From the NCBI GenBank assembly GCA_904063045.1, contig CAJFCJ010000006.1:1589601-1653600 (forward strand): a stretch of 64,000 bases of DNA, read 5' to 3'. The position numbers and the translations under genes were made by a program. The stretch is from Dimorphilus gyrociliatus. Taxonomy: Eukaryota > Animalia > Annelida. Below are positions 1 to 64,000 of this stretch, piece after piece (position 1 is the stretch's first letter; each line of letters starts with the position of its first letter). Below the pieces are notes generated by a model, which ran no database searches, had not been told where the DNA came from, and saw nothing but the letters and a program-made list of their open reading frames with translations.

Positions 1-992
1 GCCGACTAACGAAGAATTTCTACAAGTACAATGCTACAAGAAACGCTTTTCTCATTTGGCTTATCAAAGTTTTTATGCTCAAATTGTTCGGAAGGAGAGT
101 AAGCGACCGTAAGTTATTAGTAAATTCAAATACAACTTTCTTCTAGATGGTATTGATTCAACGTCTTTTAATTCTTTGAAGCGCAATCTACCGAAAACTC
201 TTAACTATCTTCAAACTAAGGCAAATGCCATCTCTATGAAGGGCTTTGTAAAAGTTTTGCTGGGTATACTTTAGGAAATTTAGGTTTAATGTGGTGTGGA
301 CAGCAGGCAAAAGACTGTTTGAACAAAGAACTAGATTTTTCCACTATAAGATGGGCTTGGGACGATTTTCGAGAAAATCATTATAGGACACTCTTTGCTG
401 AAGATTGTGTTGGGCTCAGCATGTATTGAAGATTTAAAGGTTTTCGAAATCAACCAATGGATTATTGGATGCTGTCCCTTTCGTACGACCGCCGAGACAA
501 ACCCGATTAATGAATATGGCCAGAATTATCCAGGATAAAGGACAAATGTTTCAGCTATCTTAGATTGGTTAGCTGAATTTTTTCTATAAAAAGGATAGAT
601 ACCCTGCTCAAATCCACTAAAACTAACAAAGTCCATAATTCTAGGGGCGGATGATCGTCTTATGGGGATGAATGCTTGACTTTCAATCGTTAATTCTTGG
701 AAAGGTATCTAAATAATACATTTATTTTTTCAACGGAGATCATAGTCTAAGACACGGAGAGTTTAGAGCAACCTACATCGGAAGAATTGAAAAATATTTA
801 CCATTTCTCTTGGTAATAGCACCAAGATATTTCATAAAATCCTATCCTCATTTATTAACAATCTTCGATGTTTACCAAGCTCTATATATTAACGACTCGT
901 CCATTTATATGAATATTATGAAAAATCAGATAGGACAATCTGTTTGTATCGGATATCGAAGGATAGAAATTCGATATAAAATCATTATGTGA
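1..992 (+). pseudogene. DUF229-family (sulfatase-like) gene remnant, disrupted; 5' part outside window
   Basis: Translated pieces GIDSTSFNSLKRNLPKTLNYL, WAWDDFRENHYRTLFAED, KGFRNQPMDYW and YLNNTFIFFNGDHSLRHGEFRATYIGRIEKYLPFL follow DUF229 motif order. They are split by an in-frame TGA (427-429), further stops and frame changes. Confidence 0.65.
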
Positions 993-1241
993 CGAGTTAA
1001 GATTATATAAAGTTTACGACGCTTTTATATATTGAAGGAATGAAATTATTGAAAAGATTCATATTGATATTCGGCTGAGAATGGTTCCGGCGAGGAAGAA
1101 AGCGAATATTGGTATGATAGAGGCAACTATTGGATATACTGAAGATACAAAAGTTTTTTCTCTATTGGAACAAATTAATCGAATAGACGCTTTTAAAGAT
1201 TTATCGTATTATGTTGGAAAAAGGATTTTAAACAATATTTG

Positions 1242-2636
1242 TTACTGTCTATAAATTAACTTATTTAATAGACGCTTTTTTAGATAAATGAAATTTGAAC
1301 AGAAAGAATCATCTTTCTCTGATAGTATTCTATCATCTTCAGGCCTATAGTCTTTTGACAGTACATTCCCTATCCCTAAGATTTTAACAATGGATGCTCT
1401 AGGACCATTTTGTTTTGTGTATACTTCTTTTGTTTCTAACCATGTTCTATCGAGATTGTTTGTTATAGTATATAATGTTTGATAATCGTCTAGAACTGAA
1501 GATGACTCTAGACAAGATATTATGTCTTCTAGGCCCAATTTCAGTGCATTGTTTACACTACGAACAATTCTACCCAAGGACTTTCTGTCAACATTAAACA
1601 AGTTAGGATGTGTTGCTGTCAAAGCCTTTGTATCTGTTTGGAAGGAACCGTACAAAGTTGCTCTTGAGAAGTTCGTCAATACTGGGCATGTCCAACCTTC
1701 GCCATCGACGTAGGTGGTAACTATAGAGTTCATGCTAATATTATTGACGATTATCGACTTCCTATGACATTTTTGAATGAGTTTAAACAAATCTGCTAGT
1801 AGTTTCATCCATCTCCAGTTTGGCATCAGTTTCTTTTTCGGTCTATGTTCTCTATTGTATGTTTCATGTATTAAGAGACGATGGAGAGTAGCAATTTCGA
1901 ATGATCGCGAATCCCCAATTAATAATGTAACAAGAGCTACAGGAAGGAAATGACTATTTGTCATCAAATTAACAAGACCGAATGAAGACGGAGCAATATT
2001 TTTAATGTTTCTTCCAATGTAGTCTAGGATGTGGGCCTCCTTGGTTAAACTGATAGCTATTGGACTCTTGTCATTCAATTTATATATTTTTATTGCCACC
2101 GCGAAACGATTCTCTGAAACAGGATCGCGAAGAAAACCACCGATAACTACACCTCTCTTCCCCGAACCTAACAGGATCGGCTCGTTACTTTTGTCTTTAT
2201 AGGCAATTTCTAGTTGAGAAGGATTGATAAAATTCAAAGAGAACATATTAGGATACGTTCCTTTGTCATTTCCAACTAACGCCCTCCATTCTTGATTGTA
2301 TAACATTTCTAGTTGAGAATGGTCTAGAATGCGTGGATTGAGTAAAGGAGTTACGATTTTTTGAAAGTGATTATCAATGACAGGCGTCCAATATCGTCCT
2401 CTGGTAATATGATGATCGTTGATACGGGATAAAAAGTTGTTGAGAAATTGCTTAGAAGTCTTTCTTGAACTAAATCTGCGGATAGATAGATGAGAAGGCT
2501 CCAGATCTGTTGAAATAGAATCCAACCTCTCTTTACGATTTGCAAGGATTAGTTTGGATTTCTTTCTGGAGTATATTATTGTAATTCTTTTCTCACGAAA
2601 ATAAGGAACACAATTACTCCAACTGTGTTCTATCAT
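1242..2636 (-). CDS. Protein-kinase-fold protein, predicted pseudokinase (464-aa ORF; N-terminus may extend upstream)
   Basis: Gly loop LGSGKRG, VAIK lysine and alphaC Glu (TKEAHIL) are present. The catalytic loop reads IVNNISMNS and the DFG position reads TNF. Confidence 0.75.
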   Translation of the reverse strand: MIEHSWSNCVPYFREKRITIIYSRKKSKLILANRKERLDSISTDLEPSHLSIRRFSSRKTSKQFLNNFLSRINDHHITRGRYWTPVIDNHFQKIVTPLLNPRILDHSQLEMLYNQEWRALVGNDKGTYPNMFSLNFINPSQLEIAYKDKSNEPILLGSGKRGVVIGGFLRDPVSENRFAVAIKIYKLNDKSPIAISLTKEAHILDYIGRNIKNIAPSSFGLVNLMTNSHFLPVALVTLLIGDSRSFEIATLHRLLIHETYNREHRPKKKLMPNWRWMKLLADLFKLIQKCHRKSIIVNNISMNSIVTTYVDGEGWTCPVLTNFSRATLYGSFQTDTKALTATHPNLFNVDRKSLGRIVRSVNNALKLGLEDIISCLESSSVLDDYQTLYTITNNLDRTWLETKEVYTKQNGPRASIVKILGIGNVLSKDYRPEDDRILSEKDDSFCSNFIYLKKRLLNKLIYRQ

Positions 2637-3957
2637 TAAGTCGTCTGATATTTTTTTGCCTTCTTCTTTCTAAGCCCCCTAAGATTCTTTTTGATCGCTG
2701 CACAAAAGGAAATGGAAAGAGCAATTGAAAGGAAAAAGTTGCTGTTGATATTCTGGAAAGAATGGCGGAAATGGTTGCTTTATCCAAGTAAAACCATGTT
2801 CCAAACTTTCTTTCTAGGTCAAATATAAACTGCAATTTCCTTGAGTATTTTAAAATTTCAAATACAAAATAAAAAACAACTCTTACTTTAACTGACTAAA
2901 ATAGTAACAAAATTGTCTTGTAGTCCAATATTACATTGCTTTTTTTTTCTATAATATTTGTAATAGTAAACGAATCTTTATATTGATTAAATAGATAAAG
3001 CATTGGCCTTTTAAACTTGACGCTTTCCTAGCTTTTCCTATAATTCTTTTGATATTTTTATCAATAGATGGCGCTACAGTATTCATGAACCTTCTTTTAA
3101 TCCATCATCAGACACGCATGTGGACCCACGCATATAAAAGTTATCAAGTTATCTCCCACCCTCCTCTCTCTCTCTCTCTCTCTCTGCTTCCTTTTCAATA
3201 TTTTTCATTAAAAGTCATATGATCAAAACTAACTTTGTTACATTTGTATTGACTGTTTGTCTTGTCATTTACGCCACAGAATATCACAATTCAATTAGAT
3301 TAAAATATTTGGCAAACACTACTTCTATTATTTCTTTTCCTTTCTAAATTTACGTGCTTTTTAGTGTTTTTTTTGTTTCTAATCTTTAAAACTATAGAAA
3401 ATAAGAAGAGTCTAGGAAAACTTACAAGAACCAACTTGGTAATTAATTTGCATAGCATCTGTTTTCCGTAATAATATGAAAAAGATATAAAAAAACCCTC
3501 TTAATATAGACCGACTAAAGGCTTTTTTAAGAAACTGATTATATATTATATTCTAATAGCCAGATGTTATATATTTTAACTTTTCTTGGACAGATTATAG
3601 TAAAAGCAAAATAAGCGATAGGAAGAAGATAGGAAATATATGATTTAGGGATTATAGGGAAGGTAACTAGTTAGATATGAAGGTAAACAGAGGTAGAGGA
3701 AGAATAAGCATTCTTTCGTATAAAATAAAGCATCTTTTATTCTCATTTTTTGTTCAATTTATTAAGACTATTAAAAGACTCCAGAGATTATTTATGAAAT
3801 GCCTACATATATATACACACTGTATATAGGCATTTTTAGAGAGACTTGAAAATACGCATTGTATTTAGAATGACTTTTTCTTTATTATTTCAATTAGATG
3901 TTTTCTTTTTTGTCCTTCTTAAATAAATATTTAAACAAATCGATTTAATTTTAATAA

Positions 3958-4807
3958 TCACCAACAAGATACCAATGACCAGTAGCAAGGTTTACCACGT
4001 TTTTTGTCTATCATATCTTCTACATTCCGGTTTTCGTTCAGTGTTTTCAATAGTAAATTGTAAAACTTTGCAAATTGTTCAGGTTTTACAGATTTCTGAA
4101 AAATGATATAAAAAAAACAAACAAGAAGATAAACTAATGTTATCATTTAATATATTAAATAAAAATAACGACAGTATAAACTATAAAAAAAAGCTGGGAG
4201 AAGAAGTAGAAAAGAAAGTGGAAGAAGAAGAAGAAAAAGAAAAATTGCATAATAAAAAGAACTTAGAAAGAAAGTCGGACAAGATGAAAAGACTTAATTG
4301 ACATAATTGACTATGACTTGATGAATAAGAAAAAAGTAACTTGATTATAGTTTTAAACTTGATATTTTACTAATCACTTATGTCTTTATATTCTAATTAG
4401 CATTTTATATTCATTGAATATTTGTTTTTCCTTACTGATTCTCCTCCTTTTCCAGCAAATCTTATTTTTGTCTTTTTCATCTTTCTATCGTTATCTTCTT
4501 CTTCTTTTCTTTCTTTTTCTTATATATATATATATATATACAGTATATCTTTCTTTCCCTTCCCTCCTACACTCTTCATTCCTCACTGCGTCTGTCTAAC
4601 TTCTTTTTGTCTCTTTATTTTGCACCTTCGCTCTTTCTCCCTCGTTTTCTCTATCTTGTATAGAAAAGAATGAAACAATAAAATACTTACTTGAATGTCA
4701 TTAGCTCCTGCTACCATTGATATTTTACGGGCTTCATTTTCAATACTCCGCTCGTACGACGAGCCGACAAAAAGACAAGCCAGAAGAATGACAAAGACGG
4801 CCGTCAT
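3958..4807 (-). CDS. Allatostatin-C/somatostatin-like neuropeptide precursor, 84 aa, exons 4807-4691 and 4095-3958
   Basis: Signal peptide MTAVFVILLACLFVGSS; phase-0 intron CAA|GTAAGT...TTTTCAG|AAA; KKR cleavage site followed by C-terminal GKPCYWSLVSCW-stop with C-x6-C spacing. Confidence 0.85.
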
Positions 4808-4841
4808 GTTTGATTTGAAGCGCTCCGCCCATGCAAAACGC

Positions 4842-4868
4842 TTTTTATAACGCGAAGGAGTGACGTCA
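4842..4868 (-). promoter_or_regulatory. TATA box (TATAAAAA, 4849-4842) and perfect CRE (TGACGTCA, 4861-4868) upstream of the neuropeptide gene
   Basis: Exact motif matches 35-60 bp upstream of the ATG at 4807. Confidence 0.6.
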
Positions 4869-6109
4869 TTCGAAGCTTTTCCGAAGCAAATTATTTTTTT
4901 TTGTGTAGATATACAGCAATTAAGGAAACTACTAAGCTACTTGTTACGGAGATGAAATGTTAATTAATAAAACTTTTGCATTTTACTATCTTCTTTATAT
5001 AGATGGAAAGTTTTTAAAATGTAACGCTTTTCAATCAATAATCGATATTATTAATATTATTAGAAACTGTCACCGATTTGTTCTTCTTTTGATATATTCA
5101 CTTAATTAATAATATATGAATAAACAGTGGGAAAAAGAGTATTTTTAGATCGACCCTTAAACCATTATAATTTACCTTATTGAACAAATTGAAAAAGAGT
5201 TGTGAGTTGTTGTACGTACCATCTATTTTCGTAATTAAAGGTTTATACTTTCTAGATAGGAGAATGAGAGGATAGCACTGTAAAAATTTACTATCTCTAG
5301 TAGTTTGCAATAAAGTAAATACATGTTCAATGAAGTTATAAGAGGGATATCATTATGTTTCAACTACGTAAGTAGTATAGAGAAAATAGATGATGACCCA
5401 CTTTTTCTTCAAACCTTACTGATTTATTAATTTTCAATAGTAAATATACATTATGTCCTGATTATATATATAGTTTGAATGCAATATAGTTGTATATATA
5501 TATAGATATATATTTTTATATATTATTCGCTTTGTCTCATTGTTTATGCCTATATATATATAATTGTTACATTGTAAAAAAAAAAAGAAAAAACAAAAAA
5601 TAGATGATTAACTTTATATTCTAGAAATGGCCGCGACAAGTTCAAGTGTTTAAATAGAAAATCCATTTAGGAATTGTGAGCTTGTTGATTTAATAAAAAA
5701 AACATGATTTACAACACTTCCAGTACGTAGTTTTACCCTAAGAGCTACAGTAGGTACATATTGTTGGAAACCTTTGAAATACTCGACGATAAGGGAAGAA
5801 CGATGCTAAATTGAAACAAAAAAACGGGAAATGTATTATGATCACCAAATGTGCTCAAACTTAGTTTGTCACGTAAAGTAGAGAGATAAATTCTTCTGCA
5901 ACTCAGGTGTTGGTAAAGAAACCCGGCTTTTAATTGGAGGAGAAAAAAAAGGATTGACATTTCTTATTCTTTACACCTACCTAAACTACTTTTAGCCAAT
6001 GATTAAGTTATTTATATATTTTACCGGAGAAATTAACTTGAGATTATCATTTAAAAAGTACTAAATAGAGTTCTATTAATAAATTACATTAATTCACCGT
6101 TATTCCCTT

Positions 6110-6113
<4 letters not shown>

Positions 6114-6174
<61 letters not shown>
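6114..6174. repeat. (TA)n microsatellite, about 30 units
   Basis: Direct reading. Shorter (TA)n, (CT)n and (GA)n tracts lie near 3164, 6528, 7686, 22750, 27040, 39160 and 42540. Confidence 0.95.
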
Positions 6175-6180
<6 letters not shown>

Positions 6181-6522
6181 GCGATGATTATATGTTTAAT
6201 TTATCTCATATATGCATTTATAGCCTCTTTTTTAATCAATCATTTCTTCTATAATGAGAGAGAGAAGGGTAAAAGGTGTATGGAAGAATAATGTCATCAG
6301 GTGTTAAATCAGATATATAATATAAGCTTTAAATCAAAAATGAAATCCCTAAACAGAAACTACAGCGTAACAGAGTATGCATCGACTACTCAGGGGTTTT
6401 CATAAGGAAGATGGAGTTATTTAATTACCAGTTTTCACACTATCATCTTGTACTGCTTTTTTTTTCTTTTTAATTTATCTAATAATCATTCTCTCTCTCT
6501 TTCTCCCTTTCTCCCTTTCCCA

Positions 6523-6553
<31 letters not shown>

Positions 6554-7684
6554 GTTCTCTCTTCAGTAGGCAATTTAATAGAATTAGTCCATATTTCGCC
6601 TCTCATAGAATGATTCTGTAGAAAGAGTAACCTTTCTACTGATGCTCATTTCTCATTTAAATATTAATTTTTCTTTAATTATACTATTATTTACTATTCT
6701 TATATATTTATAGACATTTCTAAATTGTAGTTTCAACGCAAAAAATCTATTAAAAGGTAGTGAAACATTATATTCTTCCATAGCAAATTCAATTTACGAA
6801 AAAATGGGAATAATTGAAGATAAATATAGTGCATTAAAGGTTAATATACAAAGCCTCAATGTGTTTTTATATAGAGAAATTTAAGAATCGTAGTTGAATA
6901 TAAAGTTCAAGGAACTCTATTTTGTAGGTCGTCTCCTCTCTCATCAACAAAGATTACGAGTGTAATTTCATAAAGCATAACATACGATTTATTTTGTCCT
7001 AGAATTTGGAACAATACAACAGTGTTTTGTCTCTATTAACAAACTTCTAAAATGAACAGTTAAGTCTATTATATGGGAGGAGAAATTATTTGCGAGGCTC
7101 TATAAATGATATATTAAAAGTTCTGTTCCCTTCTGAAATATATTGAAATAAGCAATGGCTAAATATTTTAATGAGCTGGAAGACATTTTCACTTAGAATA
7201 AGAACGAAATTACCAAGTATCAATGGGAAAGTAACAGATGTAGTACTGAAACTTTTCAATAAAGAACTTTAGACCATGATGTTACAAGAGAGTTTCACTT
7301 AAACATGTTCTATTTCCGTTTGCCTATAATATATTTAAACATAAGTAGTTTTCAAAGTTGTCCAGAACAATCTCCTTTCACAAATGGTAAAATGTTTATT
7401 TGTTTTACTATTTACTATCGTTTTTATCGCTTGGTATTTAAATTATGTGAAAGCGTATTATCTTAAACAAAAAAGAAAATTTACGAAAGAGATAATGATG
7501 TAAGAAGAGAATTAAATTTTGATTACCATAGTATCATTTTATCTACAATACGCTATTTGTTTAATTCTTAAGATGATACGGTGAGTAAAATGCACTCTGA
7601 GGAAATAAATTGGGAATTTTTCATATCATACATCAATCCTAACCCGTCCAAGATCAGATGATAAATCTCTTATATTTCTATTCG

Positions 7685-7718
<34 letters not shown>

Positions 7719-8557
7719 AGCAAATTATCAAGAATAACCTTTTCATAATTACTCCATAAAAGAATGAACTTGAAGGACTTAATTTACATCTTTATATTTT
7801 CAACACGGTAAAATTGTTAACAATTATAGATTCAACACAGTACTTAATTATTACAATCTATTCCAGTATTAGTCGCCAGATTCTGTCGAGCAAAGACTGT
7901 AGAACGCCAACTCGGATGAATTATTTCTCCCTATGCAGAGCAATATATTATCTGAGATGATATTTGCGTTGAAAACAGTTGAACCATACGCCGGTGAATG
8001 GAGCCTGAAGAGTCGGTTCTTCCCAAAGGGATGACCGACTAATGAAAAGTTGACTGAAGAGAAGTTTCTCTATTACTAGACTATTAGTAAAATAAGAAGT
8101 CGAAATAAATTGACCTTTGAAAGTTCAAGAACGAATAGTACATTACATTACTATAGATTCACAGAATGAAAAGCTCAATGCACACATAAACGGCTAACAA
8201 AATGTTTAAAAAATTTGCTAACGTAACCATTTTTGAGCAATGTATAAAAAGTATATCATTATTACTAATTATAGCTGTTCTTCCACCACATGCAGTCATT
8301 CTATTAAATGGTATATTGGATAATTAAGCACACATTTAATTCAGTAAGGTGGGGGTAATAATGAGATACACAGTATGATATCTTGTTTTAAATTATTATA
8401 ACCCCTCTCTTTCTCTCCCTCTCTCCCTCCTTCTTTCCTACTGAAAAAATCTGTATGAATAATCATTCAGATAAAGTAAAAATATTGTATTGAGATTTAA
8501 AAGACACAAAATACGAATATTATTTTCCCAATCCAATTAATAATAATTCACTTTTTT

Positions 8558-9676
8558 TTAACTTAATTGAAATATAAGGCAAGTTGTGTTACTTCCTTTT
8601 TTCCCTCCGAATTGAAAAGTCTTCGATTCTAGTTTATTTTTCAACTTGAATCCTAAAAAGTTCGTTTTTCTCTTTTATTTAACATTGTATTATTGATTAT
8701 ACATACTCATTCCAAAGAATTTTACTAATTCCTCTTCAGTCCAATTGCAGGATGTTATAATAAATAGACTGTCATTCTTTAACATACTTTCAACATTATT
8801 TTTATACCATAACTTTTTTTCTTGAACGTTTTCATCGCATAGGCTTATAGCATCAAATGTACCTATAAATTGTAATTAGGATGATCTTTCAAATATGGAT
8901 AAACTTTGCAGAGAAATCACCTTTATCTAGAACAATGTCGAATTTTTCCCAGTCAGCTTGTTTTTCCGTTAAATCGGAAACTGTATACGTAATATCTGGA
9001 AAATTATTCGAAATTGCGAATTTCTTAGCAAAATCAACAGCCCATTGAGAATAATCCACCCCGTGTAAATTTGTAAAATTCTTCTTTCTCTGTTTTAAAA
9101 AGAATAAAGTAAAATATATTACTTTTTCTCTTATTTTCTGTAAATGTACTATCGTTCAATGGCGCCATCTATAATATATATGTTGGAAACTATTAATTTT
9201 CATTTGTTTTAAATAATATAGCTGAATAGAATAATTATCTGTATCATAGCGATTACAGTTAAAGCTAATTTCATGCAATATTTAAATGACACTATATATT
9301 TTAGAAAATTACCAGCTCTAAGAGAGTATAGCCATTTCCACAGCCCAAGTCTATTATTGAAGAATCTAATTTTGTAATATTTTCACATATCCAATCCACC
9401 ATTCTTTTGACACTGTCTTTTCCGAACCAAATCTCGTCTGTATATCCATTAATATTAAAATTTTCTATTTCACGTTTATATGTAGAATCCCAGCTGTGGG
9501 CGATAATATAATTATATTAGAATATTTCATTACTTTTACTTTAAATTATATTTAAAGTGTATTTAAGTAACTGAAAATATTCAAGGGAATTATTAAAATC
9601 AAACTCACAATGTTTTTTGGCCTAATTCTGATGAATATTTATCTATTTTACAATCAGTGTCAGTAGGCTCAGCCAT
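8558..9676 (-). CDS. EEF1AKMT2: EEF1A lysine methyltransferase 2 (METTL10/Efm4 family), 5 exons
   Basis: Spliced translation MAEPTD...SSELGQKTFWDSTYKREIENF...DEIWFG...IIDLGCGNG...GVDYS...LDKGTFDAISL...ITSCNWTEEEL...FQFGGKKG. Canonical GT-AG introns. Not in the ORF track because the exons are short. Confidence 0.92.
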
Positions 9677-9719
9677 TTTATGCAATATAAAAGTGTGCGG
9701 AACAAACTTTTCTGTAAAG

Positions 9720-10463
9720 ATGTCTATATTAAATACTACAAAACTAATGATCAGCCGAAAAATTTTTGCAGGAGTAAGAATATCTCCTGCTCTTTTTAGT
9801 AAGTTTGGTTATTTTGTTAATTTGTACATTGTTTCCAAGTTTGGGAAGATTCTTCTTTAAAATATCCTTTAGATTGAGCGATAATACGTTGATTTTGAAT
9901 GTTTTTAGCAGATCAGGGAAAGTCTTTATCAACATCAGCTTACTTTTTAGCTGGATCACAGTGGAGATTGGAGTAAATATTAAATACAAAAATATATATT
10001 TAAATATATAATTATCATTTTAATAAGTTTGCTAAATTGCTCTATATTTCTGAAGGCATGGCTTAGGCAAATGCGGTAACGAATATGGCCCATTAACTTC
10101 TATTCCAGATTGGAGCTACGCCGGTAAAGAAAAATATATTAAATTCAATTATTTCTAGAAACAGTAATCATAGAAAAAATCTAAATTACAGATGGAAGAG
10201 CAGCGCCTTTATCCTACAGTAAAACTCGACGTTTAAAAGATAAAGAAGAATTAGCTGTAAGTTGATAATAGAACAAAAAAGCAATTTATTATGTTTTCTT
10301 TCAATTAATGAATTAAATATTAACTAAATGATGTGTTTTTTTTTAGAAAAGTATCAAAAAACAAATAACACAAATGGATTTGGCTAAAGAATATCATAAA
10401 CAAGAAATAATGGATTTAAGTAAAAAAAGGTTTAAAAAAATTGAAAATAAACTAAAAAAATGA
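9720..10463 (+). CDS. MRPL52: Mitochondrial ribosomal protein mL52, 5 exons
   Basis: Spliced translation contains [32 protein letters not shown], the mL52 signature, after a basic presequence-like N-terminus. Confidence 0.88.
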
Positions 10464-11087
10464 ATAGAAAAGAATATTTTAAATAGTTTGTATAGATTAT
10501 AGACAGATGGTTTCAAGAAATTATTTCAAGATTGATAAATTTTGTTCATTCATTTACTTAAGAAGAAAAAAATAAAATGGTTTAAGAAAATCATAATATT
10601 TTTATCATATTCCGCTTTAAAACATTAGATTTGTCTGATATTTTCAGTTTATACCATCTTCTACAGATTAAAGACAATATATTTATTAGATTATCATCAG
10701 GACTTGTCTAAAAATCAGAATCAAGTTAATATCAACTTAAGTGAATCCAAGCTTGCAGACAAGCACACTATGCACTATTTGCACGAATAACAATGCTTGA
10801 GGACTTTATTAAACTGATGTTTAAATTATGGGTAGGGAAAGGGAAACCTGTCATATTATTAGAATAGAAGTAACTGATATTTAGTGAAAGAATGGTGAAA
10901 TTAAAGTATTTCTTTGGCATTTTCTTTGTCTTAAAATCGGTAAAATTCAAACATTATAGTTTGGCATAGATAGGAGTATGTAATCTGAATTTACTATACA
11001 AAAAAGCTCAAATTTTATTCGATTGCGTGCTTAATATATAAAATTTACAATTTATACACGTTTCAGGGTATTTGTGATATTTTTAAA

Positions 11088-11262
11088 TTTCGCGCGCCAA
11101 CCGGAAGTTCCTCGAAAAATTTTATATAACATCATACGTAAGATTTTTAATTTTATATTCAAGCATCTATTTAATTTTTAAAATATTCTTGCAAGATGTT
11201 TAAAATGTATGTTTACAAAAAGATGCTATTCTCCGCGGTGATTGTTCGTAGGTGTGACGTCA
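11088..11262. promoter_or_regulatory. Promoter block upstream of Rab7: E2F-like TTTCGCGCGCCAA (11088-11100), ETS CCGGAAGT (11101-11108), CRE TGACGTCA (11255-11262)
   Basis: Exact motif matches in a CpG-richer patch upstream of the Rab7 ATG. Confidence 0.5.
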
Positions 11263-11504
11263 CTGCTGGTCACGAGACCATTGATTGTCATCTGTTTTCG
11301 TGTTTTTAGTGAATATAATTTCCTCTAAGGCAAGCGAAACATTATTTTGGTGAAATTATCGGAAGTTTACAATATAAACTAACTACTCATAAATTATTTT
11401 CACGTAAGTGTAAAATAAATGAATATATTCTATTGCGTAGGTCAACTCCCCTTGTTTTCAACAAAGACTTAATATAACCCAACAGATTTAACTGATTTCT
11501 AGAG

Positions 11505-12536
11505 ATGGCATCACGAAAAAAGGTTCTCCTAAAAGTTATAATTCTCGGCGATAGCGGGTTAGCATAATTTTTTTTAATTAATTTCACCCAATTAAGAATC
11601 ATTTTAGCGAATAGAAGAAATTACGATTCTATTTTTTAATTATACATATTCAATTTGAACCTTGAATTGAACAGTGTTATATATATAAATAGGTTAAAAA
11701 TATAGAATCTCTACTTAAATCTACCCCTCCTTTTTAAGCCTTTACTCTCAACAAAAAAAATTGCAAGTCATCAGTACAGCTCGGCCAAATCTTATGATAT
11801 TTCATTTTTAATCCAAAACAGAGTTGGTAAAACGTCGCTTATGAACCAATATGTGAACAAACGATTCACTAATCAATATAAAGCAACAATTGGAGCGGAT
11901 TTTCTTACTAAAGAAGTCATGGTTGATGATCGTTTAGTAACGATGCAAATTTGGGATACAGCAGGCCAAGAACGTTTTCAATCTTTAGGGGTTGCTTTCT
12001 ACAGAGGTGCAGATTGCTGTGTTTTGGTTTATGACGTGACTCAAACGAACACTTTCAAAGCGTTGGACGAATGGAGGGACGAATTTTTGATCCAGGCCTC
12101 ACCTAGAGATTCCGAAAATTTCCCATTCGTTGTCATCGGGAACAAGATCGATTTGGATAATCGGTCAGTTAGTACTAAAAGAGCTCAGAATTGGTGTCAT
12201 TCAAAGGGAGATGTTCCATATTTTGAAACAAGTGCAAAGGAAGCATTAAATGTTGAACAAGCTTTTCAGGTAATGAATCATCCCATTTGAAACTAGGTTG
12301 TAATAATTTCCAATGTCAGTCAAAGATATCATATGGTCTTTGTAAACTATTTCATAAGATAGTGTCATTTTTCCTTTGCAAGCTGTCCATACTTAACTAT
12401 TTTTTTAACTCCACAGGCCGTTGCGAAGAATGCTTTGGCCCAAGAAAATGAAATGGACGTCATGAACGAATTCCCTGCTCCTATTACCCTAAATCCTACG
12501 AACCAGCCAAGCAAAGATAATTCCTGTTCATGTTGA
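11505..12536 (+). CDS. RAB7A: Ras-related protein Rab7, 3 coding exons
   Basis: [18 protein letters not shown]|[37 protein letters not shown] and C-terminal CSC prenylation motif. Confidence 0.98.
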
Positions 12537-12973
12537 CGCAGTTTTCCTGGGGCTTGTCTATATGTAACAGATTATTAGAAAATGACGTTGTTCATTTTTG
12601 TCCTATAATTTTATTACAACGTTCGTCTAAATTAACTATATTTTGTGTAGAAAATTCAAATTATTAAATAATCGTTACCATTCTCTATGATACATTCTAC
12701 ATAAATTTGTACTGCATATTTAAAAGAAAAAAAAAGACAAACAAAAGAAGTGTGGCGAAATGAAATATCCCGTATTCACATTTATCTGTAAAAGTACGCT
12801 TTTTTTATATCTCTTTGGTCTCACCAATTTTATTAATTCATTTGTGAAAAAAAATTAATATTTAAGGTATAGTCCGATTACAATATTACAGTTTTTCCAC
12901 AAAAACGCTAAAAAACTACAAAACTTCGAATTAGCTAATGTCGCTCCATTCCACTTCCTTCTCAGTTTGCTCC

Positions 12974-13706
12974 TTAGACTTGATCGAGAGGAACTGGAAG
13001 TTTTGTTACTACGTAGGGTTTTGGAGCTGGGAGAACTCTGCATGCCTTTATCGTTACGTTGAGATTTGGACGATCGTGACCATCGGTTCGTACATTTTGT
13101 ATAAGGTCAACTATTCTCATGCCTGCTAATACCTTACCAAATACAACGTGATGACCATCCAACCAGGGAGTGACAACAGTCTGAATAACAAACTGTGCGC
13201 CATTAGTATTTGGTCCAGCATTTGCCATAGAAACGAATCCTGCTCCGTAGTGTTTTACAAGGCTCATATCCTCATCTCTAAAGTTGACGAATTGGCCATT
13301 GACAACGAAAATAGAGTGTCCACCTCTACCGTTGGCGTATTCGTAATCACCTCCTTGAATCATAAAATCTTTAATACATCTATGGAAAATGGCTTTTCTA
13401 TAGCCATACCCATATGTGTGATTACACAAGTGTATATGATTCCTGGTTGTTATAGGGTATGTATTACCGAACAATCCCAAACGAATCGTGCCTATATCCA
13501 TACCTCCGATGGCGATGTCAATTTCTGTTTCATTGGTAACAGTAAGAGGATCTTCATTCTTATGTGGAACTACCTTCTCAACCGTTTTATCGTGTTTTAA
13601 CGTCAGTTTTGGTTTCAAGAATACATCATCTTTGAGCTTTGATAAAAATGAAATGTATATTAGTAAAAACTAAACGTGTCAGACACAGTATGGTACGCCC
13701 GTGCAT
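12974..13706 (-). CDS. PPIB: Cyclophilin-type peptidyl-prolyl isomerase (cyclophilin B/C-like); start uncertain (ORF from 13618, candidate ATG at 13706)
   Basis: FHRCIKDFMIQGGD, SMANAGPNTNGAQF and WLDGHHVVFGKV. Confidence 0.85.
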
Positions 13707-14491
13707 TCAGTATAAATATATAAGATATATATAGGTCTACAAGCACGATCTGATTATACAATATCTATAGAGAAGAAAAGTCTCGAAACTTTGTTATAAT
13801 TCTCTGTTCCTTAGTTTAAATTAGCTTAAAACACAGTATTATTTATACCTTATTACTTAAGGCTAAGCCTAATAGAAGGAATCCAACCAAAAACTTCATA
13901 TTTCAAGTTAGCGTGAAGAACGAGAGAAGTCTGTTTTTCACCCGGGCTATGTAAGGATTTGTGCCAAAGTCCTGCTATATATAGAAAGTATTGTGCAGGG
14001 TGTGTATAGCCTAGTGTTTGATATTGAAACTACTTTCATAGTGCCTTCACCATATTTTCCCTTGAAGAATAGAAAAAAGGTACAGAAGGATTATTCGCAC
14101 GACCAGTGAATGTATAATTTTTACCCTGGTTATTTAATTAGCAATTAGGAAATTTTTGAAAATTATTTTTAATAATTAAACTCAGCTATGATAATCTGAC
14201 AAAAATTAAATATTTGAAAATTTTATTGATAGCTAGGAGTTGCGAAAATATTTAGAGTAAAGGGCGATAATAAGTATGGGAGTATTTAAGTGAGAGAGAT
14301 TTATTGAACTGCATCGTATGTTATTATTCGTCAATTGCCCGTTAGAAGGCGCTGCAATCGCATGACGTCACGCTCAGTGTCGCCATTACTACTATTAAAT
14401 AATTCTCACAGATTTTCACCTTGAAAACGACATTTTGTACACCTTTTCACTTAGCCTAATCGAACCATCAGGCGTTCTTTTACAACCTAAG

Positions 14492-15884
14492 ATGACAATT
14501 CTCCCGAAAAAGAAAGTGGGGAAGGAGAAAAGCGACGGTGAAGGCGAAGGCCAACGTTCGACGTCACCGAATCGTTGGACAAATACAGCTTCTACGTCCA
14601 GAGAGGAGCACGAACAGAGTTCAACCACTGAAGTTCACAGAGAACCTCACAAACGGAGGCACAGGTCGTCACCCCACCGACTCAGGAAATTACGACATGA
14701 TCGTTCAGCTACAAGCCCTCAAACAAATTCATCGAGTGAACATGAGGAAGACGAGCAAAGCTTTGTAAGCGTTGAACAGGCTGAGCAATGGTTTGGAAAC
14801 GCTTTAAAAGAAAAACACGGTTTTATTATCAAGGAAATGGGTCAGGATGGCGCCTGTTTATTCCGGGCTGTTGGTATGTGTATATCAAGCTTCTATTTAA
14901 TGTTTTATCTGTTTACAACTTATTAATATTTTGACTTTCAGCTGATCAAATTTTTGGCGATCAGGAAATGCACGAAATCATACGGAAAAGTTGCATGGAC
15001 TATATGGTTCGTCATGTCATGATTAATCATCTTGTTATTAACCTATTTTTTTTTTATTATCTAAACAGGCAAAAAATGCAGATTTTTTCTGTCAATACGT
15101 CGTTGGTGAATTTAAAGAATATCTCATCCGAAAAACTGATCCCAGTTGTCACGGAGATAATGTGGAAATTCAAGCGATGGCCGAACTCTACAATAGACCG
15201 ATAGAAGTATATAGATACTCAACCGATCCTATTAATACCTTTCAGGCGGCCTATAAAACGGACAACGAACCGATTAGGATATCCTATCACCGAGATTGTC
15301 ATTATAATTCCATTGTTCATCCATATAGAGCTAGTATTGGCGTCGGGCTGGGTTTACCTGACTTCGAACCAGGCATGGCCGATAAGAAGTTATTAAAAGA
15401 TGCTCTTGAGAAGAGTGAACGAGTACAATTGGAAGACGCCATGCTGGCGGACAAGACAAAGGAAACCGATTGGGAAATGACGCAGGGAATGCTAGAAGAA
15501 CACGTTGCCAGGGAATCTTATCTTCAATGGGTTAGAGAACAGCACGCTGCACCTCGACCCGAGCCAACAGCGACTGCAACTGCACCAGCAGAATCATCTC
15601 CCCAGGCTGGATGCTCTTCGGCAGCTACTCCGCCCCCTACCGATCGTGTGAAGACACCTGAACCTGAAGGAGCCGTTGGCGGTGTCCCAGATCTACCTCC
15701 CCAATTATACGGTAAGGCAGCAATTCCTTCAACAGTTTTCGATCTCTATCAACGTTCTTCGTCTGTAGGTATAGCACCCTACGAAGATGAAGACGACGTT
15801 CTCGCCCGTGTAATGGCTGCATCGGAACAGGAATACTTCGATAGCCTCCGTATACAAAACGATACACCGAAAGGTGAAAGTTAA
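14492..15884 (+). CDS. OTUD5: OTU deubiquitinase 5; exons 14492-14873, 14942-15006, 15069-15884
   Basis: N-terminal MTILPKKK, catalytic [19 protein letters not shown] His loop and C-terminal UIM ([15 protein letters not shown]). Confidence 0.95.
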
Positions 15885-17443
15885 TGTACGGAGAAAATAT
15901 ATAAAAAGAACTGCTATTTGATATGAGACGAAGCCGTGTAATTTATTTTTATTTTCGTGCCATCTTCGTGGTGAGTAGAGAGGCGTTCTTTTTCGTTTTC
16001 TAATTGTTAACGTATCTCATTCAAAAATTTCGTCGAGAAATTTAAAATTGAAAAAATTCCAAATTTGGTTTGATTCGAGATTAAAAAATCGAAAAAATTA
16101 ACTTTTCTGGCGTGATCAGAAGGATATGCAAAATTTGTCAAAAGTATAAAAAGTAGGCTTAATTATCTTTACTTTTTGTGAAGTCAAATTAATTCTAATA
16201 CAAAACGTCATTGAATTAATGTTTATATATAAATTACGTATACATTTATATATTCGTTTTTTTTTCTCTATCTTCTCTCTATAGTTTCCATTCTAGATCG
16301 ATGTAAAGACAGTATCAAACAATTCTTGAGTAGTATAAACAAAGGTGTTTTTTGTTGAATTTCTTTATTTTTTTCTTATATATTTTTAGTAGTTTCGAAA
16401 TATGCTGTTTTTTTTTAATCTAACGAAAATTCAATTATTTTTACGATCTAATAAATCTGTTGAATATTGACTACGACAAAAATTGGAAAACGTGAGTCAA
16501 TGCAATTATCTTCTTTGTTTCATTCTCTGTCTATTCCACCCTCCCCCCTCTTTTTTTTCTTTTCCTCTCTCTCTTTCTCTCTCTCTCTCTCTTGATGTAG
16601 TTTTTAACAAGAATAAATTATCCGAGTGCAGCTGACTCTGCAGAAGATACTTTCATTGCAGATTATTTGACAAACTGAGAAATAGTCAGTAAAATAATTT
16701 TATTCCATAATGTTATAGATATGAAAAAAAGGTATTACTTTAAATTGTTTATTACTTTGTAATTGTTCTTTTACGGGATGACATTGATGTGAAATTTACT
16801 TAGTATTAAATAACAATAACATTTTTGTTCTTGCATCCTAAATTGTGCTACTTACATTGAAAAAAAAGTATCTAATGGAAAAATATATTTACCTGTCAAA
16901 ACTTTCATGTCTAGATGTATTTATTTATTTAAAAGCCTTTTTTTTTTAAAAAAAAAACAAAAATTGAACTATAGATTTCGATTTTCTGCCCTTGTATTTC
17001 TTTAATATCTATAATTTATGTATTGAGTATTTTGTGTGTAAGTTAAAATAAGTTATTATTACAAACAAAGGGGTTATAAACATTTGAAAAAAATTGTTTG
17101 TCTCTCTATCTCTTTCTTCCATTTTATGGATAATTTTTCAAAGGGTAAATATAATTGGAATGCTGTCTAGAAAGTTATTAAACTTGGTTATTCTTCGGGA
17201 TACGGAAACTAATGATTATTAGCATGAGGTACGAAATAAGAAATCTCATTAATATAGAGAGTTTTTGATATTCAAAAACGTTCATATGTAGGTATATAAT
17301 TTATATTTAGATAGTAATTTTGAATAGGTATATCACAGTTGCAACTGGTTATCACCGGTCGATGATAAAACTAATTAATATCGGGGAATTTTTGATTTAC
17401 TAACTCTCTCTCGCTCTCTGTCTTCTTTTATGCATCTTCTCAC

Positions 17444-18644
17444 CTAATTATTCATAATGGGATTGAGATATAATTTATGATAATCGGACTCAGAAATTGT
17501 CTTCATTTCGGCATAATGGAGAATGTGCTTGTCTAAATCTTCATCAAAGGAGACTGAAGTAACGAAAAGTAATACTTCTTCGTCCGTGTTAGATTGAGCA
17601 GCGACGAATGAAGAAGCAAATCTGTTAGGCGGGTGGCGAATTTTTCTTAAAACATTGTATTCTAGAAGGACTTGCTCGTTGCTAGAGTACTTTGAAAGGG
17701 CCAAAAGTTTAGTATTAGAAAATTTGCGTAGGTCATCTTTGTTATTCTCATTACTAATGTAGATGGCGTTAATGTTGCCTGAATTTTTAAGCGCTTTGTC
17801 CATGACATCCTGTAATCTTGTTGAGTCCATTCTGGAAGTAGATATTGTAATTGCCCGACCCTCGAGCGTCCATTTGCTTAGGAGCATCTTCCAAACATTA
17901 TTTATTATCGTTAGGCTGTCGTAGTTACCTCCACCACCGTTTATTTTATCCAAAGATGCCTCGTCGAGTTCGCGTGTGAGAATATCTATAGTGTTACTCA
18001 CATCATGCGTAAAATGTTCCATTCGTCGATGCGTTTCATTCTGTTCCAGATGCTCTAATCGATGGCGGAAGTGGTCGTCCAATATGTATGACTCAATTGA
18101 ATTACTGTCCCTAAAAGTCGTTGTTTCCACGTCTTTCTTATAATGACAATCTTCATAACGGCATGGAGGAGGCGGCTTAAAAATATCGTAATTAGGATCG
18201 TAATGAAGTAGCACATTCTGAAAATCCTCTGTAAACCATTTATAAACTTGATGACCTGTGAAAATGATGTCTCCGGAAACCATATAAACGGAAGCCGTAA
18301 AAAGGTTGGTTTCCAATATCAACCTGTGCAATTCATTCTGTTTATCCCTAATTTGTCGGTATTTAAATCTAACAACTGGAAAATTGCGTGGATGCTGCAG
18401 AACATTAGCCCAGAACACTGCTAGCAATATACAGCCCCTATTTTGATCGACATGTTCATGTTTGATAGCAATACTATCCGTTTTAGGCCAAATCGATACT
18501 CTCTCGGTTGTCTTATCAAAAACGAACGCTCGAATAAAATCGTACAGTTTATTAGCAGATCTATGATTTAAATAAACTAATTAGTCAATTTCTAATTAAT
18601 TCCTTTCACTTTAATAATCTATTCGCCATCGAAACTTACCCCAT
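17444..18644 (-). CDS. Uncharacterised 373-aa protein starting MGSANK; exons 18644-18640 and 18560-17444
   Basis: The ORF is stop-free from acceptor CATAG|A at 18560. The micro first coding exon ATG GG|GTAAGT restores the frame. Confidence 0.75.
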
Positions 18645-19024
18645 GTCTATGTTGATACAGCAACCTTCATGTGCTATGGCAACACGGTGACAGTAGTCCT
18701 ACCACTAATACTGCAACTATTTACATTGTATCTAATAGCAACCGTAAACGATAAAGGAAAATTTGTATTTTTAACGAACCATCTGAATGTTTGTTTGTTT
18801 GTTTGTTTGTTAAATTTCGTTTTGTAATCAAAGAGAGAAAAATAAGATAAACAAATATACGACGTCAAAAAAATTTTGTTAGCCTTTGTTAATTTTTTTC
18901 CCCCGCAAACAAATTTAAAGTGTTTTTTTCTTTGTTTTTTGTTTTCTTCTTGCTTATTTCTTTTTTTTTTTAAGACTAAATTTTTAGTAGAAAATACAAA
19001 TAAAAACAAACAATCGTACAGCAG

Positions 19025-21401
<2,377 letters not shown>

Positions 21402-21623
21402 AACGTCCCAGGCGTTTCTCTCCGCTATTCGACGTCAGCGTCTCTCGAATGACGTCAGGTAAAAATGGCGGAATTAATGCAGATGCGTAATCGACGCACA
21501 ACAACCAGACTACAGATGACGTTAGCGTCTCTTTTTTTCAAAAAGCATTGTTTTCTAAAAGTTAGTCAGTGAAAACAATTTCCGGCGTCCTTTTATTCTT
21601 TTAAACTATTTTAAAGAACAAAT

Positions 21624-22473
21624 CTATTCGAAACATCTGTCATCATAATTCAAACTTTGTGGTTCTGTGGTCGTTGACCTATTTAAAAACTCAGATATTG
21701 AATGGTCGTTAACATCACGTTTCAGTTACTGGACACTAATATTTTGAATTCCCCATACTCACAACTGCCCGAATGATGACAAACACTTGTGGTAGTTTTT
21801 CCACCGTATTCTATTATTAATGTTTTTGTTTTTCCTCAATTTTTTCTCCCCCACCATCGCCTATCAAGTCTCGTTATCCTCGTTATCAGCTTATATTTGT
21901 TTTTAGCGTACATATTTTTGGTATTTAATACATATTTATATTATTTCAAGACAGATTAATACCGATATTAATCTATTTGTTGCTGATTTAAAAGATATTG
22001 GGTCTTACAATCCCATTTCCTCACCCGAACAAAGGAGGGCTTCCTCTAGTTTCTTTTCTCTATACAATTATTATTATTTAGATTACTATTAATCTATTCA
22101 AATTTTTAATCTTGAATATGCTTGAGGTATTCAACCAGAAAAATCGTTATCAATTAAGTCCACTCTGGAGGTCCGACATTCTTGCGGTTTCAGGTGTTTC
22201 TCGTTGATTCTGCTAAAATCTACAAGTCTCTTGCTCTCAGTTTTTTCTCTGTCTCTCTAACTTCCTTGCACTTCTCTTCCGCTTTTTTATTTACTTGGTT
22301 AATCAATGATTCTTATCAACCGGAATTTGTATATACTTTGTTATTTCTGTATTTAGAAATAATATACTCTTAATTACCTTTTCTGTATACAAAAGCTATT
22401 GGTACTAGTTGGCGAACAAGCGGAATTGCGTTAGGCCTTACAATTTTTATTGCTGAGATATCTTTAGTGTTTC
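21624..22473 (-). CDS. Putative unannotated gene; five short exons (22473-22378, 22311-22224, 22059-22009, 21810-21763, 21678-21624); start not resolved
   Basis: Four GT-AG introns with mutually compatible phases give one stop-free frame: ...RPNAIPLVRQLVPIAFVYRKESLINQVNKKAEEKCKEVRETEKKLRARDLEKKLEEALLCSGEEMGLIRWKNYHKCLSSFGQLSTTTEPQSLNYDDRCFE*. Confidence 0.5.
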
Positions 22474-23574
22474 CTTATTTCTAAATTAACTATGTAATAT
22501 TGATGACAAGTCCTTCGAAACGGTCACAGGATGGTATCATGGTACAAAAAAAATGAAACAAGAGACCTTGTCCTATATACTTTTAGTTAGAAAAAAAAAG
22601 TAAGGACAACTGTGCCAACCGGTTTTTTTTAGGCCAATTAATGCAATTTTGAATGTTAAAGCTCTTCCCAAAAGAAGAGTGGGAGGGTATTTGGTTATGG
22701 AGAAAAGAGAGGGCGAGGTTTTACATATATTAGCCAATATAATAGTATCTTCTATATATATATATATATATATTATTATATATATATATATATACTGTAG
22801 ATATATATATATATATATCAATATATACTAATATATCCCAAATCCTGAATAAAATGTATATAGACACTTCCTTTTACGCTTTATAATTTTCTGACAATAT
22901 TAGATTACAAGAGTGAGCTTTTGGGCCAATAAACTTTTCTCAAGTTGAATGACACTTGTACTTTGGATTTAGATTAAAAAAATTGTTTCTTTATTTAAAA
23001 TTGAATTTCTTTAAATAGGGAAACTACAATAAAAAAAACATTCTTTTTTTATTTTGTAAAAAGAGCTTATTGTGCAATGCTTAATTCTTTTTAGATAACG
23101 TCAAATGTCAGACATTGTAGGCTTTTTTTATAATGTGCTACAAGGCAGTGATATCTATATATAGGTAAAAGTAGAAAAAAGTGAAGTGGAATTATTGCAT
23201 AATTCAACTGTTAATCGTTAATTCGTGAAATCATATGCTAATGCAACTATTTCCTAAAATGGACATTCTATTTTACTTTAGCGATTAAGAAAACAAGTTA
23301 AATAATGGCTTATTTACCTAATAAATGCTTAGTAAACTATCTTTGAGGGGGGGAAGCTTACAAGGGGGGCTTGCTTCGTGACATATATAGATCCATACGT
23401 CAGCAGTGAATTCCGGTCGACTAGCCAATCAAAGACTTTCAACTGAATAATATAGTATATATATAGGATTGTCATAGTACTACGTTTCATTCATAACCAA
23501 CGCTTCGTTGAAGTAGCACATCGAAAGGTTTTTTTGTGAAAGATAAGCTTTTGTAAGAGCTTGAATAGAAAACC

Positions 23575-25564
23575 ATGGAATTCAATAGAACGACATCGAT
23601 TGTTCTGTCTGGTACAATTATAACAATCGCTTCAGCCTACTATATCAAAAAGAAACTTTTACGAAATAGGTAAGAAATCCTCAAATAGAATTTATACGTG
23701 TCTTATTTCTTAAGAAAGAATAATTGAAATAGAACACCAACATTATGTAAGATCGTGTGACGCCTTTTGATAAGTCATCGATAAAGTATTTGGCTTATAT
23801 AAAAGATACAATATTCAGAGCATTATCATAATGACTCATACAGAAAAAGTTTGATGATTTATCTTCTTCCACGATCTTTTCTTAGATTTTTGTTGATTTG
23901 TTTGTCACGATATTTTGTTACTATTTTTTAGACGGAAGAAAGAACCACCAATAGTTGCTGGACATCTTATTTATGGTTCTGCTAAAGATTTTAATGAAAA
24001 TGCTGTTGAATTTTTGCACAAGAGCGAGGTAGAACATGGAAAAGTCTTTACAATTCGACTAGTTAATCAATACTTAACAATAATCACGGATCCAAGATGT
24101 TACGAGTTGGTACATAGGGAAAAGAATTTCGACTTTGATCCAATTCAGGAACAAGTAAATAGAAATGTTTTCAACTTTAACGTTATACACGCTGGTCAAG
24201 TTATTAAGGATATGTCGCGAGCGACAAAGGGACAATGGCTAATTAAAGACGTTTCAAACTTTTCGGACAAACTAAATCTTGCTCTAAATAGATTTGAGCA
24301 AGAGAACGTTGGCTTAAGACAATTTTGCGCCGAAACGATATTCGACGCAATCTTTAATACAGTTTTCGGACAATCAGATAGGAATGCTCCTTTTAATCCG
24401 TTGAGAACTTATAAGAATTTCGAATATTACCACAAATATTTCAATTACATGTGGCTGGGTCTACCGAAAAAGTTTATGCCAGGAATTATGGACACTCTTT
24501 GCGATATGTGCCAACAGCCTTCCGCCGAAGAGCTCCTTTCGAGGGAAGACTGCTCAGAGTACATCAAAAGAGGCATTCGTCACCTACTCGAAAATGGTCA
24601 GACCGAAGCCGATGTAATTGGTCATAATTTAGTTATGCTTCACGTAAACTACAATACATTTCGTATGGCTTTTTGGGTATTGTATTATTTGCTTCGAGAT
24701 GCCGAAGCTTGGAAGCACCTTTCGGAAGAAATAGAAGAGTTATCTGATAAAACTTCACTTTCAACTGGAGACGTTGATCGTTTAAGAGTGCTTGGTAAGT
24801 TTTATCCTAAAGTTTTCACTTTTTTAAACTGTGTCCCTTAACTTCCTACGTCGTAAATTTCCCTGTTTTTTTTAAGCATAGAAATTTACGACCGTTTAAG
24901 TGGATGCATAAAAAGATGAAAGGAATTTAGAATATTTCCTTTTTTTTAAAAAAAAAAACATTCACATTTATAAAAATATTTTATTTTCTCTTTAAAACAG
25001 ACTCAATCGTTCAGGAAAGTGCGAGATTAAGCAGCGGAGTTTTTATGGTTAGATACGTTACAGAAGATACCATGTTCAAAACACCAGACAACAAAGAGTT
25101 CTTAATAAGAAAAGGAGATAGAGTAGCTATGTACCCTCCTGCCATTCATAAGGATCCCAATATTTTCGCTGATCCTTTGGTAAATATATTTTATTGAGAT
25201 TTTTCATTAAAAAAAAAATTAATTAAAATATTTTTAATAAAAAAATTCTCTTTCTTCTTTATTTGAACAGAAATTTCAATTCGACCGATTTATAAGTAAG
25301 GTATTTTATAAAGATGGAGAAATAGTCAAAAATCCCGTTATGCCTTTTGGTACTATTTGCCCTGGGAAGAGGCTGGCCCTTCTTCAATTGAAATTGTTCA
25401 TTATCAATGTAGTCTCAAATTTCGATGTTAAATTAAATGATGGAGAAACAACCGAATTAGATAATACGTATCATGGACACGAAGTTCTACCGCCCACCAA
25501 CGACGTACAAATGACAATCAAAAGGAAACGGGAAAATCTCTCCTCACTTGGGTGCTTTTCTTAA
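23575..25564 (+). CDS. Cytochrome P450, CYP7/CYP8-clan-like; exons 23575-23669, 23932-24794, 25001-25179, 25271-25564
   Basis: N-terminal membrane anchor, EPPIVAG hinge, ExxR (ESAR), FDRF and heme-ligand PFGTICPG. Confidence 0.92.
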
Positions 25565-27036
25565 ATGAGATTCGCATTGAAATTATTTATGTCACTTATT
25601 AAAAAGCCGGATTTGTTCAAAACCAAGCAAAAAAAAAAAACGGAAGAGAAGAATATTTGTCAACTTTCTATTTATTTTACTTTTTGTTTCTTTTATATTC
25701 TTTTTTGTTTCTCTCTCTTTTTTCTTTTTTTTGCTGTCTGATCATCAGGCCAAAAATTTTGCCATAGTAATTAACATACTATGAATATTAATTTATTATT
25801 TGCATAATAATATTCCAGTAAAATGTTTAATAAGTAAAAAAGAAAAAAAATGAAAAAAAAATGACGATCTGCCAACAATTTATGAATTTTTGTTTTTTTT
25901 TTGTATTTTATCACAGAAAATGCTCTTAACTGTCTCGTTATATATTGTATTTTTACTTGTCATATCATCAACTATCGCAAAAAATCTGCTATAGACAAAA
26001 CATATATGTTTTTGAATGGATGATTTGTAAAGGAGAAAGAAATAAGGCGTTCTTGAAAGAAAAATATGTTTTATGCTATTTTGAACATAACAACCGTCTT
26101 TCTGATGAACAATATTTTATCTATATACTAATGAGAACTAATGTAATTTTGTTTTGTCACTATTTATTCGTTCCTATCTTCCTTTTCTATAAGAAAGGAA
26201 GAAGAATTCAAGTAACTAGTCTTTTACATATATATGGAAATTCTACTTTGCCATAAACGGTCAAAACTTATATATATATATATATTTATTTCAATATATA
26301 CTTAATCTTACCTATATATAAAGTAGATGAGAGAAATTTCAAATATGAGAATAATCTGAAGAGAAAAAATACCCATGTTTTATGAATACACTTTAAAAAA
26401 AAATCGTATTATCAGAAGATATTCGCGTAAAAAAAAACTGGTTATCTTTAGGATGAATGAAGCTGAAATATATCGTAATAAAATATCTCGTTAAATCTTG
26501 GAATTATTTACGCAAACGAAAGTAAAAAACCAAAAATAAAAAAATCTACTTTTATATCTTTGAATATAAAGTTTTTATTATTATTAAAATTAATAAAAAA
26601 GAGAGAAAATTAGTCTATAAATATGTTCCGCTTCCTAAAAGAACTATATCTTTAGTAAATTCTTATCAAACTTTCTCTTAATTTTGATTAAATAGGTTAA
26701 GGACGCTTAAAAAACTATCTTTCTTGATATATGTAAAATGTTACTATTCTAGTTAAATATATATTTATTTAACTTTTCATTTGCATGTAAAAGAAATGCA
26801 TATATTTATATATATTTTTAACTTTTTATACGTCAATAACATGTGTTTTATTCTTTTGATCTCTCTCTTTCTCTCTCTCGCTCTCTCTTATTTTTTTTAA
26901 AGCGTGGGTGGTAGTTAACACTTTGTCGTTGTTGAAAACTTTATGCAGTTGACGTGTTCGACTGGATCGAAGGTCTATTTTATTTCTCAAGGTTATTTAA
27001 AGTATTCAGCTTGTCTGGAAGTCTAGATTATACGTA

Positions 27037-27078
<42 letters not shown>

Positions 27079-28605
27079 CTAGAACTACCTTTTGGAAATT
27101 ATGACTAATTCACATATGGGCGTATATATTTATATATATGTATCAAACATATCTATTGGCAACCCTGGGATTGACTTACTTTCGTACCCTATACATTAAT
27201 TGTTACAAATTTATAGGGTAAAAATATCGTGATTAAAAGTCCTACATAACAACCTCGAGGCCTAAATGTGCGTGAGGGGAGTGGTCAATGACAATTCTTT
27301 TATTTTTTTTATTTTTTTTTGTTTAAATACGCCAACGAATAATTTAACAAAGTAAAATAGATCGACGACCTCTCTTCACCTTAATTGCAGGAAAAAAGCT
27401 GTTAAAGTTAGGCCTGTTCAAACGTGCATTCTAACGCTAACCGGAGTATTTTGTTTCATCTAGAGGAGTCACTTCCCTAAGGGAAATATTTTCTTTTTTA
27501 TAAAAAAATACCACAATTCGTGCTCAAATACCGCAAATATCAGAAAAACTTGGGCAATTTCCGGTAATTTTTCTAGATCAAAGCATACCGATTGTTTTTC
27601 GATTGTTTTTCTTATCAGTTTAAGAAATAACATTTTTCAACCTGAAGAGGGTGCTCAACTCATTTTTAAGCCACCAGGTGGCGACAACTAGTGAAGAAAT
27701 AACTGGAGAAAAAAATTCTTTTTCCCACTTTTTTTTTCAAAAATGTTCTAATCCGAAAGATGGCGCCTCGTTACATAAGAACCAATTAATATTACTGTTT
27801 TTTCTTTCTCCTAATTGACAGTGTATAAATAGATGAAATATGAGAGAGTTGGAGACAAAGAAAGCGAAAAGGAAAAAAAGGAAAGAAATCGGATAATGGT
27901 TAAAAGAAAATATCACACTTTTAATTGTAGATAATTAAGAGAATGTAAATAGGAAAAGAAGACAAAATTACCCGACAAATGCAAAGATGTACTTACTCCT
28001 TTAATAAAGAATAAATAATATAGTACGTGCTTATCTAATAATAAATTTTATAACTATATAAGAAGCTGAAATAAGTAGGTATTTACTAAAGGCCTTTATT
28101 TCTCTGTCCCCTCTAATAGTTGTAAATAAATCCCTATTATTGAATGTTACGATTTAGCAAGCCTATTAATCTCTTAAGCAAAAGAGAAAAAAAGTAGAAA
28201 ATAGCACAGAATTGAATAAGATATATGGAAAATAACAGTAAAAGAATTAAATCTAGTTCAAAAGTGTATTCGGAAAAAAATTGTTTCTAGTCAAACGATC
28301 ACAAAAAAAATAATATTAGATTAGTTTTGATTTTTTTCAACAAGATCTGATCATCACAGAACGCTTGACTACATTCCATTTTTATAAATAATACTATTAC
28401 TTCTTGCTTTTGCAAACGAAAAAAATAACACTGCAAACTATATGTCCAATTTGTAGACGATGTCCCAGGAAAAAAAAATTCCACCTAAGTCCTATGTCTA
28501 AAAGAAAAAATAATGAAGGAAAAAAAAAACGTAATAAACTCGCTAACGGACGGACGGACAGAACATCACAGAGATATAAGAATACTGCTTTAATTTCTTT
28601 TCATT

Positions 28606-31600
28606 TTACTTGCGGTACGTTTTGCGTACAGGGGATGAAGTGCGCATTGAAACAGGAGGCGAATGTTGTGGAAATCTTAATGGAGATCTTTGACGTCTCT
28701 TTGGTGAGACTCCAATAGAAGCTCCTAACTTGTTGGCCTCGTGTTCCAGCAGAAGTGAATCGAGGGTTGGATCCCTTGATACGCTCGTCAAAGACTTGTC
28801 CAAAATGTGGCGAAGATCATCCATTTCGTCCGCTTTACGTTCCGATCTGGAAATATACTGTTGTCTCTTTCGCAATTCTTGAGCTAGTTGATCTTTTAGG
28901 GTTGCGACTTGTTCTTCGAGACCTTTTACTCTTTGTCTATGAGCCATTTCTCTAGCTTCGAGAGTTCTTTCAGATGCCAACTGGGCAGAACGGAGACGCT
29001 CGGTTTCCATTTCTGTTTCGGTTCTATGGCGTGTAGTCAAATCGATCAGACGCTGAGCATGCTGTTGTTCTGCTTCTGCAACTTGCGACTGCAAATGTTG
29101 AATTTGTTTTTGTAATTCAATATTGTCTTCTTCTAGTTTAGCAACGCTTCTATCCAAGCTACGACGTTCATTAGCAACGCTCGAGAAGAATTCATCATTC
29201 TTCAATCTCTCTCTTTCCACCTTATCCAAGGTCTTTTTCAGAGCGCTCTTATCCTTCTCAAGGCGCATGGAGGCTTTTTCTACTTCTCTCTTTTCATTCT
29301 CGGAACAAGCAAGCGTTCTTTGCAAACTGATGACTCTTTCACTTAGACCTTGTTTTTCTCCAGTCATTTTCGATAATTTCTGATTCAATTCTTGTTCAGC
29401 CTCTTGTCTTTGTACTAGAGCTGTGTGTTGTTGCCTATTTTGGCTCTCTAATTCAGCTCTTCGTAGTTCTGAATCACCCAATTCTTGTTGAATATTATGG
29501 ATTCTTTCCAAAAGAGCGGCATTTTGCTTCTTCGAATCAGTTAAAGCAGCTCTGGCAGCATCTAAACGTTCTTGTAGAGCTCGTCTATCATGCTCAGAGC
29601 TTGTTAAAGCTCTCTGTAATTGAGCAGAGCGTTGCTGGAGCTCATTCAAAGCAGCTGTTGATTCGTTTAGAGATGAATTCAGTTCTTGGACCTTATCCTT
29701 AACAACAGATTCTTCTTGTTCAGTTCTGGCTAGAGCTCCACTTAGCCTATCGACAGTCAATTGTAAGCTTTGCGACTTTTGGTCACCATCAGCAACTTGT
29801 CTTTGTAAGCTCTCAACTCTTTCGTTCAAGACTTGAACCTCGGTTTCTTTGTCATTAAGAGCTAATTTCTGTCTCTGAAGATCTCCTTCAAGCCCTCTTC
29901 TGATTAATTCGGCTTTAGTTACACGACTTTCTGCGTCGTCAACGGCAATTCTAAGTTGTTTTACTTGTTCATCCAAGCGAGCCTCATTTCTGTTGGTTTT
30001 GGTACACTTATCTTCCAATTGGTTCTTTTCGCTTTCCAAAGCGCTAATTTGACGTTCAGCAGCGCTCAATTTTTCGCCAGTTGCTTTTCTTTCTCTTTCC
30101 ATACGTCTTATAGTTTCTTCTTGAAGCATTAGTGCAGTCTGAGCCGATACAAGTCTACCATCAATTCCTCTCTTGTCCTCTTCAATGTCGGTAATACTCT
30201 TTTGGAGTTGTTGAAGTCTGGTCTCAGCTCTTTCGCGTTCATCTTCGACCTCTTTCAGGTGCTCAACAGCAGAGCGAAGTTGCATATTAGCATCATCCCT
30301 CTCACGTTCGGTGTTGGCTAGCGTCTGGACAAATTGTCTTAGACTAGTTCTAACTGCTTCTGGGTCGATATCGGCAACGCTGAACGAGTTCTCATCAGAG
30401 AATCTTGTAGGTGAATGGGAAGGTGAGCGACGAGGAGAACCAGTTCTTGGAATAGGGCTACCGCGTCCTTCGGTTGTGGTTGCATGAACAGGAGACATAT
30501 TTCTTCTTCTCGGACTTGGGGAGCGAGTTCTACGGAATGGGCTGCCTGGTCTTGAAGGCATTTCTTGTCTGAATCCGATGGTTCTCCTCAGACTGGAGTG
30601 GATTGAAGAGAGTTTGAATTCTACATCTCTTTTTGCCCCTTCCACTCGCGCTAGCTGAGCTTCAAGAGCGTTGACTCTTCCATCTGATGCAGACATTTTC
30701 AGACGAAGCTCTGCCAATTCACCATTTGCGTTCTCTAATGATATTTCCAAATTACGTTGTTGATCCTCATGTTTTCTATCGTTTCTTCTGGCATCCTCAA
30801 GGGCCAATTCATAATCCTTTTGCTTAACCCGCCATTCATCCTCTAATTCTGCTCCCTTTCTTTGACTCTGTGAGAGTTCCTTACGAAGAGCTTCTCTACC
30901 AGCTTCAGTTTCGACCAATTTCTGCTTCAGGTTGAAGCTTTCTCTACGTAGATCTTCTTCGCGTTCTTCCATTCTGGAAATTCTGTTTTCCAATTCTTCA
31001 ATGTCTTTCACCAGCTTATTTCTCTCTTGATCAGCTTGTTTCAATTGTCTGCGAAGCTCTTGTTGTTCTCTACGACCTTCTAAGCGAGCCTTCTCAACAT
31101 CTCTAAGGCTGGCACGAAGTTCAGATGACTCCTTAGCAACAGACATCTTTTGTTCATCTAACATATTATTCTTTTGCTTTTGTTCATGTAGAGCGCGGCT
31201 CAATTCAGTCTTCTCACCTTCGACTGCCTTAACTTTACCCCGAAGCTCCTGGCTTGTCTTTTCAATTGATTCTTTTTCGTGTATTTCCTCTGTGAGAGAA
31301 CGTTTAAGATCCAAGATATCTTTTCTGAGAAGCTCTCTTTGTTCTTCACCTTCTCTATTAGACCTGTTGGAATCTAGTAATTCCCTTCTCAGGGTATCTC
31401 GCGCCTCTTCAACCATTTTGAGATTGGCTTTAAGCTCTGCCGCTTCCTTTAGAAGATTTTCTTTCTGTTTATGGAGATCTGTAACCTGTTTGGTAAGATC
31501 CTTTATTTCTCTATCGAAAACGGATCTATCTCTTTCATTTTGTTGTCGTTGAGCGGACAAATTGTCTTGTAGGTCAACCATTTTCTCTTGATCTTGTTCT

Positions 31601-34600
31601 TGTCTCATAATGGCTTCTCTCTTTGTTCTTTCTAGTTCGGTGTTTAAGTTGCTTAAATCTCTTTGGACGCAAGAGAGTTTCTCAGCCAGAGCACAGCGTT
31701 CTTGTTCAGCCATTGATAAAGCCTGTTGTTTATCGTTTTCAGCTAACAAGAGACTTTCGTCACGTTCCTTTTGGACTGCAATCAATTCATTTTCCAACAT
31801 TTCTTTTTCATTTTCAGTTGCATTAAGAATATCTTCTTTTTCACGATTGAATGCTCTAATTGCTTGCTCTCTTTGAGCTGCTGATTCGTTTCGATTGCTT
31901 TCTAAAAGTTTCGTTAAACGTTCAACATCCTCTTCATGAGTTTGTTGCTCATGTTTTAAAGATAATTGAAGATCCTTCTCAACTTGTTGAAGTTTATTCG
32001 ATACAGCATCACGAGCTCTTTCTAGCCGTTCGATTTCAGTAGCCATCTCCTGCCTTATTCTTGCAACTTCGCCAGACAAATTATCACGTTTAAGCATCAG
32101 CTCTTGATTCTCAAGCTCCAACTGTTCGCGTCTGCTATCCAATCCTCTGTTTGCCTCTTGAACTTCATATAATGTAGTTTCCAAAGCATCCTTATCTTGT
32201 CGGAAAGCAGCAACATTTTCAGAAAGAGTTCTAACTTCTCTTTCAGAAGATGTCAATTGAACGGCTAATTCGGCTTTGTCGTGTGTCAAATCTTCTTTCT
32301 CTTTAGCCATCCTTACAATAGTTTCGCTTAATCTTTCCAACTCCTTTCTGGAGTTTATCAATTCTTCAGCGAGAGCATTCTTTTGTCTGCTGACCGTTCC
32401 AAACTGCTCGGTAAGGTCTGCTCTTTCGCGATTAATTGCTGCTATATCATCTTCCAACCTACTCTTCATTTGCTCGGTCAAATCCAAATTCTGGTTAAGA
32501 CCAGCCTTTTCAGCGTCCAAATCCATCTTTTCTTGTTCAACTTTAAGTAACTCTTCTTGTAGACCGCATTTTTCTTGTTCAACAGCTTTCTTTTGACCAA
32601 GTAAGGAGTTTTTATCTGACTCCAAATGCATAATCATTTTGTTCAAGTCGATCTTATCCTGTGCTAGACCTTCATTCAAATTTTGCAGTTTCGAAAGAGC
32701 ATCTTTAAGTGAAGCTTCCTCGGCTTTCACTTTGTTCAATTCTAATTCAAGATCAGCTTTCTCCAATTCAGCTCGAGAAAGTGCTTCAGCTATTTCACTC
32801 TTCTCTCCGTCAAGCACTTCTTTGTCAAGCGTAACCTTTTGTAGGAGATCCTTTGTCATCACAAGATCCTCCTTGAGTCTACTCATCTTATTTTCGGCTG
32901 CTTCAAGCAGTTTATGGCACCTTTCGTTCTCTCTAACTTGTCTGTCTTTATCTTTAGATATATCATCACGTTCTTCCTCAAGAATATCCTTTTGTCTATG
33001 CAATTCGGCAATATTCGTTTGAAGGCCGTGTAAATCTTCAGTTAGGCTCTCAATTTGTTCATTCTGGGAAGTTCTAATTCTTTCCAGCTGTTCTCTCTCA
33101 GAAGTTACGGAGTTCAAAGCCGATTTGAGTTGTTCATTGGCTCTATTTATTTCGTTCTTATCTCTCAAAATATAGTCACGCTCATCTTTGAGGCTCATGA
33201 CGTTCTGTTCCAACTTCCTTCTCTCTATCTCAGAATTTTCCAAGTCTTTTCTGGACCCATCTACACGATCTTTAGCCGTAGATAATTTGGCTCTCAATTC
33301 ACTAACTTGTAATTGTCGCTTGTTCAAAGCTGCCTGAACTGCATTGAAAGTTGAATCAGCAAAAGATGGCGCTCTAGATGGTGAAAGACTTCGAGTTCCC
33401 GGTGACCGTCCTCTAGCTGACCTTCCAGTACCCCTTCGTGGACTGGTGGAACGTGGTCGCATAACACTGGTCGAAAGATCTGGGTCGAAATCATCTTGCA
33501 TAGATTGGTCAGCATCGTCGATTACCTTTTCGGCAATCTTTCTTAACGCGTCGTGCATAATCTCCGTATCGGTTTCTAGACCAGAAGATTGAAGGGGAGC
33601 AGAAGTTTCTCTGGTGATTGGCCCCTCGATTCTCGAACCCTCCAATTTATTGATCGTTCTCTGCAGTGTACTGATCGTCTTATCCTTTTCGGCCAATTGA
33701 CTCTTCAATCGATCGTTAATCACACCTAATTCGTTCAATCTAGCATTCAAATCGGCGCTCTGCGCGTCAAAACGCGCCTGAAGGTCACTGTTTTCTCTCA
33801 TCCTTTCTCGAATTTCTCTGTCGAGATTAGATTTTTCACCCCGTTCTCTATCCAATTCCAGTTGTGTTTGAGTATCGGCGTTTCTCATATTAGCCGACAA
33901 ATTCAAAGCAGCCGAATGCATAGATCTAGTAGCCCTGTTCAAATCAGACCGAATATGAGACAGATCTCGATCAGTAGCGTTTTTCATGTCTGCGAATTGG
34001 CGTCTGAAAGCGACGACGGCTCTCCATAGCTGTAAGAGTCTAGAATGTTCAGCGGAGAAATACTCGTTGAAAGACTGTTCTTCATCCCTCCATTCGGCTT
34101 CTCTGGCCTCTAATTCCTCTCGGGCTCTTTGCCAGTCAGTGGTTAATTTGTGAATGTCTTGCGTGAGCGTCTGATTGGCGGCTGTTGCTTGGTCCAGCTG
34201 TTCTCTTAACATTGAATTTACGTGCGAAAGACTTGCATTCTTTTGCTGTTCCTCTTCAACTCTGATGAGAGCACTTTCAAGCTCCCCGTTTGAAATATCA
34301 TAACTTGGAACTTGTCTTTGCTGCCTTTTCTCACTTTCCATAGCTCTTATGCGCTCATCAAGTTCTCCACATTTTCTCTTGTATTGCAAGACCTAAGAAA
34401 TAAATTTTTATAACAATTTCTCGAAATAAAAATCATAAATTAAATTGTACATACCTTAGCTTGTAATTTTTGTACTAGTTGACCTTGTTTTTGTTGACCA
34501 TCTTGATAAGCTTGTAATTTGCGTTTATAGCCACTATGATCATCTTCCAAACGTCTTCGAAGTTCGACGTTTTGTTGGAAGAGTGATTTAGAAGAAGGGT

Positions 34601-37600
34601 CGTCGTCGTATCCTACCGACTGCATTCCCAACATTGACTCGAGCTGCAATGAGAAATGAAAAATCGTCCCTTTACTATCGCCCTATCAGCAACGTACGTA
34701 AACATTACACCTAATCGACACGCCAATCAATCGCTAATAAAAAACAGAGATATAACCCCGCTAAAAGTGTCGGAAATCCGTTGATAGATTAACGATAATC
34801 CTGGTTGTCACCCTTACCTGACGATGTGCGTTCAGAAAAGCCGATTCCGACTGAACGTTATCGACCATTAGCAACTAGCGATCAGCCCGAACAAGTTTTG
34901 GCGGAGAGTTTAGGCCTTAGCTAAGGCTGTTCGATAAGTAATCGACTTCGATTTTATATATACGGTTCGAACTGATAGTCAAATATCGATTGGGCTTTCG
35001 ACTTTTTTTTACTAAACAAAATTCTGTAAACTGCCATAGGCGACAAACTCATTTTGTTCATTAAAAATACCTGTTGATGTAGAATTCCTCGATCAATAGC
35101 CTACTAATAATTGATGAAAAGAATACTTAGGCCTTCTTGCTTCTTCGTTTCTACTTGAAAATAATTTGCGTGACAAGAGTTGTTACTGGCAATTTAAAGA
35201 TATTTCTTATTAATAAAAAGTAAAAGAAAAAGAAAAAGGACAAGTGGATGGCCTAAAAGAGCGGCTGGGATTTTTTCATTTTTTATAACTTTCTTACGAA
35301 TTTTTATATATGGAAATTATTGTTTAATTTTTTCCTAGCAAGTAGTTATAAAATATGACCGATGGTCGTCAAACGACTTCGTAAATCGAAGCTGTGCAAA
35401 TTTGTTCGGAAAATATTGTAAGTAAATAACTTTAATGCTATTCAGAGGATTCCATTTCAAGATATACGGACAGTATTATTGAAGACGAGTAGCGCATATA
35501 TGTGACTAGCTAAAAAAAATTTTTCTTAATTGAATACCGCTTATTTGAACGGAATTATTAATGAGAAAGAGGCTATTCAAACTTTCACTAGGCCTTTGTA
35601 GCATTCTTTTCTTTAGTTACGCAATCGTTTTTTTTTCTCCTAGACGGAAAGAGGAATATAATTTTCATAATGCGTTCAATCCGCTAAATAAATATAAAGA
35701 ATATTCGGTTGCAACGTTTAATAGGTTGGCTAGATACACTTAGAACTGTAGAATATATCCACGACCACTTATATACTATTTATTATTTTACAAACGATAT
35801 TTTATACCTAGGGTAGTAATAAAGACGACTTACCCTCTCACTCAAAGCATTATACTTTATGCCGATTTCGTCTCTTTCTGCCCTCGTTGCAGACAAGAGG
35901 TCTTCGACCCTTCCTAATTCTCTTTGAAGCATTTCATTTTCCTCTTGTAGGTGGTCAGAACTTGCCATTTTCTTTCCCTCGCTATTTGCTGAATTTACGT
36001 CCTCAGCAGATAAATTTTTAGTAATAATTTCACGAATCTTTGCCGGAGCTTTCGTGGGTCTGTCGTCGCCTCCCTTTAATAATGGCTGGTCGGTTTCTCT
36101 TAATACTGTATCTTCGAGTTTCTGCAGAAAGTAATAATATCGATTTTTCACACATACATAAACCGTATTTTCGTTAGTCGCACATCAAAGATTCCTAAAC
36201 AAAACGATTACTTGACAGAACGTGCTGATTGAACAGTACAATTGAATCGCATTGTAGGCTAAACTGAAATTATGCAATTTTTTTCGCCCGTGTCCTTATC
36301 AGTTCTCCTATACATTTTCTGACATTGATTAGTTGGTTTTATTGGTAAGACGTGATACACGTTATAAAACAGGCTCCTTAGCAACCACACATAACCAGTG
36401 ACGTCATGTTATCGACTTAATTACAGATCACTTCCGGATTATATCAGGACCTCGATTTATTTCAGTTGTATTGAACGACCAAAACAAGAAGTGCTCTAGT
36501 GAATTGACTTAATTATGGACATTTGCTCGGATTGCAAGCTGTATTGCAGCAATTGACAGTAATTTTGAAAAGCTATTTAATTAGATAGATTTCTACTGTC
36601 TTACTTTGTTTAATTAAAATTAAAAGTTTTGCAACCAGAGGAGCTTTTACTCTTAAGAAGCTATTGAAATGACATAAATACTTATTTATGCAACTTGTAC
36701 GTCGTGATTAGAATGCTAATCCATTAATCCGCTGCTCAAATGCCATTTTTTATATTTTTCTATTACACTTCTTATGTTCATACGCTAATTATCGTTCAAG
36801 GAAAAATTTATTCGATATATTCTCTCAATGCAGTCAAGTTCGACCTTACCTAGCTTGCAAATTTAATAGGAAATTTTTCTGAGCACCAATAAACGAGTAT
36901 TCGAGAATATAAATAATACCAATAATGAATATTTAACAAAAAACTACAATTAATAGGAAACAACGAAAGAATGACTAGTAAAAGATACATAAGCGTTTAA
37001 CAGTTATTTCCCTGGAAAAGGGCGGGATATTTGAAAAAAGCACAAGTTTTTTTTGCCAAAGACTTAACATGTAAACATTTTCCGACCCTTACAATATGGT
37101 ATTTTGGAGCATTATTACGTTAATTATTTATTTATACGTATGCAGTGAACCTAGACGAATGATCAATAAATCTCTCGAGCTTAATAAGCTTGCTTCTAAT
37201 CCCCTAAATCAGAATTGAGCTGGCAAAGGAAACAATAAAGTCAACATAAAATGTATTTGCTTGTAGTTTATCTAGATTTCCAAATTTGACATAGCAGTCA
37301 ATAAAATAATTTACTTAATAACTCATACCTCGAACACGTACTTGAGATACTACGAGACGATGCAAAAGTTGAATAATCTTTGTTATTAACTTGTAAGAAA
37401 CCGTAACTTTTATTCAACTTATTTTCACAAGTAAATATAAGTCAAATAAAAAAAAAAACTACCGCAAGCTTTTTATACAAGGTACTCTTATCGATCTCAA
37501 CTATCGACTTGGACAATTCATGCATAGCACAGTATTTTCTTACCACGATTTTTTTCTTTGTTCAGTCAACGAAAAAGCATTACGCAAAAAATACTTTAAG

Positions 37601-37785
37601 TAAACGCTCCTCTATCGGAATTATCAAATATCATAATCGCAAAGTCAATATATATCGATGAGGACAGATTGAACAGTTTTTAGCTTAAATATTCAAATTA
37701 TTTTTGGCAGATAAAGTCGAAAGTTTTAAAGCAGCCTTACCTGTATGACGCGCTCAAGTCTCGAATCAGGATCGCTACTCGTCAT
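28606..37785 (-). CDS. CROCC: Rootletin (ciliary rootlet coiled-coil protein), 2102 aa; exons 37785-37741, 36121-35834, 34643-34455, 34392-28606
   Basis: N-terminal LERVIQKLEDTVL, rootletin-domain text (LLQLWRAVVAFRRQF), a very long heptad coiled coil, and all-phase-0 canonical junctions. Confidence 0.93.
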
Positions 37786-37991
37786 CCCCTTAGATGGATT
37801 GAACGCATCAAAAATTCATGAACCTCCTTTTTTTTTCCACAGCGACACCTAGAGAGTCGATTTTTTCAGCGTTTATTTATTGAACCTTTCTTTCTTTGCT
37901 GTCAATATTGGAGTTAGGTCTTTAGAGAATAAGACGAGATAAGGCGTGTAAAAATTTAATGCAAAAGAATTCTGAGGTTAATTGAGCGTCC

Positions 37992-38005
37992 GTTGCCAAG
38001 GTAGC
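37992..38005. promoter_or_regulatory. RFX X-box-like element GTTGCCAAGGTAGC upstream of rootletin
   Basis: Close to consensus GTTGCCATGGCAAC, about 200 bp 5' of the ATG of a ciliary gene. Confidence 0.55.
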
Positions 38006-39168
38006 TAGCAGATGATGTCTCAAAGCGACATCTATCGTAAGTTTAAACAGAAACTAAATTCCTTTTGCGTACATAGCCCCCGTCTTAAATATTTAATGGT
38101 GTTTTTCTTAAAACAACATATTATTTCATTTTATTGAATTATATTCTAATCCCCCAGTAAAGTACATATGAAAAGTATTGTCAATTTTTTAATTGGCAGG
38201 TCGATAAATGCGCCATCTATAACAAACGAAAAGGGGAAATCAAAATCAATATTTTAGCGGAGGAGAGATGAAAATTTCATCTAATTAAGGGTGCCGCAAA
38301 TGCAAAAAACATGTCCACAGGCATTTTTAATTGTTTAATTAAAGATATTTCATTGCTGATAATTAATATGAAAAATGGGAGGGAGAGAGAGACAGACAGA
38401 CAGACAGAAAGGAATGGAGGTTGGGAAAAAAAATGCTCAATAATTATTTTGTCGAGTTGAAAGAGATTGCCATTAACCAAATAAGAATTACACTTTTGAA
38501 CAAAAATCAGACTTTAATAATAGAACTATACCGTTAGAAAAAAAAATCAAAAAAGACTTATTATTCACTTATTCATTAAATTAAAACAATCAAATATCTA
38601 ATCATGAATACATTCATACGGAAAAACACTTTAGACAACAATTGAATATTGAGCTGAAAACAATTCCTATTCAATTAATTCTTTACATAGTTCTCTCTAT
38701 TTATATTTCTTTAACTTTTTCTTCTTCTTTATATTAATATAAAAAGTTTATAAGACATGGAAATTGAAGAGAAAGAAATATAAACAAAATAAACACGAAC
38801 GCCACCTATTGTTTACTTAAATAACAAGAAAATTTCTTATTTACTTCACAGACTTGGAGATAAAAACAGCGAATGTCTCATAAGTTTATCGCGACCTCTG
38901 AACATAAAAACATATAGAATTCAAAGTATTAAATTTAATCAGTCTACCCTTGTTTTAGGACTATTTAGCATTTCTAAGATATAATATGAAAGATTAAATG
39001 GAATTTTATAGTAATTTGTCCTAAACTGAAAAAAACAACCAGTATTTTTTTCCAGCTTATGCTAATCTCTTATATTGAATCTGTTCGATACCAAAAGAAT
39101 GTAAATAGAAAACGTCAATAATTTTTTTAAATGTTTATATTCCATATATATTTATAGTATATATACAG

Positions 39169-39205
<37 letters not shown>

Positions 39206-40869
39206 GTGCGTGTATATATACATTTAATACTTGATAAATTTATAGCTTTTGTATCTAGTTTAAGTATGTTATTATTTAACTTTGATGTGAAGAAATAAAA
39301 ATCTATACAAATATTGTTATAATCTATAAAATGTTCAATTTATCTTAGCATTTTTTATTTTTAAAGTTGAATTTTTATATCGTTATATGGATATGGATTA
39401 ATTAAAGAATTAATAGGTAATAAATTTTAAATTGAATATTCTCTGTTGAATGGGAGGGGAAAAATCACTTTTTAATCTTAAATACACATAATCTAGACCG
39501 AATTTCTCTCTAAATTATATATAGATTCAAGAGATTTTGAAAGCATACGAATATGAATAGGGAAAATCGTTCTTCCTTATTATATCGTATTTGCATTATC
39601 TAGAAGGTCACAAAGTTTTCAAGAATATTTGCCTTTATTCGATATTAGTAACCATAAATCGAAAAGAATTTAGTAGAGATTTCTTTAAGTCTTCTAAAGA
39701 TTAACAGATGTCGCTTTGCAGACTTCTCAAAAAGAGGATTGGAAAAAGTTCTTTGTACAAGTATTATCTATGTCTTTAAAAGAATTGACCTATATGGTGC
39801 AGGTTATCGCTTAAGTGTTGTTTTTTTAAGTTTTTGCCTATAAGTTTAAATGAACGAAGAAGCTTCAATTTAGTAATAACTCCCACACCTGATAAACGTT
39901 ATCAGTTTCAATGTGTAATTGCCTCTTTTCCATCCCTAGTATTATACTAAAAATCAAAAGTTTCCATTTTTTATTTTCCCCACCTAGTTTTATGTTTAAA
40001 TTAGAAGCTTCTTCTTTCCATATTTGTATAACTTTCCATATGAGTCGAGTTGCTTCCTTCCGTATTTTCTTCTTTTCTTCATATATTTCTTCACAGATTA
40101 GCTTATAATGTTAAAACGAGAATAATACACTTTTAAAATATACAATATGATCGCTTATTATATTCTAAATGGAATATTTTCATTTTACTATTTATGCTTG
40201 TTCATTCTAGAGATTTCAGTAGCTGAATATTTGATACTTTAAGAGCCGCGAATGCAAAAGGCTATAGTGAAGAGATACTAATTCTCACATTCCTGTACAA
40301 TACGAGAAAAGTTTAACTAATCTTCTTGTGTTTCAAATAATCATCCTTCTGAAGAGATTGAGTATTGAACGTTCTTACTAATTACAAGATTATTTTTTTA
40401 CCAGTTTTCAATAAGAATTTCTCTTAATTGGCGGTTAATTTGAACATCCTATTTCTTGAATATCTTCTCAATAAAGAAACATTCGAATTGTTTGTGTCTG
40501 TGTATGCACATCTTTCTCTCTCTCTCTCTCTTCCTTGTAAATTAATTAAATACTAAAGAATACATTTTTAATAGATATATTTAAGTTGCAAAAAATTAAG
40601 ATAACAGATATTTCTTAATAGGCCTAACAATGCACGAAAGAAAGCGAGTACACAGCGCCGCTGAAACAACTTATCTCCATACCGGCATTTGATTAGAAAA
40701 TTTTGATCGAGAAGGTTTGTTACATGCTGAATAACCATAAAAAACATTATTAACTAATTAATTTTTGCAAAAGCCTTTAACAAAGGCCTTCTACTTTCTT
40801 AAAATGTTTCTAATAATTCAATTAACTTAAATTTCAGAGGAAAGAAAAAAGGAGAAGAAAAAAAAAAAC

Positions 40870-41118
40870 ATGCTGTCGTTCAAGAATATCATCGTTATTT
40901 TCGTATTATTATCTGTAATTTCATCTATGACTTTTGCAATGCCGGCTACAAGTAGTCAGTGCATTAAAAAGGCAAGAGTCGCATTAACTGAAACTGGTTG
41001 GAGACATTTCCTAAGACTTTACAAGATGTTATGCGACAACTACGATTTTGAAACTTGTTGCAGTACCATTCTGAAAAGTAGCATAAATGCCGAAAAGAGT
41101 TTCTTAGAGGAACAATAA
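40870..41118 (+). CDS. Small secreted cysteine-containing peptide, 82 aa, single exon, family unknown
   Basis: ATG after a purine-rich leader, hydrophobic signal peptide (cleavage near TFA-MP), Cys at 31, 55, 63 and 64, and AATAAA overlapping the stop. Confidence 0.65.
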   Translation: MLSFKNIIVIFVLLSVISSMTFAMPATSSQCIKKARVALTETGWRHFLRLYKMLCDNYDFETCCSTILKSSINAEKSFLEEQ

Positions 41119-42539
41119 AAGTACAAGAAGAAGAAGAAGAAAAAGAAGAACAATAATAAGAAGAACAATAACAACAACAACAAAACTTAAACATTCTTAT
41201 AAACTTTACGGTAGCTTGTTGCCTATTTTGTTTAGCATTTTTGAAAAGAAAAAAAAAAGACTTCTATCTTTTTCTTTCCCCTCTAACCCAAATATTTTTC
41301 TTTTCATATTTATTTGGTTGGCCGATTATTGTATATATTTAAATATATTTTTATTTCTACTTTATATTTTTTCTGTTTTTATTCGTAGAATAAAGAATTC
41401 AAAGTGAACAAAAAAAAACAGACAAAAAACGAAAGTGTTTTTATATAGACATTTCTTATATTGTTAGAAATCAGATGCAAAGAGAAAATTAATGATAAAA
41501 ATTTTGTTTATTGTAAAAATTTAGGATTCTTTAATAAGTTAAATACTAAAAATAGAATGAAAAAATTATCTCATTACGTAATGGTATCTGTTCAAAATCC
41601 AGTCAATTTGAAAAAGGCAAAAAAAATATAGCCTAGTTAAAAACCTTCGAAGTTGTAAATAATTATATATATATATATATGTATATACAGTATATGTATA
41701 TTGCTAAATAAGAAATAATAGACAGGAAATAAGGAATTCAAAGTTGCAGCTTGGAAATTAATTGCAACTGCAAAAGATTGATTTATATTTCCTGTTTGGA
41801 TTGAATATTAATCTCATTGATTACATTAAAGAGAAAGAAGTTAATTGTTTTTTCTCCCTCCTTCTAAAAACTAATTTTTTCTATATTTCAATGTTTTCCT
41901 TTTCTTGTTCCAACTTAATTAACCATTCAACCATCTTAATCTTCTTCTCCTTATAATTTATATTTCTTTTTTGTCTCTTTTAAATAACCTTTAATCTTTT
42001 ATGATTAATTGCTAAATTATATAGAGACAAGAATTTACTGTATTAAAAAAGAATTGTAATTATACTTTTAGTTTTATCTTTGACTTTTTTTACAGTTTTA
42101 GTATTAATACTTTATATCAATTAAACGGAACGAGGAGTCTGTCTTATTTTGATTATTACAGTTTAGTCATTAAATTGGGTACAAGATCGATTAAACCAGG
42201 CACTTGTAACATTTTTATTTTTGATAGAAATCGAAATAATTAAAGGGTATCTATCAAAAAAGAAAATCAATTTCGTAGACGTTTTAAATTCATTTTTTTT
42301 TTCAATTTCTATGAATAATATTCCTATTAATAATAATAATTACTTTTGAATATTTTTTATATTAATTTCTCAAGAACTATGTCCTGAAATAGGCCTAAGG
42401 AGAAGTGATTATAGATAACTGATTGTTGGACATTGCTTTGTACTTAATAAAAATTAGAGGAGAAAAATAACAAAGAAAACATTTATTATATTAGATATAT
42501 GGTATTTTAATATATATTTACTGTATATATCGAGACAGG

Positions 42540-42582
<43 letters not shown>

Positions 42583-42971
42583 AATACATGAACTAATATG
42601 TAAATTATATATATATATATATATTTAAAATTTAAAGAAATATTCTTTAAGCCTATATAATGCTTATGAAAGAAAATTATTTATGTAAATATTATTCAGA
42701 ATAACTTATAGTCTTCTCCGCTTGTTTTTGCAACTCTGAGTCCTTCAAATTCTTTGTGAAATGTCTACAAATATATACAAATACATACATATAACATAAT
42801 ATATATATGTATATTCATAAACATCTGTAATTTCGATTAGTCGTTAAAGAATTGATAATATCTTAGGAAAATAGTCCTCGTCTTTCATAAGTATAAATCA
42901 TTAAATCTCTTTTTCTATTTATCTATGCCCTTTCTTTTTTTCACTTCCTTCATTTTGCATTGGAATTGAAA

Positions 42972-44831
42972 ATGACACTTTTCAATTTGGTTACATTCTC
43001 TGTAAGCAGCTTTATTTATATACAAATGATGTGTATAGTTACTTCATCAAATGAAACAAGTATCTTATTAACAAATTTCAAAAAGTCTGAATCAACTATG
43101 ACCTCCAATAGTTTAATTCTCCAGATGAAAACAGCTAACAAATTTGAATGTTTTATGGAATGCTCTCTAAGATTGGAATGCCTATTCTTAAACTATAACT
43201 TAACCAAGAATTGTTACCTCTTTGCATCCGAATGTGAGGGATGTTTTCAAAAAGTTATGAGTTCTAGTTGTTCGAAAAGAGGTAATTTTGATGGTTCAAA
43301 ATGCAATTGTAAACTTGGTTATTATGGCGATATTTGTCAATTTGGTATGTATTGTTTACTGTTCCCCTACCCTTTCTCTCTCTATATATAAAAGTATTAT
43401 TATATTAGTCTTTAATAATCGAGTAATCCTGTTTCTTCGTGAACATATTGATGCCTATAGATACTTGTCAGAATATATCCTGTCAGAATGGCGGAACTTG
43501 TCAAACTGGAGTTGATAATCAGTTGTTTAAATGCCAGTGTCCTCCCGGCTACAACGGTAGTCTTTGTGAAATAGGTGAGTGGAAAACCATTGTTGAATTA
43601 TTTAAAATGAGAGAAAGAGAGAGAAAGGTGATATCTTTCGCGGGTTAATCTCACAAAGAGAAAAAATTCCATATTATCATTAAAGGATGTCAAGACTAAA
43701 CTGCACAATGTAATAATATCATTTCATAGTTATGATTACGTAACTTGAATATTCATTATATTAATGATTCATCATTCATATGCATTTATGTACGATACAT
43801 AATTCGCTTTACGTATGTGAGAGTTTATCTGCTATCAGCTAACCTTGGACTTTATCAATGATAACGATCGGTCATGTGCCGAATACGTGAAGCTTAGCTT
43901 GAAGTTCTGGTATACAATAATTATCTGTTTATCCCTTAGAAATATGTTCATCTTCTAATCTCTGTTTGAATTTCGGGACATGCGTACCTTTTGATAACCA
44001 ATGGAATTACAAATGCACATGCATCACAGGATACGATGGTTTGAATTGTGAAATAGGTTAATTTACCCATTATCTTATCTCTCTTACCCCTACCCCCTAC
44101 CCTCTTTGTCTATCTCGCTATCTCCTCACTATCTAAAATACTTTTACTACAAGATCCTAATTCATTGCAAATTATTCAGATAATGGTACAACTGTCACAA
44201 AAACCGTAAAGATCAATTATTCTCCAACACCTTTAGGTGTTGGCGTTGGAACCTGGCAAACCGAGAGGTTATGTCCAACAGCCTATTATTTAATCGGATT
44301 AAAGTTAAATGTACTTTTTATATTCGTATTAACAAAATCTCTTTTAGTAAAAGGTTTCTTTGTCGTACCCTTTAGTCTGAAGCAATAGTAAGTTACACAG
44401 ATCTTAGCGGGATCAATCAGATAACTTTTACGTGTAAAAGACCGTACGATGGTGATGAAAAAGTATTCAATACCTATAGTGGAGGTAGTTGCGAAGCGCA
44501 AGGTACAACTTATTCTTCGTCTTTATGTTCAAGCGGCAAGTATTTAGCAAACTTTAAAGTGGCTGTTAACACTAAAAGCTACTCTGATGAAACTGGGTTG
44601 GAGTCAATAGCTTTTAAATGTAAAACTCCAATAGAAAACGGCGCTAGTGGAAATTGGATTATAGCATCAGGCAGTTGGAATGTAGCACAGTCATTAGAGC
44701 CTTGGCACTATTCAGATGGCCAATGCTCAACTAATGAAGTTGGTTGCGGATTTCGAGTTAAGGCAGAAATGTGTCAATCTTCAGATGATGCCGGTATTCT
44801 TGACATTGAGCTTAAATGCTGTGCTATATAG
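42972..44831 (+). CDS. Secreted PAN/apple - EGF x3 - VMO1 (vitelline membrane outer layer-like beta-prism) protein, 5 exons
   Basis: Signal peptide; PAN-like FECFMECSLRLECLFLNY...NCYL; EGF exons (CQNGGTC...CQCPPGYNGSLCE; CLNFGTC...CTCITGYDGLNCE); three VMO1-like repeats ending DDAGILDIELKCC. Confidence 0.85.
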
Positions 44832-45037
44832 GGACGCTTATGTAATGTAAATATGGTTTTTCCTTTATTTCGATAACTTAAGAAAAGAAAATTCGGTAAA
44901 TTGAACTAAAAATGGATTGTAAATCAATAGGGAAGTCTGCTTCGCATAAATACATACATAATTCTATTGTAATTTTATGAATAAAACTTATAAAAAGATT
45001 ATTTGACTCCGAAATTCAATAAAAGTTTCCACTTCCT

Positions 45038-47115
45038 TTAGAGGACATCATCAAACTTTATTGGACTGTGTAAACCTCTTAAAATTTCTCCATAGTTACG
45101 TTCAGTATCTGGGTCTATAAAGCCATGTTGGACGAGAAAGTGTAAGAGAACTGCAGCCGAACTAGGGGTAAATTTTTGTTCAGCTACGAGCAGTGCCACC
45201 TGCATATTGATTAACACAATTTAGTAAATTATATCTTAGACGGTATGAGTATTTAACGTACTTTTTCTATTTCTAATAGTTCAAATTTCTCTACTTCCCC
45301 ATCAGAGTTAATGGGTTTAAAATCAAAGGGTAATAGCAAGTCTAAGACATACTCTTCCTCCGCATAAATTCCTTTTTCATTATTAAAAATATAGCTGAAA
45401 AAGGCGAAAGTTATAAACATTTTCAAGCTGTTAGATTAACTCGAAGTGAAACGAACCTAACAGCCCCTGTAGGTATCGCTTGTTTAACCAATGAAGGATC
45501 AATACTAGCTTCTTCAGCGCTTTCCTTTATAGCGCATTCCATTACACTTAACCCTGCCGGAAGTCCACCCCCAACCTATATTTTAAACAAATCAAACTTT
45601 AAGCAAAACAATACGTTTGAAGGTTTAAAAGAAAAACAAAAGTATTCCCTACAATTTGATCAAGACAACCGGGAAAAGTTTGCTTATTTTGACTTCGTGT
45701 GGCGACCCACATGCAAATTCCCTTTTCCGGATGGTTGACGTAGCCATTTATGTGAACTCCCCTTTGTATAACTCCGAATAGACCTAAAACGATTATATTA
45801 TTCAATAAAGCTTTTAATCTAATATTTACATTAAGTACTCACTTGCTCCTGCTCTTTCCATTTCAAATAGAGGATCATCGTGAAGACTATTAGAAATGCT
45901 GTATACCTAGAAAGGTTTATTGATTTAAGTTTATTTCATTCACTTTTTATTGATTTATTAAAATGAAATTATAGATATTTGTAAGTTAAAACCTCATCTC
46001 TCCAGCCTTTAAGAGCAACATTAAAACATCCATGGTTCTTCCACTTCCTCAAAATTTCGTCAATTGCTTCTGTTCTTGTAAAAAAGTTCTTATCCACTTT
46101 TTTCGTTAATTCAACGCATGATTCATGAACCTAAATGGTAAACAAATATATAAATTTATATATATTTATAGAGTCTATATTTGAATAGATATTTTAATAT
46201 AAACTTTTGAATGTTCACGAATTTCCCGCCAAATTTCACTCTAAATATAAACTGATAGCGGTGTCCGCTTTTACCCTTAAGACCTTCACAAACTTCGCAA
46301 ACACAATTTCTCTTGCATTCCCTCTTTGTTAAATACACAAATTAATTCTTTATTACTATTCTTAAGAGTTTAACAAATAAATTTAAAATTTTCTTAACAC
46401 CCGTTTTATGATTATCCATTTTTCAAGTAGTACCTTATTTTAGATATTAGTTTTTTCATAAAATGTTACGTATTTCCCTTAGGAGTGAAAAGTTTTCACT
46501 AAAGATTTAATCTTAAATTAAATTTTAAACTCTTAAACTAATCGTTTAAAACCAAAGTTGAAATCTTTATTATTATCTACAAGTCGAAAGTAATTCAGTT
46601 AATTCGTTAATAGATCTTACGACAGAAAAAGCTCCGTTTAAATCATCATTACTGTAAAAACAGACCACTTTGCACCAGGATGTTATTTTAGATACATTCC
46701 TTAACTAAAACAAATAAAAGATTTTCACCCTAAACATTAACTGTAAATATTTTATGGCTTTGGCGGAAAGTGAGGTGTTTGGGTTTTTTTGTTTAAATGA
46801 AAAATGATTAAAATATATGATATTTGCTGATTTTTGTAAAAAATTGCTTACAGAAAATACATCTGGATCTTCTCTCATCATATCTACGACATCAGGTTTA
46901 AGGATACCCACTTTTTTACCATTAACAATAAAGGGTTTACACTGTTTTCTCAAACCTACAGAAATTTCAGAGTTTTTTAAAAGATTCACTGAAATATCCT
47001 TATTTGTTTTATACGTACTCGATGTGCGAAAGCTATTCGACAACTCTAACGTCTTCATAAAACCATCACTAAACCCCATTTTGGCAATAGCCAATCTTTT
47101 TTCTTGGATGTTCAT
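45038..47115 (-). CDS. DUF4743 + Nudix hydrolase (yeast YJR142W / plant NUDT20-like), multi-exon; start at 47115 or 47079
   Basis: CKPFIVNGKKVGIL, LKGWRDE, LFEMERAG, GLFGVIQRGVHINGY, FPGCLDQIVGGG and Nudix box CAIKESAEEASI. Confidence 0.9.
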
Positions 47116-49773
47116 TCTTAGTGGAAGTAAAATAGTAGTTAGACATGAATGCCATCTTACGGCTGTACTGGGAATTACAGTTATTTACAGCTTTTTTTTA
47201 TGAAGTGATTAGGGAGCGGCGGTAACGTTCTTGCGGTTGTTTTTTTTTTTTTTTTGTTGTCTTTAAAGATAAGAATTTTAAAGATAAGTGAGAAATGTCT
47301 TAAAACGATTTAAAAGATGATTAGAATAATAGGCTTGGAAAGTTTACTCTTTGTTAATCTTAAAAGGATTTAATTAATACAATTACTGATTAAATGAATG
47401 ATTATCACTCTTGGGCGTTAGACGGCCGTGCTGAATGACGTATTGAAAAACTATCGGAGCGCGAGTAGGCTGGAATTATTTTCTTTTTCTGCTTTGTAAC
47501 TAACAACGAAGGCGACCCATTAGGATGAATATTTATAAACTTAACCTTATCTAAAACGTAGAACATCCCACCCAACCCCCCCCGTGTTCTTTCATTCGTT
47601 TCCTTATCCGAAATCGTTCAAAAATGCAACAATTTGAAGATTAAGATAGGGAATTGGTTAAGTCATTTACAAACAATAAAACGTTAATTTCTTCTGACAT
47701 TTTTACACCAATAACTTTTTACCAATGAAATTAATAACGCGTATTTGGTTTTATAATCTAGTTTGTCGGGTGGTAACTCCATCTAGTGGGCACAATTCTT
47801 AAGCGTATCTTCCTTGTATATTGTTTTATTAGTAGAGACGGATTTAATCGGCGAGGCCTAAGTGAACTTTTTGTATTCTAAGAACAAGGATGTAGCCTAA
47901 AAAATTTATCCATCGTCGGTCGGGTGCATTACGAACCACTTTGAAAGGGCCTCTAGTAATAAATTTATCCTTTGAAGTGTCAACCACGGGAAACGTTTGT
48001 TTGTCATCGGCGTTGGGCCGCGAATCGGAAAACAACTGTCTTCAAAGCAAGCGTTCATAAACGGCTTCGCTCTAAAAACAAACAATCGGGCGAAAAAGTG
48101 ACGCCCCTCCTTTTCCAACTATAACATTCGATATTGACGGCGCGGCACAGCACGTTTGATCAGGCGTCCGTGTCGAATCGGCGCTAATCGCCGCCGCTTT
48201 AAATTAGGATCGTCTAATAGCGTCTCTCTCCTCTTCTCCCTTGCCCACCATTCGTTTGACCAATTAGCGCACTCTTTTAGACGACCGTGCTATTGTGACG
48301 ACGTTAGGCGTTTGATCGAGTCATTAGCGCGATTGCCGAGTCACGACCGACGCCCAGAAACGGTCGTTACGAAACGTCGCGGGGGTAGACGCCGGCGGTG
48401 ACGCTTTAAGGCTGGGAATAACGAAGATGTTTTCCGTCCTTTTTATTTTGTTTCATTTATCTTTTATCACCCCTTTTTTGCGGAGCCGAGGCTATTTAAA
48501 AATATGTTATTACAGTCACGATCGTGTTCGATTAGGAGCGAAGCGTTTTATAATTTGTATAGGCCTATATTAGCAGTATTTATACCGACGCTCTGTTATT
48601 TAATCTAAAGGAGAAGACAGCCTACGGCCACGAGCCGATATTCGATAAAGTTAACGCCTGCATAATAGAAGACACAAAGAAATTAGACGATAGACGCCTC
48701 CAGACAACTGCCAATAAAAGCGTCGTAATTTGCTCATTCGACTGCCGACCGACTTAATGACTGATTAAAAACATTACAGGAATTCTTCGCTAAATGAGAC
48801 ACACCGAAAATGAAGCGAAAAATCACTTAGAATAAGGGACGAGAATGAAAGAGATATGAGAAGGACAAGAAGGGATTTCTCTGTCCTATCCCTTTTCCTA
48901 TCTAAGCAAGTGCGCGAATTACGGGTTCGACTCACCGAAGCATGAACAGTCAGGGAAGCGTTACAAATATGCTATAATTCCAGTTCCTATCCGCAAAACG
49001 GCTCGTTTGAGCCGACTCGTTCCCCGGCTCCAGGCGACGTGACATTTTAAGCAATGAGCTCCTTCAGTCGATCATTTTATTGCCTGAGAAGTACGCGGAT
49101 TCTGCAGGTCAATCGGCCGGAACAAATGCGAGAGAAGGGCGCCATCGCATATAATTAAGCGGGAGCGAGCGGGGCGAAAGAAATAGAAGACGTGGATATA
49201 TGGATTTTTATACATTATTATAAGCAAGGGTAAAGATAGTCCTATAACGGGGACTGGAAAGAGGAGGGAGCATTAGAAAAATCAGTTAACTACAGACTGG
49301 AACTAAGGCAAGCGGAAGAAAATGATGGCGTCTCGATGGAATTCGATAAGCTGGCGCCAACTTGCTCCGTTCCCAAATGGCCAGTTTAGTGTGCAAAACG
49401 GGTAATTGAGCTTGTTTAACAGTTTATGATAATCGAGACTAGTTCTTGTTCTTGTAGACGATTTTCCTTATCAATTTTTTTTATTATTATTTTCGCACGT
49501 TTACGAAGAAAAACAAGAGAATACGTATTATTTAAAAAAAAAGGCATCTTACACACAATTGCTCTTCTTCTGTCTCCATTCATTCATGAAGAGAATAAAA
49601 CGTTCATTTAGGAAATATATTTATTTATTTATATTGTACACAATATATGCACGTGTTGAATAGATATTTAAGTGAAATTCTCCAGTCCAAAAAATAATAA
49701 TGATAATAATAATGTAATAAGAGGAGATCATCTCCGAAAAAATACCATATGATAAGAGATAATGTCTTATACG

Positions 49774-52465
49774 TTAGGAAGCGTCGGGTGATGATGAAAC
49801 GGAAGTAACTGCACAGTTTTCCCCATTTTCATCTAGAGATTGTAGGCGAAGTTTAGAGGAGTCATCCCCTTCAATGGGCGTTGTTGAAGATGTGACTAAC
49901 GAGTGATCTTGTGAGTTAGGTAAATGATTCTTTAAGGAAGACAATTTTGATTTTTCTTGGGCTCTTATCGTGTCGATATGTCTCTCTCCACCAATTTTAT
50001 ATTCTGCCGCTTCTGTATTTGATATATTCTCCTGCTTTTTCCACTTAGTTCTCCTATTTTGGAACCATATTTTTACCTATAAATAAAAAGAAAAAAAATT
50101 AAAGATACATAGCTTATAACGCTGAGATTTTGGAAGAGAAAGAACAACTAAGAACGCTAAGAAAAATATAGCCCTATACACCATTCCTTCATAATATAAC
50201 CCTAAGGGTTAGTTGCCCGGTATCATGAGTAAAATAAACATAAATTCTTCCACTCTTTTTTTTATCCGCCCCTGAAAATCGTAGCTAAAAACTTCCGTCA
50301 TCGTCTCGTAACTGGTAACATACTTAGGTCGCGGCGAATTAGCGCGTTTGTCAAGCGGCAAAGTGGTTCGTAATCGGAGAAGATTACAACTCTTTCCCCT
50401 TTATATAGAGATATAGTGAACGTAATATACTCGTTTCTTTTCTTATTTTCCTTTCCCTTACTCTGGCTTCTTCACGCAAGAGTTTGTTTAGTAAAGCGAT
50501 TAACGGGTGGGTCTTGTTTATCAACCAACCCCCTTAGCAGAGTTTGTATTCGACCAAACTCAACGAAATAGTTTTATGAGAGATTATTTGATTAGTTGTT
50601 GACTGATATTCGCATCTGGAATTAAACCGATTCCAGTTGAACTAACAGAGCGGGGGACCTTTAACCCCATTCTTACATTAGAAAGTAATAATTTTGTATA
50701 GAGAGGAGGAAGCGATTGCTGCTCAGTAATCTCCTTTTCATTCTCTAAGTATGTATGTAAATCTATTACAATACTCTTACTCAATATATAACTTGTATAT
50801 ACATATATACATATATATGTATATAATTCCATGTGGACTATATCTTATACAAAGTATGTATACATTATTGTATATTGAGAAGAAACTTCACGCCCCTCCG
50901 GGTTCGAATGCACTTAGCAATACTTTTTGTTTTGACTATTAAAAAAACAAACCTGAGTTTCGGTAACGCTCAAAAGCGACGCCATTTCAGCTCTTTCACT
51001 GGAACTCAGATATTTTTTCACTTCAAACTGCTTTTCTAATTCGAATATTTGCCTTCCAGTAAATGTTGTTCTAGCTTTCTTCTTTTTGGGCTTATCGTTG
51101 TTCTGGTTTGAGTCCGTTGAGTCCCTTTCGCTCAACTCGTCCGATGTTTTAGAACGTTTCCGAGTGTTCTGCTGTTGTTCTGTTATTTGTATAGAGTGAG
51201 AGTTAATTGAAACAGTTGGTTTTCTTTAGAAGAAGTCAAAACGACTTGAAAGGCTTTTAAGATTGTTTTCACTTAATGGTGGGACATGTATACGAGAAAA
51301 TTGAGAAATTTTAAGAGAGAATAAAGGGCTTTGTAAAAGATTTTAGATAAAATATGGAACAAGAGTAAGGGTAAAAAACCACATAGAAGTCTTATAGGAA
51401 AGAGTATAAAAGAGAAAGAAGAGAGGGCGAGAGCGAGAAAGCAACATGGCTATTTAACGTGTATAGAAAAACAATGAAAATAATAATATGGCAGTCAGTC
51501 GCAATAGTACACAATAGACTCTATGAAATACAATACCGGGAAAAAAAATAGGAAAATTTCTATAGAGAATAGGCCTAGTTCCGGAAGAGTTTCTTATCTT
51601 GGGCAGAAACCGTCTCTAAACGCCTCGATATAGCCGGAAAAACTTTCGTTTTGATTGAGCGCAGCAGCTCCGTCTCTCGATTCGTCGCGACGATAAGACA
51701 AATTACTTACACTCAATCTGACACTCCTTATCTATCCAACACGCACCAGACATTCTTCATCTGGGGACTTTTCGACTTTTTTGGTAAAGCAAAGTAGTTG
51801 ATCCGACAGAGGAAAATTCGCGCCAAAAAATAAACAATTAACGAGATTAACAATTCAGGCGCTTGAAGCTATTTATAAGCGGTTCTTATTAGAGAAATCG
51901 TAAAAGAAACGCATATCCTAAACTACTCTCGCTACTTTCCTGTCTCTTCTCCAACTCTATCAATAAGTCTTTCTGTCCTTTCCTCATTTTACTTCCCTAT
52001 CTTCTCGTAAAAGATCGAGTTGAGTAGATTGGAAAGAAACAATTAATAGACGGTTATGCGTTCGAACAAAGAGACGCTGTGTTAATTGCCGAGCCGAACG
52101 TTAATGGACTATTGGAAGCTTCTTTTGTCTTTGATAGCGTTCGCGGCGGCTGTAAACATTCCAGATGGAATATAGAACGCGTCTATATCGACCCTGGCGT
52201 TTCCGAGATTAGATAAAACCGATAAAGGGGGTAGAGGGGGAGGGTTATATAGAATAGACCTACCTATTTCTTCCACGACGTCAATAACAGGGCTACAAGG
52301 ATTATAATCGTCTTCGTCGTCACTACTATCGTGATTTTCAACCAAATTCAAAATATTCCTGATATAGTGCGGCGTTGGTGACTTGGGTCCAGCACAGTAG
52401 ACGTGAGGATGCCAAGTTCTGGGCGTCGTGTAGACGCGAAGAAAGGCGTTAGCCGTCGCGTACAT
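49774..52465 (-). CDS. NK7: NK7 homeobox transcription factor; exons 52465-52264, 51180-50953, 50076-49774
   Basis: Homeodomain [45 protein letters not shown]|[14 protein letters not shown], followed by [13 protein letters not shown]; N-terminal eh1-like TPHYIRNIL. Confidence 0.9.
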
Positions 52466-55400
52466 AAAAGTAGTTCAAAAGAGGCGTATATAGGCGTTGG
52501 CCGTTTATCTGCGAGCGACGATCGTGCGCGTTACAAAGCCGCCGACCGGCGTCTAACTGTTCCTATACAAAAGCCGCCGTCGATCAAGTCGATACGGACT
52601 CTTCGCTGATTGGCTAAGACATCGGACCAATCAACGCGGAGTATTAGAGATATCGGCAAAAGAGCTATCGCTGGCGAATAGATAAAGTAAGATTGATGCT
52701 AGCAATTCGAGTCATTCGACGCTCAAGCGTTTCCTTTCTACCCCCTGATCCTCTGACTTTTAGCAATAGAAATAAACACTTGGCAAATTACGTAATCGAA
52801 ACGATTAAGCTTTCCAAACAGACGATAACAGGATTATAAACAAATTAGCAACGGCTATACAGGGCAAAATTAATCAGCGCAGTTACTTGATAAGAGATAA
52901 GAAAACGGAAGAGATATTAAGATATTAACCTATAATTAAAAACTTGTTTACATAATAGTTTCCCGCCAAATTTTACTCTTTATAATATAGCTAAATAGAT
53001 AAAAAAAATATCCTTCGTACATCTCGGGAAATCAACCGCGAATTCTAGCGTCACAATCGACGTCAATCAGGATACGTCGAGATAACAACTATATAGGCGT
53101 CTATTTCCACATATTCCTTTTTTTCTATTTATTATGCCCGTCCTCTAATTCGGTCGTGTGCTTTACAAGTTTATGGGGTGCTATATGAGTATTTTGTGGT
53201 CGTTCGTAAGGTTCTTTTAAAAGGTCTATAATTTATAGTTCTCCAATAGCTAAATACAAAATCGGTAGAGAGATTCGACGAAGAGCAGGAGCGTGTATGA
53301 AAGCGACAAAAACAAACAACACCGATAAAAACATTTTCTCTCTCGAATTATCGAGTTCTGCAAGATATGTTTTTTAAAAGCGGAAGTCCGTAACTGATAA
53401 GAAGATAAGGCAAAACATAGCAAAAGTAACACAAGTTTCTGTATAGAACAAACGGTAATCATTCATAAAAGCTATTAGGATTGTTTCAAGGTTTTTATAT
53501 ATAGGTACAAAAGTATAAATATCCCGTATTTTTCGCCATCTTATCTTTCAGCGTTCTCAAACAGACAATTCCCGATAAATCAGACGGAATTATAACAGTC
53601 TATTAAACAAATCGTTTCCTTCCATTCGTCCCTAACCTATTTGTAATGTTTTCAATAAAAATATAAAATTAAGTGGTAGGAAAGAAATTTTTTTTGCATA
53701 AATTAACGCACACCTGTTTCGTGTTCCTTTCAGAAGAAAGAAAGTGAACATCTTGCTCAATTGATCTTCACTAGACGCTAATTGCTTGTAAGCGAATGCA
53801 GATGCGTCTCTTTTATATATGAATGAATATAATTTTTTCTAATTAATCTCTTTTCTTCTAACGTATAAATCACGCGACGGAATCCGATTGACGTATCGCA
53901 GATTCGGATACGTAAGTGTTTTAATAGATGCTTTCAAAGTTCTTTTTCACCCAGATAAAGGCAATCTAATGGCGTAGGCCTCTCTTTTGATATGGCTAAA
54001 GAGTACCTTTTATAGATCGTCTATATCGTTACAACTTGGTGCTAATTATCCAAAAAACGCCCTCTAACGACTAGTTCTATTTTACAAAAAATGACTAAGA
54101 AGAGCGGAAGAAGTTAATGAAAAGAATTCAATAAAATATTAGATACATTGGAAACAGTACGCGTAACTTTGACAAAAAAGAATAAGCTGGCTAAAAAAGT
54201 AAATATTAGCATCGAATTACGACCAAACATTTCTTGCAGTTCTTAATGTTTGCGTTTGACCTTACTGTAGCCTATTCGTAATGAATTACAAACAACACAT
54301 ATAGATAAGAAGTTTGCAAGTAGTTTATAACGTTTTCCCTTATCTATTCGTAACTTACACAGCGCTCTTTTCTTTGGGCGCTTTTCGCGGTAATAAAAAC
54401 AAAAAGCGGAAAAAATACACATAAAAAAGAAAATAATATGAAGATGGTATAAGCTTTAAGGCAAATGATGATATATGCTTAAACGCGAATTGCTGGCAAT
54501 AAAATGTTGAAACACGTGAATGGCACTTAGAGTTATAGCCTCCGTAAAAGTTTTGTATTATGTGTCAATAAAATCTCTATATAGAGAAAACGGTCACGTG
54601 ATAATATATAGTAAACGTATTCTAAACGCGCAAGAACGCCCCAAACATTAAGGATAAGAATAGGCAAAGTTATCTCGGTTAAAACTATCGCCATCTAGCG
54701 GTTTCTTATAAGTTTGACCATCGACCATTCCCCACCCTTATCTACAAACAGTCCAAATTTGCAAATAATTAATCCCAACAGATTCTTGCCATCTGCTGGT
54801 TGATTTTTCTTTCTTTTTTTTCTTTTAAAATTGGGAAGCGATGAAGGAAGATATAAAGAAAAGATTGAAAGTAGAGAATTCCGGCAAACTAGACGCTCAG
54901 CTAAGCGTAACGCCGAAGACCTTCAAAGCGACTCTCGAATCGGAATAAGTGGAGAGCATGAGTTCGAATAAAACGAGCTAAACAGATCATTAGCGTTGGT
55001 ACAAAAAAGAGACAAAAAGAGACACAGAAAGATAGAGAGATGGAAAGAACGAGAGCGAGAGCATGAGAGAAACAGGCACGGCAGACGTACAGATAGATAG
55101 AATGTAAACGAGAGAGAGTGAGAGAGAGAGAGAGAGGATGAAAAAGACAAGAATAAAAACGAAAAAATTTGTTTCTAAAATTCTTATCTCTATCGTTTTA
55201 TGACCGATTCGTACGTCGAGTATCAGAATCGTGAGAAATCGAACGTTTTTTGGGTGGTCATAAAAAGTGGTCGCTATATATTTTTTGACAGTAGATTGTC
55301 CAGTACGTTGCCCATTTATGGCACTGGATAATAATTCGATGGAGAGGATGCTTTCGATTGCTGCTGATAAGCTTTTAAATGCTTCATCACGTTTTAGTTA

Positions 55401-56575
55401 GAATGTTCGAATATTTTTATTATGCTATTTATCTTGTCATAAAATATTATTTAAAGGCTTTTGTAAAGGCATTTAACAGTTATGGGAATAGCAACTCAAT
55501 CGTTTAATTAATCAACAATTAACAGATAAAAATCAGCTATTTCATTAACTTTCCAATCATCTTCTCTTCCCTTTCAACTTTTAAGTAGATACTTTTAATT
55601 GCTCTCTACTTAACCCTAAAATACTACATATACATGTATCGGTTAAGTGGATGAACTACGCCATCTATGTGCCAATTTAAGAGAGAATAACAAATTAAAT
55701 CGACCTACTAAAATAGAAACTGTACCTATCTAAGGTCGGAATTTTCTCTTTAAATGACATGTTTAACAAAAGTAAATGCTATTGAGGGAAAATATAGAGT
55801 TTGGTTTTGATGTTCTAAGTAAATACACATTCTGAAGGATACAGAAGAGTAAGTGAGGGGAAGAGATAGAGAGAAAAAGGTCGGCTAATTTATCCGCCTC
55901 GTTAAATAAGTTGATTCGACTTAGGTTTCTCGGATATTTATATTTTTAAGTATTTTCTAATATCAATAATATTAGTTTTAAGTATGTCATCACAAATACT
56001 GTTTAACGTTCATCAATTCAAATTTTAAATATCTTTTTAATCCTTTTATCTGGTTATCATTTCCTATTAGAGGTATTTATTCTCAATTGCTTGTCAGTCG
56101 GCCTATTATACATATAACGGAGAACGTCACTGTTTTATTGCATTCTTATTATATCGGTGCTTGAAAGAGAGTTATACGATAATAAAAAAAAAATTCGTCA
56201 TGCCATCTGTTATCTATTTTTGCAATTATTTTCTTTGACTTTTCACTTGAACCAAATCTAAAGATTTATTATGAGTAGGAAAAGCTTGACAAAGTTTCCT
56301 TTTCCCTAAGATAATCATTCGCAATTAAATCGACTGGAAAATTCTTTATAATCTTAATTTTTTCATACTAAAAACTATAAACACATGTATATAATAAACA
56401 AATAATATTAGCCTCGCAACTCCTGACAACAGGTGTGCTTGGTATGGAATTTATATTCATTAATAAATAAAAACATTTAACTAAACGTTCTTGTGTAATC
56501 TTGATCTTATCCTTTTGAGAATGAGAGAAAAAATCAGCACAGAATCACGTTCGAACAAACTTAGCATTCAGTGGC

Positions 56576-57070
56576 ATGACGTCGAGACGTAAACTCGGTA
56601 CGATTGGTAAATCGGACTGGAAGATAGAGGAAGCGAGATATAGGAAGATTAGGGATCTAATTCAAATTCACAGCGAAGTACTCAGAACTCAAGATAAGAC
56701 AAACGATTCTCCTTTTGTTCAGTTTCGTCTTGTATTAACAACAGTTAAAAAAGAACCTTTGAATAGACAAACAAGATGTTCAAGGAGAAACGATCCTCGC
56801 CTATGTCACTATTGCAATATAACTGGACCATTAGCATGTTCAGAGTGTTTAAAGGAATATAGAAAACGACTAGTTTATCAGAAGATCGAGGAACGCTTTC
56901 CGGACATATCAGTTCGTCAGGGTATTGTAAAAAGATCTGCTAGGAATAAACCAACGGAATTAGACATTTATAAGAGAATACGAGACAGAAGTAGGATGGA
57001 GCCCGTTATTTTTCCAGCAATACCAAATGACAAATCCTTCAATCGAATATCAGATAAGATCGAACAATGA
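56576..57070 (+). CDS. Uncharacterised basic 164-aa single-exon protein with a CxxC-x7-CxxC motif
   Basis: ATG-initiated ORF with coding-like GC content in an AT-rich surround; CHYCNITGPLACSEC. Confidence 0.6.
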   Translation: MTSRRKLGTIGKSDWKIEEARYRKIRDLIQIHSEVLRTQDKTNDSPFVQFRLVLTTVKKEPLNRQTRCSRRNDPRLCHYCNITGPLACSECLKEYRKRLVYQKIEERFPDISVRQGIVKRSARNKPTELDIYKRIRDRSRMEPVIFPAIPNDKSFNRISDKIEQ

Positions 57071-58186
57071 ATATTAATCTTTAGATGCATTCGGTGACTA
57101 ATTAAATCCATGCATATCAATATACACACTGTATTTATTTACTGCAGAATAACGGTGCGGTTTCTCACCTTTGAAGTACTTAGTACATAATTTTAACCAG
57201 TTTTAACTTGGGAAATTTTGTTTCACTCTATTACGTAAATGCCATTTAATAACAACAATATAGATCTAAATGATTCCAAAGTCTACTAATAGTATTTTTA
57301 TAAGAGAACAGAATAATCTTCATCTTCAATTCCGGTACTTTTCAATTACTATTTTTATGTTTATGTAAGTTAATCAGTTTATGTAGATTTGGTCAATAAC
57401 TATTATAGTAATTGATTTACAAGCCTTGACGTTGAATGGTTAATAGCGGATATAAAGTTATTCCTTTTACATCTACTGTCATTTAACATAGTATTTTATA
57501 TAGCTAATATATGTAGTTATCTGCTAATGAATATTTCGATTAATAAATGTTATAACAACACATCAATTCATTGATTAATATCTCTTCCCGCTTTTCAAGT
57601 TCTATAGACAAAGTAAGCGATTTTTATCTATTATTTAAATAGAAATGATGAAATGAGCATAAATTTTTATGCTTATTCTACTGGCGGAATAGATTATCAT
57701 TTTTTAGTTGAAATAAAAAGATTTTCAGTAGAACTTATTATATAAATTTATTAAAATAGACTGTTTTCATACAAGAGTAACAGATGTTCATAGAAAAAGA
57801 ATTTTTATACCTTATTTTTGTCAAAGATAAAATTAATTCCCCAAAAAGCCATTGAAAGGTAAATTTTTTAATCGAATTTATTATTCATCGATAAGTTCAA
57901 TTTACAATAAAATATAATAATAAAAAACTAATAATAATAATAGAAAAAGGAAACGAAGAATTATTGATGAATAAGAGAAATGATTAGAGATTAGACGTCC
58001 ATTTTTATTATAAATGCTCTTTCTATTTTAAATTAAATAATAAAGCTATCGGACTTATTATCAGAAGGGGTTAGAAACAAAGAGAATGACAAAAATATAT
58101 ATATAGAGGTTCAAATAAACAGCTGTTAAAACTGTTAAAACATTCTCATTTTCGTAGCAGATGCCAATGGATTAAGTGAATTTAAA

Positions 58187-59188
58187 ATGAGGAAATACAA
58201 ACTGAGTATTTCACTCATTCTAATAATATTAGGAATATCGTTTTATTTTTGGAGACATTTTCGTTGGAATCAAAATTTTGATAATAATACCGCAATTCAT
58301 TTATATAAAAATCGTATTGAAACAAGTAACAGTGATAAAAGGATATCAATTATTAAGAAAACTTGCAAACTGTATGGTAAGGAAATTGAAATGAACCTTG
58401 ATAAGAAATTCCATACGTTTATTTACGTTTTCGAGAAGTTAAATTTACTATTTTGTGCTGTACCTAAGACAGCAAATACAAATTTTCGTAGGCTTTTTCT
58501 CAGTAAATCAAATTCAAAACGTTTTGGTAAAAATCCTGAAAAAATCTCTCATTTAATAGCTTTAAAATACAAGATTGAGAATTATATGGTTCCTTTAAAG
58601 GTATGCAATAATATAGTAATATAATTACTTTACACGATTATAGTAGCATGAGTATATGTTAATATTGACGTTTTATTCGCTAAATAGCTCTATAATAAGA
58701 CTGAACAAGCTAGAATCCTAAAGGAATATCACAAGATCGCCTTTGTTAGAAATCCATTTGATAGACTTCACTCGGCATTTTATAATAAACTCGTTAATCA
58801 AAGAACCAGCATTCAGTTCAAAATGTTTCATCATGAAATTTATCCACCAGGACATCCAACTCTCTTTGAACCGTTTGTCTCCTATCTATTAAAAAGACCA
58901 AAAGATATGCAATTTCGTAATGATATTCATTGGAGGCCAATCAATGAAATTTGTCATCCATGTCAAATTAACTACGACTTTATTGGAAATTATGAAACTT
59001 TAGAAGATGACTTGGCTGAAGTTTCAAACTTGTTAAATATGAAGATTAAATTTCCCAGAACTAGGAAAAATAGAATTTATTGGAAAGATAGTTTTAAACC
59101 GATTATGAAATTACATCCTGATTATAGAGAAAGATTGACAAATCACTATTTCCATGATTTAAAAATGTTTAATTACACTTATGATTAA
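58187..59188 (+). CDS. Carbohydrate sulfotransferase (Sulfotransfer_2 / CHST8-14-like), 2 exons
   Basis: Type II anchor, 5'-PSB motif VPKTANTNF, 3'-PB motif RNPFDRLHSAF, and HWRPINEICHPC...YDFIG. Confidence 0.92.
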
Positions 59189-60694
59189 GAAAGAAACAGA
59201 GAGAGAGAGAGAGGGAGAGACAATAATTGAATTATATCCTGTATTATTTATCTGTATGTCTATTTGGAACTTACACTTGTTAATAATCATTCATTTGCTG
59301 AATTTGAGCATGCAAGCACAAAAAATGTATCAATATAAGAATAAAAAGTGAAAAATGTTAAGGTAAAAGTTCAATTGTTATAGTTAAATTTGTTACATAT
59401 TTTCTACAAAAATACGGCTATTAAGCTTAGTTTCAATTCTCTTTCCTTTTGTACTCTTCTATATAAAAACGCCTTTTCTAATTTTAATATTGCAAGTAGA
59501 TGGCGTTTGAGAATACAATCAGTATGATGATATTCAACTATTGGGGATACTATAAATAGATGGAGAAATGAATTTAAAATGAATTTAAAATAGAGAAGTA
59601 GAAAATGGGGGAGGGAAGGGAGAGAGAATGTATTTACCGTACGTATTTAAAGCATGAAAAGTGCAACATAAGGTAATATCACTGGCTTTTTCCAATGAAT
59701 TATTAGCATATGCATTTACAGTCTATTTTTAAATGGCATTTGGAACAAAAGACATGCCTTATAAAATCTAAGATCAACGGATAGTGAAAAAAAACCGTCA
59801 GATGTTATTGGGATGTTAAAGCTAGAATATCTATATAAAATTGTTACTGAAATAAAAAAATAACGGCTTCTGATAGAATAATAAAAGCTTTAACAACAAA
59901 AGTACAGGTGTCATAAAATCCTTAACGATTTCATAAATATATTAGTATTATTCTTGTAAAATATTAACTAAAAGCTTTTTTTCTACGAAAACTTATTATT
60001 AGAAAAGCTAGACATGATATGACACTATTTTTTGCCTATTCCTATAAGACAATAAAGAATGCGGCAAAAAATCTAATAGCCTGAAGAAGAGACGCTATCA
60101 TTCACGTTCTTCCCCCGTTCCCCCCTGATATTAATTATTAATAAAAGAATTTTAAATATATAGAAACGGTTTTTATACGAATAAGCAGAATGTTTACTTG
60201 TAAAATAGACTGTTTACAAGCGATTTATGTCAAATGCTGTTTACTAATATCATTTTTTGTCAATTTATTATTATTTAAGGTTTTGCAGCTTCTTTGAGTT
60301 TCTTCGCAATGTGCTTCCCGCCTAGTAATAGTCTCGTTTCCATCATCGACTTCCGTTTCCGGCATCCGTGTTCTTCAATGGCGGATTAATCTGTCACAAT
60401 TTCATAAGAAATAATATTGAGAGGATGCTCTAGTGTGTCTATGGTCTTTTCTAGCAGGGATAAACGCGATGTAAAACTTTCTTTTTAGTTCTGCCAAAAT
60501 TCACAGGTAAGATTTAGGAAATGTTTTATACGAAATGGTTTCGAATCTTATGAAATTGCGCTTCCCTACTTGGGTTAATTGGACGCTGATAAATATTTAA
60601 TAACATGTATTTCCAACACAAAAACCTATCATTCGATTACCAAAGCCTATTTTTTCTGCAGGTTGCGGTAAACTCCGAGAAAAGGATAGGGATC

Positions 60695-62498
60695 ATGGCA
60701 CTTTGTGATAAAGGTATCCGGAAATACGCGAATTCTAAATAAATTATTTTTTTCCATACATAATTGCATAAAATATATTACTTTATAGGAAGTCCTAAAA
60801 AAAGGGAGAAAGACTCTGAATCTCCTGAGAAGCGATACATGTCTGTTATGAAATTAAATAAATCTGGTAGGTAGACAATGTTATTTCTGGACGGCTTCTT
60901 AAGCTGTACATCTTAAATAATATATATAATTCTTCTAGGAACGATAGAATCCAGTATAACGTTATGGCAGTTTCTTTTGGAGCTTTTAGTGAATGAAAAG
61001 TACAATCATTTAATTAAATGGACGAATAATGAAGGTGAATTCAAACTAATAAACGCTGAAGAAGTGGCCAAATTGTGGGGTCTAAGAAAGAATAAAGTAA
61101 GTAAAATTGTATGAATTGAAAAAAATTCTTTATATGAAATATTAGCTTACGCCTTTTAGGCTTCTATTATAATGATAATTTGTTAATGGGTGTAATATTT
61201 TTTGTAAATATTTTATGCAAAATATAAACGCTTTTCATCGGTAATTCAATTTTAAAACAGAGTAATATGAACTACGATAAACTGTCCAGAGCCCTTCGGT
61301 ACTATTACGATAAAAATATAATAAAGAAAGTACTAGGTCAGAAATTCGTCTACAAGTTTGTTGCTTGTCCAGATACTTCAAAAAAAGATGATAATTCAGC
61401 TAGTTTAGTGAATTTTCCGTATTCGGATTTTGCAAGAGTATCTAAGAAAACATCTCAGGTGTCTCCTGAACCTGCAGCGACAGCATCAGCAGCAATAGAT
61501 TACAGCAATAAGGCGCCAGTGTCTCAAGAAAATGATAAAAGTAAAATCAAGTCAGAGGAACGAGTACCAATTATGACGGTGAGTATTCTAAATTTAGACT
61601 TTATCTGATGCAGCAGATTATCTTCATTATTTTTTTATTGAAAAGTAAAACATTGCAAGCATTTGGAATATTGAAATTAAAAACCTGTAATATTATATGC
61701 AATATTTCATATAAAAACGATGAATTGTTTTTATAAATAGCTTTATATTATTTCTTTTTTAAGAATAATTAATGATACGCTGTTATATATGCTTATTTGT
61801 TGTCAGTAAATAGTATGCGACTCCAGAGATTAGGACTAAGATAAGACTTTTATGATTGCATCTTTGCGTATCTGAATAATAAGAAAGACTATTTAAATGA
61901 ACTTCTGCGTAAAGGCCAGTTGTCATAAGTTTAGAAGTAATGATAAAACAGTTAGACTGATATCGCACTGATAAAGTTAACGTCTAATTATAATGTTTTT
62001 TTTGTGTAAAAATAGGTAATCTCACCACCTTCAGAAGATCAGTTAAAAGATTCTGAAGTTTGTTGCGTGAAGATAGAATCACCCACACCACCTTCTAATT
62101 CACCATCTCCTCAACCTCTGGATAAATTGACAACTGTTTCAAAGCACAAGCCAAATCCCATTGACCTCGGTCCAACAATCTTACAATCAACTTTCTCTCA
62201 TACGAACAGCCCTCATATAGTTGTCTCACCAGTTCCTGGAGGAGTAGGGGCACGAGGTACACCAGTTGGAGGTCTTCATTTTTGGAGTCAAATGAGTTCC
62301 ATTCTAAGTCCTGCTGCCGGCATTAGTCCGCACTTGAACATTCATAGTGGCGGAAATGGTCTGAACACACCGTCGTTTCAGTTTCCTGCTACATCAGGAA
62401 GCTTAGTAACGTCAGCTGCTGCAAGCCTATCTGTAGACGCTTTGAAAACGCCAGTCGTACTCACGTCGCCGAAATCTAGACAAGTACACTCGAATTGA
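60695..62498 (+). CDS. ELK: ETS ternary complex factor Elk (Elk1/3/4 ortholog), 4 coding exons; upstream non-coding exon ends at about 60507
   Basis: N-terminal ETS domain [11 protein letters not shown]...[33 protein letters not shown]-box-like LHFWSQMS and ERK-docking FQFP. Confidence 0.93.
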
Positions 62499-63031
62499 CC
62501 GTACTGTTTTTCTCGTCTATTTTCATTCGTTTGTTTGTACATCTTTTTTTCAATGTACAAAGACTAGAAATGTTTCTTCTAATAGATAAAATATAATCGG
62601 ATCAAAATTATATTTGACCCAATTTTTTAATTCTTTGGGACTTTTTTATTGGAATAAAAAACAAATACATGTCATTAAAAATATTTACCTGTTTGTTTCG
62701 AGCTAATATTTTTCATGGCTATCGAACTGGTTTTCGGCCAACCTTCAAAATGTATAGTGACATCTGGTGGGAAATTACGCAACACAATAGATAGAGTGTA
62801 TTTTCGAGGAGAAATACCTGCGCAGCATTCTAATTAATTCTATTTATATTATTAATGTTTACTAGGAAAAGTCTGTTTGCATGATGATAATTTTATTTAC
62901 ATTTATCTAGTAAAAACAAGGCGAAAAATATTTACATATTGTACATTTTTCGCAGCAGTTTGTCGCAAGAATTAAACGAACAGCACCAATACGAACAATT
63001 CATGAGCAAGAGAAGTGAATTTCGTCACCAT

Positions 63032-63533
63032 TTAATCATCGCAATCCAACGAATCGGGATATAAATGCTTGCAGGCTAAGTATACGACTGCCTCATAGGT
63101 AGCCATCATTATGGCCGTGTTAGGTATTTGACGAATTAATTGCGTAGTAAGTCCTCTATATAATCCTTTTGGCCCTTCTTCTCTACCCACTAAGGCTAAC
63201 GTTTGCCAAAAACTTCTATATCTATTACCCTCTTGTCGGAGTCGAGTACGAGCAACTTCGTGAGGATAGGCTAAACAAGTAGCTATAGTTTTGGATACTG
63301 CGCCGGCAGCCATGAATTCCATGAAATCCATTGTTGATCTATCTTCCTCATGAATAGATTGTCCTTTTATTTCACGTAATCTCGCTTTAATGGCTTCATA
63401 TATGACGAAATGAATAACAGTTTCACTGATTCCGTAATAAGAAGCAGTCATTCCCTTATAAAAACCTTGAATACCAGTCGTTCTCATTACATTTAATACA
63501 CACTGACGAACAGTAAGCTTCCCGTTACCTTTC
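63032..63533 (-). CDS. SLC25A36: Mitochondrial pyrimidine nucleotide carrier SLC25A33/36, last exon only (gene continues beyond window)
   Basis: [16 protein letters not shown] and [14 protein letters not shown] carrier signature, [14 protein letters not shown]; acceptor TTTACAG at about 63534. Confidence 0.93.
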
Positions 63534-64000
63534 CTGTAAATACAAAGTGCACATGTAAACATCTACGTTGTAAAGTAGAGCAGACAATTGGTGTCAATAT
63601 AATTGATTTTTGTTCGCCTTGACAGGATTCGTCTTAGTAAAAAGAAGTTACATAAACGAGTTTTTAAAAGCTAATTATAATTTAGCACCGTCGTTGCTTC
63701 TGGATTAATATTTATAATAAAATATCAATACCAGTTTAATGGTGCATGCGTAATTTTACTTTCTTTCAGACATAACAAGAATAAAAATTCGATTAGTTAG
63801 GCCTAGTCTCATCAATGTCGGCCACGTTTTCATCACGTGATATCTAAAACAGACATCTTCTAAGTATGGTATACAAAAAATGATTTTCATAGATAGAACA
63901 GCTTCTTACTAATCATTATCAACTGAAAAGTCCAAAAAAATATAACAAAAACTGGCCTACGTGCAGATTTGAATGTATTTCTATTTTTAAAATGTAGGTG

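Follow-up and report, generated by a model that had tools for sequence, protein, structure and literature searches.

Does an 84-codon reading frame, split over two short exons in an annelid genome, encode a neuropeptide precursor of the allatostatin C (AstC) type, and how would its unusual peptide ring then relate to the AstC genes already published for the same species and to the somatostatin and urotensin peptides? The locus is found on scaffold CAJFCJ010000006.1 of assembly GCA_904063045.1, which represents the published genome of Dimorphilus gyrociliatus (PMC10735302). It was analyzed within a stretch of 64,000 nucleotides (positions 1,589,601 to 1,653,600 of the forward strand), here called the window, and all coordinates refer to this window. 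We regard the locus, with a probability of about 0.8, as a genuine, expressed and unannotated D. gyrociliatus gene for an AstC-type preprohormone of 84 residues, a further paralogue beside AstC1 and AstC2 with a putative receptor and a presumed function.

Gene structure, transcription and coding constraint

The gene calls of GCA_904063045.1 are empty between window positions 2637 and 8689, so the AstC-type gene is unannotated in the public record. Read from the sequence it has a two-exon layout on the minus strand (exons 4807-4691 and 4095-3958) with the following features:

4861-4868, no strand assigned: TGACGTCA palindrome of the cAMP-response-element type, 54 nt 5' of the ATG (sequence)
4843-4849, minus strand: TATAAAA box, about 36-42 nt 5' of the ATG (sequence)
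4691-4807, minus strand: coding part of exon 1 with start codon, signal peptide and start of the proregion, 39 codons (sequence; 4691-4756 in the spliced contigs)
4757-4807, minus strand: predicted signal peptide, residues 1-16 or 1-17, with the hydrophobic core VFVILLACLFV (heuristic)
4096-4690, minus strand: phase-0 intron of 595 nt, GT..AG, from GTAAGT to a T-rich tract and CAG at 4098-4096 (sequence and contig joint 4095/4691)
3958-4095, minus strand: coding part of exon 2 with the remainder of the proregion, KKR, mature peptide and TGA (sequence and contigs)
3997-4005, minus strand: KKR prohormone-convertase site (sequence; putative cleavage)
3961-3996, minus strand: predicted mature peptide GKPCYWSLVSCW, 12 residues, with a presumed Cys4-Cys11 disulfide (by analogy with AstC) and a free C-terminal Trp
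3746-3957, minus strand: 3' UTR of about 212 nt with AATAAA at 3763-3758 (end of the X2 contig at 3746)

The start ATG at 4807 stands in the context AAC ATG A, with A at position -3. At its 3' end exon 1 reads ...GAC ATT CAA and is directly followed by GTAAGT, the donor G being position 4690. The intron falls between codons and preserves the frame, and exon 2 contributes 45 codons plus TGA with the C-terminal end ...DKKRGKPCYWSLVSCW before the stop.

The RNA evidence consists of assembled contigs from two public runs of two studies, X1 and X2. In both runs one contig contains the joint 4095|4691, from which precisely 4096-4690 is missing (plus-strand CT..AC, corresponding to GT..AG on the minus strand). 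The original prediction had joined two short open reading frames by a phase-0 intron and had proposed a search for RNA across 4096-4690; precisely the predicted junction was found in the assembled contigs of the two runs. The X2 contig, from a 2017 run labelled as a single organism, extends from 4746 to 3746 with 100% identity to the window and a word depth of 1449, and AATAAA is located 12 nt ahead of its end. Because an intron with canonical boundaries is absent from it and because it ends at a poly(A) signal, it is best read as cDNA. The X1 contig, from a marine metatranscriptome of 2025, covers 4756-3830 with approximately 96% identity and 12 differences from the window. Coverage stops at 4746 and 4756, respectively, which leaves the first 17-20 codons, including start codon and signal peptide, outside the RNA contigs. 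Support for the start and the signal peptide therefore comes solely from the open frame, promoter-like elements and composition.

Ten of the 12 differences in X1 are listed by position, five in the coding region (3982, 4006, 4030, 4039 and 4051) and the other five in the 3' UTR. All five coding differences are synonymous changes at third codon positions (P about 0.0003 if changes were random and 0.004 if only transitions are counted). The remaining two lie within about 44 nt of the end of a piece, and their place is accordingly either the distal UTR or the initial ~14 codons of exon 2. Codon 15 and all later codons of this exon, among them those for KKR and the entire mature peptide, encode the same protein sequence in X1 as in the window. 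Transcription, exact splicing and the reading frame of the AstC-type gene are thereby demonstrated, and the listed part of the protein is conserved in the related X1 sequence. A genuine transcript without coding function, or one whose reading frame stays untranslated, is extremely improbable. The frame comprises only 84 codons and its 5' end lies beyond the RNA contigs, but the coding differences listed are exclusively synonymous while the UTR changes freely, the phase-0 intron keeps the frame, the first ATG follows directly after the TATA box in good context, and the frame displays the full layout of a prohormone.

Judged from the promoter-like elements, transcription is predicted to start near 4815-4820, and the presence of TGACGTCA beside the TATA box suggests a regulation of the CREB/ATF type. 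The same palindrome occurs in five copies in the 64-kb window (4861, 11255, 14363, 21450 and 36399) compared with 0.38 expected from shuffles, and TGACGTCACT is among the ATAC-seq open-chromatin motifs in the supplement of the genome paper (PMC7854359). For these two reasons TGACGTCA probably belongs to the widespread promoter elements of the D. gyrociliatus genome and does not tie the gene specifically to somatostatin genes. The intron of the AstC-type gene is about nine times as long as the median intron of the species (66 bp) and holds a (TA)n microsatellite together with purine-rich runs; long introns of D. gyrociliatus tend to contain open-chromatin peaks (PMC7854359).

Pfam identified these further features in the window:

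11841-12287, plus strand: Ras-family GTPase
12977-13618, minus strand: cyclophilin
23915-24838, plus strand: cytochrome P450 fragment
28609-34389, minus strand: rootletin, an open exon of 1927 codons
58823-59185, plus strand: sulfotransferase
63035-63562, minus strand: mitochondrial carrier

No GPCR was detected among the scanned open reading frames of at least 110 residues in the window. An intronless frame of 464 residues (1242-2636, minus strand), which the original reading of the sequence had called kinase-like, is annotated publicly and gave no match in Pfam at E<=0.001. The stretch 2637-8689, of which the AstC-type gene occupies a part, amounts to ~6 kb without a called gene in a genome of very high gene density (~209 genes per Mb).

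The predicted peptide and its family

The core of the putative signal peptide has a mean Kyte-Doolittle hydropathy of 3.49, and according to the -3/-1 rule (a heuristic) cleavage is permitted after Ser16 or Ser17. In the rest of the precursor KKR is the single strong processing site, and it is located immediately before the final 12 residues (...DKKR followed by GKPCYWSLVSCW). The ring of this peptide, CYWSLVSCW, is of the C-x6-C type with a six-residue loop and ends in V-S-C-W. The stop codon directly follows the Trp, and since there is no Gly between them GKPCYWSLVSCW cannot be amidated. KKR and an unamidated C-terminal C-x6-C-W peptide as in AstC, both part of the original prediction, are thus borne out by the sequence.

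Maturation may proceed as in other peptide hormones of this layout. The signal peptide would be removed after Ser16 or Ser17 and the propeptide routed into the regulated secretory pathway; a prohormone convertase would cut after KKR and free the C-terminal 12-mer. A bond between its two Cys would create a ring of eight members, six of them loop residues, and leave a free Trp at the end. Neurosecretory cells could then release GKPCYWSLVSCW, which might act as neuropeptide or hormone at an AstC-type (somatostatin-receptor-related) GPCR. An AstC receptor label is found among the annotations in the GPCR figure legend of the genome paper (PMC7854359).

In protostome ASTC peptides the loop always comprises six residues, Asn is present in the loop of most ASTCs, and the loop begins with an aliphatic residue in annelids and molluscs but with an aromatic one in arthropods and nematodes (Koch et al. 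2022). The gene described here agrees with AstC in loop size, C-terminal position and intron. It encodes a lone peptide, which is set off by a basic cleavage site and forms the very C-terminus of the precursor (DKKR, then GKPCYWSLVSCW, then the stop), and a single aromatic residue, the non-amidated Trp, follows the second Cys. The N-terminal signal peptide typical of a secretory precursor is recognized by the heuristic, in the stretch outside the RNA contigs. The loop Asn typical of AstC is not present and Ser is found in that position; further AstC rings without the usual Asn are those of a chiton and of nemertean C2 (both with His) and of Lingula (with Trp). With regard to the subtype of annelids and molluscs, in which the loop opens with an aliphatic residue (L or M, typically as part of L-V-N), the peptide falls outside because its loop starts with Y-W-S.

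Homology searches, in which both exons were queried separately, returned no related precursor. The word-index protein search with the 62-residue open reading frame, of which the exon-2 part was scored, gave no candidate, and a full HMMER scan of exon 2 against 1.84 billion representatives gave 0 matches. Pfam at E<=10 reported nothing for either exon but a sub-threshold DUF3294 (E=0.19), the ESM Atlas feature search yielded no usable match, and Rfam had no match on the window. An orthologue in a second genus was found neither by the word-index search nor by the HMMER scan nor among the metagenome contigs. A degenerate DNA pattern of the ring had 17 matches in these contigs, none of them (0/17) with a cleavage site or a stop in its context, and they were dismissed as chance occurrences. 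Since there is no significant protein match, the family assignment is based on short-motif and gene-structure criteria. Taken loosely, the motif (dibasic site, C-x6-C, end) arises ~0.7 times per shuffled window and is found at four loci in the actual window. The three further loci from this six-frame scan were rejected; they have no signal peptide, splice sites or RNA, and their count is near chance. The significance of the locus lies in the combination of the motif with signal peptide, splice sites and RNA.

In the original prediction the Trp was said to recall the core of somatostatin and urotensin II, and the gene could indeed be thought to be somatostatin/urotensin-related (SSRP-like) instead of AstC-type, with Tyr-Trp as a degenerate F/Y-W-K core. 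An aromatic residue and then Trp occupy the first two ring positions, comparable to F-W in urotensin II, and the peptide is C-terminal and presumably disulfide-bridged. However, all described protostome members have a loop of four residues that contains a WK motif, and the Trp is preceded by an aliphatic residue (Ile or Leu), e.g., ...CIWKVC... in Capitella (Koch et al. 2022), whereas in the D. gyrociliatus peptide Ser follows the Trp, Tyr precedes it, the loop has six residues and the ring ends with VSCW as in annelid AstC. Compared by loop length, the six residues of GKPCYWSLVSCW differ from the four of protostome SSRP-like peptides and urotensin II as well as from the ten of somatostatin-14. 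Moreover, the usual SSRP-like gene consists of three exons separated by one phase-0 and one phase-1 intron, and its mature peptide extends across exons 2 and 3 (Koch et al. 2022). The two exons and the one phase-0 intron of the present gene deviate from this, a weak criterion as two of the three Dimorphilus SSRP-like genes are also without the second intron. On the WK motif and on loop size the SSRP-like assignment is rejected, and we judge it very unlikely; with neither WK nor a four-residue loop the Trp reveals no somatostatin/urotensin affinity, and Trp is also present in the AstC ring of Lingula.

It is likewise unlikely, if less remote, that GKPCYWSLVSCW is a secreted cysteine-loop peptide particular to its lineage, such as an antimicrobial, pheromonal or glandular one, which has acquired the AstC shape by convergence and does not act on an AstC receptor. 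Such an origin would be compatible with the lack of significant homology to known precursors and of an orthologue beyond close relatives, with the measurable rate at which the short motif arises by chance, and with the very high depth of the X2 contig that also fits a gland product. Against it stands the coincidence of several independent AstC features, and the bona fide AstC genes in the same genome represent a possible source of duplication. An AstC-type preprohormone gene remains our preferred reading of the locus.

AstC-type genes in Dimorphilus gyrociliatus

The neuropeptide file of the genome paper (PMC7854359, Supplementary Data 2) contains two AstC precursors, namely 'Allatostatin C 1' with the C-terminal end ...RKRNPIQCLVNIVSCWKK and 'Allatostatin C 2', which has 77 residues and the C-terminal end ...RKRDPYPCLVNIVACWQRRK. 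Both have the ring CLVNIV[S/A]CW. With the present gene added to these two, D. gyrociliatus has at least three AstC-type genes in its 74-Mb genome. The same file contains none of the strings LVSCW, NCW and CYWSLVSCW, and they are likewise missing from the main texts of the searchable literature; ASTC sequences of D. gyrociliatus may be included in the supplementary data of Koch et al. (2022), and the gene may already be described there. The gene had been announced as a divergent or second AstC paralogue. A paralogue with an atypical ring it is, but it is not the second one, as AstC1 and AstC2 were already published. The accompanying comparison, with YFN in arthropod AstC and LVN in lophotrochozoan AstC, is right according to the published sequences.

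What is new is a real, expressed, constrained and unannotated AstC-type gene with a ring atypical for its phylum; the family is already known. An expressed and constrained annelid ring with Tyr-Trp-Ser breaks the rule of a uniformly aliphatic first loop residue in this phylum. In addition, GKPCYWSLVSCW provides a concrete candidate ligand of 12 residues for the putative AstC-type receptors of this species. The case also illustrates that short two-exon neuropeptide genes can escape both annotation and a dedicated peptide screen, even in a well-studied genome.

A candidate peptide from another D. gyrociliatus scaffold, NNAKQCFFHAINCW, has a ring (CFFHAINCW) that is nearly the ring CFFHAVSCY of nemertean AstC2, and this similarity suggests an annelid orthologue. 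If it is correct, the label 'nemerteans only' of the latter would be wrong and the CYWSLVSCW gene would be a plausible second member of the aromatic AstCs in annelids. We tentatively propose, as a rather doubtful extension, that the aromatic-ring AstCs (CYWSLVSCW together with the candidate ring CFFHAINCW) might be annelid members of an old second lineage that dates back at least to the spiralian ancestor and is maybe shared with arthropod AstC/CC. Both lineages would then have been kept and duplicated in D. gyrociliatus, possibly with separate receptors. The origin of AstC and somatostatin is actively debated with respect to orthologues versus paralogues and to the ancestral gene number (Koch et al. 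2022, with reference to Zhang et al. 2022).

Comparison with known AstC systems

Annelid AstC peptides are represented by pQPVQCLVNIVSCW from Platynereis, taken from a supplementary FASTA file, and by AstC1 (NPIQCLVNIVSCW) and AstC2 (DPYPCLVNIVACWQ) from D. gyrociliatus; a machine-read annelid alignment in the Platynereis supplement was left out as corrupted, since it gave identical rows for different species. The new gene shares with them the secreted precursor, the one C-terminal peptide after a basic site and the non-amidated end. Its ring closes with V-S-C-W like those of Platynereis AstC and of D. gyrociliatus AstC1 (CLVNIVSCW), and with 84 compared to 77 residues its precursor is short and of similar layout as that of AstC2. 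In contrast with annelid AstC, however, loop positions 1-4 are Y-W-S-L instead of L-V-N-I, which means that Asn is missing and the first residue is not aliphatic. Furthermore, the stop comes straight after the Trp, whereas annelid AstCs carry a tail of KK, KRK or QRRK, and the conserved 'QLE[IV]' stretch of AstC1-type precursors is not found.

Rings were also scored with BLOSUM62, using the ring nonamers only and the seven non-Cys positions in them:

D. gyrociliatus AstC1: 18
Daphnia AstCC: 17
candidate ring CFFHAINCW: 17
arthropod AstC: 14
nemertean AstC2: 12

These ring scores do not discriminate between AstC subtypes.

In arthropod AstC, AstCC and AstCCC the rings are CYFNPISCF and CYFNAV[T/S]CF. 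Similar to these peptides GKPCYWSLVSCW starts its loop with Tyr and a second aromatic residue, has V/I-S/T ahead of the second Cys and an aromatic residue after it, and there are multiple paralogues within one genome, which in arthropods reportedly originated from a local triplication. It differs from arthropod AstC by Trp for Phe, by Ser for Asn and by the lack of Pro or Ala at position 4, besides belonging to another phylum, and its gene differs from ecdysozoan ASTC genes, which possess an extra phase-2 intron. The ring CQVWIVSCF of Lingula AstC is a precedent for Trp inside an AstC ring. Molluscs are reported to possess a single AST-C-like precursor gene, with one exception in which two genes encode identical mature peptides (PMC8514136), and nemerteans have two AstC paralogues.

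The second of these paralogues, 'Allatostatin C2 (nemerteans only)', is DYVRDCFFHAVSCY-amide and was confirmed by mass spectrometry (Thiel et al. 2021). Like the D. gyrociliatus gene it represents an AstC-type gene additional to the canonical CLVN-type. In both peptides the loop opens with aromatic-aromatic-polar residues, the polar one not being Asn, and closes with V-S-C-aromatic. Both precursors have KKR ahead of the peptide and, by eye, a Leu-rich LL.LL upstream in the proregion. The nemertean subtype is characterized by CFFHAVSC followed by Tyr-Gly, and GKPCYWSLVSCW, with CYWSLVSC followed by Trp and the stop, does not belong to it. The nemertean peptide is amidated (CYGRK) in contrast to GKPCYWSLVSCW, and two of the seven non-Cys ring positions are identical when the rings alone are compared. 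The N-terminal extension ahead of the ring comprises five residues in nemertean AstC2 and three in GKPCYWSLVSCW.
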